Origin: Candidatus Thorarchaeota archaeon
GTDB taxonomy: Archaea > Asgardarchaeota > Thorarchaeia > Thorarchaeales > Thorarchaeaceae
Assembly: GCA_048884965.1 (NCBI GenBank)
Contig: JBHLQH010000022.1
Location: 1 to 56,909 of the forward strand
Direction of reading: 5' to 3'
DNA length: 56,909 nt
The notes beneath the pieces were generated by a model, which was not told the origin of the DNA, made no database searches, and saw only the letters and a program-made list of their open reading frames with translations. This document shows positions 1 to 56,909 of the stretch, piece after piece. Every line of letters begins with the position of its first letter. The stretch's first letter is position 1. A program made the position numbers and the translations under genes.

Positions 1-82
1 TCGAAATCATGATTGATTCATCGATGGCCATGTTGTGGAACGCATCTTGAGTCGTAAGATCGAGAAACCTAAGTTCGTCCAT
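1..82 (-). CDS. Lipoate-protein ligase / octanoyltransferase (LplA/LipM family), 5' end only; runs off the window
   Basis: Hand translation of the reverse strand from ATG at 82 gives MDELRFLDLTTQDAFHNMAIDESIMIS. The NMAIDE motif is typical of LplA/LipM N-termini. It starts 1 nt after the stop of the radical SAM gene. Not in the ORF track. Confidence 0.8.
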   Translation of the reverse strand, partial: MDELRFLDLTTQDAFHNMAIDESIMIS

Positions 83-83
83 T

Positions 84-1064
84 TTATTTTACCAACCCTG
101 ATTCGCTTAATGCCTGCTCACATTCTTCTTCGGATAATTGCCTAGGATAGTTATACATTGGCCCCCGAGGTCTCTCGTTATAATATGGTCGGTTACATCC
201 TGGGCATCCTGACACTTGAAACGCGACTCCGGACGAAAGCAGGGTTCTGAGTTCTTTTTCATCTTTGGCGAATGCAATCTTTCCTAACGCATCGATAAAG
301 ACCTCTTCTTTGGATACTTTGCCCCGAGTCATAAGATTCCTCAGAATTTGAACTCGTCTATACCTTCCTAGGTCTGGCTGAGGTATCTTTTCAAAATTTG
401 TACCTTCGACAGGAGTAAATGCAAATAATCCGACACGTACAGCAAGATCCTGCATATCGAAGAGGAACTTCACTATTTCATCTTCCGATTCACCCATTCC
501 TACTATCAGATGAGTCGTAACATTGTCTTTGCCGAAAATGGTTTGCGCTTCTTTGATTGCAGCGATGTGACCTTCCCACGTATACCGAGAATTTCGTTCG
601 TTACCTTTTACTTTATCAAAAAGTGATGGAGTACAGGCATCGATGGCAATTCCCATATTGTCAACTCCTGCATCCCGTAATCTTATCATATCCAGCGTGG
701 ACACAGGATGAATGCAAACAGATACTCTTGCTCCAACGGCTCTTTTTGCAGCAAGAACTAGTTGAATGACATCTTCGACGACACCCGGATAATTCAACGA
801 TTGGATACAGACACGCTTGAAATCTTTATTCTGGGCTAGTTTTTCTGCTATCTCATCTAGCTTGAATTGCGGCCATCCTATCCGTGATAGAAGTTCAGGA
901 TTAGATTCACTGCTGGATGCCTGTGGGCAGAAAGAGCAGTTTGCTGTACATCCTCCATCATGATATGTCATCAGGAATGCAGTAGTAAAATTCTCTAAGA
1001 ATGGTCCAGATTCTAATCCTAACTTCATTGCAGTGCCTAGCGAAATCCTCACATACTCAACCAA
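84..1064 (-). CDS. lipS2: Radical SAM protein, archaeal lipoyl synthase component LipS2-like (biotin synthase-like)
   Basis: CxxxCxxC motif (CTANCSFC) and C-terminal SGCPGCNRPYYNERP, matching the TxGCPxC(N/D)RP signature of LipS2. Adjacent to a lipoate ligase. The track start (1235) overlaps the opposite-strand gene, so TTG at 1064 (LVEYVRISLGTA) is preferred. Confidence 0.75.
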   Translation of the reverse strand: MVEYVRISLGTAMKLGLESGPFLENFTTAFLMTYHDGGCTANCSFCPQASSSESNPELLSRIGWPQFKLDEIAEKLAQNKDFKRVCIQSLNYPGVVEDVIQLVLAAKRAVGARVSVCIHPVSTLDMIRLRDAGVDNMGIAIDACTPSLFDKVKGNERNSRYTWEGHIAAIKEAQTIFGKDNVTTHLIVGMGESEDEIVKFLFDMQDLAVRVGLFAFTPVEGTNFEKIPQPDLGRYRRVQILRNLMTRGKVSKEEVFIDALGKIAFAKDEKELRTLLSSGVAFQVSGCPGCNRPYYNERPRGPMYNYPRQLSEEECEQALSESGLVK

Positions 1065-1169
1065 TTGAATCGATGTTTCCTTGTGATATCCTGCCTTAAT
1101 GTTGTCGTTCTGTGACAAGTCACTACAAAGAACTATTAGTAGCGTAAGGTATCGTAGTCTTGGTGTAGC

Positions 1170-1463
1170 GTGGTGAAGGCAAGTCAAAGAGTGAAGACAT
1201 TCGCGACGGAGCAAAAGATGCTCCTTTTCACACAAATTGCGATATTGATAGGGTTAGCTGTGCAGGTCGGTATCTTCTTCTCATTACTGATTTGGGGTCG
1301 TCCTCCAGCATCCGAAACAGAGCTTGTATTGCAGTTCTTTCTGACAGCGGCACTTTGGATTTTCACTATCAATTTCAGTACGATCCTGTTCTGGTGGGTT
1401 TCAAGGCTTGGTCCTTGGACTATAGCTATTGATGAACCTGAACAACCCGTGAATCCTACGTGA
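1170..1463 (+). CDS. Small hypothetical membrane protein (2 TM)
   Basis: 97-aa ORF with two long hydrophobic segments; fills the gap between two minus-strand genes. Confidence 0.6.
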   Translation: MVKASQRVKTFATEQKMLLFTQIAILIGLAVQVGIFFSLLIWGRPPASETELVLQFFLTAALWIFTINFSTILFWWVSRLGPWTIAIDEPEQPVNPT

Positions 1464-2403
1464 TTTCAACTTGAACATGATCTCCTTCAGAGAATGTCGC
1501 ATTCAGTGATGAATACTCTAAGGGAACGACTTTCAATGGTGGCTTTCTAAGCCTTGAGTTGCTTGTAGAATAGAGATAGGTTGAGAGACCTCGAACAGCT
1601 ACACTCTCAATTGAGATTGTACGCTCTCGGGGATGTTTGAAGAAAACCGTATTATCAAATGCCTGCATTCCATTTCCAATCAGTTCCGTACCAATTGATA
1701 TTTCCTGCTTGACCAGCGAGGAAATTCCATGGACGCCCCCGTGAGGATAGTGAGGAAATCCTGCATCTAGAATTCCCACGGAGATACTATCAGATGCCAA
1801 ATGCCCCATAAAACCACTCATGGATCCATATTCGGAATCCTTTGATGCTAACAGCATATAGTCTGCAGTAATCAATTGAATCTCCCATTGCGATTCGAAG
1901 ATTGAGCATCCTGGCACACGAGATAGATTTCCACTCGAGAGTAGCAGCGAGTCTGGCCTGATTGACTGTGAAGAGCGGAAGAAGTCCTTTGAACTCATTG
2001 CTTCCAAATGATAGTGAGGTCCGGTCCAGAAATTGAAGTAGCGTGATCGAATAAGAAATCCGATTTCATCTCCCACTTCAACAGCTTGCCCAATATCCAC
2101 ATTTGGCTGACAGTGGAGGATTCGAAAGATTATACCTGTTTCGTCATGAGGTATGATGCCAATCGCATAATCTGAATCCGACGTTTCGAAATCCTTCTTT
2201 CTCCCCATCTTGATTTTCTCTATTCGTGCAATGGTTCCTGACACTGGAGCATATGCGGGTCCAATCCATTCAGTGTTTGAAGGATATATATCAAGGGCTG
2301 TTTGATTCGCATGGCCTATGTAAGGACTGTTGAAAAAAGAGAGAGAGGCATCGGAAGGAATGAAATATTCGATCCCTGCGATAGTTCCGATGCGTTTCAT
2401 CAA
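1456..2403 (-). CDS. Archaeal peptidase M23/LytM-like protein
   Basis: H..(A)LDIY (GHANQTALDIYP), APVSGTI, H.QPNVDIGQAVEVGDEIG and TGPHYHLE all match the M23 duplicated-hybrid-fold pattern (HxH zinc motif). Confidence 0.6.
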   Translation of the reverse strand: MMKRIGTIAGIEYFIPSDASLSFFNSPYIGHANQTALDIYPSNTEWIGPAYAPVSGTIARIEKIKMGRKKDFETSDSDYAIGIIPHDETGIIFRILHCQPNVDIGQAVEVGDEIGFLIRSRYFNFWTGPHYHLEAMSSKDFFRSSQSIRPDSLLLSSGNLSRVPGCSIFESQWEIQLITADYMLLASKDSEYGSMSGFMGHLASDSISVGILDAGFPHYPHGGVHGISSLVKQEISIGTELIGNGMQAFDNTVFFKHPRERTISIESVAVRGLSTYLYSTSNSRLRKPPLKVVPLEYSSLNATFSEGDHVQVEIT

Positions 2404-2422
2404 TCAGATAGACCATCCACAA

Positions 2423-3793
2423 CTAGGTTTGCTTTGCTGCATCATAGATCGGCCATAATTTCTGTTGCCAAGCTGCAAGTCCATCAGGTGAGTCGGGATA
2501 TTGTGCATATAATTCTCGAATATCCTCCATCAGATGAGCGATCTTCTGAACTCGAAGTAGCAAGGGGATATTACCAAATCCTGAAACCAAGCGTCTGAAT
2601 TTATCACCCGTTCCAATCTTCATCTTTCCAGTCATGCTTGTGTCCAAAAGATCACCCGCTTTGATTATTTGCTTCTTGAATGCGAAATCGATCTCATCAT
2701 TAGTCACATTAAGTAGGAACCATCGGAATACGTCAAGGGAAGCTTGCTTTGAACCATACATCTCCATGTATCTAGGATTATAGCTCCAGAGTGCTTTGAT
2801 GGATGTGTCATTCTTCTCGAGTGCTTCAGATGCGGTCAATCCAGCAAGAGCACCGCCAAGTATTGACGAGCCAATACCACCACCATGAATTGGGTTGACC
2901 TGACATGCAGCATCCCCCACCAACATGAAGTTATCATCGACCATTGTATCGATAGGTCGTCGTATGGGTGCCACACCTCCACTGCTATCCAGTTGCACTA
3001 GTTTTGTCTTATAGAAGTCCCAATTAGGCTCTACAAACTGCTTCATGATATCTTGTGGTTTGCGATGGTCCTTTATGGTCATCACTCCAGCGCCTACATT
3101 CACACGATTCTTGCCTTGTGGAAAAATCCATGTATACCCGCCTAGAGTTTCGTCTTGATTCCAGAAGATTTCAAGGATATCAGGGGTTTCAAAATCGAAT
3201 TCAGGAGTTTCATAGATGTCCCGCCAGGCAACCATCATATCCTCCTTATTGATCACTCGCTCGATTGGACTGGTCTCTGGAAGTTGCCTACGTAGCATCC
3301 CTGTAGCCCCTGTGGCATCTACCACTATCTTTGCTGTGATATTCCTATCATTTCCATCGGGGTCCATTATCTTTAATCCCGAGACCTTACCATTATCGAA
3401 GAGAAGTGTCTTAGCCCTTGTAGAGGCCATTAATTCTACGCCTTCCTTCTCTGCTAGACCAATGAACCATTGACCCATCCTCAATCTGTTAAATGACATC
3501 CCAGTTGTAGTTGGACCTTGCATTCTCAGACGATGCTCTCTATCAGGAGCGATCAGATCTATACCATTAACTACGTATTCAACAATGTCAGACGGAATCT
3601 CAGGTAGTCCAACCAGTTCTTGTGCCTCTTTCACGTGATGACTTCCAAGTGCATCGCCACACGTCTTGTCACCAATCTTATTCTTCTCCTTCCTATCTAT
3701 CAATAATACGGAATGTCCTTTCTTTGCAAGGGTATATGCAGTAGTTGCGCCGCCAGTTCCTGCCCCTGCAATAATCACATCATAATCTGTCAT
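2423..3793 (-). CDS. Digeranylgeranylglycerophospholipid reductase / geranylgeranyl reductase family
   Basis: N-terminal GAGTGG FAD motif, KTCGDA, GGYTWIFP (YxWxFP) and VGDAACQVNPIHGGGI. Confidence 0.88.
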   Translation of the reverse strand: MTDYDVIIAGAGTGGATTAYTLAKKGHSVLLIDRKEKNKIGDKTCGDALGSHHVKEAQELVGLPEIPSDIVEYVVNGIDLIAPDREHRLRMQGPTTTGMSFNRLRMGQWFIGLAEKEGVELMASTRAKTLLFDNGKVSGLKIMDPDGNDRNITAKIVVDATGATGMLRRQLPETSPIERVINKEDMMVAWRDIYETPEFDFETPDILEIFWNQDETLGGYTWIFPQGKNRVNVGAGVMTIKDHRKPQDIMKQFVEPNWDFYKTKLVQLDSSGGVAPIRRPIDTMVDDNFMLVGDAACQVNPIHGGGIGSSILGGALAGLTASEALEKNDTSIKALWSYNPRYMEMYGSKQASLDVFRWFLLNVTNDEIDFAFKKQIIKAGDLLDTSMTGKMKIGTGDKFRRLVSGFGNIPLLLRVQKIAHLMEDIRELYAQYPDSPDGLAAWQQKLWPIYDAAKQT

Positions 3794-4528
3794 TTATCTC
3801 GTCCTCGCATTGTTCCATGTTTGCTCGAGAAAGCCTTCAAATTGGAGAGAAATGAGAGCATTGTCAGCCCAACCGCAAACGCTAAGGTCTGGTATCGCTA
3901 TCATTGCTTCTTTTCCATCTGCTACTAGATTTATGGCTAGTGTATCCTCTTTAATTCTCTGTTGGATTTTCGCCTTTGTACTCTTCATGGGTACGCCAAA
4001 GATGGCTCTGATTTTCACACCTCTTGAGATCGCATCTTCAAGAGCCAGGATCACTGCATCTCCGAATGCCTCTATACTTGGACCTACAAGTAGGATTCTC
4101 TCTTCAGCACGATTAATCATACTCAGGACCTTTGCAAGTACATCCTGATTCCCTCGAATGGTGTAAATCAATGCTGGAATGATGCCTTGGGATACGCGTT
4201 CCTCTTGTATCCTTCGTAGTCCTTCAATCAATTGGCTTACTTTGGTGGTCAGCACATCCTCTAGATGATTCAACGGTGTGAACTGATATTCCCTCGGTCG
4301 ACCCTCATTACTCACGACTAGTCCCTGTGATATCAACCCATCTAAAACAGAGTAGAGATTTGCGTGATGAATTCCAGTTGCGTTATGTAAATCCGACACA
4401 GTCGCCGATGTCAACTGATTTAGTGCTATGATAACTGAGGTTTCGTGTACGCCATATCCTAGGTCTCTCAGGACCTCGGTCACTCTAGTTTCGATAGCAC
4501 TAATGCTTGATTCATTCGCCAGGCTCAT
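3794..4528 (-). CDS. TrmB family transcriptional regulator
   Basis: N-terminal wHTH (LRDLGY..E..V..AL...TVSDLHNATGI...LYSVLDGL.SQGLV...GRPREY) plus a PLD-like effector domain (MINRAEERILL...RGVKIRAI...VADGKEAMI). Confidence 0.88.
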   Translation of the reverse strand: MSLANESSISAIETRVTEVLRDLGYGVHETSVIIALNQLTSATVSDLHNATGIHHANLYSVLDGLISQGLVVSNEGRPREYQFTPLNHLEDVLTTKVSQLIEGLRRIQEERVSQGIIPALIYTIRGNQDVLAKVLSMINRAEERILLVGPSIEAFGDAVILALEDAISRGVKIRAIFGVPMKSTKAKIQQRIKEDTLAINLVADGKEAMIAIPDLSVCGWADNALISLQFEGFLEQTWNNARTR

Positions 4529-4566
4529 CTCGTTTCTGAATAAATTATGTGTAAATACTACTTAAA

Positions 4567-5496
4567 TTACTTGTGATAGTATGCAAATCCTGTCAGGATA
4601 GCCTTCACAATATCTCTTGCAGCGATTCCAGTGATTTGAGAGGTGTCTAGCATAGGGTTGAACTCGACAATATCTACGTAGCGAACCTTCTTTGCTTGAA
4701 AGCACAGATCGAGAATCTCAACAAGCTGAGTCATTGTTAGGCCACCTGATTCAGGATGTGAAATTCCTGGGACAATATGCGGTTGAAGAACATCTAGATC
4801 AATTGAGATGTAAAGATGGTTAACTTTCTTAGATATCTTATCTATGCTCATTTGAAATTCTGAATGGGTTCCTGGACATACATTCCTTCCCAATTCTTTC
4901 CTTTGCTCCGGTGTAATGCATCTTAGATCATAACCAACAATATTCTCATGCTCGACAAGTTTCTCTTCAACGATACGTTTCATTGTGGATGCATGTGAGA
5001 GTGTCATTCCACCCATATCATCATAGTAGTCAGCATGAGCATCAAGATAGACCAGACCTATTTCCTCATTATTTCCTTTTTTTATGCCTTTGACTAGAGG
5101 ATATGTGACAAAATGGTCTCCACCTAGGAACAACAGTCGAGATTGCTCTTTGGCAAGAATTGATGCAGCCTCTGAGATGTGAATTGCTACAGACTCAGGT
5201 AGCTGGACGCCAAGTTCAAGGTCGCCCATATCTTCTATGGTCATAGCTCTTGTAAGAGGGTCCTCCAGTGTTTTATTTGATGAAGTCAGAGACAGAGGGA
5301 AACTATGAGACCGTTCACCATCCGTCGCCTTTCGAATTGCATCCGGCGCAAATCTTGCACCGGGAGTATGACTAGATGTGATATCATATGGAATACCTAG
5401 TATGCCAACATCGGGATTACCCTCAGAAGGCTCTGGTATACCAAAGAACTTTCTCGATGGTCGTAGATATCCATTCAATGAATCTCTTAATGGCAT
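4567..5496 (-). CDS. speB: Agmatinase (ureohydrolase family)
   Basis: GIPYD..S..PGARFAP, GGDHFVTYP, DAHAD, SIDLDVL.P...PG...PE.GG and DIVEFNP metal-binding motifs. Confidence 0.85.
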   Translation of the reverse strand: MPLRDSLNGYLRPSRKFFGIPEPSEGNPDVGILGIPYDITSSHTPGARFAPDAIRKATDGERSHSFPLSLTSSNKTLEDPLTRAMTIEDMGDLELGVQLPESVAIHISEAASILAKEQSRLLFLGGDHFVTYPLVKGIKKGNNEEIGLVYLDAHADYYDDMGGMTLSHASTMKRIVEEKLVEHENIVGYDLRCITPEQRKELGRNVCPGTHSEFQMSIDKISKKVNHLYISIDLDVLQPHIVPGISHPESGGLTMTQLVEILDLCFQAKKVRYVDIVEFNPMLDTSQITGIAARDIVKAILTGFAYYHK

Positions 5497-5549
5497 TCTT
5501 ATCTAGCAACAAGCAGACAAGCGTAAAGATAAACTAGGCGATAATCGAA

Positions 5550-5585
5550 AAAGAAGAGAAGATCTCTGACGTCGTGTCAGAGATC
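5550..5585 (-). terminator. Hairpin plus U-rich tract after the 547-aa gene
   Basis: Perfect 10-bp inverted repeat gatctctgac (5561-5570) / gtcagagatc (5576-5585), followed on the minus strand by TTCTCTTCTTTTT; 9 nt downstream of the stop codon. Confidence 0.7.
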
Positions 5586-5594
5586 AAAGTTCTA

Positions 5595-7238
5595 TTATAC
5601 TTGGAAGGTGTCGCCGCCACCGCGACCTCTTACCAGACCCATTATGGAGTAGAGACCTACTAGTGCCACAACACCAAGAGCGGCACCTGTGTAAGGCATA
5701 CCGCTCATGAGACCTTCAACAAAGAGTCCAGCGACATCGGGAGTAACAGTAAATCCCTGTCGTGGTGAGTCCTTATAGTATGTGTTGCTATCGTACTCGT
5801 AGGAAATCTCTACTGGAGCAAAGCTGTAGCCGCCCTCGTTGGTGAATGTCACCTCGTATGTAATGGTGGCACTTGCTCCTCCAGCCAATGACACAACTGT
5901 ATCAGATGTATCTCCAGTGACAGTTATAGTAGTATACGTGGTGGCTAGATCGTCATCAGTTATGATAAGATTGCTGATGGGATCATCACCTTCATTCGTC
6001 ACTGTAACTGTGACTGTCGTTGAACCTCCTGGTGTGGTGGTTTCCGGTGAGAATGTTCTCTCGATAGTAATGAGAGGTGGAAAGTCCGCCACAAAGTTGA
6101 TGATGTAATCAGCCTGAGTTCCCAATGCAGTGGCATTCCAGAAGACCATATTTCCATCAGGATCATAGAAGCTCTGGTTAGCAACATTTGGAACAATCGA
6201 AGTTACATTCAGATGGTCAGGAAGTATTGTCACTATCAACGAGTTGGCACTTGAAAATGGTTCGACATTTCCGGTAATTCCAAAGAGTTCCTCTACATTC
6301 AGACTAGTTGAATCTGTAGAGAATTCCTGTTCACCGAGATATCCAGCAGCAGCAATGGCAATAGGTCCAGTTAGGTTCGTCAAGAAACTTGGAGCACCGT
6401 CTTGGGCTAAGGTCGTCCATAGGGCTCCTGCTCCTCCATCTCCTCCTGCGAAGGAATTGATGAGCTCTACCAGCTCACCCATATCAGGAACTGCAATGAA
6501 TCCTGCAGCTGCTGCATTGGCATCAGTGAATACTGTGGTATCTATCGAACTTAGAAAACCATCTTCATTCATAACACCAAAGATTGTATCAACTGCTAAG
6601 CCAAACTCATGGGTTTCTTGATATATGTAGAGATCAATTGAATCAAAGGGCAGAGTAATCTCAGCTTCAGGTGGGAACAGACTCTCGTCTATTCTTAGCG
6701 TGATTAGCTCAGTGAACCCAAAACCAAACTGTGTTTGCAAGTTGCTTAGGATGCTGCCCATTCGGGATTGTGAAGTGGCTGCATCAACGTTGACAAAGAC
6801 ATTCACGAGCAAGTTGAACTCTGTTCCAATCATGTCAAGAATCGAATTGAAGTCAAAGCCTCCATCTTGGGCGAGTGCGAATCCGCCACCACCCCCATCG
6901 CCTCCGAACATATCAGCTCCGACAAGCTCAAGGACGATGTCAAGAAACTCTCCATGTGTTGAAACAAGTGCCATCGCAATACAGCCTTCGTACATCGCTG
7001 AATCAAGCATCAGGTCGGCGGATGGAATACCCAACTGACCATAGATTGCTGATGGTACACCCATTTCATCAATCATTGAGAGCATTATTTCTGCTCCATT
7101 TGTGAAAAGGTCTTCAATGAATTCCTCGCCACCGAATTCGTCTTGTGCTAGGGTGCTACCTGCTGCAGCAGCCATTGGAGCTGCTACTAAGAATCCGATG
7201 AGGAAAATTGCAAATGCGTGCTCTAATCTAATTTTCAT
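5595..7238 (-). CDS. Acidic secreted, C-terminally membrane-anchored surface protein with a DUF11/CARDB-like Ig domain
   Basis: Signal peptide MKIRLEHAFAIFLIGFLVAAPMAAA. Ig-like segment LITIERTFSPETTTPGGSTTVTVTVTNEG...LAGGASATITYEVT...GGYSFAPVEISY. C-terminal TM. Confidence 0.75.
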   Translation of the reverse strand: MKIRLEHAFAIFLIGFLVAAPMAAAAGSTLAQDEFGGEEFIEDLFTNGAEIMLSMIDEMGVPSAIYGQLGIPSADLMLDSAMYEGCIAMALVSTHGEFLDIVLELVGADMFGGDGGGGGFALAQDGGFDFNSILDMIGTEFNLLVNVFVNVDAATSQSRMGSILSNLQTQFGFGFTELITLRIDESLFPPEAEITLPFDSIDLYIYQETHEFGLAVDTIFGVMNEDGFLSSIDTTVFTDANAAAAGFIAVPDMGELVELINSFAGGDGGAGALWTTLAQDGAPSFLTNLTGPIAIAAAGYLGEQEFSTDSTSLNVEELFGITGNVEPFSSANSLIVTILPDHLNVTSIVPNVANQSFYDPDGNMVFWNATALGTQADYIINFVADFPPLITIERTFSPETTTPGGSTTVTVTVTNEGDDPISNLIITDDDLATTYTTITVTGDTSDTVVSLAGGASATITYEVTFTNEGGYSFAPVEISYEYDSNTYYKDSPRQGFTVTPDVAGLFVEGLMSGMPYTGAALGVVALVGLYSIMGLVRGRGGGDTFQV

Positions 7239-7247
7239 TATTTATCA

Positions 7248-7823
7248 TCACTCCTTTGGTCTAACAGTTGCTCCAATCATTCCTGCTACAATGATCACAA
7301 TCACGGGAGTGAACACCCAGATTAAAAGAGGTGTCAGTAGCGCCATGAGATCCATACCACCTCCAGAGAACCCACCAATCAAACCAAGCAATTCAGTGAA
7401 AATTGATTGGATGAGAGGTATACCAAGTAGATCAGTTAATGATGTACCTGGAGGCATCGGTGGCAGTGAGCCTAGATCTAGTCCTGACATAAATAGTTGA
7501 TATACGCAGAAGACTAGAATAAGAAGCACTGAAATCCAAGTGAATAGTCCTACAACAAATGCACCTTTCTTTGTTCCAGCTATCATTCCTCCAACAAAAC
7601 CAGCACCAGCCCAGATAGCAACCATGATCCAGTTGTTCAGAGGATTAACTAGAACTGCATTAACCAGCACCATGGTGGGGCGTACATAGTTACCAAGTTG
7701 AGGAGATAGCCAGAGAATTAGTGTGTTATACCCGTCTGGAAGTAGAAACCATCCTGCACCTAACACGATGAGGAGGGCTACCAGCCATCCGAAGTATTTT
7801 GAACCGAGAGCCATAATTCTCAC
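7248..7823 (-). CDS. Hypothetical integral membrane protein (about 4 TM), co-oriented with the surface protein
   Basis: Multiple hydrophobic helices; 9 nt from the downstream gene. Confidence 0.75.
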   Translation of the reverse strand: MRIMALGSKYFGWLVALLIVLGAGWFLLPDGYNTLILWLSPQLGNYVRPTMVLVNAVLVNPLNNWIMVAIWAGAGFVGGMIAGTKKGAFVVGLFTWISVLLILVFCVYQLFMSGLDLGSLPPMPPGTSLTDLLGIPLIQSIFTELLGLIGGFSGGGMDLMALLTPLLIWVFTPVIVIIVAGMIGATVRPKE

Positions 7824-8039
7824 TTTCTCCTTAGAATAGGAAATCTATCAATATTCACTAGCAGAGTGTTATTAACCTATGCAGGATTTACGCCTTCGAA
7901 AAATGAAATGTGTTCGGAACACAGAAATATACCTTTACGAATTGAAGTAAATGCGCATAATGCACTCATAATCTTCGAAATTCGCTGGAAGGGGTTGTGT
8001 ATTTAAACGCACATAAACGTTGATAGACGGTTGAGAGGT

Positions 8040-8393
8040 ATGAACAACGACGACACGCTTCAAACGGTATACGAACTAGTGCAATTGATGTCAGCCCTGA
8101 ATGACACTAGACGGTCCATTCTTGTTGCACTGGCGCACATATACCCGAGAAGTGTGTCAGGGGTTCAGCTAAGCCGCCTTATTGGCTACAGCGGGAAATC
8201 GCGAAGTCTCTATAGGGGTGTGCTATCCCATCTGCAAGAGAACGAAATGATATTGATAGATCAACTGACGCCCAAGCTTTACGCAATCCGAATCAATAAT
8301 GAGCATCCGTTGCTATCATTGTTGGTAGATATGTGTAGAAAGTTTGGAGCTGATTATAGAAAGATCTATGAGAAGTCATTGGAGGAAGAGTGA
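8040..8393 (+). CDS. Winged-helix (ArsR-like) DNA-binding protein
   Basis: LMSALNDTRRSILVALA...SGVQLSRLIG...YRGVLSHLQENEMI pattern. ATG at 8040 follows GAGGT. TATA-like tatttaaa near 8000. Confidence 0.65.
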   Translation: MNNDDTLQTVYELVQLMSALNDTRRSILVALAHIYPRSVSGVQLSRLIGYSGKSRSLYRGVLSHLQENEMILIDQLTPKLYAIRINNEHPLLSLLVDMCRKFGADYRKIYEKSLEEE

Positions 8394-8992
8394 GCTTGGA
8401 TACGTTGCTTCTCCGCGCAAAGGGTCTGTACAGAGACAGGCAAAGGATAGCACTAGCTACGCTCATGATCGTCTTCACTATCACGTTCTATGCGTTTTAC
8501 GTCCCTGGCATCTATAGTCTTACTGATGAAATCCCGTCATGGATCTCAGGGGGTTGGGCAGAGGGATTCGAACTAGTCTACTCATTCAATACAGTAGGTT
8601 TCTTCTTAGCATTTGCACTGATGGTCTTTGCCTATGGATTCTGGTCATGGGCTTTCCTTCCATCTCCAGCTTCAGTCTTTACCCTTGGTGTCATCAAGGG
8701 AGTCTTTGGTCCTGATGTACGCATCAAGCAATCTATTGGCAAGAGATTCCATTTGACCACCAGTGAAGGAGTAGAGATTGATCTGAAATGCAGAATCCGA
8801 CAACATGGCACAGACGATTGGTTCGTATATAGGATTCAATCAATGCCACTGGAATCACCTCACCTCAGCTCAATAGCATTGCGGCACGGGTTCTCTGTAA
8901 AGGAAGGCAAAATTGCTTCTTGGGTTAGCCATGATGAGCTGCATAGTAGATCCCTTCTTCTTCTGAAAGCCATTCATCTAGCGAGTTCGTAA
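8390..8992 (+). CDS. Hypothetical membrane protein (2 TM plus C-terminal soluble domain)
   Basis: GTGA start/stop overlap with the upstream gene; two hydrophobic helices. Confidence 0.7.
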   Translation: MSLDTLLLRAKGLYRDRQRIALATLMIVFTITFYAFYVPGIYSLTDEIPSWISGGWAEGFELVYSFNTVGFFLAFALMVFAYGFWSWAFLPSPASVFTLGVIKGVFGPDVRIKQSIGKRFHLTTSEGVEIDLKCRIRQHGTDDWFVYRIQSMPLESPHLSSIALRHGFSVKEGKIASWVSHDELHSRSLLLLKAIHLASS

Positions 8993-9061
8993 ATTATTGC
9001 AACTTCAATAATACAAAGAACGTATTTCAATGAAAGAGTAGCAAATAGTGTCGATTCCAAG

Positions 9062-9457
9062 ATGACGATGAGAGTCAAAAGAACTGTAGAAATCGCGATG
9101 GCTAACTATGATTGTATTTCAGGAGCATGCGCGATAACGTATGAAAGAACAATAGGATATGCCACTGAGAATATGCAATTAACCTCTGAGGAGATTGACC
9201 AAATCGTCAGGGCGTGGGATGGTCAGATTAGCAATTTGATGATCAAACATATCCCCTTTATTGTCGCATTGCATGATAAGAATGGAGTTGTTGCGATAAA
9301 TCCTGATGGTGCTACAAGTCTTATTGCAGGTACTGGGAAAGGTGTTTGGTTTGTATGCGCCTTCGCTCCTATGGATCAAGATAAGTTTGGTATAATGAAT
9401 GAATGTGTTCAAGCGGCGAAGAATCTTGAAACCTCAGTATCTGTCTTTGACATTTAG
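9062..9457 (+). CDS. Profilin-like protein (Asgard eukaryotic signature protein), divergent
   Basis: 131 aa. GACAITYERTIGYATENMQLTSEEIDQIVRAW..ISNLMIKHIPFIV....NGVVAINPDG...LIAG....WFVCAFAP......IMNECVQAAKNL follows the profilin topology and the (Q/A)TENW-type motif of Asgard profilins. Confidence 0.65.
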   Translation: MTMRVKRTVEIAMANYDCISGACAITYERTIGYATENMQLTSEEIDQIVRAWDGQISNLMIKHIPFIVALHDKNGVVAINPDGATSLIAGTGKGVWFVCAFAPMDQDKFGIMNECVQAAKNLETSVSVFDI

Positions 9458-9463
9458 GTAGAG

Positions 9464-9910
9464 CTAGGTCTTTGCGATTATTGGCTGCTGCTCGGAAATG
9501 GTCCTTGCTACAATGGCCATCATTGCTCCTATCCATCCTAGTGATTGAGTCATCTGTATCATAAGAGGCATTGCCAGTATACCTGCCCAAGCTAGCTGAA
9601 CTAGACTCATGATTAGACTTAGTGCGCCCATGCCCATGGACACCATCACTATAATGCGACCTGCTTCTATATGACGAGAGGTGAGAATGAAACCTCCAAT
9701 GATTACACCCATACCACCGATTGCAGTGAGCCCGGCAAGAATTCCTAATATTAGCTCGAACGTGAACGAAAATGACTCGCCGAAGAATGAATGAAGTCCT
9801 TCCTGAAGTGCAGGAAGATAACCAAGGGTTCCACTAGCACCAGATACAATCATTGCGGTCCCACCAATAATGCATAACATCAATGAGGTCCTATTATGTG
9901 CTGATAGCAA
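9464..9910 (-). CDS. Hypothetical Gly-rich 4-TM membrane protein
   Basis: Hydrophobic helices from LMLCIIGG onward. The track start (10042) overlaps the upstream permease, so TTG at 9910 or GTG at 9922 is more likely. Confidence 0.7.
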   Translation of the reverse strand: MLSAHNRTSLMLCIIGGTAMIVSGASGTLGYLPALQEGLHSFFGESFSFTFELILGILAGLTAIGGMGVIIGGFILTSRHIEAGRIIVMVSMGMGALSLIMSLVQLAWAGILAMPLMIQMTQSLGWIGAMMAIVARTISEQQPIIAKT

Positions 9911-10010
9911 TGTGAATACCACTTCATTCGATTTGTCTTTTAAGCATAGCTGATATAGTTCGACGTATGACGATATCCAGTATGTACTTCTTACTATTTG
10001 TGGTTCTCGG

Positions 10011-10964
10011 TTAGCCTCTCTTTTCCTTTTCGTATGGAACACCGATTGCCTTGGGTGGCACTGATTTACGTATCCCTGCTAGAGCGATGACCACCAGAAT
10101 ATATGGCAGCATTTGGATGAATGAGAGAAACTCTCTGACTGCATTTGTTCCAAGTGCGATCTGCAATCCATACTCTAGGCCTGCTAGGAAACCAAAGAAC
10201 AATCCTGCCACAAAGCAACCAATGGGTGTCCAATTTCCAAAGATGAGCGCCGCAAGTCCTATGAATCCGCGGCCTGATGTCATGTTCTTTGAAAAAGCAT
10301 TCTCATAGCCGATGGATAGGTATGCACCACCCAATCCAGCAAGTATGCCACTCATGATGACGCCAATGATCCTATAAATCTCGACATTGACACCTGCAGT
10401 ATCTAAGGTGCTTGGATCTTCGCCAGACGCTCTCAGTCGTAGACCAAATGGAGTCTTGTACATAACATACCAGCAGAGAATCGTGATTACAAACATCATA
10501 TAGATCACAGGGGAGAGAGAACTGAATGCAGTGCCAATAACTGGTATTCCTTCCAATCCAGGAATCTGAATGGTCTCAAGTCCCTGAACCTCATCTGAAC
10601 GTCCTCTGATGCCCCAAACAACTTGGAGTCCAAGAGTTGTTATGCCCATTCCCAGTAGGATTATTCCTGTGCCGCTGACAATGTGGTTTCCCTTGAACTT
10701 CACACATACTATTGCATGAACAAGAGCAAGCAATCCTCCACTTGCAGCTCCGATTAGCAATCCCAGCCATGGGTTGTCAGTAAAAGCTGTCACCACGACA
10801 GCACTAAATGCTCCTGTTAACATCATACCTTCTAGTCCGATATTCACGATACCAGACCTTTCTGAGAACATGCCGCCCAACGCTGCCAAGATTATGGGTG
10901 TACCCATTTGAAGAGTAACCTTCAGAAGATATCCTACCAGCAAAGCTGGATCTATCTGCAACAT
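10011..10964 (-). CDS. Nucleoside/sugar ABC transporter permease II (NupC/YufQ-like, BPD_transp_2)
   Basis: LAALGGMFSERSGIVNIGLEGMML, KTPFGLRLRASGE and GRGFIGLAALIFGNW motifs. Confidence 0.9.
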   Translation of the reverse strand: MLQIDPALLVGYLLKVTLQMGTPIILAALGGMFSERSGIVNIGLEGMMLTGAFSAVVVTAFTDNPWLGLLIGAASGGLLALVHAIVCVKFKGNHIVSGTGIILLGMGITTLGLQVVWGIRGRSDEVQGLETIQIPGLEGIPVIGTAFSSLSPVIYMMFVITILCWYVMYKTPFGLRLRASGEDPSTLDTAGVNVEIYRIIGVIMSGILAGLGGAYLSIGYENAFSKNMTSGRGFIGLAALIFGNWTPIGCFVAGLFFGFLAGLEYGLQIALGTNAVREFLSFIQMLPYILVVIALAGIRKSVPPKAIGVPYEKEKRG

Positions 10965-12479
10965 CTAGTTTGCACCTCCGTCCATGATTTTGCGATCTCT
11001 TAGTATTAGATATGAAACTAAAGCAAAAACGATCTGAACAGCTCCAATCGGTAAAGCCAGTAGTATCAGTCCCTGGCTCAAGACAATAACACCTAGAACT
11101 CCAAGTGCGATCCAGATGATAGAGGTCACGATAGCAAGTATCAGACCATTAGAACTTCGAGTGAACATCAGGATGAATGCTATAAATCCAAGAACCCCAC
11201 AAATAAACAATAACCCTCCTGCAACCGTCCACTGAATTGCCACCAGAGAGAAGTATCGACCAATACTAGCAAAGGCAATCACTGATGTAACTAATGTTGT
11301 TCCTAGAGTTAGGAAATGCGGTGTTCCTTCTTTTGGCAGTTCCTTTATCCATCTTGCTTCATCATAGCCTCTGTCAATAAGCCAATCAATTATCCTAGGA
11401 GCCGCAACGAAGATGACGATGAGACCTTGCATGAGGCTAATCACTTCAAGAGGAACATTGGCAATGGTCTGCATCTGATTTCCACCTGCTCGAAGAGCCC
11501 CAAAGAAGATCGCACCTGCAAGAACACCAAATGGATTATTCCCACCTAAGACTGCCACAGTGATTCCATCCCATCCGAGGCCTGAAGAAAAGCCATCTAC
11601 AAATCTCTGATGATAACCAAGGATCTCTCCCGCACCACCAAGTCCCGCCAATGCTCCTGCTATTCCTAAGGCCAGCGCGATGTTTCTCTTTGCGTTGATG
11701 CCTGAAGCTTCAGCAGCTTCTCTATTGATACCAACAGCTCGTAGTTCATAGCCAAGCACAGTTCTATTGATCAGAAAGTCCACGGCAAATACAGCGACCA
11801 CTGCTACAATAAAGGCCCAGCTCAGAAATGATCCGAAGATTTTTGGTAGTTCTGCAGTTACAAGAATATCTGGTGTTTCCAAGACATATTCATTTCCAGG
11901 TTCAAGGAAAGGTCCTGATACAAGCCAATGAGTTAGAATGATTGCCGTATAGCTTAGCATCATTGTGGTCACAACCTCGTGTGCCCCTCTATATGCCTTC
12001 AACAGCCCCGGAATGAATCCCCATAATCCTCCTGTCAGAGCAGCAAAGGCAAGAGCGACAAGAGGATGGATGACCACCGGTAGTGAAATTGAGAAACCTA
12101 CGATTGCGGCAGAGATTGCTCCAATGAAGAGCTGGCCTTCGGGACCAATATTGAATAGACCACATTTGAAAGCTAGAGCTACCGATAGACCGGTGAAGAT
12201 TAGTGGCGTCGCATAGAAGAGAACTCGATCGAATCTGACGACCGCTCCTTGTATCAAAGCAATCCATGCAAGTCCAGCATTGTAGCCAACAATGATCATA
12301 ACAAGGGTTCCAACAAGCATTGCCAGAATAATTGACCCCATTGTGACGACAATAGTTTTCTGAAATGCAGGGCTTGATATTTTCTTGATCAATCCCCCGA
12401 AGAAGCTCCCAATTATATTCGGTTTCTCCTCAATTGGAAAATCTTGTTGTGTTTCGGTTGTGTAACTCTCGTCACTCAT
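10965..12479 (-). CDS. Nucleoside/sugar ABC transporter permease I (NupB/YufP-like) with a C-terminal multi-TM extension
   Basis: ATPLIFTGLSVALAFKCGLFNIGPEGQ, GAHEVVTTMML, RTVLGYELRAVG and GWDGITVAVLG motifs. Confidence 0.9.
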   Translation of the reverse strand: MSDESYTTETQQDFPIEEKPNIIGSFFGGLIKKISSPAFQKTIVVTMGSIILAMLVGTLVMIIVGYNAGLAWIALIQGAVVRFDRVLFYATPLIFTGLSVALAFKCGLFNIGPEGQLFIGAISAAIVGFSISLPVVIHPLVALAFAALTGGLWGFIPGLLKAYRGAHEVVTTMMLSYTAIILTHWLVSGPFLEPGNEYVLETPDILVTAELPKIFGSFLSWAFIVAVVAVFAVDFLINRTVLGYELRAVGINREAAEASGINAKRNIALALGIAGALAGLGGAGEILGYHQRFVDGFSSGLGWDGITVAVLGGNNPFGVLAGAIFFGALRAGGNQMQTIANVPLEVISLMQGLIVIFVAAPRIIDWLIDRGYDEARWIKELPKEGTPHFLTLGTTLVTSVIAFASIGRYFSLVAIQWTVAGGLLFICGVLGFIAFILMFTRSSNGLILAIVTSIIWIALGVLGVIVLSQGLILLALPIGAVQIVFALVSYLILRDRKIMDGGAN

Positions 12480-14164
12480 TGTTGTGAAACCTCCTCTAGG
12501 TCATCCTTTTTGTGTCCCGCTATTAGAAGGCCCAATTCTTGATTATCTGTTTCATCAGGAGATCGGAAAGCAACAATCTCACCATCATAAATCACAGCTA
12601 TTCGATCAGCTATATTCCTAATTTCATCCAGTTCAGCTGAGATAAGAAGAACGGCCGTATTGCTATCACGCATGCTGATGAGGATCTTGTGAATAAACTC
12701 AGTAGCACCCACATCCAATCCTCTTGTTGGTTGAGCAGCGAGGATTAGCTTTGGTGAGGATGCGAGTTCCCTAGCAACCACCACTTTTTGCTGATTTCCT
12801 CCAGAGAGAGTATTCGCCTCTGCTTCTATATCCGAGAGCTTTATCGAATACATGTCTACAAGACGTTCTGAGTTCTCTTCCATCGATTCCAAGTTGAGAA
12901 GAGAATGCCTTGGACCCGTTGCGAAGGGTTCAACATAGTGTTTTCCTAATGCAAGATTCTCTTTCACTGAGAATCCAAGAACAAGACCTCTTGCATGTCT
13001 ATCCTCAGGAATGTGACTTACACCTGCTTCTCGTACATGCCTAACGCTTTTACCAGTAATGTCTACACCATCTAATAATACATGACCACTTTCAGGTTTT
13101 CTTAGACCTGCCAGAGCTTCTACTAGCTCTGTTTGACCATTACCCTCAACTCCAGCAATACCAAGAATCTCACCTGCTCGTACTTCAAGATTGATTCCTC
13201 TCACCGCTGCCAAACCACGATTATCATTCACATGAAGATTTGAAACCTTGAGAATTACATCGCCTGGTGTTGCTGGCATCTTCTCGGTCGTAAACACTAC
13301 AGGTCGTCCTACCATCATCTGTGCTAGTTCTTGCGGTGATGTATTCTCTTTCTTTACTGTTCCCACAAGTTCTCCATCACGAAGGACAGTAATCCTGTCA
13401 CACAAGGCCATAGTCTCTCGAAGCTTGTGTGTAATGAGGATAATAGTCCGTCCCGCCTTCTTGAACTTATCAAGAGTAACAAAGAGCTCATCTACCTCTT
13501 GGGGAGTGAGGACTGATGTTGGCTCGTCTAAAATGAGGATGTCAGCTTCCCTGTATAGTGTTTTGATGATCTCTACTCGTTGCTGAAGACCAACTGAGAT
13601 ATCCTGTACCTTTGCAAAGGGGTCAACGTACAAGCCATTCTCTTCAGCAATCTGTGCAATCCTTGCACCAGCTCCTGAAATGTCAGTAGGCATTAGTTGC
13701 TTGAACGCGTTCAGGATAGCAGAAGTCCCTCTTTTTAGCTTACCAAGAATGTTATCTTCTGTTTCTGATGTTTGAATCTTCGCAGTAGATCTGAGTTTGA
13801 TTGGTTCCAATCCTAGAATGACATTCTCAGTTACAGTTAGAGTGGGTATCAACTTGAAATGCTGGTGTACCATCCCTATACCTCTAGCAATTGCATCATG
13901 AGGTGATTTCAATGATACTTCTTCACCTCGGATTCTGATGGTACCTTCATCTTGAGTAAGCAGTCCATATAGGATATTCATGAGTGTGCTTTTTCCAGCT
14001 CCATTCTCACCTAGGAGGCCGTGAACTTCGCCTTCTTCAATTCGAAGTGTGATATCCTTGTTTGCCTGTACATTTCCTGCGAAGGTCTTGGAGATGTTTT
14101 CTAGCTCAACAGCGTAGATGGTGGGATCCTCCTTCTCATGTTCGCGATGATCGATGACAATCAT
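12476..14164 (-). CDS. Nucleoside/sugar ABC transporter ATP-binding protein (NupA/YufO-like, duplicated NBD)
   Basis: Walker A GENGAGKS, ILILDEPT, second NBD with LSGGNQQK and QPTRGLDVGA. Start uncertain (14164 or 14182). Confidence 0.92.
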   Translation of the reverse strand: MIVIDHREHEKEDPTIYAVELENISKTFAGNVQANKDITLRIEEGEVHGLLGENGAGKSTLMNILYGLLTQDEGTIRIRGEEVSLKSPHDAIARGIGMVHQHFKLIPTLTVTENVILGLEPIKLRSTAKIQTSETEDNILGKLKRGTSAILNAFKQLMPTDISGAGARIAQIAEENGLYVDPFAKVQDISVGLQQRVEIIKTLYREADILILDEPTSVLTPQEVDELFVTLDKFKKAGRTIILITHKLRETMALCDRITVLRDGELVGTVKKENTSPQELAQMMVGRPVVFTTEKMPATPGDVILKVSNLHVNDNRGLAAVRGINLEVRAGEILGIAGVEGNGQTELVEALAGLRKPESGHVLLDGVDITGKSVRHVREAGVSHIPEDRHARGLVLGFSVKENLALGKHYVEPFATGPRHSLLNLESMEENSERLVDMYSIKLSDIEAEANTLSGGNQQKVVVARELASSPKLILAAQPTRGLDVGATEFIHKILISMRDSNTAVLLISAELDEIRNIADRIAVIYDGEIVAFRSPDETDNQELGLLIAGHKKDDLEEVSQQ

Positions 14165-14214
14165 CTTGAAATTAAAAATCAAAGAATACCTCGTTGTATT
14201 TAACAGTACGGTTT

Positions 14215-14248
14215 CAAAAAGAATTAGAGAGAGGCCATGCGGCCCCTC
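14215..14248 (-). terminator. Hairpin plus U tract between the substrate-binding gene and the ATPase gene
   Basis: Minus strand GAGGGGCC-GCAT-GGCCTCTC (14248-14229; 8-bp stem with one G-U) followed by TCTAATTCTTTTTG. Confidence 0.65.
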
Positions 14249-14259
14249 GAGAAAAGATT

Positions 14260-15336
14260 CTATGGATTAAGGGCGTCATCAAGTGCGTCGAGATCAGCAG
14301 GTACTGTGTAGGTACCAGCAATGATACCGGCCTTGAGTGCCTCAACAGCTGTGATGATTGAGGGATCAAGAACCAGAAGATCCTCATTGACCTCATATCC
14401 CAGACCGTTGTTCGCTAGGTTGAAGACATTGAATCCAGCAGTGAATGTTCCTAACATGACTTTCTGAATTGTGCTGTAGACGGCTATGTCTACTCTCTTC
14501 AGCATTGATGTTAGACCAACTGTTGGAGGTTCTGGGTCTTCAGTGTCATCACAACCAAGGTACATCTGTGGACTGTCAACACCAATGACCCACAATGGAT
14601 TTGGATATCCAGAGGTGTCGTTGTTGTTCTTTGCGCTGGTGAACACGCCTAGGCCTGAACGACCAGCAGCTGCGAATATGACATCTGTACCAGCAGTGTA
14701 CATTCCATCAGCAAGACTCTGACCTGCGGTTGTGTCAACCCAATCGTTTGTGTATGCAATGGTGTAGTTGACGCCATCATTAACATGATCAGCACCCCAG
14801 ACAAAGCCAGCAGCAAACTTGTTGATCAAGGGAATATCCATACCACCAACAAATCCAACTTTGTCAGAAACAGTAGTAAGACCAGCAATTGCTCCGACGA
14901 GAGCAGAACCCTCGTGTTCGTCAAAGATCAGACTTGCTACGTTTGGTTGGTCAACGACCATATCCACTATTGCATATTTTTGGTTCGGGAAGTCAGGCGC
15001 CGTTTCATTCAAGGCATCTGCTTGGTCGAATCCTATAGATATGATAATATCATATACTCCCGCCTCAGAGAAGTCTCTGAGGAAACCTTCATACTCACTG
15101 ATCTGGGTTGGTTCAGCATATGTGAAGTTCCATCCAAACTCAGTGCGTGCCATTACAGCACCATCGTATGCAGCATCGTTGAATGACTTGTCGCCAAGAC
15201 CACCAGTTGCAAAGACTATTGCTACTCGTGGGCCTGTTGGGAAGAGTAACGGTCCAAGAAGGACTATTCCTGCAACACCAGCGACGACAATGATAATGAC
15301 AACGATAACTGCTATCGTTTTTGTATTCGAACTCAT
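14260..15336 (-). CDS. BMP family ABC substrate-binding protein (PnrA/TmpC-like, purine nucleoside)
   Basis: GGLGDKSFNDAA, GSALVGAIAG...KVGFVGGM, DVIFAAAG.SGLGV, IGVDSPQ and TSMLKRVD motifs. N-terminal TM anchor with no lipobox. Confidence 0.92.
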   Translation of the reverse strand: MSSNTKTIAVIVVIIIVVAGVAGIVLLGPLLFPTGPRVAIVFATGGLGDKSFNDAAYDGAVMARTEFGWNFTYAEPTQISEYEGFLRDFSEAGVYDIIISIGFDQADALNETAPDFPNQKYAIVDMVVDQPNVASLIFDEHEGSALVGAIAGLTTVSDKVGFVGGMDIPLINKFAAGFVWGADHVNDGVNYTIAYTNDWVDTTAGQSLADGMYTAGTDVIFAAAGRSGLGVFTSAKNNNDTSGYPNPLWVIGVDSPQMYLGCDDTEDPEPPTVGLTSMLKRVDIAVYSTIQKVMLGTFTAGFNVFNLANNGLGYEVNEDLLVLDPSIITAVEALKAGIIAGTYTVPADLDALDDALNP

Positions 15337-15535
15337 TTTCTTGTGCTCCTCGCTTCAGTCGACTAAAAGCGTCAGATAGGAAATTGTGTATAAAATACGA
15401 CAATAACCTAGACCATAAGAAACAGAGCTATTCCTACTTAAAAGCTCTACTTCTTCAGAAGATTGTCTAAGAAATATCGAAGAATATCAAAAGACATCCG
15501 CAACACTCAAAGGTTGATTGATTGATGAAATCACC

Positions 15536-16276
15536 ATGAGTGTCTTTTTTGAGGAATTAGGAGACCTTGACTCCAAGACCCTTATTCTTATTCATGGAGC
15601 CGGTGGGTCATCTGCAACATGGTTTATGCAGCTACGGGGCCTCTCCGATGATTACCACGTTATTGCGATTGACTTGAATGGACATGGAAAGACTCTGGAT
15701 CGTAATGATGATGATATCTTTCATTCCTATCTGCTAGATGTTGATGAGGTCGTGTCTCAGTTCGATTCACCTATTTTGGGGGGACATTCAATGGGAGGAG
15801 CACTAACGCAACTCTACGCGCTGAAGCATCCAGAGAAGATTACCGGAATTCTCCTAGTTGGAACTGGAAGCAGACTCAGAGTCAATCCAATGATTTTTGA
15901 GATGCTCAAGAGCAATTTTGAGGGCTATGTTGAGGCAGCAGCAGCCTTCATGTTTGATGAATCCACATCTAAGGAAGTCATATTGGCATCACAGAATGAG
16001 ATACGAAAATGCAAACCCACGATAATCGAACGAGACTTTCATGCATGCAATCATTTTGATATCATGGCAGAAGTATCCTCTATCAAGATTCCCACTTTGA
16101 TTATAGTTGGCGAGAATGATCAGATGACACCAGTGAAGTATTCTCAATACATGAAAGATAGAATAGAAACTTCTGAAATGTATGTTATTCCTAATGCAGG
16201 CCATGCAGTGATGCTAGAACAGGTAGATTCATTCAATCACAGAGTGGCAGAATGGATCCAAAGATTGGTTCAATAG
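15536..16276 (+). CDS. Alpha/beta hydrolase
   Basis: LIHGAGG, DLNGHG, GHSMGG nucleophile elbow, GEND and AGH catalytic His. Confidence 0.9.
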   Translation: MSVFFEELGDLDSKTLILIHGAGGSSATWFMQLRGLSDDYHVIAIDLNGHGKTLDRNDDDIFHSYLLDVDEVVSQFDSPILGGHSMGGALTQLYALKHPEKITGILLVGTGSRLRVNPMIFEMLKSNFEGYVEAAAAFMFDESTSKEVILASQNEIRKCKPTIIERDFHACNHFDIMAEVSSIKIPTLIIVGENDQMTPVKYSQYMKDRIETSEMYVIPNAGHAVMLEQVDSFNHRVAEWIQRLVQ

Positions 16277-16316
16277 AAGAAAAAGAAGAAAGTGGAAGAG
16301 AATGTTATCTCTCCCA
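16277..16316 (-). terminator. Hairpin plus U-rich tract after the MFS gene
   Basis: Minus strand TGGGAGAGA-TAACAT-TCTCTTCCA (16316-16293) followed by CTTTCTTCTTTTTCTT. Confidence 0.6.
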
Positions 16317-16325
16317 TCATTATTA

Positions 16326-17666
16326 TCAATTCTCAGAATCTGAATCAGAAAGGTAGGCTTTGCTCATACCTTTCACAGGTTGTTTCACTCCTAGAAGTAT
16401 TATGAGTGCAATTATGAAGAAGGATAATACACTAAGTAACGCAAATCTATTTGCTAATGCATTATCAATTGCATAACTACTAGCAACAAGTAGAACGCCC
16501 CCATATACTGAAGGCCCGAAGATTGCTGCAAATCTCCCTGTGAAAGCATACAATCCAAACATCTCAGTCCTCTTCTCTTCTGGAATATACTGCCCATACA
16601 TGCTTCTTGCAGTACTCTGAGCTGACCCCATCCCTACTCCTGCAATCATACCAAGTATCCAGAATACAATTGGTTCAGAGCCTAATACGCCTAGGAGAAG
16701 AACGAATATCCAAAGAAACAACGTAATGATAAGCGTCTTCTTCGTACCGATGTAATCACCAATGTATCCGAAGATGAAAGCGCCGGGTATTGCAGATAGT
16801 TGAGTTACCAAGAAGAATATGAGAATATCAGTAGATGTGAAGGCATAAACTGCAGCGCCATAGATGGCTGCAAAAACAATTACTGTTGTGATTGCATCAC
16901 TAAATATGAAATATGAGGCGAGAAATCGAGGTAGCCCTTGATATTTCTTCATTTCCCTAAATGTCACTTTGAGACGATTGAAGCCAATTGATATCATGCT
17001 CATACCTTCTTCTTCAGGTCGAGCGAGTGCAGGTCGATTCTTCAACCCCCTAATTGCAGGTATAGCGAACACAAAGAAGAAGATTGCACCTAGAAGGTAT
17101 GGAATTGTGGACATATCACCAAAGTTGAGAACAGAAATCAATGCAATCAAGACGGTGAAGAATGCACCAACATATCCAGCAGCATATCCAAAGCCACCAA
17201 CTCTAGCTATTGTATCCTCAGTACTTATCTCTGGTAGCCAAGCATCGTAGAAGGGAAGTGCTCCTTCAAAACCGATATTCGCAATCACAAAGAAGACCCA
17301 TGCAATGATCCAGACTGGTATGCCAAAGATCATGGGAACCGAAACAGGAATGAAGAAGATCAACGAATTGAAGAACACACAGAGCGCAGTGAAGAATATC
17401 AGGAATTTCTTCTTTGCGCCAGAATAGTCAGCTATTGCCCCAAGCACTGGTGCGATCGCAGCGACGACAAGCATGGTTGCGGTGCCAGCGAAACCCCATA
17501 ACGCATCAGCAACATTTGCATCTCCAAAGTATGCAGTTGCAATTGCTTTGAAGAATAGGGGATACAATGCTGTAACCATAAGTACAGTGAAGCTGGTGTT
17601 TGCGAAATCGTACAAGTACCATGAAAGGCGTTCTTTTCGATCACTAGGCATTGTCGTAGATTCCAT
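16326..17666 (-). CDS. MFS transporter, UMF1/ATG22-like family
   Basis: SWYLYDFANTSF, APVLGAIADYSG.KK, GFGYAAGYVG and QSTARSMY...P.....EMFGLY motifs; about 12 TM. Confidence 0.88.
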   Translation of the reverse strand: MESTTMPSDRKERLSWYLYDFANTSFTVLMVTALYPLFFKAIATAYFGDANVADALWGFAGTATMLVVAAIAPVLGAIADYSGAKKKFLIFFTALCVFFNSLIFFIPVSVPMIFGIPVWIIAWVFFVIANIGFEGALPFYDAWLPEISTEDTIARVGGFGYAAGYVGAFFTVLIALISVLNFGDMSTIPYLLGAIFFFVFAIPAIRGLKNRPALARPEEEGMSMISIGFNRLKVTFREMKKYQGLPRFLASYFIFSDAITTVIVFAAIYGAAVYAFTSTDILIFFLVTQLSAIPGAFIFGYIGDYIGTKKTLIITLFLWIFVLLLGVLGSEPIVFWILGMIAGVGMGSAQSTARSMYGQYIPEEKRTEMFGLYAFTGRFAAIFGPSVYGGVLLVASSYAIDNALANRFALLSVLSFFIIALIILLGVKQPVKGMSKAYLSDSDSEN

Positions 17667-17808
17667 TTTAATCTCCTCGAATATGTTTCATACAAAACAC
17701 AAGACTCCCTAATATCCTGTAGGGTTTGCCTATCTGGCTCGATTTTTTGCGTTGAGTCAGTAGCTTATATTCCAAACCGAAGAGCTTCTGACATATGGAG
17801 TGTTGAAT

Positions 17809-18684
17809 ATGTCCATCTATGGTGACATAAAAAGCAGCTTTAATCAAATGAAACCTTTCTTTCCTAGCTTCCTGCTTTCAATGATTGGAATGATATTTGT
17901 GATGGTTCTGATAGTTGTAGTTGCAACATTACCAATAGGAGTGCTTCTATGGATTATTGGGGGCAACTACTCAAGTACGGATTTCATCACTGTCTGGATG
18001 AATGATGTGTTGTTCTCATGGTTGCCAACAGTATATTCACTTAATACAATCACAGCTTTGGCTCTTATGGGAATACCCCTTCTAGTACTAGTAGAGATGA
18101 TACTTTACACGGTATACGGAATTAGTAACGATATAATTTCAACAGGAAACACTAAGGCAGAGAATGCCTTTTCATGGTTCAAAAGAAAAATGGTCTCATT
18201 TCTTGTAAGTGGAGTTATCGTCGCAATTTTCGCATTTGGTCCACCTGCTCTACTTGGATATCTCTTTGACTGGTTATATGCAGGGATAGTTCCAATGGAA
18301 TCAACTATTTTCATGATAGTATTCTTCGTTGTGTATGTGTACATCATTCTTGGTCTAACAAGGATGATAATACCAGCAGTTGTGGACGGAAATGGAATAG
18401 TCGAGAGCATCAAGAACTCGTTCTCGTTAGTGAAGAGCAATTTTACAAGAGTATTTGGCTCTTGGACAATATACTTCATTCTATTAGTTATCTGGTTTTT
18501 GCCATTAGGAGTATGGGCAGGATTACAATTGGTACCGGAACTATGGCCAGGTCCTAACTCTTTCGAATTCTGGATATCACTACTAATTGGAGGAATGGGT
18601 CTCCTTTTTGATATGCTATTGGTTCTTCCAGTTATGATTCTTGGAACGACTAGGATATACTCTGAAATCAAAACTGAAAGCTAG
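17809..18684 (+). CDS. Hypothetical integral membrane protein (DUF7847/glycerophosphodiester-anchor-like, about 6 TM)
   Basis: PAVVDGNGIVESIKNSFSLVKSNFTRVFG motif; multiple TMs. Confidence 0.65.
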   Translation: MSIYGDIKSSFNQMKPFFPSFLLSMIGMIFVMVLIVVVATLPIGVLLWIIGGNYSSTDFITVWMNDVLFSWLPTVYSLNTITALALMGIPLLVLVEMILYTVYGISNDIISTGNTKAENAFSWFKRKMVSFLVSGVIVAIFAFGPPALLGYLFDWLYAGIVPMESTIFMIVFFVVYVYIILGLTRMIIPAVVDGNGIVESIKNSFSLVKSNFTRVFGSWTIYFILLVIWFLPLGVWAGLQLVPELWPGPNSFEFWISLLIGGMGLLFDMLLVLPVMILGTTRIYSEIKTES

Positions 18685-18773
18685 AACGGCAAGGTTTATG
18701 GATTCTCGTCAAACCAGATGAGAATCTTCTTGCTTTGACTCAATCTCTTATATTCGTTCAAGGAGGGAACTGC

Positions 18774-19223
18774 ATGATTACTATGAAAAAGGAATATCCT
18801 GAAACTAAATCCTTTGACGATATCTGGCCAATCTATCAGAAGGGTGGATTACTACATCTATCTACACTGGATGGAAATCAACCGAGGGTTAGAATCATGT
18901 CTTTTACGCCCCTCGATAAGAAAATCTGGGTTGTGACAAGATCTGGAGATGATAAGATTCAGCAGTTAAGAAAAAATCCCAATATAGAATTCACTTATTC
19001 ATATCAAGGCGAACAGAATATCGGATGTTTGAGAGCTTCAGGAACCGCTATCATTGTGGATGATCCGGCAATACGTGCAAGAGTTACAAAAGCAATTCCT
19101 TGGTTCAATGGATACTGGGAATCGTCAGAGGATCCCAATTTCACACTCATACGTCTAGATATCTCAAAGATTCTTTTCGATCCGGCTAACGAACGAACTA
19201 AATATACTGTCATAGTGAAGTAA
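18774..19223 (+). CDS. Pyridoxamine 5'-phosphate oxidase-like FMN-binding protein
   Basis: LSTLDGNQPRVRIM, K..QLRKNPNIE, LRASGTAIIVDD and EDPNFTLIRL motifs. SD-like AGGAGG at 18761. Confidence 0.82.
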   Translation: MITMKKEYPETKSFDDIWPIYQKGGLLHLSTLDGNQPRVRIMSFTPLDKKIWVVTRSGDDKIQQLRKNPNIEFTYSYQGEQNIGCLRASGTAIIVDDPAIRARVTKAIPWFNGYWESSEDPNFTLIRLDISKILFDPANERTKYTVIVK

Positions 19224-19262
19224 ATTGAAGCTTTTAATACTGGATTGCCATAGGTCAAAGAT

Positions 19263-19997
19263 ATGCAGATTCTAGTCGAGAGATTCTTTCATATTGATTT
19301 CATCTTGATGGACCTTATCTTTTGCCTGATTTGGATACTTCTGATACTAAAAGCAGGCTATCGTTTAGAATTTGGACTAGGATTGCTTGGAATAATAGTG
19401 AATTTTATTGTTGACTTCGGAATCTGGTTCAATGTCCAAGGAATAAGGACTTTAGAAGGTCCTCTTGATCCCCTTCTGTTCTTCATCTACTTCTCTACAA
19501 CATACGGAATGATCGAGTATTCATATGTGGCACTAATGTTTCGGTTGAATGAAAATAGGGACAGGGTTCTCTATACATCAATCCTCTATGCAGGATGGTT
19601 TATCTCCGGATTGCTTTCTCAGATTATTCCTCTGAACGATACAATTATTCATGTTACTCGCGAGATGTCTGTATATCGTGTGCCGCAAGTCCTTATCGTA
19701 ATCATTGGATATCTAGGCTTGTATATCCTTCCCAAATACTGGAAAGAAATGGACAAAATACAGCTGAAATATCTTCTCTATTTATTCATTGTAGGAATTC
19801 TTGTTCATTTTGGTATGGAGTTTACATTGTGGCTTGCTGGTATTCGCCCATCACCAATTTCAGGTGTTCTTTCAGAGTTCCTTTTCAATAGCTTTCTAGA
19901 ATTCAACACGGGTGTTCCTATTCTATTCATTCTCTGGACCTATCTAAAGAATAGAATCTCAAGATGCGAGGGAATTGTAAAAGCTCACGCACCTTAA
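19263..19997 (+). CDS. Hypothetical integral membrane protein (about 7 TM)
   Basis: Predominantly hydrophobic ORF with gene-like spacing. Confidence 0.7.
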   Translation: MQILVERFFHIDFILMDLIFCLIWILLILKAGYRLEFGLGLLGIIVNFIVDFGIWFNVQGIRTLEGPLDPLLFFIYFSTTYGMIEYSYVALMFRLNENRDRVLYTSILYAGWFISGLLSQIIPLNDTIIHVTREMSVYRVPQVLIVIIGYLGLYILPKYWKEMDKIQLKYLLYLFIVGILVHFGMEFTLWLAGIRPSPISGVLSEFLFNSFLEFNTGVPILFILWTYLKNRISRCEGIVKAHAP

Positions 19998-20051
19998 CTC
20001 TCTTTAAGGAAGATGCTATTGGCCGCTCATATTGAAACTGCTTGAGGATTG

Positions 20052-20912
20052 ATGACACTGACCACTCCACGTACTATCGCTAAGACTTGGCAAGGAAGAC
20101 TGACACAGGATGGAGCTGGAGTCTCCCTTAAGCGTGTCTTTGGTTATTATGAAGTACGAGAAATGGATCCATTTTTACTGCTAGATTTCTTTGGCTCTAA
20201 TAATCCAGAAGATTACATAGCTGGATTTCCATGGCATCCACATAGAGGAATTGAAACTATCACATACATGCTTGAAGGGAGGGTTCGTCATGGTGATAGT
20301 CTGGGAAACAAGGGCGTGATTGGTCCTGGTGATGTGCAGTGGATGACCGCAGGCTCTGGTATCATCCATGAAGAGATGCCTGAGAGAAATGGTGGTAGGA
20401 TGGCAGGATTCCAATTATGGGCCAATCTACCTGCAAAGGATAAAATGATGAATCCGAGATACAGGGATATAACCAACTCGGATATCCCAGAAGTCAAACC
20501 TGATGTAAAAGTCAGTGTTAAGATAATAGCTGGAACCGTCAATGGTACAGCTGGACCTGTGCAAGATGTTGTCATTGAACCACAATATCTTGATGTGAAA
20601 ATCTCTCCAAATGGGGATTTCACTCATATGATTCAAAGTGGACACACAGCTTTTGCATTCATCTTTGAAGGCAGTGGTACTTTCAGCTCTGAAGAAGCAA
20701 AGACGATTTCTGCCGAAACACTGGTATTATTCTCGAATGGGGAAACCATTAAAGTTACTGCATCTGATGAGGGAGTTCGCTTTCTGCTTGTTTCAGGTCG
20801 ACCCCTTAAGGAACCTATTGCATGGCGTGGACCAATTGTGATGAATACCGATGAGGAGCTCCAACTGGCATTCACTGAATATCGACAAGGGACTTTTCTA
20901 AAGAGAACCTAG
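20052..20912 (+). CDS. Pirin family protein
   Basis: DPFLLLD, GFPWHPHRGIETITY, GDVQWMTAGSGIIHEE, FQLWANLP and GPIVMNT motifs. Confidence 0.95.
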   Translation: MTLTTPRTIAKTWQGRLTQDGAGVSLKRVFGYYEVREMDPFLLLDFFGSNNPEDYIAGFPWHPHRGIETITYMLEGRVRHGDSLGNKGVIGPGDVQWMTAGSGIIHEEMPERNGGRMAGFQLWANLPAKDKMMNPRYRDITNSDIPEVKPDVKVSVKIIAGTVNGTAGPVQDVVIEPQYLDVKISPNGDFTHMIQSGHTAFAFIFEGSGTFSSEEAKTISAETLVLFSNGETIKVTASDEGVRFLLVSGRPLKEPIAWRGPIVMNTDEELQLAFTEYRQGTFLKRT

Positions 20913-20927
20913 ATCCAGTTGCCTGAC

Positions 20928-21398
20928 CTAGATTGACTTCACCGAAGAGGTTTGCTTGCTGAGAAATAGCCAGCCGCCTGCAAGGATTATCATTCCAATG
21001 AGGACAAATGATGCGCCAATTGACTGAAGGACTTCTGATGCTGGTGCAATTGAACGGCCAACAAGTCCTCCGATTATCGAGACAATTCCTCCGACCATTG
21101 CATACTTACTATTCTTTGTGTTCGGATGCTCAATGATAAGTTCTTCTGCGTTAGAACGGATGCTTGGTGCCTTTGACATTTTGATATCGGATTTGAAGAA
21201 TCGTGTTCGATCTTCAGTGATATATCCATGCAGAATTCCCAAACCGATTAGATTTTCAATTTGGGTGATGATAGATTCCTCATCTGTTTCTAATGCACTC
21301 GCAATCATCTGAATAGAGCTGACTCCACTTGTTTCTAGGAATTCGAGCAGTGGGTCGTATTCCTGAGATGTCTGGTTTGTTTCTGTGCTGGTAATCAT
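20928..21398 (-). CDS. PCI/winged-helix-like domain protein with two C-terminal TM helices
   Basis: SIQMIASALETDEESIITQIENLIGLGILHGYITEDRTRFF resembles PCI-type wHTH ends. Hydrophobic hairpin at the C-terminus. Confidence 0.55.
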   Translation of the reverse strand: MITSTETNQTSQEYDPLLEFLETSGVSSIQMIASALETDEESIITQIENLIGLGILHGYITEDRTRFFKSDIKMSKAPSIRSNAEELIIEHPNTKNSKYAMVGGIVSIIGGLVGRSIAPASEVLQSIGASFVLIGMIILAGGWLFLSKQTSSVKSI

Positions 21399-21600
21399 CT
21401 TGTATCATCGTTAAAGGTACTATAACTGAATATAATATACAGCCACTATTAGAGGACACTTCAAAGGGTCACAAGTAGAGGACTCAATCTGTGACTTTTA
21501 CAATCATGAATATCTTCAATTCTGGGTATAGGCTGCTCTATAGTTACGCTTATTTTTGGGACAGTTGGAAGCTCTCTAGGTATTATGGAGCTCACTAATA

Positions 21601-22017
21601 ATGTCTGATGTCATATGGAATGATAGTTTGTCTGTCAATATTGAATTGATAGATACCCAACATAAGGAATTGATAAAAAGAATAAGCAGCATATCTGAGG
21701 CAGTCGATTCACACCAAAGCCCAGAAGTTGTCTTGAACACTCTTAGTTTTATGAGTGAGTACACAGATTTCCATTTTTCTACTGAGGAGAAGCATATGAA
21801 GGAGCAGAATTATCCTGCTATCGATCTTCATCTGAAGCAGCATGAGGAATTCAAAGCAATGGTAAAAACGATGATTACCGATTTTCAAGAGGAAGGTCCA
21901 ACTCCTGCACTTGGCAAGTCAATCAATACTTATCTTATGAATTGGCTAGTGGATCACATCAAAAGCATCGATACTAAATTCGGAGAGTTTCTCAGGAGCA
22001 AGGGTTTTTCACAATGA
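21601..22017 (+). CDS. Bacteriohemerythrin (single domain)
   Basis: W.DSLSV....IDTQH, HFSTEE..M....YP....H...H and WLVDHI...D iron ligands. Confidence 0.93.
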   Translation: MSDVIWNDSLSVNIELIDTQHKELIKRISSISEAVDSHQSPEVVLNTLSFMSEYTDFHFSTEEKHMKEQNYPAIDLHLKQHEEFKAMVKTMITDFQEEGPTPALGKSINTYLMNWLVDHIKSIDTKFGEFLRSKGFSQ

Positions 22018-22159
22018 ATCTACCTGCATTTTCAGGCTCGTGTTGATATCTTGTCAATCGCAGCACTCAAATTGACAAGGCTCCTTCTTTTTCCAGAGTC
22101 CATGTCTCCATTACTCTTGGAGAACCAAACTTAATATGGTTTCATGAGGAGAGGCCTTA

Positions 22160-22543
22160 ATGGTTGTGGGTATTTCGATATTGTTGGATTTCTCTGGTGT
22201 GGTAGATGAGAGATTTCATTGCGACCAGGTTTGGAGAGATCTGATAGGCAGATTGATCCAGATGGGTGGAATGAAGATGCTACACTTGGCATCCCATCAA
22301 TTTTCTTCCGTAAAGCAAAAGGAATTGGCAGATGAGAGAAACCTCCAAACAGGAGGAACAACGGCCTTTGCACTTCTTTCAGAGAGTCATATCAGTGTCC
22401 ATACTTGGCCTGAATTCAAGAAGGTAGTCATTGACATTTTCACTTGTGGTCCAACGATAAGGCTAGATGATATGATTGAGTATCTTAGAGAGCATATCCC
22501 GCACGAAAACCTAGTCGTAACACGATTTGAGAGAGGGGAATAA
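22160..22543 (+). CDS. speD: S-adenosylmethionine decarboxylase proenzyme (class 1b pyruvoyl, SpeD/SpeH family)
   Basis: GGTTAFALLSESHISVHTWPE self-cleavage motif (E|SH), DIFTCG and C-terminal ERG. Confidence 0.85.
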   Translation: MVVGISILLDFSGVVDERFHCDQVWRDLIGRLIQMGGMKMLHLASHQFSSVKQKELADERNLQTGGTTAFALLSESHISVHTWPEFKKVVIDIFTCGPTIRLDDMIEYLREHIPHENLVVTRFERGE

Positions 22544-22551
22544 GTCTGATA

Positions 22552-24531
22552 TTGCGAAAATTACTTGTGATGTTAATACTGGGCACGATGGTGATCAGTA
22601 TGCCATTTTGTGTTTCAGGCGAAATGGTCTTTGAAGAAACTGATTCATTTTCTGTGGTCTTTCATACAAGCTTGACAGGTACTTCTGGAGATTATAATGG
22701 ATACACAGAGGAGGAACATGAAGAGAGAACCTATGAGGTATCATCTATCTCTGGAGACCAAGTCACATGGATCATGGATCGAAGGTATAGCTATACTGAC
22801 ACTGATGGTAATTCATTCGACCAAGAGGGCTCGTATCGCTTCTCTCTGAATTCTGTAACAAGACAGTATATCAATTCTACATATGATGCTCCTTCATCGT
22901 ATCTGGATTACTACACTTTTGATTATATTTGGTTCCGGATTGATCCGGACACTCCCATTGACTCTCAGGTGACTATACTTGGAAATGAGTACACGGTCAT
23001 TGGACTAACTACAATCTTCGTTGACTTGATTTCCGCAGTGGATGTAATTGAGCTGAGAGCTACAAATGTACAGCAATACATCCTCAATGATGAATATGAC
23101 CCTGATGGCATGCTTTCGATCACCTTCACTGATTCCTACTATTTCGATCCTACAACAGGTTACTTCGTGCATGAAGTATGGTCAGCACGTGGAACGACCT
23201 CAGTAGGTAACTTCGATTGGTATGAAACAGGCTACCTTACTGAATCAAGCTATGTCCTGCAACAGAATGCTGGTCAATCCCTATTTAGAATGCTGCTATT
23301 CATTGGAGCAATTCTGGGTGTGGGCTTGATATTTGCCGCTGCCAATGATGCATTGAAACGAGGCTATCAAAAATCTGTGATGCAAGCCATCAGAATCATG
23401 GCAGGTGAAATAAAGCCTCCAATGATTGAGGGACAGAAAGTAGCTCCAATGCTTTGGAATCCATTGACTATTAGTTACCAAAATCTAATTGAACGCAGCC
23501 CAGATGTGCAATACACGACGCTACAATCGGGAGTTTACATTGCTATCAATCCTGATAACACCATAGCTATTGTGGATACTCAAACAAATCCCCGATTCAA
23601 GAATTTAGTTTTTGATTTCGAAGAGACAAGTTTGGAGCTTCTCTACAAGCTAGCTCTAGGTACAATCAATCCAGATACTGTCGAGTATCAGGAAGTCATT
23701 ACAAGAATTCAGGATGTAAAAGATTACCTGCAATCTTCGGATGCAGTGACACCGCCAGACGGTCATAGTCTATTCATCTTCAACCAGATTGATAGCAATC
23801 GACTCCAAACAATACCTTTGGAGTATGACGAGATAGCAACCCTTCTTTCTCGAAGGAAGATACTTGATTACTCGTTGGGGCAGGCACCTTTGACACCAAG
23901 TTCTCACCTATTGAAGATGAATCACGTTCTAAAACATCAACCCAGTAGAGTCTTACTTGTGGGGGATGATGATCTACTATCCATTTCATTAGCGAGGCGT
24001 CAGATCGAGGTTACACTGATCGAGGTCGATCCTTATACATGTGCAATGATTGCCTTAATCGCTCATGAAGAGAATCTGAATATTCGGGTTCATCAACTTG
24101 ATCTTCGAGCTGCACTTCCATTTATAGAGGAGGAATTCGATCTTTTTGTTGCGGACCCTGATTTTACAATTGAAGCCTTCGCCCTATTTCTCTCACGTGG
24201 ATTATCATTACTAAGAATTGGCGGCATAGGTCTCATTAACTTTCAGGATACACATTCGCAGAGATACAAAGCACATTTTCTCCTTGATCAGCTAAATGTT
24301 GAAATCATTGAAGAAGCGAAAGAGCGCTGGCACTATGCAATCATACGTAATCAGACAAGTTCGACCTATCATGGCAAATACGCTCCTGTAACCTATAGTC
24401 ATGATGTAAGACTATTAATTGCTCCATATTCATCAGTCATGTTCACAGTTCAAAAGACTGAAGGAACGCGACTTGTTCTAGAAGCGAATGAGTCACTGAA
24501 GGGTGTGGAGTCTGTTATCTACGACTTCTAG
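22552..24531 (+). CDS. Single-pass membrane protein: signal peptide, extracellular beta-rich domain, TM, and cytoplasmic BpsA/DUF43-like (branched-chain polyamine synthase) aminopropyltransferase domain
   Basis: Signal peptide about aa 1-23; TM about aa 244-264 (nt 23281-23343). The C-terminal domain has R...DYSLGQAPLTP, RVLLVGDDDLLSISLA (GDDD at nt 23962-23973), IEVD, DLRAALP...FDLFVADP, FLSRGLSLL and PYSSVMF, co-linear with BpsA. Confidence 0.78.
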   Translation: MRKLLVMLILGTMVISMPFCVSGEMVFEETDSFSVVFHTSLTGTSGDYNGYTEEEHEERTYEVSSISGDQVTWIMDRRYSYTDTDGNSFDQEGSYRFSLNSVTRQYINSTYDAPSSYLDYYTFDYIWFRIDPDTPIDSQVTILGNEYTVIGLTTIFVDLISAVDVIELRATNVQQYILNDEYDPDGMLSITFTDSYYFDPTTGYFVHEVWSARGTTSVGNFDWYETGYLTESSYVLQQNAGQSLFRMLLFIGAILGVGLIFAAANDALKRGYQKSVMQAIRIMAGEIKPPMIEGQKVAPMLWNPLTISYQNLIERSPDVQYTTLQSGVYIAINPDNTIAIVDTQTNPRFKNLVFDFEETSLELLYKLALGTINPDTVEYQEVITRIQDVKDYLQSSDAVTPPDGHSLFIFNQIDSNRLQTIPLEYDEIATLLSRRKILDYSLGQAPLTPSSHLLKMNHVLKHQPSRVLLVGDDDLLSISLARRQIEVTLIEVDPYTCAMIALIAHEENLNIRVHQLDLRAALPFIEEEFDLFVADPDFTIEAFALFLSRGLSLLRIGGIGLINFQDTHSQRYKAHFLLDQLNVEIIEEAKERWHYAIIRNQTSSTYHGKYAPVTYSHDVRLLIAPYSSVMFTVQKTEGTRLVLEANESLKGVESVIYDF

Positions 24532-24550
24532 GAAAAGGAGGGATGGGTAT

Positions 24551-25039
24551 GTGGTAGCAGATAGAGATGGGTTCGTGTCATTTGGAATTGCACAGTCCTT
24601 CAATGCTCCCACGATTCTCGAATATGCAGAACGCTTGGGTTTACATGATATTAGAGAGTGGGTCACAGTAGATGCATTGCAAAGCTTCTTGGACATGGAG
24701 AAATGGATTGCATATGCAGCCACCCTAGAAACGCCTGAATCTGATATTGTTGGGATTGCAGTGATGGGTATTGAGGAGGAAGGCAGATTATGGATCGAAA
24801 CTCTCGTTACAGATCCCCGCTATAGAAGAAAAGGGATTGCAACAGAACTCTGCAATTCAATGGTAGAATATGGTAGAAGACATGGATTTAGAGTGATATT
24901 CGTTGATCTAGATGACGATAATATCCCAGCCTATAGATTCTACAAGCAATTTGGTTTTGAGAATGCAGGTCGGATATCTAGGTACTACTATGATTCCTCA
25001 ACAGCAATAATCCTTGCCAAGAACCTACCCGAGGATTAA
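24551..25039 (+). CDS. GNAT family N-acetyltransferase (RimI/PaiA-like)
   Basis: WIETLVTDPRYRRKGIATEL acetyl-CoA motif A and N.PAYRFYKQFGF. GTG at 24551 is preceded by AGGAGG (24536-24541). Confidence 0.88.
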   Translation: MVADRDGFVSFGIAQSFNAPTILEYAERLGLHDIREWVTVDALQSFLDMEKWIAYAATLETPESDIVGIAVMGIEEEGRLWIETLVTDPRYRRKGIATELCNSMVEYGRRHGFRVIFVDLDDDNIPAYRFYKQFGFENAGRISRYYYDSSTAIILAKNLPED

Positions 25040-25041
25040 CA

Positions 25042-25437
25042 CTACATATCATCTGTTTCTTCTAGCCAATCATGAAATCTGGGATGTGATTCGACTTGCT
25101 TGGTGTCTACAGAGCTATGAAGGAACATCAACCGAATTCCTTCCTCTTTCTTCAAGGTTTCGAAAGTTGATTGGTCATCTATTCGAGAAAGCGAATTCTT
25201 GCTCTTTGAATCTACGAAATATAGATTGTACTCGTTTTGCTTCTCTACTGTTGTTTGAAGCGTGAACTCCATCTCTTCAAAAATGGTCTCTCGAAATTCA
25301 TCTAATCCTTCTTCAAGAGCTATCCACCCAGATATGACTTCATGTGGCTTCTTTCCTATGACGTAGAATGCTGCTAGAGTATCTTGTTCTCCAGTGGATG
25401 AGCTATCGTCATTGTCTGCGTCCCTCATGGTTTTCAT
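25042..25437 (-). CDS. Hypothetical acidic protein
   Basis: 131-aa ORF converging on the GNAT gene; no recognised motif. Confidence 0.55.
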   Translation of the reverse strand: MKTMRDADNDDSSSTGEQDTLAAFYVIGKKPHEVISGWIALEEGLDEFRETIFEEMEFTLQTTVEKQNEYNLYFVDSKSKNSLSRIDDQSTFETLKKEEGIRLMFLHSSVDTKQVESHPRFHDWLEETDDM

Positions 25438-25485
25438 GTTCTGCAGTTCAGTATATAGATATATTTCTTCATTGAAAACTGGTTT

Positions 25486-26178
25486 TTATTCTCGTCCAGG
25501 CATCAGAAGGATGTGATCGATATTGCTAGTTTGCTCTTGATCTATAATTAACCGAACTGCTTTGGCTACATCTCTCGCGGTCAACATCTTTTCCCTGTCA
25601 ACTTCTCGTTTATCAAACCAAGGTGTGGATACTGAACCAGGATTGATTGTAGCTGCTTTGACACCAGTTCCTTTCAGTTCATCCCTAAGAGACCATACCA
25701 TTGCCTGAACTGCATGTTTGGTGGCAGAATATACACTTGCACGAGCAGAGGTTTTCAATCCTAGATTTGAAGAAGTAACGACTATCTGACCAGAGTTCTG
25801 TATCTTCATGTCCGGTAATACTTTCCTCACCCAAAGGAACACTCCACGAACATTTGTATTGAATTGTTCATCAAATTCGTGGAGACTGATATCTTCCAAG
25901 TTGCCGAAGTGACCCACTCCAGCATTTGCGATAAGAACATCAACTCCCTGAAGTGATGAGATGATGTTGTCGTAAATTCTGTCCACATCAGCTTCTTTTG
26001 ATACATCGCCAATTCCAATGAAGGCTCGAGAACCCAGGGATTCTATCTCCTTTTTTACATCATTCAATCTTCTTTCATTTCTAGCAATCAGATAGAAGGA
26101 ATGATTTTCCGAAGCCATTTCAAGTGCGATTTCTCGCCCTATTCCACTAGATGCCCCTGTAATGACAATCCGTTTCAT
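25486..26178 (-). CDS. Short-chain dehydrogenase/reductase (classical SDR)
   Basis: ITGASSGIG, ANAGVG, YSATK (YxxxK) and INPGSV.T motifs. ATG at 26178. Confidence 0.92.
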   Translation of the reverse strand: MKRIVITGASSGIGREIALEMASENHSFYLIARNERRLNDVKKEIESLGSRAFIGIGDVSKEADVDRIYDNIISSLQGVDVLIANAGVGHFGNLEDISLHEFDEQFNTNVRGVFLWVRKVLPDMKIQNSGQIVVTSSNLGLKTSARASVYSATKHAVQAMVWSLRDELKGTGVKAATINPGSVSTPWFDKREVDREKMLTARDVAKAVRLIIDQEQTSNIDHILLMPGRE

Positions 26179-26350
26179 AATGCAACACCAATCATATCGT
26201 TCAGCAACTAGATCTTTGGGTATAAAATCTATGATAGGGATTGAGTGCAAGACATGGGATGTCCTCTCTTCAATGGAAATTCAGAAAGACACTAGAATTT
26301 AATAGCGTTCAGAGCAATTCATGTACGTGATTTGAGGTCATGTCCGGAGG

Positions 26351-28186
26351 TTGGATGCATTGAGTCGAATTATGTCAAAATCATTCATAATGGTCATGAT
26401 TTTGATTCTTCTTCTCGGATTGAAAGGGAACGACGTAGTGAGTGCAGAAAACGTCGAACACACATTGGATAGTGACGTTCTTTCTACGAATGCTAGTTCT
26501 TGGTTATCAGGGTGGAAATACAGAAAGGCTCACAATTTGACAGGCGCTCAAGGAGCAGGAATAGACTATCAGGTAAAGATACTTGTCAACTATGGCGATG
26601 GTATAGATTCAGGATTCAGTGTCTATTGCGATGAGCTATGTAATGTGGATTTTAGTGATATTAGGTTCACAGGAAGCGATCAACAAACAGTACTAGATTA
26701 CTGGATTGAGAACATGACTCCTTCCGATAACGCAATAATTTGGTTGAAAATAGCTGAGAATCTGGACGAGGCAGTTACGATCTACATGTATTATGGTAAT
26801 CACTTTGCTACTTCGTTAAGTAATGGCATTGCGGTCTGTGATTTCTTTGAGGATTTCACAGCTCCTATCAATACCACAAAATGGAATCACACAGATCCGA
26901 TGCCAACATTTGAGGAAGGTATTGGGACCTTTACTATTGAATCTGGCAAGACATGGGATTTTCTTTCTGTAGTTTCAACAGAGGAATTACCACGTCGAGG
27001 ATATCGACTTAGAACCCGAATGAGGTTCAATGCCTTCGACGACTTCACTGGAAGATATTCTTACTTTGGATTTGGGTATTCAAATATAGGAACATATGGA
27101 ATAAATGGTCTCATATGTATTGATATTGATGATTATGACGCATCACTTGTATTCCACTCTGTTGGTTCCGACGATTTCGATTTCTATGGCTCAATTGGTG
27201 ATGTAAATATCGAGTACAAAGAATATGAGATCCTTGCTCAACCAATGGGAACGGTAAAATTAGGTTGTGGAGGAGATTTTGTTACTGGCACTCTATCATA
27301 TGAGATTCCGTTTCGTCCTTCAGTAGGCATTCATGTAAATGGGGAGTACAATGCAAACCAAATCACCACTAGATATGATTATTTCTATGTTATGAAATGG
27401 GTTCCAAATGAGCCAAGTCATGGAGCTTGGGGACTCATGGCTACTTCTCCCTATATTTCAGACCATATTCCACCACAGGTCAGCTCCCCGAGTGACATCA
27501 ATTTAGAGGCAGGGAACTTTGAATCCTACATACATTGGACATTGGTAGAACAGAATCCCTATCTATGCCAGATCTATCTGGATGGAGTGAATGTCTTTGA
27601 GCATCCTTGGGAAGGTTCTCCAATGGAGATGTATCTTTCGACAGATGATGTCGCATTGTTGCTAGGAGAGCATAACTATACAATCGTAGCGATTGATTCC
27701 AACCTTAACTCAGGATCAGATCAGGTTAATGTAATCGTTTCAGATACTCAGGCACCAATAATCAATGAACCCAGCGATCTTCAGATTGTTGAAGGTTCTT
27801 CTACTAGAATTATCTGGAGTATCACAGACGCCCTTCCATTGGAATATACGGTTCATAGAGATTCGATTCTAATCCAATCAGGTCCGCTCCAATCACCTAT
27901 CATTATTGTGGGACTCTCCTCCCTAGAAGTGGGTAGCTACACATTCACGATTACGGCATTTGACAGTTCAGGGAATAACGCGACAGATAGTGTAGATGTT
28001 CAAGTTGTAACAAGGATGCCATCTTCTGATACTGATAGCAATTCCAATACACACAATCCCTGGCTATCATTCGATCTTCAAATGGAAACTGTGTTGATGA
28101 TCGGATTGGGATTCGCGATAATTGGTGCAGGGTGTTTGCTCTTTAGAAGTAGTTCCTCAGAAGATTATATCATAAGCAACTATTGA
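26351..28186 (+). CDS. DUF2341 domain surface protein with C-terminal Ig-like repeats and TM anchor
   Basis: WLSGWKYRK, DFSDIRFT......LDYWIE......A.IW.KI.......IYMYYGN (DUF2341). Two D..PP..S.P.D Ig-like repeats. C-terminal TM. Confidence 0.82.
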   Translation: MDALSRIMSKSFIMVMILILLLGLKGNDVVSAENVEHTLDSDVLSTNASSWLSGWKYRKAHNLTGAQGAGIDYQVKILVNYGDGIDSGFSVYCDELCNVDFSDIRFTGSDQQTVLDYWIENMTPSDNAIIWLKIAENLDEAVTIYMYYGNHFATSLSNGIAVCDFFEDFTAPINTTKWNHTDPMPTFEEGIGTFTIESGKTWDFLSVVSTEELPRRGYRLRTRMRFNAFDDFTGRYSYFGFGYSNIGTYGINGLICIDIDDYDASLVFHSVGSDDFDFYGSIGDVNIEYKEYEILAQPMGTVKLGCGGDFVTGTLSYEIPFRPSVGIHVNGEYNANQITTRYDYFYVMKWVPNEPSHGAWGLMATSPYISDHIPPQVSSPSDINLEAGNFESYIHWTLVEQNPYLCQIYLDGVNVFEHPWEGSPMEMYLSTDDVALLLGEHNYTIVAIDSNLNSGSDQVNVIVSDTQAPIINEPSDLQIVEGSSTRIIWSITDALPLEYTVHRDSILIQSGPLQSPIIIVGLSSLEVGSYTFTITAFDSSGNNATDSVDVQVVTRMPSSDTDSNSNTHNPWLSFDLQMETVLMIGLGFAIIGAGCLLFRSSSSEDYIISNY

Positions 28187-28309
28187 TTGCCGCTGGTTCC
28201 TCTGAGATTTCGATTCAAAGGAATTCCATTGCCGCTGAGCGGCGCCCTTACATCAGTGACAAAGTCTTTGTATTGGAGATACGTTTTGAAGGTGTGAGGC
28301 AAACCACAA

Positions 28310-29197
28310 ATGGAATTCATGATACGTGCACTCCAAGAATCTGATGAAGAGCAAATCCTAGAAATTGCAAGGAATACTTGGGGTGGTCATGATCACCTTC
28401 CTGTTATGTTCAACGAATGGCTGAGGAATGAGGATTGCCATACCGTATCATTCGTTGTTGGAGCAGACATCGCTGCATTGGGCTGTTTAAGATTGATTGA
28501 CAATGGAAAAACCGCATGGCTAGAAGGCCTCAGAGTACATCAGAAGTATCAAGGACTGGGACTAGCCCGAAAAGTAACGGATTTTCTGCGGCAACGAGCA
28601 ATTAAGCTTGGGGCTGAACGTACCAGATTAACTACAGCGGTTCAAAGTCCGATTCCAAACCATCTGGCTAAGAGCATATCTATGAGATGTCTATACACGC
28701 TGAATGTCAGATGGCTTGACCTGCGAGAGCTGCACCCCATGGACTCATCTTCAGAAGCAGTCTCAATACCCTTTGAGAAGTTTCTTGACATAGCAAACAG
28801 CAGAAGGAATTTCGAACTGGTACCCAGTGGAGCACTTGTGTATCATTGGTATGCAGTGGATATAGATCATCCTGCAATCAAGAAACTTAGACAGTTAGAA
28901 AGTATTGAGTTCTGGTATTCGGTATCTAAAGACAAGACTATCGATGGCATCGCATTTGGATTTCAACGTCTAGATGGAATTGATCAAGAATGGTGTACAA
29001 CAATATATCCAACAGATAGAGAATCCCTCATCTCACTTCTGTCGAAGCAAGCAGAGTTCTGTAGCCTAAAAGGAATAACATTCATGATGGTTCAATTCCC
29101 AGAGCAGTTTACCACAGAAACAGAGAATGACGATTTATTCGATAGCGAAGAAGGACACACGATTACACTTGCTCTCTATGAAGGAACTCTGAAGTGA
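28310..29197 (+). CDS. GNAT family N-acetyltransferase (NAT16-like two-domain)
   Basis: AWLEGLRVHQKYQGLGLA motif A. Confidence 0.82.
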   Translation: MEFMIRALQESDEEQILEIARNTWGGHDHLPVMFNEWLRNEDCHTVSFVVGADIAALGCLRLIDNGKTAWLEGLRVHQKYQGLGLARKVTDFLRQRAIKLGAERTRLTTAVQSPIPNHLAKSISMRCLYTLNVRWLDLRELHPMDSSSEAVSIPFEKFLDIANSRRNFELVPSGALVYHWYAVDIDHPAIKKLRQLESIEFWYSVSKDKTIDGIAFGFQRLDGIDQEWCTTIYPTDRESLISLLSKQAEFCSLKGITFMMVQFPEQFTTETENDDLFDSEEGHTITLALYEGTLK

Positions 29198-29201
29198 CCT
29201 T

Positions 29202-30116
29202 CTATATCTCATCAACTGTGGCAGCTATCATTTCCCTAAGCTTGGTATCACGAATACCATGAAACAGCTTCGCAGGATACGGGATCGAGGTAACATGATA
29301 ATTAACACCCGGTAATTCACTAAGATGTTTTGCTATCACATCTGCTCTTCGAATGTGTTCAGAGATGAATACAGCAAACATTCGAGCCTCGGATGCAGTG
29401 ACTAGCGCAAACCAGAACTCATCTGGATAGTTCGCTTGCAGCCAAGTTTGGATTTCCTCTGCATTTGCTAGTTTCTCATCCCATGATAGTCGAAGTACAT
29501 AGCGTGTTGTTTCACTCGCATTGATATTTTGACGAGCAGTAAAGACGACACCCTGCCCCTCTATTAGCTCATTGAGAATCTTACGAACCTTTTTTGTAGT
29601 CATTCCTCCTTTGACCGCAATTTTTGAGATAGGCATTCTAGGATCGTCTAAGAGCACCTTGATGACTCTCAATTGAGTTTTCGTGAACTCCACTTTCCTT
29701 CCTTTATGTCGGTTGATGAGTGGATTCATTTCGACTTCACCAATTCCTTTCAACGATCTAAGGTACGAGCTTAGATTGGCAAGTCCATCTGTGCCATTGT
29801 ACTCAGCCCATATGATTAGCCACCTATATGAATCGAATCCGACTCGAGTGACATGGGGATGCTCTCCGATTCTCGTGATTATCTCATCTGATCTCTTCGT
29901 ATCCAGAACCTCTGCAAGAGCCAGCACTGGTTCTACATCCGCCATTGCATGACTGAGTCTTATTTGGAAACTATCTATGGCTCCTGTCTCAATTAGATTG
30001 TTGATTCTTCGTTTGACAGAATTGGCAGTGATGTTCAAGGAACGAGCTAAGGTTTCATATGAAATACGACAATTCATCCGTAATTCGGATAGGATTATTC
30101 TATCAGTTTTGTCCAT
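29202..30116 (-). CDS. Tandem (duplicated) Lrp/AsnC family transcriptional regulator
   Basis: Two HTH_AsnC units: MDKTDRIILSELRMNCRISYETLA and FTKTQLRVIKVLLDDPRMPISKIA. Divergent from the PLP lyase gene. Confidence 0.85.
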   Translation of the reverse strand: MDKTDRIILSELRMNCRISYETLARSLNITANSVKRRINNLIETGAIDSFQIRLSHAMADVEPVLALAEVLDTKRSDEIITRIGEHPHVTRVGFDSYRWLIIWAEYNGTDGLANLSSYLRSLKGIGEVEMNPLINRHKGRKVEFTKTQLRVIKVLLDDPRMPISKIAVKGGMTTKKVRKILNELIEGQGVVFTARQNINASETTRYVLRLSWDEKLANAEEIQTWLQANYPDEFWFALVTASEARMFAVFISEHIRRADVIAKHLSELPGVNYHVTSIPYPAKLFHGIRDTKLREMIAATVDEI

Positions 30117-30287
30117 CTTTATCCCCGCTGCCAAAGGGATGGAGGTACTCTAAGATAGAGTAAATTCTCATTCCAAGGGAATTGCACGTACAAGAGTCAT
30201 ATTATAATGAAACGGTTCACGTATTCATAGCAAAATGATGATATTGTGCTATGTTGCTGATAAATGAAAAGGAGCAAGTAAGATTCG

Positions 30288-31469
30288 ATGACTATAAGGA
30301 AACGCGGCCTCTCTACAAGAAGTGTTCAAGGAAACGAGAGAGCCAAAGCCGGACCCGCCGTAGAACCAATAGTTCAGACTTCTACATTCATCTTTGAAAA
30401 TCAGCAAGAGATGCTTGATGCTGTACAAGGCAAATCAGAGAAGCATGTATACACAAGATGGAGTAATCCAACAACTAGGAACGCAGAACAGAAGATAAGT
30501 GCACTTGAAAGTACAGATGACACTCTTCTTCTTGCTTCAGGGATGGCCGCTATCTCATCGACCGTGTTCGGCTTCTTAAAGAAAGGGAGTAGGATTCTTG
30601 CATGTGATTCCATCTATGGTGGTACTCTGCATCTTTTCAAGGACCTTCTACCAAATCAAGGGATAGAGGTGGATTTTCATCCGCTAGAAGGATTTGCTGA
30701 TGCCGTTGAGGATTCGTATGGTGCATATGATATGTGTTACTTTGAAACACCTACCAATCCTGTGCTAGGAATTGTCGATATAAGGAAAGTAGCACACGCA
30801 GCGAGCTCCGTATCAACATTGTCAGTTATCGATAACACCTTCGCAACACCAATTAATCAGAGACCACACGAACTTGGTGTAGATGTAGTCATCCATAGTG
30901 CAACCAAGTATCTTGGAGGCCATAGTGACATTATTGCTGGAAGTGTTTCTGGGTCAACAGAACACATAACCAAGGTTAGAACAGCGGCAAAACTCCTTGG
31001 AGGGACAATTGATCCCTTTGCAGCATTCCTTCTGGAACGAGGTATCAAGACACTAGCCGCTAGAATGGTTTGGCACAATTTCAACGCTCTATTCTTGGCT
31101 GATAAGCTTTCAATGGATTCACGTATATCAAAGATCCATTACCCTGGATTACCGAATCATCCGAATCATTCAGTAGCAAGACGTCAAATGTCAGGATATG
31201 GTGGAATGATAGCAATCGATCTGGACGCAAACTTAGAAGCCACAAGGACGTTTGTTGATTCTCTGGAGCTCTTTCTAAATGCCGTTTCCTTAGGTGGTGT
31301 CGAAAGCCTTGCGAGCATTCCTGCATTGACAACTCATTATGGATTCTCTCGAGAAGACCTAGCAAAGACGAACATATGCGATTCAACTGTCCGACTATCG
31401 GTTGGTATCGAGGACCCAGAAGATTTGCTCATGGACATCAAGCAAGCTTTGACTCAAGCAATCGGCTAG
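30288..31469 (+). CDS. Cys/Met metabolism PLP-dependent enzyme (cystathionine gamma-synthase/lyase or methionine gamma-lyase)
   Basis: YTRWSNPT, ASGMAAIS, ETPTNP, DNTFATP, HSATKYLGGHSD (PLP Lys), AVSLGGVESL and RLSVGIED motifs. Confidence 0.92.
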   Translation: MTIRKRGLSTRSVQGNERAKAGPAVEPIVQTSTFIFENQQEMLDAVQGKSEKHVYTRWSNPTTRNAEQKISALESTDDTLLLASGMAAISSTVFGFLKKGSRILACDSIYGGTLHLFKDLLPNQGIEVDFHPLEGFADAVEDSYGAYDMCYFETPTNPVLGIVDIRKVAHAASSVSTLSVIDNTFATPINQRPHELGVDVVIHSATKYLGGHSDIIAGSVSGSTEHITKVRTAAKLLGGTIDPFAAFLLERGIKTLAARMVWHNFNALFLADKLSMDSRISKIHYPGLPNHPNHSVARRQMSGYGGMIAIDLDANLEATRTFVDSLELFLNAVSLGGVESLASIPALTTHYGFSREDLAKTNICDSTVRLSVGIEDPEDLLMDIKQALTQAIG

Positions 31470-32644
31470 GAAACAGATCTGCCTCTAATCCGGAAATAGT
31501 AAACTAATGCCAGAATGGTTGGTATCGTAGCAGTCAATATTATTCCAACAAGTAGAATATCAACCTGATTTGTATTCACAGTAAATTCCAGTATTGAAGG
31601 AATTATCCAATCCTCCATAGCCGTATTTGACCATCCCGATGTTGCTGTAAATACGGTTACAAGATCATACTCAGGGGCTACGAAAATATATTGACCCGCA
31701 TACCCCATTGCTTGATAGACACCTATTGAATCATGAGTCCATATCTGATAGCCATACCCTAGGCCGTAGAATGCAATAGTATGTGTCATTGTTGCTTCCC
31801 TGACGTATCCAGAAGATATGATTTGATTTGTTCCCCAGGTGCCATTATGGAGCAAAAGTAAGCCTAGTTTTGCCATATCTCTCGGACGAAGAGTAAGTGT
31901 GTTTCCCCCAATTGTAATACCTTGGCTATTCTCTCTCCAATGATATTCCGATATTCCTAATGGCTCAAAAAGGTGGATCCCAGCAAATTCATCAGCTGTC
32001 ATTCCTGTTGCATTTTGAATTATAGCTGAAAGGAGAAGTGACGCACCAGAATTATAGTTGAAGACGGTTCCGGGAGCATAAGACATGGGTCTGTCGAGGA
32101 CAAATTGAACCCAATCAGCAGATCTCAACATTTGATTATACTCGCTCATACCAGCATCGGAATTATCATCCCAGTCGAAACCTGCTCTCATTGTAAGCAA
32201 GTCTTCCAAGGTGATTGCTTGCTTCCAGTCATCCATGTTCTGAATGTCACGGTCCGCAAAGTAGGGGAGAATTGGAACACTGGTATTGGAAATGTATCCC
32301 TGATCTATTGCGATTCCTACTAGCATTGAGGTCACGGTCTTTGTACAAGAGAAGATATTCATTGATGTGTTTTCGTCAAAGAAATCATAATACTGCTCGA
32401 GAACAATTCTGCCATGGCGAACGATGACTATTGAGTTAATCGAGAGCATATTCTCATTAATATATTCAAGCATGTCTTGCAGGTGCTCAGATGACATATT
32501 CTCAGCTTCAGGTGAAGAAATGGTCCATTCGTCCAGAGGGAATTCCGATTCTGTTGCCGCGAATCTGATATTTGTTGAGGTTGCTTCAGAGATCATCAGC
32601 ACTCCGAATAGAAATATTATGATGATGATTTTGAAGACTCTCAT
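31466..32644 (-). CDS. Membrane-anchored serine hydrolase, beta-lactamase/6-aminohexanoate-dimer hydrolase (NylB-like) family
   Basis: SCTK (SxxK), LLTMRAG, PGTVFNYNS and RPRDMAKLG motifs. Signal peptide and C-terminal TM. Confidence 0.88.
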   Translation of the reverse strand: MRVFKIIIIIFLFGVLMISEATSTNIRFAATESEFPLDEWTISSPEAENMSSEHLQDMLEYINENMLSINSIVIVRHGRIVLEQYYDFFDENTSMNIFSCTKTVTSMLVGIAIDQGYISNTSVPILPYFADRDIQNMDDWKQAITLEDLLTMRAGFDWDDNSDAGMSEYNQMLRSADWVQFVLDRPMSYAPGTVFNYNSGASLLLSAIIQNATGMTADEFAGIHLFEPLGISEYHWRENSQGITIGGNTLTLRPRDMAKLGLLLLHNGTWGTNQIISSGYVREATMTHTIAFYGLGYGYQIWTHDSIGVYQAMGYAGQYIFVAPEYDLVTVFTATSGWSNTAMEDWIIPSILEFTVNTNQVDILLVGIILTATIPTILALVYYFRIRGRSVS

Positions 32645-32730
32645 ATGACCTCACCTTTTATTGATACTAGTACTGAGAATCCGAATCAAATTAAAAGGAA
32701 AAAGATTGAAGCAATGTTCTTGTAGTTAAT

Positions 32731-33195
32731 TCATTGTGCTATGCTCTCTATCATTTCAATCAGTTTCGTCTCTGCATCTAGGGTATAAGGTCCTGAGGTG
32801 CGGAATAAAATCGTGCCATCCTTTTGCACAACGAAAATGTAGATGAGGTCTTCTTTTTCTATCTCTAGCGCACGTTTGAAAGGTTCTTTATCTATGTACA
32901 GTGTAATAGTTCTCCGTCGGGTATCTTTTGACGGAATCCCTGCTTTCATTCCCCCATCTATGAATTTTCTCGCGATGAAATTAAGTCTTCTAATTGTAGG
33001 AAGTTCATAATATTCAATGGATCGATGCGTATTGACTAGGTTTTCAAGTGTTGGCACCCAGCTATCAACCCAAGCTTGCTGCCATTGCTGAAATGCGACC
33101 ACTAGAATGTTGATCTCACCATCCAAATCATGTGGGATGAGTTTCTGCTCCCCCAAAAGATTGCTACCGACGACTTGAGGGAATAGTTGATTCAA
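32731..33195 (-). CDS. ATP10-like (thioredoxin-fold) protein
   Basis: FPQVVGSNL.G....P.DL.G...ILVVAF...QQ..VDSW, YELPTI and FIDGGMKAGIP motifs. TTG at 33195 overlaps the upstream stop, with AGGAGG 10 nt before it. Confidence 0.65.
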   Translation of the reverse strand: MNQLFPQVVGSNLLGEQKLIPHDLDGEINILVVAFQQWQQAWVDSWVPTLENLVNTHRSIEYYELPTIRRLNFIARKFIDGGMKAGIPSKDTRRRTITLYIDKEPFKRALEIEKEDLIYIFVVQKDGTILFRTSGPYTLDAETKLIEMIESIAQ

Positions 33196-34094
33196 GAATG
33201 ATTTCCTCCTTTTGTTCCACATTCGATCTCATCGAAGATTCTAAGATAGGACCACGAATCAATGCCGAGTACCTCTTCTGTCTTGGTCCATATCTCTCTT
33301 TGCAAATTCTCATCATTACTAGCTTTGGATGATTTCTTCTCTTTCGAGTCAGCATAGTACTTTCCACTAATTCCTCTAACTTGAGGAGAGCTAGCTAAGA
33401 AAATAGAGGTTTCAGCTCCTCTTGCAGGGGACATTGCAAGAGAACTTGCCAGCTTCATGATGGCTTTTCTTCCTCTTGTTGCATTCGTCTTACCAAATTG
33501 CGTATTCACAAAGCCGGGGTGCAGTACATTTATTGTGATGGATGTATTCTCCAGTCTTCTTGCCATTTCATATGTGAACATCACATTGAGAAGTTTCGCG
33601 GCCCCATAGGAACGAAATGACCCATATCTTTCATTCTGAAAGTCTTCCAAATTGATCTTTCCCATTTGATGAGCAGAAGAGCTTACATTCACGATTCTGG
33701 GAGAATCACTGCACTTCAGTAAAGTGAGAAGCTCGTGTGTAAGCAGAAATGGAGCAAGGTGGTTGACTGCTAACGTGACTTCATTGCCTTCCTCTGTAAC
33801 CATTCGATGCTGATTCACACCGCCTGCATTATTGACAAGAACGTCAATTTTTTCATAGCGGCTTTTGACTTCAGATGCTAGGTGTTTCACTTCCTGCATC
33901 AATGAAAGGTCCGCTATCAGTAGGTCTACTTTCTGATTACCTGTGGCTTCAATTATCTCCTTTCTAGCGACCTCCCCTTTCTCAGTGGATCTTGAAACCA
34001 TTACAACGTGAGCATTCATCATTGCCAATGCTTTGGCAGTTTCCTTTCCAATTCCAGAATTACTTCCAGTAATAACACATACTTTCCCTGACAT
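33192..34094 (-). CDS. SDR oxidoreductase, retinol-dehydrogenase-like
   Basis: ITGSNSGIG, VNNAG, RIVNVSS, YGAAK and LHPGFVNT motifs. Start uncertain (34094-34112). Confidence 0.9.
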   Translation of the reverse strand: MSGKVCVITGSNSGIGKETAKALAMMNAHVVMVSRSTEKGEVARKEIIEATGNQKVDLLIADLSLMQEVKHLASEVKSRYEKIDVLVNNAGGVNQHRMVTEEGNEVTLAVNHLAPFLLTHELLTLLKCSDSPRIVNVSSSAHQMGKINLEDFQNERYGSFRSYGAAKLLNVMFTYEMARRLENTSITINVLHPGFVNTQFGKTNATRGRKAIMKLASSLAMSPARGAETSIFLASSPQVRGISGKYYADSKEKKSSKASNDENLQREIWTKTEEVLGIDSWSYLRIFDEIECGTKGGNHS

Positions 34095-34211
34095 ATCTTC
34101 CATTTCATTCATCTCAAAAGTAGTATTAACTATAGTAAATTTATCCCTTATAAGTTCTTTGAACCAGTTTCCTGCCTTACATTCCCATTTATTATTCATA
34201 GATTCGTTTTG

Positions 34212-35123
34212 ATGAATAGAGATATCAGGAGAATAGCAAGAGACCTAGATGGAAGTGATTGGCAATTGGAGCTACCTTTAGTCGTAGTGCATGGCGGAGC
34301 TGGTGACTGGAAAGACGAAAAGATACCAATTGGAGTTGAGCATGTTGAAGTTGCTGCAAAGATTGGATTCCAAGTTCTTCTAGATGGAGGGAGTGTTCTA
34401 GACGCAGCAGAGCAATGTACGTTATACATGGAAAGTTGTGGTATGCTGAATGCTGGGAGAGGTGCAACAAGGAATGCTCTTGATCAACAAGAGCTTGATG
34501 CCATGATAATTGATGGTGAGAATCTAAGATTTGGTTCTGTAGCATCTATTAGAGGTATTGAGAATCCAATCTCCTTGGCGCGATATATAATGGAGAAGAC
34601 CGAGTATGTGTTCTTTGCAGGAGACGGGGCACTTGCACAATACAAGAATATGATTCAGGAAGGATATAGACAAGAGGTTACTCAGGGTGTCATAGAAAAA
34701 CCTCTTCTTCCAGATACGATGGATACTGTTGGATGCATCATCGTTGATAGTAAGGGAAGAACAGCAGCTACCTCTTCAACAGGCGGACTAAAGAATAAGC
34801 CATTAGGAAGAGTTGGAGACTCTCCCGTCTTTGGATCTGGAGCATTCGCTAATGACGTGGGTGTAGCTTCAGCAACTGGTTTCGGAGAGCACATCATGAG
34901 AGTGACCTTATGTCGAGATGTCGTGTCACATATTGAACATGGTATGGATGTGCAATTGGCAGCCGATAAAGGGATTTCATTCTTTTCAGAAAAGACTAAG
35001 AGTGAAGCAGGAATCATTGCAGCAGATGTCAAAGGCAATTGGGGCAAGTCTACAAACGCAAAGGCAATGCCCGTTGCCATTATCCGACAGCAAATTGGAA
35101 ATCTTGAGTCCTATACGAAATAG
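34212..35123 (+). CDS. Isoaspartyl peptidase/L-asparaginase (Ntn-hydrolase, IaaA-like)
   Basis: VHGGAG, NAGRG, ELDAMI, D|TVG nucleophile, SSTGG, GRVGDSP and ATG.GE motifs. Confidence 0.9.
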   Translation: MNRDIRRIARDLDGSDWQLELPLVVVHGGAGDWKDEKIPIGVEHVEVAAKIGFQVLLDGGSVLDAAEQCTLYMESCGMLNAGRGATRNALDQQELDAMIIDGENLRFGSVASIRGIENPISLARYIMEKTEYVFFAGDGALAQYKNMIQEGYRQEVTQGVIEKPLLPDTMDTVGCIIVDSKGRTAATSSTGGLKNKPLGRVGDSPVFGSGAFANDVGVASATGFGEHIMRVTLCRDVVSHIEHGMDVQLAADKGISFFSEKTKSEAGIIAADVKGNWGKSTNAKAMPVAIIRQQIGNLESYTK

Positions 35124-35135
35124 ATGTGTGGTTTC

Positions 35136-38087
35136 ATGAGTGAACAACTAGATTCGAACCGTTCTTGGTCTTTGGCATACTCATTCAGTTCACTTAGACG
35201 TCAACCACTAAAGAATATCGGAATCGTGATTTTTCTAGCCTTCAACATTGCTATTCCCACTACAGTCTTTGCATGGACTGATACGTCAATCTATCTTGCA
35301 GTTGAAGATCACTTTTCTGCGAATGCGTATCAGATGCTAGCTAAAACAAATCTAAGGTCAGATTATACAATTCTTCAGTCTTTAGAGGAGCGAAGTGACC
35401 TGTACGATACAATCGAGGCTATTGATTATTTTCCAAGTACTGTAGGAATTCTAACTAATAGCAATACTCTCTTGTGGAGCACCTATTTTCAAAATTCTCC
35501 AATGCCTGCTTCCGGGATAAACGACTTCAGACTCATACCGGTGACCAATGAGATAATTGATCGGATAATGGGAGAATTCGTATGGAATGGCGAATCAAGA
35601 TTAGAAAGTGGGCAGATTCTCATTTCTGAAAGATTAGTATATCATGTATGGCGGACACACGAGATTCTATTGGAACCGGGAATGAAACTTGACTTTGACA
35701 TCCTTCCTGATATGCCAACTACACGGAATGGTAATCCCATACTCGCATATCGCTGGAATGTTGACATAATAAGCAAGGCAAATTACACCATCGCCGGAAT
35801 CTATAAACTGAAGACACTCTCGACTCTGCTTGCTCAAGCATTTCCATCTATCCTTCGCCCTGATCCTTGGCCTGAACACATCAATGATATGGAATCTGTC
35901 CTCGGACTGGAAGACTCAGTGATGATACTGCAAGATGAAATAGACCCTCAAGATATGGATGTGATGTCGAGGGAGGGATACTTCGAGCCTGTTACTCTTT
36001 TCAGAGGCGATATCTCTAGACTGGTAGATCTAGGCCCCAAGAATATTGAGGATAATCTACTTGAGGTCAAAGTCCAGATTGAGGACGCAGTACCAAGAGT
36101 TTTCCTTATAGGAGCATCGACTCTTTCAGAGATTGCAGTGATGGTAGAAGCCTTCGAGCAAGGGCAAATACTTACTCTAGTGGCATTACCGATCATGTTC
36201 CTGAGTATCTTTGTGACCATTTATACTACCGAATCTTCATTGAGCCATAGAAAGCTGGAAATTACTGTACTTCGAGCAAAAGGTGCTTCATACAACCAAG
36301 TGATTACGAGTATAATGTGGGAATCAATGCTTCTTTCATTATCAGGCCTTGTACTAGGTTTTATCTTTACAGCATTAATGGCTCCAGTTATTGGCTCATC
36401 AACTGGCCTGTTCTCCATCAATATTATCGAGTTCTTTCGATTCTTTCATTCGCTAAGAATTCCCTATCTCTCATTCGCGATTGCAGTCATTTTGAGTCTG
36501 TTCCTACCTGGACTATACCTATACCAGATTGAGAGAAGAATCAACGTCTTCGAGATTGGGAATCCAGACAAAAACGATGACGAAGAGCGAATAAAGGAGT
36601 CATATCTTCCGCATTATATAATCATCCTATTGGGAATCATCATCTTCACGCTTATAGCTCCATGGGTACTTCATCTTCTCGATGTTTCTTCAGCAATCGG
36701 ATTACTCCTTGTAACTGCGAGTCTAATACTTGGATCATTTTTTGGATCAAGAGTGATCCAGTTAGGCATCTCAAAGGTATATGCAAAGATTGGATTCAAA
36801 CTAGGAGAGAGGGCATTATATGTTCATCAAAGTCTTAGGCGACGAAGAGGAAAATTCATTCCATTAATGATCATTCTGACTCTATCGCTCACAAGTTCTA
36901 CTATGATGCTTATAGAAAGTTCAAGTTTCGCTGAAACAATCCATAATGATATTGTGTATTCCTTTGGAGGAGACCTTCGTGCTGAAGCATATGTTCCATA
37001 TCCATTCTCAATTATTGATAACTTGGAAGAGAAAGATAATATCAATCTTGTAACACCAGTCACTAAGCATTTGGTCACCTATGAAGGCAATCGATTGTTC
37101 ATGATCGGCGTCGATGCAGAAAAATATCTACAGATCGGAACCTTCACTGCGGATACATTTCCAGAAAGTTCAGCTACAGAGATTCTAGATGCTCTTGAAG
37201 ATACTCCATACGGAGTTATACTGCCAAAATACTACGCGGATCTCCTAAGCAAAGATGTAGGTGATTCCATTCTAGTGAGAGTGACGAACGTTTTTCCGAT
37301 TCTACTCACTATTGTTGGCGTAATGGAAAGCGCACCTGGTTTTGGTGATGCCTGCCTGCATGATTCATATCAAGATACTATAGTATCGAATTTGGGTTTC
37401 CAAATACCGCAAGATGGATTCCTACTAGTGAACTATGAGATGGTTTCATCCTTTCTTTCAACGTATGAAACTGACCTATTTCTAATGGATGTCGATATTG
37501 ATGATGGATTTGTAGATCTATACGATGAGATTCTCAGTGAGTACAGGTTTGACCTTTTAACTCCTCACTGGAATCTTCTTCCTGACCGGGAGCGATTAAT
37601 AGTGGCTGATGACTCCGTCTTTTATTCGCGACAGCCACCAATCTACTTCGAGATAGAGCGTTTCACTGGAGGGCTCCAAGGGATTGCTCTTGTCTGTACT
37701 CTGGCATGTCTGGTAATGGCGATATCCTCAATTGGACTGTTTTTTGGGGCCGCCATAAACGATAGAAGATCAGAATATGCAATACTTAGAGCTGTAGGCG
37801 CAAAGCAAGAGGATGTCTATGCAATAGTTGTCAATGAGTTCGCTGGTCTAGTGATAACAACACTTTTTGTTAGTATTGGTCTGGGTGTAATCTTTGGCTA
37901 TGCAGCCACATATCTGATTCTCAGTCTTTCTCCATTCACTCCCATCTTGAGTGAAACAATTTCATTACCATTGTATGGATCATTGCTCGTATTCGGAACA
38001 GAGTTTGTTTCTTTACTTCTGGCTTGTTATTTCCCAGCACGAAAAGCAGCGAGCATGAACATACTAGAAGACCTACGAAATCTTTAG
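35136..38087 (+). CDS. ABC transporter permease, FtsX/MacB family (duplicated)
   Basis: Two FtsX-type motifs (RKLEITVLRAKGAS; RRSEYAILRAVGA), two large extracellular loops and PARKAASMNILEDLR C-terminus. Confidence 0.85.
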   Translation: MSEQLDSNRSWSLAYSFSSLRRQPLKNIGIVIFLAFNIAIPTTVFAWTDTSIYLAVEDHFSANAYQMLAKTNLRSDYTILQSLEERSDLYDTIEAIDYFPSTVGILTNSNTLLWSTYFQNSPMPASGINDFRLIPVTNEIIDRIMGEFVWNGESRLESGQILISERLVYHVWRTHEILLEPGMKLDFDILPDMPTTRNGNPILAYRWNVDIISKANYTIAGIYKLKTLSTLLAQAFPSILRPDPWPEHINDMESVLGLEDSVMILQDEIDPQDMDVMSREGYFEPVTLFRGDISRLVDLGPKNIEDNLLEVKVQIEDAVPRVFLIGASTLSEIAVMVEAFEQGQILTLVALPIMFLSIFVTIYTTESSLSHRKLEITVLRAKGASYNQVITSIMWESMLLSLSGLVLGFIFTALMAPVIGSSTGLFSINIIEFFRFFHSLRIPYLSFAIAVILSLFLPGLYLYQIERRINVFEIGNPDKNDDEERIKESYLPHYIIILLGIIIFTLIAPWVLHLLDVSSAIGLLLVTASLILGSFFGSRVIQLGISKVYAKIGFKLGERALYVHQSLRRRRGKFIPLMIILTLSLTSSTMMLIESSSFAETIHNDIVYSFGGDLRAEAYVPYPFSIIDNLEEKDNINLVTPVTKHLVTYEGNRLFMIGVDAEKYLQIGTFTADTFPESSATEILDALEDTPYGVILPKYYADLLSKDVGDSILVRVTNVFPILLTIVGVMESAPGFGDACLHDSYQDTIVSNLGFQIPQDGFLLVNYEMVSSFLSTYETDLFLMDVDIDDGFVDLYDEILSEYRFDLLTPHWNLLPDRERLIVADDSVFYSRQPPIYFEIERFTGGLQGIALVCTLACLVMAISSIGLFFGAAINDRRSEYAILRAVGAKQEDVYAIVVNEFAGLVITTLFVSIGLGVIFGYAATYLILSLSPFTPILSETISLPLYGSLLVFGTEFVSLLLACYFPARKAASMNILEDLRNL

Positions 38088-38144
38088 AATGAATAGAAGT
38101 TCTTAAGGTACCTTACATATCCGAGTATGTCAATACTGTTATGA

Positions 38145-40229
<2,085 letters not shown>

Positions 40230-40247
40230 GAGAGACCTCTCCAGATT

Positions 40248-43200
40248 CTATGAATCCAAGAGGTCATCCAACAGATCTGTATGCTTCCTATGCGGTGCTT
40301 GTCTTCGGATGCGTCGTATGGAAAAGATCACACCTACCATCACGATACCGGAAATTGTGATTGCGAAGACAGTCATCCAGTCCTCAAATAGAGCAACTTG
40401 ATAGACCTGTCCTGCGACAGCGAACAAGGATAGGTGTTCTACCTGTATCCAAATATGACCTGCATAGACTTCTCCATAGACCTCCACATCTGTAGTATTG
40501 ACGCCCCAATCAATGACCCAGTCCAGCTCATCAGAGACCTTCAGCCATTCATCTGTTATTGGGTTGAAATAATAAAGGACAAGGGTGGTTTCGTTCAAAT
40601 CGTTAATAGAATCAATTACTCCATCCTTATTCAGATCTAGATCTAGATGTCTGTAGTATATCCAGATAGTCGCATACTCCAATATGTAGTCACTTTCGGA
40701 CAGCTCCACCTCTAGGTATCTCCCCATAGCATGGTCACCTTCCTCTAATCCAGTCGTAGCATCCAATGTGTGAGGAGTTGTCGTCGCGTTATATCTCGTG
40801 ACCTGTAAGGTCGGTGCAGTTGGTGTGTTCATGTAGATCTGTACGAAGGAATCAGTGACTCTGAACGGATCTATACCGAAGGCTTCGAACTGATATACGA
40901 CCTCCGTCGTGTATATGACTGGAGGAGTGTCAAAGGTCATTGTATAGGAGTCAGGAAGTATGGTGACGTCTCTGCCTTTCAGAATTTGCAGAATCAAGTA
41001 GATGTCTTCCAGAAGCACTTTGGACATCATAATCACTGTTTGGTTTTCGGTCCATATACCATAGCGTATGGCAATCTCTCGGGCATCCTCTTCCATCATA
41101 TCATCGAGGACACTACCACTCTCCTCTAGGAGCTCGTAGATGAGTCCAGAAGCTGTAGTGCTAGCGGGATCCGGTTGTCCGATGAGAAGTACATATGGTG
41201 CGTCTTGATAGTCAGATAGCAGTTCTGTCACCGGTACAACAACGACATTGGCATAGTCTGTCAGGTTACCAATAAAGTCCGCACTTGCTATAGCCACTGT
41301 TGGGTCATACGCGATTACTATTGGCCCCTCAAACACTTCATAGGTATCAGGATCAAGGTTGTCTGGGACTCCATCTCCGTCAGTATCAGTTAGGAAAGGA
41401 TTAGAGCCCATTTCGAGCTCTACAAGATCCAGCACTCCGTCTCCATCAGTATCGTTGCTTAGTGGATTGAGATATAATGCAAACTCAACAGAATCTGAGA
41501 TACCATCGCTGTCTGTATCGTAGCTCAGGAAGTCAGTGCCATAGAGCCTTTCATCACCGTCAGGGATCGAGTCTCCATCGTGGTCTGGATTCGTCGCATT
41601 GGAGCCAGCGTCATACTCTGCCCCATCTAGCATGAAGTCTCCATCCGAATCAATGACAAGCAGACTTGAGTTTCCTGCATACTCCTCCGCATCAGTTGCA
41701 CCATCTCCGTCGGAGTCAGCAGAGTTCGGATTAGAGTCAAGTACGAACTCCAAAGCATCTCCCAAAGTGTCTGAATCTGAGTCTGGATTGGAAGGTGAAC
41801 TTCCGAACGTCAACTCAAGCCCATCACCCAACATATCATCATCAGAGTCCCAATCTGTCAAGGAGGGACCTGTACCTGCCAAAACAATTGCATACGGTGG
41901 CATTGGTTGTATACTGGTTGCTACAAGAGGTCCTTGCTGTGAGGGTGGATGATATGGGATGTTTGGATATGTATCAAGCCACCACTCCTCATGATCTGAC
42001 ACGCCATCCCTATCTGTATCCATAGACTGAGGATTCGAGCCAAGAGTGAACTCCAAGTAATCTGTGAGTCCATCTTGATCTGTATCATTCATCAGAGGAC
42101 TACTGGTAACTCTGAACGTTTCTTCACCAGTCGGATAATTGACAGTGATATCCCAACCAACGATTTCCTGTGTATTGGTCAGCGAGTCGTTGTCCCAGTC
42201 AGAATCTGAGCCAGGAACAATATCACTCGCAAGAGTAATGGTCTGAGAGAACTTCATAAGGCAGGCAGTGGTCATCCCAGAACCGGTGTAGTTGCTTACA
42301 TAGATGCTTTTGTCTGAGGCTACGGATAGATGTTCAAAGTTATTCCCACTGAACTTGAAGCCGGTATCTTCCTCACCTAACGGACTGAATTTCTGAATGC
42401 TATACTGCGACTCATTGTACGCCAATAAATAGACATAACCATCATCATCTACATCAACATCTATTACAGATTCATACCCCGAGGATATTGTTCCAAGATA
42501 GGCACCATCTGAGAGACGAAGCCTAACAAGGCGGTCGGGTTTGCTATAAAAGTACTGAGCATCACACACATAGATGAATCCATATTTAGTATCTATCGCC
42601 ATCGAAACCGGACGATCAAAGTCGTCCTCTGTCGGACCGCCATTAGCCCATTCTGCAAGCATGGTTCCATCAGGACTTCTTTTTTCAAACAAGTAGTCAC
42701 CCCCAGTATCCATTACCACTATATTCCCGATTTGATCGCAATCAAAATCTCTTATTGCATTGTTTGTGATTGGAGTCCATGAATCTGGATCCAGTTCAGT
42801 TCCATTCAAATCGAATCTATGGAGATTAATAGAGAAATATGCATAGATCCATTCATTGTAGTTATCGACTTCGATTCTATAGGGATTCGAAAATGAAGAC
42901 GAGTTAGAGAACAATGAGCTTGAAGGAAGAGCAGCTGGATCTAAGGATGAATCAAACTTGAATATTGTATTGTTTGCACTTGCATAAACATCTCCGTATT
43001 TATCCACAGCAATATCTTGGTATGAAACGTATCCCTCTCCATAGAAAGTTTCGTAGATCTTTCCTTCGAGAACAGCCTGTGACACACACTTGTCAAACGA
43101 AAGGTCCGGTGCACAATCTCCATTTGTGTCATTTGACCTTGGATTTGTATTGAATCTGTATTCATCGTAATCATTTGTTCCATCGTGATCTGTATCATTA

Positions 43201-46200
43201 TCAGCAGGATCCGAAGTCACAGGAATCTCGAATGGAAGGGATAGATTACCCATGTAGTTGAACGAGATAAGCCATCCTGAAATCTCTTGGAAATCAGTCA
43301 AGCCATCCTGATCAGTATCAACGTCTGTAGCATTTGTTTCGTATACGTGTTCATACCAATCTGATAGAGTGTCCGAGTCTGAGTCAGTCAGAAGTGGATC
43401 TAACCCTTGGGTTATCTCATACTTATCGTTTAATCCATCTCCATCCGAGTCATAATCATATGGGGATGTCCCATATGTTGCTTCATCGACATCATTTATT
43501 CCGTCACCATCATAGTCATTGAGAGTAATTGCGGACCAATCAAGGAAATTCTCTAGATTGTTCGGGAACACGTCATAGTATAACTTGGTGACTTCAACTT
43601 CATCAGTCCAATTTAACTCTCCCCAGTCGCGCTTCAATACGGGTTCCGCTGACCAAAACTTCCAAACTGGGTGGTGATACCATAGATTGGAAACCTTGTA
43701 TACTGAGTAAACATTTAGAGCAACAGCGAAATTGGGTGATGCTACATTCGCGATGAATTCTACAGCCCAAGGATACTCTCGGGCAAATACATGGTGGTCC
43801 CAGCCCCAGTACATACCATCTTGGTATTCGGTAGTTTGGAAGGTTCGAGATGTTTCGTCTATACTTCCACCGATGTATCTTATTGGATCGATATCCAATG
43901 TTCCATCGCACCCAATCAATTTGATATAGGGCACATTGAAGTTTAAATGTGGTCGATTATCAGGATATTGACCAGGATTTGTGACCAACTGCAAGGCAGC
44001 ATTCAAACTTGTTCCATAATATTCTGCAAAGTAGTTTCTGAATAATTGGGCTCCTTTGATTACAACATCCAACTCGCTCCATACTGTACCATTCAGAGTA
44101 ATTCCGTCACCGACATCCAACCCGTTACTTCCAACGTCTTCAAATGTAACGGTTGGGGTAGCATCCATATTTGTATTCGGAATAACATAGGAATACGAGG
44201 TTACCCTACCAAAGAATGCTTCCACAAGCACTTCAACCATTTTGGAGGAATAGTTACCAACAGAGTCAGCTATTGCCAATCCTATTGCCATCAACCATCC
44301 TACCACTGGTATCTGGACCAGAAGATATATTGTGAGTGACAATGCAAGAGCCATAATCACTGCAAAAACACCATACAGTGCACCGATAGTTCGTCCTACG
44401 TCACCTCCTATCTGATCCGCAATCTTCCATCCAGCAATAATGCCCATTGCCACATCTACTAGGACCCCAACAACTGTCAGGAATTCGTCAAACAATTTGA
44501 AGTACTTGGCAAATTTCACACTCTTGACCGCGGTAATATCATCTCCATATTTTAGCCATGAAACAAACTTTGAGCTTTTTCCAAGAGTGTCGTGAATCTC
44601 TGCAACAGTTTTGATATCAGTGCCTATCTTCATCGTGTTGACAACGGTGAGAATACCTTCTCTTCCAAGTGTTAGAAACCATTCCATGCTCTTCCAATTC
44701 TTGAAGGCAGACAAGACTTGTCCTGCAAAACCGATACTCTCCAATCCAATCATTGCTATGGTCGCTGCTTTGTTTACATCAGCTAGATTAACTGAATCGA
44801 ACTTTTCTCCAATGCCCCCTATACTTGTAATTTGACTCACGCCTCTATGCCAGCCTATGATTGCAGCTAGCATGTTGTATGTTGCGTTGTCTTCCATTTG
44901 CCAGGACAATACCTCAGCACAAGCATCCACGAGACTCAAACCTACAAAGGAGGTCGAGTTGAACCAATTCAATTTCAATGTCTTAGTTATAATTTCGGGA
45001 GAGATTGTAATATCAGCTACACAAGTTCCTTGAAGAATATATGAATCAGTTATCATATCAGAAAGGTCAATGCTCTTACTTGTGTCCTCCATCGCAATAA
45101 TAATCGGAACATGTGTTTTCTCTGGTGCTCCTTCTAGAAACAGAGGGATGATTTCATCATTAGCAATTAGCAAAGAATCATACTTGTCGCGAGTCGTTTG
45201 AATATAGTATGATACGTTTGTGTTCTGTGATTCAATTAATCCTGCCATATCCGAAAGTGTTGTTGTCACGTTATTGACAAAGAGATGGTCCATAACCCAT
45301 TGTGCTGCAATTGTCTGATTCTTATCAGTCACATTTCCGAATATTCCAATTTCTGAACTAATAGAGGTTTCAAGAGCTAGTCCTGACAACATGAAGGGCT
45401 CATTGTATCTCACAAGGTTGGTAGATTCAGGAATAGGACCTCTATCTACAAGTTCATAGTCAAACTGAGCAATTGCACGGGCTAGAATCAGACCATTTGA
45501 TAGAGCATCAGCGTCGTTGCCATTGTAAATCCTGAAACGATCGCCTAGTTGGAATATCTCTTTCTCTCCCACCTCAGTTGCATTGAAGATGAGATAACCA
45601 TCAGGGTTAACAGTTAGATATGGACCGTTCAGAAGACGGATTGAATACCGTTTTCCACCAAGTGATTGGCACTGTAACGGACTTGCATCCTCCTCTTCGG
45701 TTGTATTGCATGTTGCATACCCATCTGCACCTACTGATACATAGTTTCCTTCAATCATCAAAGAATTCACTGGGACATCTGAGGCACCATTGACTTGCCA
45801 TTGAAGTCGTGCTTGAAGATTTATATCAAGGGGCTCCGAATCCATATAGAGAACTCTTCCATTGAAAGCAACAATATTTCCAAACTCATATACTGGCGTC
45901 AGTGGCATTAGGTATCCGGTTTCTGTTTCCTTTAAACCGAATTCATTCAATAGACTACTATTTGGTAGTTCATTTGTAAAAATATTCAGTAACGGTTGTA
46001 TGGTGATATCTTCTTTGGACCCGTCAAGGTCTTGCATCAGACCTTCTTCATCATCATCAGGCCAATCCCAGGACTGGTATACTAATTTCATATGTTCCGG
46101 ATTCTCTGGGATGATCTGAAAAGTAACGAATGTTGGTTTTCCATCGGTATGAATTGCGATATCGAAGTAGTCTTGAACTTCAGATTTCGAGAATGGTGAT

Positions 46201-46712
46201 AAATCTGGGTAATCATTAACACCGTCGCCATCATTGTCAAAGTCCCATGCATTGGGAATACCATCCTCATCAAGGTCCAAATCAACACTGACTTCGTCAA
46301 AATCGAGAAGTTCATCATCATTGGAATCAGGTTGCAATGGATCTGTTCCATAGAGCATGATCTCATCATAGTCTGATAGCAGATCGAAATCTGTGTCGTT
46401 GCCATCCACGTTCGTGCCTATAACTCGTTCAACTGGATCATAGAGACCATCTGCATCCATATCTGTTTGGTTCGCGACTGGTGTCACTGACTGCAATTCC
46501 ACTACCAAATCTTTTAGATCTGTTGGGGTTCTGGGCGGGGGAGTATCAGCTAGAACCGCCTGAATTGCACGATCGACCTTCGTCGCTTCTGTTCTCTCAA
46601 TGCTTGCTCTGGCCGCATCACTACAATTTGAGATTACATAGAGGTCTGAGCATATGAATAGAAATACAAAGCACAGAGAGATAAGTATAGCACCTTCCTT
46701 CCTCATGTTCAC
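40248..46712 (-). CDS. Giant (2154 aa) membrane-anchored surface protein with Ca-binding DxDxDG repeats, a fascin-like segment, a central hydrophobic region and an NHL-like propeller
   Basis: Signal peptide. Many D.D.DGL.D..E...GT.P repeats in three clusters. DIAVDKYGDVY/RPVSMAID NHL-like blades. HLSLFAV followed by a C-terminal TM and basic tail RRIRR. Confidence 0.85.
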   Translation of the reverse strand: MNMRKEGAILISLCFVFLFICSDLYVISNCSDAARASIERTEATKVDRAIQAVLADTPPPRTPTDLKDLVVELQSVTPVANQTDMDADGLYDPVERVIGTNVDGNDTDFDLLSDYDEIMLYGTDPLQPDSNDDELLDFDEVSVDLDLDEDGIPNAWDFDNDGDGVNDYPDLSPFSKSEVQDYFDIAIHTDGKPTFVTFQIIPENPEHMKLVYQSWDWPDDDEEGLMQDLDGSKEDITIQPLLNIFTNELPNSSLLNEFGLKETETGYLMPLTPVYEFGNIVAFNGRVLYMDSEPLDINLQARLQWQVNGASDVPVNSLMIEGNYVSVGADGYATCNTTEEEDASPLQCQSLGGKRYSIRLLNGPYLTVNPDGYLIFNATEVGEKEIFQLGDRFRIYNGNDADALSNGLILARAIAQFDYELVDRGPIPESTNLVRYNEPFMLSGLALETSISSEIGIFGNVTDKNQTIAAQWVMDHLFVNNVTTTLSDMAGLIESQNTNVSYYIQTTRDKYDSLLIANDEIIPLFLEGAPEKTHVPIIIAMEDTSKSIDLSDMITDSYILQGTCVADITISPEIITKTLKLNWFNSTSFVGLSLVDACAEVLSWQMEDNATYNMLAAIIGWHRGVSQITSIGGIGEKFDSVNLADVNKAATIAMIGLESIGFAGQVLSAFKNWKSMEWFLTLGREGILTVVNTMKIGTDIKTVAEIHDTLGKSSKFVSWLKYGDDITAVKSVKFAKYFKLFDEFLTVVGVLVDVAMGIIAGWKIADQIGGDVGRTIGALYGVFAVIMALALSLTIYLLVQIPVVGWLMAIGLAIADSVGNYSSKMVEVLVEAFFGRVTSYSYVIPNTNMDATPTVTFEDVGSNGLDVGDGITLNGTVWSELDVVIKGAQLFRNYFAEYYGTSLNAALQLVTNPGQYPDNRPHLNFNVPYIKLIGCDGTLDIDPIRYIGGSIDETSRTFQTTEYQDGMYWGWDHHVFAREYPWAVEFIANVASPNFAVALNVYSVYKVSNLWYHHPVWKFWSAEPVLKRDWGELNWTDEVEVTKLYYDVFPNNLENFLDWSAITLNDYDGDGINDVDEATYGTSPYDYDSDGDGLNDKYEITQGLDPLLTDSDSDTLSDWYEHVYETNATDVDTDQDGLTDFQEISGWLISFNYMGNLSLPFEIPVTSDPADNDTDHDGTNDYDEYRFNTNPRSNDTNGDCAPDLSFDKCVSQAVLEGKIYETFYGEGYVSYQDIAVDKYGDVYASANNTIFKFDSSLDPAALPSSSLFSNSSSFSNPYRIEVDNYNEWIYAYFSINLHRFDLNGTELDPDSWTPITNNAIRDFDCDQIGNIVVMDTGGDYLFEKRSPDGTMLAEWANGGPTEDDFDRPVSMAIDTKYGFIYVCDAQYFYSKPDRLVRLRLSDGAYLGTISSGYESVIDVDVDDDGYVYLLAYNESQYSIQKFSPLGEEDTGFKFSGNNFEHLSVASDKSIYVSNYTGSGMTTACLMKFSQTITLASDIVPGSDSDWDNDSLTNTQEIVGWDITVNYPTGEETFRVTSSPLMNDTDQDGLTDYLEFTLGSNPQSMDTDRDGVSDHEEWWLDTYPNIPYHPPSQQGPLVATSIQPMPPYAIVLAGTGPSLTDWDSDDDMLGDGLELTFGSSPSNPDSDSDTLGDALEFVLDSNPNSADSDGDGATDAEEYAGNSSLLVIDSDGDFMLDGAEYDAGSNATNPDHDGDSIPDGDERLYGTDFLSYDTDSDGISDSVEFALYLNPLSNDTDGDGVLDLVELEMGSNPFLTDTDGDGVPDNLDPDTYEVFEGPIVIAYDPTVAIASADFIGNLTDYANVVVVPVTELLSDYQDAPYVLLIGQPDPASTTASGLIYELLEESGSVLDDMMEEDAREIAIRYGIWTENQTVIMMSKVLLEDIYLILQILKGRDVTILPDSYTMTFDTPPVIYTTEVVYQFEAFGIDPFRVTDSFVQIYMNTPTAPTLQVTRYNATTTPHTLDATTGLEEGDHAMGRYLEVELSESDYILEYATIWIYYRHLDLDLNKDGVIDSINDLNETTLVLYYFNPITDEWLKVSDELDWVIDWGVNTTDVEVYGEVYAGHIWIQVEHLSLFAVAGQVYQVALFEDWMTVFAITISGIVMVGVIFSIRRIRRQAPHRKHTDLLDDLLDS

Positions 46713-46862
46713 AACAACCTATCCGCATAGATACAACACAAAGAGAAGTTGATGAAACCCAAGATACACTGTAGGTAAGTTAACAATGTGAAGTAAATAT
46801 CTCCCAGAGTATCCGATTACTTGTAGATAAGTATGATATATTTATTGCATATGCAAAAAATA

Positions 46863-46902
46863 ATAGAAGAAAAGAGAGAGGAAGGAGAGATACTTCTCCT
46901 TC
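46863..46902 (-). terminator. Hairpin plus pyrimidine/U tract after the SBBP gene
   Basis: gaaggaga (46881-46888) / tctccttc (46895-46902) perfect 8-bp stem, followed on the minus strand by CTCTCTCTTTTCTTCTAT. Confidence 0.6.
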
Positions 46903-46912
46903 ACTTCACATT

Positions 46913-48520
46913 CTACTTTCGCAACTTTAGGACTATGATAACAATCACTGCAAGGGATATGCTGATGACTATCAGTACTGGAAGGATATCTATGCCATCG
47001 AGAGGAGGTTGGTTCTCAGTCGGAGTCGTATCTGTTCCTGATGTTGTCTGTACATCAAAGATGTTGTGACACACGAACACATCACGCCCTCCAGCATAAT
47101 CTTCTTGATATGCACCATCAGTCGTTGGAAAGTTTGCTGATGAAGCCCTGCCTGATATTACAATAGATCCATCAGTATCAATCGCTATTCCTTCTCCAAT
47201 ATCCTCATTGGAACCACCAACTAATCCAGACCGAAGAATCTCAGAACCATCTTCGGAAATTTCCGTTGCATAGGCATCATAGTCGCCAGCACGTGTGAGT
47301 TGGCGTGCATTCATGGTTGGGAAATCATCACTATTGGTTCGTCCAACCATCACAATGGTGTCATCTGGGGTGGCTCGTACATCCCAAGTTCGATCAGTAC
47401 GATTTCCACCTAAATAACTAAGAAACACGACTTCACCATTCGGAGCAAACTTGGCAACATAGCTATCATATAATCCTCCTGCGTATTCATCTTGAAACGC
47501 ATTTACAACTGAAATATCATCTGACTTAGTAGGTCCCGCGAGTAGGTAATTACCATTGGAATCAACATCTACTAAGCCCATGTCCTCATCGGAACCTCCT
47601 ACATATGTCAAGTAGAGGAGAGTACTTCCATTGTATGCGAGAACAGCGAGATAGCTATCTACAGAACCACCATACTCTGATTGAAACGCATTACTCGTCG
47701 TGGGAAGATCTGATGATTCTGTGATTCCAGATAGCACATAGTTGTATTCGGCATCCACAGTCATAGCCCACCCACGATCAGGACTAGACCCTCCCAGATA
47801 TGAGAACATCTCTATGTCGCGGCCATCTGAACTAAGTCGCCCAGCAAAGATGTCTGCATTGGAAATGGTTTCCTTGTAAGCACCAGTTGTAGCCAATCCG
47901 CCGGAAGTCGTCCAACCACCAAACAAATAGTTCCCTTCCGCATCCTGCTCTATACCGTAAATCCAATCCTCTCCAGTTCCTCCGATGAAGGAGCTGTATA
48001 GTAGTGTTCCATTAGGTGCAAGCTTAGTGATGAATCCATCAAAAGACCCAGCTATTGTAGACTGATAGGCATCCTCTGAAATGTGAAAGTTTGGACTACC
48101 AGTTGTGCCTGATAGCAGAATATTGTTCGCGGCATCACAATTAACACTGGTTACATGTTCATATCCACTACCACCAAGATAGGTTGCCCATAAGAGATCT
48201 CCCGATTCAGAGAATTTCGCGACGAATGCATCCCAATCACCTCCACCAAAGATTTCTTGCAGAGCACCATCTGTTGCAGGGAAATCGGAGCTTTGTGTTT
48301 GACCAATTAGTATCACACTACCACTGTTATCGAATGTGATCTTCGTGGCATCTTCTTGGGCATCTCCTCCAATTAGAGTACAATAATCTGAATCTGCCGC
48401 AGGAAGGAATGTTGCATTATGCGATATCCCCAAGGAGAATACCTGTGCAACAGGATAGGATCCAAGGACTAGTAGGAAAACCAGAAATCCAGTAGTTGCT
48501 AGAATTTTCTTATGATTCAT
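46913..48520 (-). CDS. SBBP/beta-propeller repeat surface protein, C-terminal TM anchor
   Basis: About 7 repeats of (T/S)YLGGS..D.....vD..gn..l.G.T.S.DFPT...A.Q....G..D.FV.K; signal peptide. Confidence 0.88.
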   Translation of the reverse strand: MNHKKILATTGFLVFLLVLGSYPVAQVFSLGISHNATFLPAADSDYCTLIGGDAQEDATKITFDNSGSVILIGQTQSSDFPATDGALQEIFGGGDWDAFVAKFSESGDLLWATYLGGSGYEHVTSVNCDAANNILLSGTTGSPNFHISEDAYQSTIAGSFDGFITKLAPNGTLLYSSFIGGTGEDWIYGIEQDAEGNYLFGGWTTSGGLATTGAYKETISNADIFAGRLSSDGRDIEMFSYLGGSSPDRGWAMTVDAEYNYVLSGITESSDLPTTSNAFQSEYGGSVDSYLAVLAYNGSTLLYLTYVGGSDEDMGLVDVDSNGNYLLAGPTKSDDISVVNAFQDEYAGGLYDSYVAKFAPNGEVVFLSYLGGNRTDRTWDVRATPDDTIVMVGRTNSDDFPTMNARQLTRAGDYDAYATEISEDGSEILRSGLVGGSNEDIGEGIAIDTDGSIVISGRASSANFPTTDGAYQEDYAGGRDVFVCHNIFDVQTTSGTDTTPTENQPPLDGIDILPVLIVISISLAVIVIIVLKLRK

Positions 48521-48609
48521 CTCAATCTCCAACTTCGATAATGAAGCAAGAGTTTTGTGAATCTTTGATTAAAAAGACTCAATATCTACGCAGTCAGTTG
48601 CATACAATA

Positions 48610-50826
48610 CTACACTATGGCTGGTAGGAAGACTACTACTCTTGTTCCTTTGCTATAATCTCCATCAACTCGGTCATGAACCTCAATTCGTCCGTTGTAG
48701 GCATGAATGAGAGCTTTAACCACCGCCAATCCCAACCCTGTGCCATATGCCCCCTCCATGTATCTAACGAAAAGCTTCTCTTTTTGAGTTGGTGAAATTC
48801 CCTGACCGTAATCAATGAATTCCACTTGATAGTACTCCTTTCCGCCTACGACTGCTTCTGATATCTTGACTTCAACTATCTTTGAGGAATTTGAATACCT
48901 GACTGCATTTAGAATGATATTATTGAAAGCATCAACTAGGAGAATATTGGCTGATGTAAAACAGGGTTCCGAATCATATTGCATATCGAACTCGAAAGCG
49001 TTCGCTGATGGATTTCTTGAAATGATTTCTATAGATTTCCGTACACATTCAACAACATCGATTCTCTCTAGAGCTTCTTTTCGTACCTGTTCAGCCAATC
49101 CCAATCTACGCACATTCCGAATCAAGTTATCAGCTCGTTCAAGCTCAGAGGTGGCATCAATCAGGAGCTTATGAGAGGTTTCTGGAAGGTCCTTTGATTC
49201 CAAGAGACCTAGACACACAGTGATTGCTTGGTGGTAGTTCGATATGTCATGGACCAAGAGATCAGCAAAGAGAGTTGCTTGTCTTTGCGCATGCTCAGCT
49301 CTTGATAGCTCCCTAACGTAGAGAATTCCAAGGATAGTAGGTCCTCCAAGCAAACCTCCAACCAAGAACATCTCGCTTGCCCACCACCCTATCGAAAATG
49401 CAGCATAATTGCCTTTTAACATGACAGGAACAATCCATAGCAAAAGTGCTCCAATTGCAACCATATCCACACCTATTCGACCTTCCACTCGATTCACGAG
49501 GAGTATTGCGAGATAGGTATAAGCAAAGAGAACGAGTAGATTGATCGCCATTAGCATACCTCGAGCGATAGGGAACTCCGCAAGATATTGATAGTATGTC
49601 AGAATGATGTTCTCTAAGAAATTCCCAATGGTAAGGAGTATTACGGTAGTAAAGGGGCCCATAACCAACAAGAAGTCCATCGTACGCTTCTCCAATCTCT
49701 TGGGTTCTTGAAGAGTCCATCTAATCGCAAGAGGTAGTGTCAGCAACGTAAGTAGACTTCCAATCACATAGGGAACAAGGCTAATCGTACGTGTGGAGGA
49801 TATCAGAATATACATCTCAATGACTGACCAAGCAGTGTAAAGGAAGATAATGGGATACCGATTCCATGCGGGTTTTTCTCTTGAATATGCAATAACAAGG
49901 AACGCAATGACGATCAGGAGTACTGAAGCTCCAAGGTGAGCCATCTGGTAGGCGATTATACTTTCAATTTGCAGTCCCGGCGAAATCACTTCAGACGCTG
50001 TAGTGATGATCACCGGTACAAAGCCAAGTAGTGCAATGGAGATGACCAATTGATAGGCACGACTCGAAATCATACCTATCTGTTTGAGAAAAGGTATAGT
50101 CACTGCTAGAAGCAGAAAGAAGAAACCTATAGCACGTAAAGGAAAGGCTAATGTCCAATAGTCCCCTTCAAGAATAAGACTAAGAACCATTGGCATCCAT
50201 GATATTCCAAAAACAGTGAATCCTATGATCATCTGTGGTCTATCAAAGTCAATGAATTCATGAGGTAACTTTGTCCAGAGAAAGCCTGCGATGGGCAAGC
50301 ATATTCCTGTCAAGAGGCCTAAAGCGATACCCACTATAATCATCACTTCAGAAGAAGCCTGAATTACAACGGTAAAAAAGAATAGAGCATGTAATGCGCA
50401 AGCCCCAATAATTGAAGATAGCACAAAAAAGCCAACTCTTCTGGGAGACCAATTAGCTCGTCTTACTAATACGCCCAAGAGCACAAGCACAGAAAATGTG
50501 GCCAAAAAGTACAAGTCATCCAAATGCCAAGATATCGATTTTGTATCAATCACACCCATTGGATAGAATAGTATGTAGAGGGCATCTGCTAGAAAAACCA
50601 AGGCGGTATATATCATAGCATTATGGAGAACATTGTGATACTCATCATTCATTACCTTTCTTTGCACGGCAATGCCAGCAGAACACATGATAGCAAGAAA
50701 GGAAAGTAGTATGTACATAGCAACATGTGTTTGATATGTAGACCATGATTCTAGTGAGAGTATGCACCAGATGAATGAGATGGCGATTGCTATGCATATC
50801 TGCATAATGACGTGCTTATAGTTCAT
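48610..50826 (-). CDS. Multi-TM sensor histidine kinase
   Basis: H-box DLLVHDISN, N-box NIILNAVRY, D.G.GI, GTGLGL and GTRV. A very hydrophobic N-terminal region of about 500 aa. Confidence 0.92.
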   Translation of the reverse strand: MNYKHVIMQICIAIAISFIWCILSLESWSTYQTHVAMYILLSFLAIMCSAGIAVQRKVMNDEYHNVLHNAMIYTALVFLADALYILFYPMGVIDTKSISWHLDDLYFLATFSVLVLLGVLVRRANWSPRRVGFFVLSSIIGACALHALFFFTVVIQASSEVMIIVGIALGLLTGICLPIAGFLWTKLPHEFIDFDRPQMIIGFTVFGISWMPMVLSLILEGDYWTLAFPLRAIGFFFLLLAVTIPFLKQIGMISSRAYQLVISIALLGFVPVIITTASEVISPGLQIESIIAYQMAHLGASVLLIVIAFLVIAYSREKPAWNRYPIIFLYTAWSVIEMYILISSTRTISLVPYVIGSLLTLLTLPLAIRWTLQEPKRLEKRTMDFLLVMGPFTTVILLTIGNFLENIILTYYQYLAEFPIARGMLMAINLLVLFAYTYLAILLVNRVEGRIGVDMVAIGALLLWIVPVMLKGNYAAFSIGWWASEMFLVGGLLGGPTILGILYVRELSRAEHAQRQATLFADLLVHDISNYHQAITVCLGLLESKDLPETSHKLLIDATSELERADNLIRNVRRLGLAEQVRKEALERIDVVECVRKSIEIISRNPSANAFEFDMQYDSEPCFTSANILLVDAFNNIILNAVRYSNSSKIVEVKISEAVVGGKEYYQVEFIDYGQGISPTQKEKLFVRYMEGAYGTGLGLAVVKALIHAYNGRIEVHDRVDGDYSKGTRVVVFLPAIV

Positions 50827-50917
50827 CGAGCTACCTCTACTATTGGATGATGATGACTTGACGATGATGTATAAACACCGACTTACAAAACTATCTGTCA
50901 TCTTGTTCAAGAAAATA

Positions 50918-50992
50918 TCTCAACAATGACTCTCAACAATGACCAATCTCATTGATCATTGACATCTCAACAATGACCAATCTCATTGATCA
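50918..50992 (+). repeat. Nested direct repeats at the truncation point of the aldo/keto reductase
   Basis: tctcaacaatgac at 50918-50930; tctcaacaatgaccaatctcattgatca at 50931-50958 and again at 50965-50992. Confidence 0.9.
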
Positions 50993-51527
50993 CGGGCAGG
51001 TTCACTACTGGGGTACTAGTATGTGGCCGCCACATCTCGTTGAAAGAACCATCTCTATCGCCAAAGAGAATGGCTATATTGCACCATCTGTGGAAGAACC
51101 ACCCTATCATATGATGGCACGTTTCATTGAGGTAGACTTGATACCAGTGGCGAAGTATCACGGTCTGGGACTAACTACTTTCGAAGCCCTTGCTACCGGT
51201 TTGTTCACAGGCAAATATATGAATGACACACCGATAGGTAGTAGAAATGACACCTTTCAGAAATTTCCCGAAGAAGTCACAGAAAGATATGCTAGAATCC
51301 TTCCAGGATTGAAGGATCTTGCAGACTCAATAGGGATTGGTATGAATCACCTTGCAATAGCTTGGACTCTTAGACTACCCGAGATATCCTCATCAATAAT
51401 GGGAGCAAGACTACCTGAACAAGTGCGTTCGAATGTAGAAGCCACTGATGTCATTCTCTCCAATGAAACACTAGAAAGGATAGAAGAGATTCTGGCTAAC
51501 AAACCCCGTATCTTCTATAGTCAATAA
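50952..51527 (+). pseudogene. 5'-truncated aldo/keto reductase (Kv-beta/Tas-like)
   Basis: The C-terminal half is intact (GQVHYWGTSMW, LATGLFTGKY, LAIAWTL, IMGAR.PEQV..N). The N-terminal part carrying the catalytic Asp/Tyr/Lys/His is absent, with no room for it before the divergent kinase. Confidence 0.75.
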
Positions 51528-51556
51528 TCAATCGACAGATTCGATGAAGGCACTAT

Positions 51557-51916
51557 CTACTTCCAATAGTGGTAACCTACCGTTATCCATGAGATTGCTA
51601 TCATGGCAATGAAGAGGATGAATAAGAGGAGAGGAGCCTCAATTACTATCAATCCAAGCTGGATGAATAGTGCTAAGAATGGCATTACTAAAATCATGAA
51701 TACGAATGCATTGCTGGCACCAAGTCTGAACAACTGGATCGTTCTTTCATCTTTTTTTTCATCAAACTTAGTCGCTTTGCTGACAAGGAGCGTAATAGCC
51801 AAAGCAAAATACGAAGCTACTAGAAGATATGCCTTGTCAGGTATGATCCACACGATAAATAATGAGAAGACTACTACAAAAGTCAAAATGCACATCCATT
51901 CCACAATTCGTTTCAT
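51557..51916 (-). CDS. DUF2178-like membrane protein
   Basis: KKDERT.......ASNAF motif between TMs; directly follows an XRE gene, a common pairing. Confidence 0.75.
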   Translation of the reverse strand: MKRIVEWMCILTFVVVFSLFIVWIIPDKAYLLVASYFALAITLLVSKATKFDEKKDERTIQLFRLGASNAFVFMILVMPFLALFIQLGLIVIEAPLLLFILFIAMIAISWITVGYHYWK

Positions 51917-51917
51917 A

Positions 51918-52145
51918 TCACATCCCCCTGTATTCGAATAACTCCTCAATAGAAACTGACAGTGCTCTGGAGAGCTTGAAAGCAAGTTCTAGGGAAGGAT
52001 TGTATGTACCTTTTTCGATTGCTATCATTGTTTGACGAGTCACACCAACCTTCTTTCCCAATCCTTCTTGAGTCCAGGATGAGGAATCCTTGGATTCACT
52101 CATTCGCTTCTCTCGGAATTCACGCACCCGGTTGGTTATCATCAT
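51918..52145 (-). CDS. XRE/Cro-C1 HTH transcriptional regulator
   Basis: NRVREFR...WTQEGLGKKVGVTRQTMIAIEKGTYNPSLELAFKLSRAL..SIEELF. Confidence 0.93.
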   Translation of the reverse strand: MMITNRVREFREKRMSESKDSSSWTQEGLGKKVGVTRQTMIAIEKGTYNPSLELAFKLSRALSVSIEELFEYRGM

Positions 52146-52154
52146 AACACCACA

Positions 52155-52190
52155 ATGTAAAGTATACTATACGTATAATTAACTTTACAT
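52155..52190. promoter_or_regulatory. Probable autoregulatory operator of the XRE regulator
   Basis: Outer inverted repeat atgtaaagt (52155-52163) / actttacat (52182-52190), formed by two imperfect GTAAAG-N4-CTTTAC boxes; about 10 nt upstream of the xre start. Confidence 0.65.
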
Positions 52191-52271
52191 ATAATCTTTT
52201 CTAATGGTTTCATTGTCAACATGATTGATTGCACAAGTCCATGTTAATGAGATAGTAAAGAGAGTTGCAAC

Positions 52272-53861
52272 TTGAAAGAGATGGAGCACACCCTGAGCAT
52301 GATCGAATGTCCAAGTCAGACAAGTCGATTAAGGGATGTCATCCGATATATGCAATCAATGATATACAGAATCCGTCATCTTAGAGTTTTCTTTAGAATC
52401 TGGATATTCTCAACTTTGAACAGACCCAAAGATTCGCAGAAATTGAGGATCATGCATATACAAAACTTGCAGGTGCCATTCTTGAATGGATTTAGACATC
52501 TCTATGATTTGATTGGTGACTTCTTGCGGTATGGAGATTATGATTCAGCGAATAGTCTATCTCTAAGAGCCATCCCAGCCGCTCAAACCTTCAATGACCT
52601 ACTCGCTGAAGCGACTGCCCAATCAATTCAAGCTAGTATCCTGTACAAGCAAGGCAACCCTTCTAAGGCAGAGAACATTGCCCTTCAAGCACTGAAGCTA
52701 ATGTGCAAAGGTCGTGACTTAGTTGGAGTTGCGCGTGTGACCTTCATCTTAGCTCAAATTTCATATAGTAAAAGCGACTTCAAGAATGCTATTCGACTCT
52801 TTGAAAAGTCCATCCAATTATATGCACGCACACATGATACGAACAGTGTCCTTCAAGGCATGTCGGAATTAAGTGCAGTCTATGTAGCAATTGGACAATA
52901 TCCCCGTGCACGCAAGATTCTAGATTTCTTACTAAGACAGCGAAGAAGACTTAGTGAGAAGGAGATGACCTTCATTACCTATGATTATGCAGATCTAAGC
53001 ATAATGACAGGAGACCTAGAAACAGCTACAAGAATGACTCTTGAATGCAGAAGACTATCAAGAAAACTAGGTTTTCGACCAATGGAAGCAGCAGCACTTG
53101 CACTGCAAGGAAAGGTCGAGGAATTTGCTGGCACTCCGCACATTGCCATTGAATTGATGAATGAGAGCATCGCAATTCAGGACAGCATTAAGAACAAAGA
53201 AATCCTTCTAGATGTTCTTTGTCATCTTGGTCATCTGTATATCTCCATGAGTGAATTCGAGAAAGCAAAAGCTTCTCTCATACGCGCGAGGGAAGTAGCT
53301 GAGGAAGACGGTCATGAAAATCTCATAGCACAATGCGATCTTTATGATATTGAGTACAGACTTCAAAAAAGAGACCTCGATGGCCTTGACCTCCTGCTGG
53401 ATACTGTTGCTGAAAAGGTATCTACACTTGATGATCCAACGATGATGAACCTCATTCAATTAAACAGAATCGAGTTCTTGGTTTTAAATGAAGAATATAT
53501 AGAGGCAGAGGAGGATATTGAAACTCTCATCTCAAATGCCCGCGCAGAGAACGCGAAACTTACGGAATTGCAGGTTCTGGTTGTAAAAGCTGCTTTGGAA
53601 ACAAAATTAGGCGCGTTCGATACCGCATCTATCATTCTGGATGAATGTTTAAACGAGTCATCTCAACGAGGACTTACACACTTCTTTCTAGATGCAAGTA
53701 GGCTCAAAGAGAGAGTCCTAGTCTTGAAATCGACCACGTCTATATATGATCAAGCAGACAGAATAAAGGACGAAGATGAAACGAAACAGGAACTTACTTC
53801 GGAGGAGATAGCAGCGTATATCTCTCGTGCTAAGAGTGTCATTGCGTCGCTTGAATCGTAG
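52272..53861 (+). CDS. Tetratricopeptide repeat protein (MalT-like TPRs)
   Basis: Successive helical repeats (A.I.Y.QG...KA....QAL; LAQISY...DFKNAIRLFEKS; LGHLY....EFEKA...L.RA). True start probably further downstream. Confidence 0.78.
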   Translation: MKEMEHTLSMIECPSQTSRLRDVIRYMQSMIYRIRHLRVFFRIWIFSTLNRPKDSQKLRIMHIQNLQVPFLNGFRHLYDLIGDFLRYGDYDSANSLSLRAIPAAQTFNDLLAEATAQSIQASILYKQGNPSKAENIALQALKLMCKGRDLVGVARVTFILAQISYSKSDFKNAIRLFEKSIQLYARTHDTNSVLQGMSELSAVYVAIGQYPRARKILDFLLRQRRRLSEKEMTFITYDYADLSIMTGDLETATRMTLECRRLSRKLGFRPMEAAALALQGKVEEFAGTPHIAIELMNESIAIQDSIKNKEILLDVLCHLGHLYISMSEFEKAKASLIRAREVAEEDGHENLIAQCDLYDIEYRLQKRDLDGLDLLLDTVAEKVSTLDDPTMMNLIQLNRIEFLVLNEEYIEAEEDIETLISNARAENAKLTELQVLVVKAALETKLGAFDTASIILDECLNESSQRGLTHFFLDASRLKERVLVLKSTTSIYDQADRIKDEDETKQELTSEEIAAYISRAKSVIASLES

Positions 53862-54055
53862 ACACATATTCCAGCATGGCCTACCAACAAGGTAAATAGC
53901 TTGTCCCCAGAGTAATAAAATGCAGAATGCTACGAACATAATATGTGAAGACTGCAGAAATCTTTTCGTAAACCGAAGAATCCACTGAAAGTAAGAAAGG
54001 TTAACTTCCTAACCAGATAGTAACATCTATAGATGGTACTAATTAACATAGAAAT

Positions 54056-55909
54056 ATGGCATCAGCTGAATCCATCTTCAAGCGATATCTTGGAGTTGAG
54101 ACTGCAGGAGGAGCTTCATGGCATCCAAGCAGTACCAAGATTGCATTCGTATATGATGCGCCAGGATTCTACCAGATATTCACAACTGAGATCGATGAAG
54201 GAAGAACTATCTGGCCGAATCGCATCACTTTTGAAAATGATCGATGTACAGAAGTGAAATACCTCTCAGATGGCTCGCTCATCTTCTCAATGGATGCTGG
54301 CGGAAATGAGAATTTTCAAATTGGACATGTGAGCAATCGTGGTGAGCTAAAGTGGATAACAACTGATCTTGATGCCAAGCACCGGATTAGTCATGTTGAT
54401 GATTCAGGCTTCTACTATCTTGCGAATATAGAGGACAAAGCACGACTTGATATCTACAGGCATAGAGTCCCTATTGAAGGTAATACTCCTGAACTACTCA
54501 TTAGGCCGAAGAGTGGCGTTTTCTCTTTGCAGGCAACATCAGAATCCGGTTCATTTGCTTTGATTCAGCAAGCTGAAGGAAATGCAAAACAGAATCTTTT
54601 CCTTTTGAATTTGAGAACAATGAAGTTGATACCTCTAACTGCTTCCATTAACAAACGAGATACCCGTTGGCAAGCCATAAAATTCCTAGACGATACGCAT
54701 TTCCTAGTAAACACTGATCATAAATCTGATTTCAAAAGACTAGCAGTTCTTTCTGCAGATGCAGGATTTCATACATACGATGTAATTGAAAGAAGCTTCC
54801 AATCCTCATGTGAAACTGCTGTAGCATCGAAGGGATCAGAATATGTTTACTTCGCCTTGAATGAAGAAGGATATAATCGCGTTTTTAGAGGACGCTTCAA
54901 AAAGTCATCACTATCCGAAGTCAATGAGATACGTCTTCCCATGAGAGGAGTGATCAATTCAGGTGATCAGCGTTCATTTTCCAAGGGAATGTCCCTCTCC
55001 CCAGATGGAAATAAGCTAGCCATATCCATCAGTACTTCTGTTGAATCCTCAAATGTATGGATTGTCAATACTCAGACCATGAATACATGGAAGGCCACAA
55101 ATTCTCAGATGATGGGATTAAGTCCCAGTGATTTTTCCTCTGAGACATTGCTAAGATTCGATAGTTTTGATGGCCTGAGCGTCCCGTATTTCCGTTACCT
55201 TCCAAAGGGAGATATGCCAAAGAATGGATGGCCTGCACTGTTCATTATTCATGGAGGTCCAGAGGCACAGATACGTCCGGAATTCAATCCAGTGATACAG
55301 TTCTATCTAAGCGCAGGATATGCTGTAGTTACCCCCAATATTAGAGGCAGCACAGGGTATGGCAGACGGTACATGGACCTTGATAATATCGAGAAGAGAT
55401 TAGATTCGATAAAAGACATTGCTCAGCTGTACCACCACATCAAAGAACATGATTCTAAAATAGATTCTTCAAGGATCGTCATTTACGGAGGAAGCTATGG
55501 GGGATTTGCTGTCCTCTCATCAATTACAGAATTTCCAGATCTCTGGGCTGCTGCTGTAGATATTGTAGGAATATCGAATTTTGTTACGTTTCTTCAGAAT
55601 ACTGCAAAATGGAGACGGACCCTACGAGAATCTGAATATGGAAGTCTTGAAACTCATGTGGAGGTTCTCAAGAAGATAAGTCCTATTCATAAGGTCAATC
55701 GGATTCTATGTCCACTCTTCATTATCCAAGGCGACAATGATGAGCGAGTACCTCTATCAGAATCGATACAGATTTACGAAATGGTCAAGGCAAAAGGGAT
55801 TCCTGTTGAGATGATGCGCTTTGCTGACGAAGGACATGGTCTCTCCAAGCTTTCAAATAGAATCAAAGCCTATAGTCGAGTTGTTGAATGGCTCAAAGAA
55901 ATCGTCTGA
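54056..55909 (+). CDS. S9 family peptidase (acylaminoacyl/dipeptidyl peptidase)
   Basis: IHGGPE, NIRGSTGYG, GGSYGG (catalytic Ser), GDNDERVP (Asp) and DEGH (His); N-terminal propeller. Confidence 0.93.
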   Translation: MASAESIFKRYLGVETAGGASWHPSSTKIAFVYDAPGFYQIFTTEIDEGRTIWPNRITFENDRCTEVKYLSDGSLIFSMDAGGNENFQIGHVSNRGELKWITTDLDAKHRISHVDDSGFYYLANIEDKARLDIYRHRVPIEGNTPELLIRPKSGVFSLQATSESGSFALIQQAEGNAKQNLFLLNLRTMKLIPLTASINKRDTRWQAIKFLDDTHFLVNTDHKSDFKRLAVLSADAGFHTYDVIERSFQSSCETAVASKGSEYVYFALNEEGYNRVFRGRFKKSSLSEVNEIRLPMRGVINSGDQRSFSKGMSLSPDGNKLAISISTSVESSNVWIVNTQTMNTWKATNSQMMGLSPSDFSSETLLRFDSFDGLSVPYFRYLPKGDMPKNGWPALFIIHGGPEAQIRPEFNPVIQFYLSAGYAVVTPNIRGSTGYGRRYMDLDNIEKRLDSIKDIAQLYHHIKEHDSKIDSSRIVIYGGSYGGFAVLSSITEFPDLWAAAVDIVGISNFVTFLQNTAKWRRTLRESEYGSLETHVEVLKKISPIHKVNRILCPLFIIQGDNDERVPLSESIQIYEMVKAKGIPVEMMRFADEGHGLSKLSNRIKAYSRVVEWLKEIV

Positions 55910-55971
55910 CACTACATGATTAGTCAAAGTTAAGAAGAGGTATTGTAATCAAAGAACAGAGTTGGAAATAC

Positions 55972-56580
55972 ATGAAACGTTCATTTGTTGCACTGCTCCT
56001 CGTATTGCTATTACCCACACCTGTGCTTGGTGTCACATTTGATCCAACAACTTACGTCGATGATGGAGTAGCAGTCACAGTCTACATTCAAGCCAACACA
56101 CCATGGTCAGCTCCCTTCAACGAAATAGTGAACGTTTCAGTGGGTGTAGCTCCACTTGCCGCTGCTATACTGGAGGTCAACATAACAAGCATAGAGCTAA
56201 TAGTTGCTTCCGAAGAGGCGGATGGTTCAGATTTCTTGATCATTGATTCAGCAGATAGAAGTGGAACCCCTCTTGCCACGGGAACGTCCTATGCGAACTA
56301 CTCGACAAGTCTTCAGCTATCAGGAACGAGTCATGGTCTCGATTGCTATTTTGCCATCATGGTATCGGGTAACTATGGCAATGGAACCTACCAGGACTTC
56401 TTTCAAGCTCTCTCACCAGACACTCTTGCTGGTCCATTCATCATATCTGCAAGCATTCAATCCCCCATCGTATGGGTTGGCTTAATCATCCTGGGGGTAT
56501 CTGGAGTAATCTTCGTTGCAGGTATCTATGGTGTAAAGAAGAGCAGAAAGAGAAGCAGAAGACGTCATCTTGAAGATTGA
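55972..56580 (+). CDS. Hypothetical secreted protein with C-terminal TM and basic tail
   Basis: Signal peptide MKRSFVALLLVLLLPTPVLG; TM followed by KKSRKRSRRR. Confidence 0.72.
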   Translation: MKRSFVALLLVLLLPTPVLGVTFDPTTYVDDGVAVTVYIQANTPWSAPFNEIVNVSVGVAPLAAAILEVNITSIELIVASEEADGSDFLIIDSADRSGTPLATGTSYANYSTSLQLSGTSHGLDCYFAIMVSGNYGNGTYQDFFQALSPDTLAGPFIISASIQSPIVWVGLIILGVSGVIFVAGIYGVKKSRKRSRRRHLED

Positions 56581-56648
56581 CCAAATTGAATTACCTCATG
56601 CGGTTAACTCATATAGGAATGAATCTGGCTTCACAATAGTTGATTATC

Positions 56649-56909
56649 ATGACCAATGATGAGATGAAGTGGGATTTGGCACAACTCGTCGAGTTCGATG
56701 ATCCGGGATGGATCGAAGAACGGATGAGTGCTGCAGTAAAGGAGTCAGAGGATTTCCGTGAGAAGTTTCGCGGGAAGATTGAGCATTTTACTGCGCTACA
56801 AGTCAAGGAACTCCTTGAAACCATTGATGATTTAAGATTACGATATGAAGGTGCATTCAAGTATGCCAACTTAGCATACTCTGCAGATAACACACAAGAC
56901 GTCAACAAG
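56649..56909 (+). CDS. Oligoendopeptidase F (M3B) family, 5' end only; runs off the window
   Basis: Hand translation MTNDEMKWDLAQLVEFDDPGWIEERMSAAVKESEDFREKFRGKI...YANLAYSADNT matches the PepF N-terminal WDL..L ... YA.L..S.D pattern. Open to the window end. Confidence 0.75.
   Translation, partial: MTNDEMKWDLAQLVEFDDPGWIEERMSAAVKESEDFREKFRGKIEHFTALQVKELLETIDDLRLRYEGAFKYANLAYSADNTQDVNK

Follow-up and report, generated by a model that had tools for sequence, protein, structure and literature searches.

The open reading frame (ORF) at positions 22552 to 24531 of the window (the whole stretch of 56,909 nucleotides analysed here, from Candidatus Thorarchaeota archaeon) encodes a membrane-anchored BpsA-like protein of 659 amino acids. 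The gene is real and conserved, and its predicted product is a single-pass membrane protein with a beta-barrel facing outwards and an aminopropyltransferase-type domain facing inwards. On the evidence of sequence and gene context, this is probably a membrane-tethered, dcSAM-dependent aminopropyltransferase that works with a GNAT acetyltransferase on an amine, a reading that we favour with some reserve.

All BpsA-type enzymes known to us are soluble proteins that make branched polyamines in thermophiles. New here are the recruitment of such a catalytic domain into a membrane protein with a large outward barrel, its place in a cassette of three genes that also encodes the supply of dcSAM and an acetyltransferase, and the scattered occurrence of this cassette, which is present in some Asgard archaea and in a single clade of filamentous, mesophilic cyanobacteria. 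The cassette suggests a novel product, predicted to be both aminopropylated and acetylated, and the analysis delineates an ectodomain family that had no name before and is coupled time and again to enzymes that modify amines. Since the carrier Leptolyngbya and Nodosilinea strains are culturable, the function is directly testable. Full-text literature searches (using PF01861/DUF43, a name that mostly matched unrelated DUF43xx entries, BpsA together with Asgard, and membrane-bound aminopropyltransferase clusters) returned no description of the architecture, and NCBIfam yielded no equivalog for the 659-amino-acid protein or for the GNAT.

Reading frame, domain order and topology

All features described are on the forward strand. 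The gene is a single ORF with a TTG start, located 8 nucleotides past the stop codon of the preceding S-adenosylmethionine decarboxylase (AdoMetDC) gene; a purine-rich GAGAGAGGGGA lies 13 nucleotides 5' of this TTG. The protein consists, in order, of a signal-peptide-like N-terminus, an acidic beta-barrel ectodomain, one transmembrane (TM) helix, a 145-residue cytoplasmic domain and a BpsA-type catalytic domain. This is the order given in a preliminary description made from the sequence, and hydropathy, Pfam and the alignment of homologues bear it out. The ORF and all of the peptide strings quoted in that description are present in the translation: YYFDPTTGYFVHEVW at residues 196-210, in the ectodomain, GQAPLTP (443-449), VGDDDLLSISLA (470-481), DLRAALP (517-523), FDLFVADP (529-536) and DPDFT (535-539), as well as FLSRGL and PYSSVMF.

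The N-terminus (residues 1-23; 22552 to 22620) includes an RK n-region, a hydrophobic core (Kyte-Doolittle segment at residues 4-22) and VSG ahead of E24, the putative cleavage region. The TM helix (residues 244-266; 23281 to 23349) has a Kyte-Doolittle peak of 2.36, its span ending at residue 262 or 266. Both of the hydrophobic segments initially noted as a signal peptide and a single TM are therefore found, and both are conserved, the TM helix in all homologues. Six Lys/Arg residues come after the TM span and the ectodomain is Lys-free with a net charge of -29, which agrees with an N-terminus outside and a C-terminus inside. Hydropathy, charge and conservation fit a predicted type-I topology of this kind.

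The region from 23350 to 23793 includes a juxtamembrane helix, a tether (residues ~284-303) with conserved PP and WNPL, and an alpha/beta 'linker' domain (residues ~300-414). The model has a pLDDT of 54 in the tether and of 80-95 in the folded linker domain. This cytoplasmic region had been described as having no recognisable motif, and it remains without a detectable relative: hhalign matched the linker neither to the BpsA N-domain nor to the spacer in the GNAT-fused proteins discussed below, and a structure and language-model search of the Atlas gave no TM-score >0.34.

The catalytic domain compared with BpsA

The C-terminal part of the protein (residues 415-659; 23794 to 24528) is a catalytic domain with a BpsA-type class-I methyltransferase fold. 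Pfam BpsA_C (PF01861) matches residues 465-642 with an E-value of 4.9e-19 (69 bits against a cut-off of 27; profile positions 46-225 of 243), and hhalign relates the domain to canonical Asgard BpsA with 99.4% probability. The best PDB match is 5xnc_A (Z 19.9, rmsd 3.6, 230 aligned residues, 24% identity, chain residues 91-345). BpsA entries occupy ranks 1-6 in the structure comparison and other methyltransferases reach Z <=15.5. The fold is shared over essentially the whole length with BpsA (EC 2.5.1.128; Thermococcus kodakarensis TK1691, Thermus thermophilus; PDB 5xnc, 5xnf, 6j27; PF01861), as are the GDDD motif, the DLR stretch, the IY-D with which the C-terminal lid begins, and counterparts of D225 (an Asp) and Y316 (an aromatic residue). 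Genetic linkage to dcSAM synthesis is a further BpsA-like trait.

The GDDD motif (residues 471-474; 23962 to 23973) is invariant in 23 homologues. In the T. kodakarensis enzyme (Tk-BpsA) the motif, G157-D160, is indispensable for catalysis; Asp159 positions the aminopropyl group of dcSAM and C-terminal acidic residues carry that group (2026 review, PMC12979288). The premise of the preliminary description that the GDDD Asp is catalytic is thus dated, but its observation that GDDD is intact while DPPET reads DPDFT is correct, the family version being D(P/S)DFT. Also invariant in the 23 homologues are E491/D493 (motif II), D517-L-R519, D535, the equivalent of Tk-BpsA D225, and a terminal IYD, which in the alignment coincides with the beginning of the acidic C-terminal lid of BpsA. 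The aromatic residue at 626 (Tk-BpsA Y316) is conserved as Tyr, or as Phe in four homologues, and an acidic residue at 565/566 corresponds to Tk-BpsA E259.

Other parts of the domain are different. One alignment has a gap at the stretch around Tk-BpsA Y290, and another places this stretch beside the invariant Y595. The C-terminus is IYDF. Its one invariant acidic residue, D658, lies opposite the first acidic residue in the IY-DEE tail of canonical BpsA, and the acidic carrier cluster at the C-terminus (Tk E339, D342-E345) is reduced to this one Asp. There is also a family-specific loop with invariant N600, K609 and Y615. The BpsA N-domain of ~120 residues (a winged helix and a CxxC ribbon) is absent, as judged by hhalign against 12 canonical Asgard BpsA: the alignment of the cytoplasmic part matches query columns 155-286 to template columns 125-261 only, leaving the first 154 columns unaligned. 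Homology is therefore confined to the catalytic domain, and the native N-domain has, as originally suggested, been replaced, here by the unrelated 145-residue domain.

Because it has kept neither the canonical N-domain nor DPPET nor the acidic cluster at the C-terminus, the protein is not a bona fide BpsA. The acceptor-side changes (DPDFT, the gap at the Y290 stretch in one alignment and reduction of the carrier cluster) mean that the reaction could differ from the ping-pong chemistry of BpsA. In addition, BpsA is soluble whereas the 659-residue family is membrane-anchored with an ectodomain, identity between the two is 20-24%, and the family forms a long branch from canonical Asgard BpsA. It is found in Asgard archaea of sediments and in mesophilic cyanobacteria, not in thermophiles, and, unlike BpsA, it has an obligatory GNAT partner. 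An aminopropyltransferase is likewise coupled to AdoMetDC in the canonical pairing of SpeE with SpeH/SpeD (PF01564 with PF02675), including AdoMetDC-SpeE fusions, and both SpeE and the BpsA-like domain have the class-I methyltransferase fold with an acidic motif selecting dcSAM. SpeE is, however, a different family, and PF01564 does not match the 659-residue protein.

The gene cassette

The flanking AdoMetDC and GNAT genes are the strongest functional evidence. The AdoMetDC gene (22160 to 22543) encodes a SpeH-type proenzyme of 127 residues (PF02675, E 1.1e-21; 75.2 bits against TIGR03330, just under the cut-off of 75.65) whose translation shows the SESH processing motif and HTWPE. AdoMetDC makes decarboxylated SAM (dcSAM). 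The genome to which the window belongs (95.7% complete) contains one AdoMetDC gene, one PF01861 gene and no convincing SpeE, and the BpsA-like protein appears to be the only dcSAM consumer in the Asgard host. A weak Spermine_synth match (24.9 bits) was rejected as a SpeE candidate, being a 275-residue DPPRF-type methyltransferase.

AdoMetDC lies directly 5' of the gene here and in other loci and genomes (L003, L007, L008, G005, G146, G207, G209 and G212). It was found in 10 of the 61 genomes of the organism's family, and all nine strong matches (9/9) either adjoin a BpsA-type gene or, in G210 and G164, whose assemblies are fragmented, lie on a different contig. In one relative (G204), BpsA_C and AdoMetDC are fused in a single protein of 504 residues (a Rosetta stone). 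The cyanobacterial and Odin loci have no adjacent AdoMetDC; the cyanobacterium does, however, encode one elsewhere, and it has a canonical AdoMetDC-spermidine synthase fusion.

The GNAT N-acetyltransferase gene (24551 to 25039; PF00583, E 3.9e-18) probably starts at a GTG at 24551, 10 nucleotides past a Shine-Dalgarno-like AAGGAGGG, although the longest ORF begins at 24503. An orthologous GNAT is found directly 3' of the gene in all eight loci examined, cyanobacteria included, and alignment of the orthologues reveals common EEEGR-WIE and FVD-D-DN motifs. Among solved structures, the GNAT is closest to acetyltransferases of the Naa/RimI and streptothricin/aminoglycoside types. As these are protein N-terminal acetyltransferases as much as small-molecule ones, the substrate could be a protein. 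Complex prediction for the cytoplasmic part and the GNAT gave a score of 0.21 (mark 0.32), which is no verdict either way. A hemerythrin-domain gene (21601 to 22017; PF01814, E 2.8e-16) is contiguous with the cassette only here and in the closest relative (L007), not in L003, L005, L008 or L001, and its membership is therefore uncertain.

The architecture, conservation, fold assignments, gene linkage and retained dcSAM-side motifs are observed, whereas catalysis, donor, acceptor, which of the two reactions comes first and what the barrel does are inferred as follows. The cytoplasmic C-terminal domain is predicted to be an active aminopropyltransferase of the BpsA superfamily. The SpeH-type AdoMetDC, presumed to be co-transcribed, would provide dcSAM, and the GNAT, presumed to be co-transcribed as well, would acetylate a primary amine of either the acceptor or the aminopropylated product. 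The output would be an N-acetylated, aminopropylated amine made at the inner face of the membrane. With these roles, the three genes would constitute a cassette that is self-contained and horizontally mobile. A common diamine or polyamine is the most likely acceptor, but not necessarily N4 of spermidine because the acceptor-side residues differ from those of BpsA. The barrel module would anchor the enzyme in the membrane and, on the outside, probably binds some ligand or cargo; putative ligand gating by the ectodomain is plausible. One point against this reading is that a polyamine-type enzyme has no apparent need of an ectodomain.

The barrel ectodomain

The ectodomain (residues 24-243; 22621 to 23280) was characterised using an AF2 model, Foldseek, VIA, composition and a profile search. 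It is modelled (pLDDT 94.5) as an antiparallel beta-barrel with an LmcA/CD36-like fold and contains no Lys, no Cys and 17% aromatic residues. The top match in both Foldseek (E 3e-6) and VIA (Z 12.4, 194 of 222 residues aligned, rmsd 4.5) is LmcA (MSMEG_0317/Rv0227c; PDB 7n3v), and the best structural relatives are LmcA, CD36/LIMP-2, ApoB/vitellogenin, MTP and LolA. Because unrelated outer-membrane barrels score nearly as high (Z 8-12), the likeness to LmcA and CD36 should be regarded as a match of fold class.

The elongated antiparallel barrel is common to the ectodomain, LmcA and CD36/LIMP-2. LmcA is, moreover, arranged alike, with a signal peptide, then the extracytoplasmic barrel, then one TM, and lipid binding in its internal cavity has been proposed (PMC8972800). 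Against this, identity with LmcA is ~10%, the barrel studied here is far more acidic, and the cytoplasmic tail of LmcA is short compared with the ~390 cytoplasmic residues of the 659-residue protein. PF11271 (PorA/DUF3068) clusters in the ESM Atlas reach TM-scores of 0.63-0.64 with the ectodomain, but there is no PF11271 match at the sequence level (none at E<=0.1 for the 659-residue protein and none at E<=0.001-0.01 for the ectodomain homologues scanned).

The Asgard and cyanobacterial members have some 23 invariant residues in the ectodomain, with Tyr, Trp, Asp and Glu frequent among them. The profile search retrieved 111 cluster representatives. About 70 clusters other than those of the BpsA-like family carry the ectodomain, mostly joined through a TM to a GNAT or a zinc ribbon (43 and 8, respectively, of 69 proteins). 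The preliminary description had proposed searching for the ectodomain fused to other outputs such as kinases and cyclases: reuse is indeed found, but no kinase or cyclase occurs among these 69 other ectodomain proteins. The ectodomain-TM-GNAT proteins (~520-600 residues; for example, P0040 and P0043) carry an ectodomain that is homologous (E-values with the family profile of 1e-32 to 1e-12) and share the signal peptide, the TM topology and the association with GNAT. They differ in having an unrelated spacer and a fused GNAT, and in lacking BpsA_C and an adjacent AdoMetDC; two conserved genes of no assigned family are located 3' of them instead. Signal peptide, barrel and TM thus form a reusable extracytoplasmic module. 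One of the ectodomain-TM-GNAT proteins is annotated as 'RimI-like' by JGI.

Alternative interpretations

The protein might be a true receptor-enzyme, as the preliminary description proposed, in which an extracellular ligand on the barrel switches the cytoplasmic aminopropyltransferase on or off (by dimerisation, for example), so that the modification of polyamines in the cell would respond to an external signal. We consider this possible but rather unlikely. The modularity of the ectodomain-TM unit, which is combined with BpsA_C, GNAT or zinc-ribbon parts, is in its favour, and the invariant residues would fit a conserved binding site. The PF11271 domains which the barrel resembles form the extracytoplasmic part of archaeal histidine kinases in the ESM Atlas (TM-score 0.63), although resemblance to a sensor domain is no proof of function. 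On the other hand, Pfam (E<=0.1) identifies no HAMP, PAS, GAF, DHp or similar transducer module, the low-confidence segment after the TM is probably flexible and would be a poor conduit for conformational signalling, and the partner domains elsewhere are metabolic transferases. The barrel is strongly negative and has invariant Tyr, Trp, Asp and Glu residues, which suggests a more specific version in which it senses polyamines or another cation and gates the aminopropyltransferase and GNAT pair; we hold this version to be unlikely. If true, the sensor reading would define a new one-component transmembrane signalling class whose output is direct amine modification, as opposed to phosphorylation or a second messenger, and the wider barrel-TM-GNAT family would act likewise.

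It is less probable again that the cassette is an envelope or lipid machine, in which an acceptor embedded in the membrane (for example, an amino-lipid head group or a lipid-linked precursor) is aminopropylated by the cytoplasmic domain and acetylated by the GNAT, and the barrel receives or handles that lipid outside. The best structural relatives of the barrel bind or transfer lipid, LmcA with the same topology, and the enzyme is held at the membrane; since the cyanobacterial host already owns an AdoMetDC-spermidine synthase fusion, the cassette does something additional there. However, the homologous loci examined contain no conserved flippase, transporter or lipid-synthesis neighbour, and archaea and cyanobacteria, between which the cassette has moved, have different core lipids. 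The barrel is also very acidic (net charges of -8 to -36), and the Z-scores reached by outer-membrane barrels weaken the structural argument.

That the catalytic domain is a pseudoenzyme or a SAM-using methyltransferase, with a structural or regulatory role apart from aminopropyl transfer, seems very improbable. The loss of the C-terminal carrier cluster and of DPPET would be consistent with it, as would the generic Pfam methyltransferase matches, which are weak (Methyltransf_25, E 0.0011). GDDD and the other donor-side residues are nevertheless invariant family-wide, BpsA is clearly the closest structure, and the tight, phylogenetically exclusive linkage to AdoMetDC is hard to explain if dcSAM is not used.

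An assembly chimera of a surface-protein gene and a BpsA gene, a misjoin against which the preliminary description had advised a check, can be discounted almost entirely because the full-length architecture recurs in more than 30 independent clusters, including an isolate cyanobacterium in which the homologue is on a 5.47-Mb scaffold, and because a contig from another sample runs through the ectodomain and the TM into the first part of the linker, with colinearity in all contigs. The fusion is full length in the 23 aligned homologues (38-56% identity), and the cluster representatives with the complete architecture (~35) derive from Asgard MAGs and from isolate cyanobacteria (Leptolyngbya, Nodosilinea). 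Two further sediment samples from the same study provided contigs colinear with the locus, with zero loose ends. Homologues occurring always as two separate genes had also been envisaged, but the fusion is conserved. Apparent split or soluble forms, such as P0019 (373 residues) and similar short entries, were rejected as gene calls truncated at contig ends: in entries of this type the frame stays open through the TM up to the start of the contig.

Overall architecture and integrity of the gene

The best-supported interpretation of the gene at window 22552-24531 (+) is that its product, a membrane-anchored BpsA-like protein (mBpsA), would be an aminopropyltransferase, tethered to the membrane and dependent on decarboxylated SAM (dcSAM), that would work together with a GNAT protein on some amine, the two genes travelling on a small mobile cassette. 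A literature search turned up no account of this membrane architecture, its ectodomain family or the cassette.

The gene is a single ORF of 659 aa and contains all the sequence motifs cited in the preliminary description. Hydropathy identifies an N-terminal hydrophobic segment (aa 4-22; Arg-Lys before, VSG|E after) and a single transmembrane segment (TM; aa 244-266, nt 23281-23349, +), both kept in 23/23 aligned homologues. The ectodomain, the 220 residues between them, includes no Lys or Cys, has a net charge of -29 and is 17% aromatic; the TM is followed by six Lys/Arg. The likely topology places this ectodomain (modelled as a barrel) outside and the rest inside, on the indirect basis of hydropathy, charge and conservation.

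A search of 5.8 billion clusters matched 31 proteins, nearly all spanning 91-100% of the query with 38-56% identity. Their sources are Thorarchaeota, Odinarchaeota and Hodarchaeales MAGs and the isolate cyanobacteria Leptolyngbya sp. PCC 6406, Leptolyngbya sp. KIOST-1 and Nodosilinea sp. PGN35; NCBI labels homologues 'bis-aminopropyl spermidine synthase family protein'. Three of 770-790 aa share this domain set but have a longer linker. Short entries were rejected as genuine split forms: they are gene calls truncated where contigs end. For example, the open frame of P0019, a short entry, reaches the contig start, crossing the TM and the ectodomain end. Two further sediment samples from the same study gave contigs that run colinear with the window, with loose ends in none; one of these contigs covers AdoMetDC, the ectodomain and the TM and continues into the beginning of the linker. 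The full-length homologues, including those of isolate cyanobacteria, and the colinear contigs rule out a misjoin.

Catalytic domain and linker

Pfam BpsA_C matches aa 465-642 (E 4.9e-19). The structures closest to an AlphaFold model of aa 270-659 (pLDDT 87.8) are BpsA (5xnc: Z 19.9, 230 residues aligned at 24% identity, BpsA residues 91-345); unrelated methyltransferases come next (Z <= 15.5). Residues were compared using HMMER and MAFFT alignments, with their roles in BpsA taken from a 2026 review (PMC12979288). The donor-side residues GDDD (471-474), E491/D493, D517-L-R519 and D535 are invariant in the mBpsA family; D535 is the equivalent of D225 of the Thermococcus kodakarensis enzyme (Tk), and aromatic residue 626 matches Tk Y316. 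Because of the Pfam match, the BpsA-like model and these invariant residues, we assign the domain, as judged from sequence and modelling, to the aminopropyltransferases of the BpsA superfamily, and it is probably active.

On the acceptor side it differs from BpsA. DPPET is replaced by DPDFT, the Tk Y290 stretch is missing or displaced, and there is a family-specific loop with invariant N600, K609 and Y615. The C-terminal acidic cluster, which carries the aminopropyl group in Tk-BpsA (PMC12979288), is cut down to a terminal invariant I-Y-D. A quick maximum-likelihood tree separates the family from canonical Asgard BpsA by a long branch of 3.4 changes per site. Since it lacks several of the features that define BpsA proper, mBpsA is best placed as a new variant inside the superfamily. 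Its acceptor is probably altered and its mechanism possibly so.

Asgard BpsA of the canonical type, retrieved from relatives, has at its N-terminus a winged-helix-like domain and then a CxxC ribbon. Profile-profile comparison aligned only the catalytic part with mBpsA and nothing upstream, which bears out the earlier proposal that the native N-terminal domain has been replaced. The AlphaFold model divides the linker (aa 267-414) into a juxtamembrane helix, a tether of low confidence (pLDDT ~54) and an alpha/beta domain that is modelled with confidence. No look-alike of the linker was found in the Atlas, and it showed no resemblance to the spacer present in the ectodomain-GNAT fusions described below.

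The ectodomain and its possible role

The model of aa 24-245 (pLDDT 94.5) is a barrel of ~11 long antiparallel strands. In two independent searches its top solved match was LmcA of Mycobacterium smegmatis (Foldseek E 3e-6; in VIA, Z 12.4 with 194/222 residues aligned), followed by CD36/LIMP-2, ApoB/vitellogenin and LolA-type proteins, with outer-membrane barrels at comparable Z. According to PMC8972800, LmcA consists of a signal peptide, a periplasmic barrel containing internal cavities and a single TM at the C-terminus, and is proposed to bind lipid; this topology agrees with that of the N-terminal half of mBpsA. No PF11271 sequence match was found in mBpsA or the ectodomain homologues scanned. 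In the ESM Atlas, archaeal hypothetical proteins come closest in fold (TM-score 0.8-0.9), and archaeal histidine kinases bearing PF11271 as their outer domain reach 0.63.

An ectodomain profile matched 111 proteins among 1.84 billion representatives, ~20 being of BpsA type. The preliminary description had raised fusions to other outputs such as kinases and cyclases. Other outputs do occur: 43/69 of the other proteins scanned (520-600 aa) carry the same signal peptide, ectodomain and TM, then an unrelated spacer and a C-terminal GNAT, and 8/69, which are shorter, end in a zinc ribbon. Kinases and cyclases were not seen among those scanned. The barrel-TM unit is a reusable extracytoplasmic module, repeatedly tied to amine-modifying enzymes. 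On two unrelated contigs (L021:5001-9524 and L022:5001-9378), genes for ectodomain-TM-GNAT proteins (551 and 555 aa) are followed in identical order by two genes (~390-400 aa and ~510-550 aa) without a Pfam family; the arrangement is possibly another conserved operon that uses this ectodomain.

By analogy with what is thought for LmcA, the barrel might handle a lipid-linked product. It could also only anchor the enzyme, or bind cations at the surface. The original reading, in which the barrel senses a ligand and gates the enzyme, draws on the modularity of the ectodomain and its fold-level likeness to a histidine-kinase sensor domain, but a transducer module is absent, the tether is flexible and the outputs are exclusively metabolic.

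The cassette and its neighbours

The mBpsA gene starts 8 nt past the end of a SpeH-type AdoMetDC gene (PF02675; 22160..22543, +) with the ES processing site present, and the GNAT gene (24551..25039, +) lies downstream, with a AAGGAGGG site between. A GNAT ortholog lies directly 3' of the mBpsA homologue at all loci examined, archaeal and cyanobacterial, with the motifs EEEGR-WIE and FVD-D-DN in common; at most archaeal loci AdoMetDC is directly 5'.

Upstream of the cassette lie pirin and hemerythrin genes, both here (window 20049-22017) and in the closest relative (L007:3244-4579). In the latter the hemerythrin gene runs into the AdoMetDC start, suggesting that it is co-transcribed with the cassette in that lineage. 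A 156-aa product at window 20928-21398 (-), hydrophobic in its C-terminal half, has weak Pfam matches (HVO_A0114, E 0.017; DDRGK, E 0.019; RuvB_C winged helix, E 0.1). Just past the cassette region, window 26351-28186 (+) encodes a predicted surface protein (611 aa) that has a signal-like segment at the N-terminus, recurring Ig-like stretches and a TM at the C-terminus. At another locus a group-II PLP-dependent decarboxylase (PF00282; L008:36-1406, -) lies a short way upstream of the cassette and might provide the amine acceptor in that organism.

Polyamine genes and distribution

The window's genome (95.7% complete) has one AdoMetDC and one PF01861 gene, and no convincing SpeE was found in it. 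The only Spermine_synth-like match (24.9 bits), a 275-aa methyltransferase-fold protein with a DPPRF motif (contig C9, L024:1369-2196, -), was rejected as SpeE and is probably not an aminopropyltransferase. Deoxyhypusine synthase, an Orn/Arg-decarboxylase-like gene and an agmatinase-family gene are also encoded. An agmatinase/arginase-family gene (PF00491, E 1e-60; window 4597-5412, -), 17 kb upstream of the cassette on the same contig, could supply putrescine.

AdoMetDC was found in 10/61 genomes of the organism's family; nine matches are strong, each accompanying a BpsA-type gene. One genome of this family (G204) encodes a 504-aa protein (L032:859-2370, -) in which BpsA_C (PF01861, E 1e-46) is fused to AdoMetDC at the C-terminus (PF02675, E 1e-27), a soluble Rosetta-stone protein that unites an aminopropyltransferase with synthesis of its donor. 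In Leptolyngbya sp. PCC 6406 AdoMetDC is not adjacent to the mBpsA homologue; a 434-aa AdoMetDC-spermidine synthase fusion (PF02675 + PF17284 + PF01564; L033:559-1860, -) lies far from the membrane BpsA-GNAT pair. Here the cassette supplements ordinary spermidine synthesis and does not replace it.

Among 201 sampled species genomes of the phylum, PF01861 generally was found in 103 and the ectodomain in only four, all from the organism's own family. In the tree, where many rows carry no taxon label, the cyanobacterial sequences group as a single clade (SH-aLRT 98) that falls within a set including named Odin and Thor members; the branches that give this nesting are supported at only 87-94. This nesting suggests that the gene pair was transferred from archaea to cyanobacteria.
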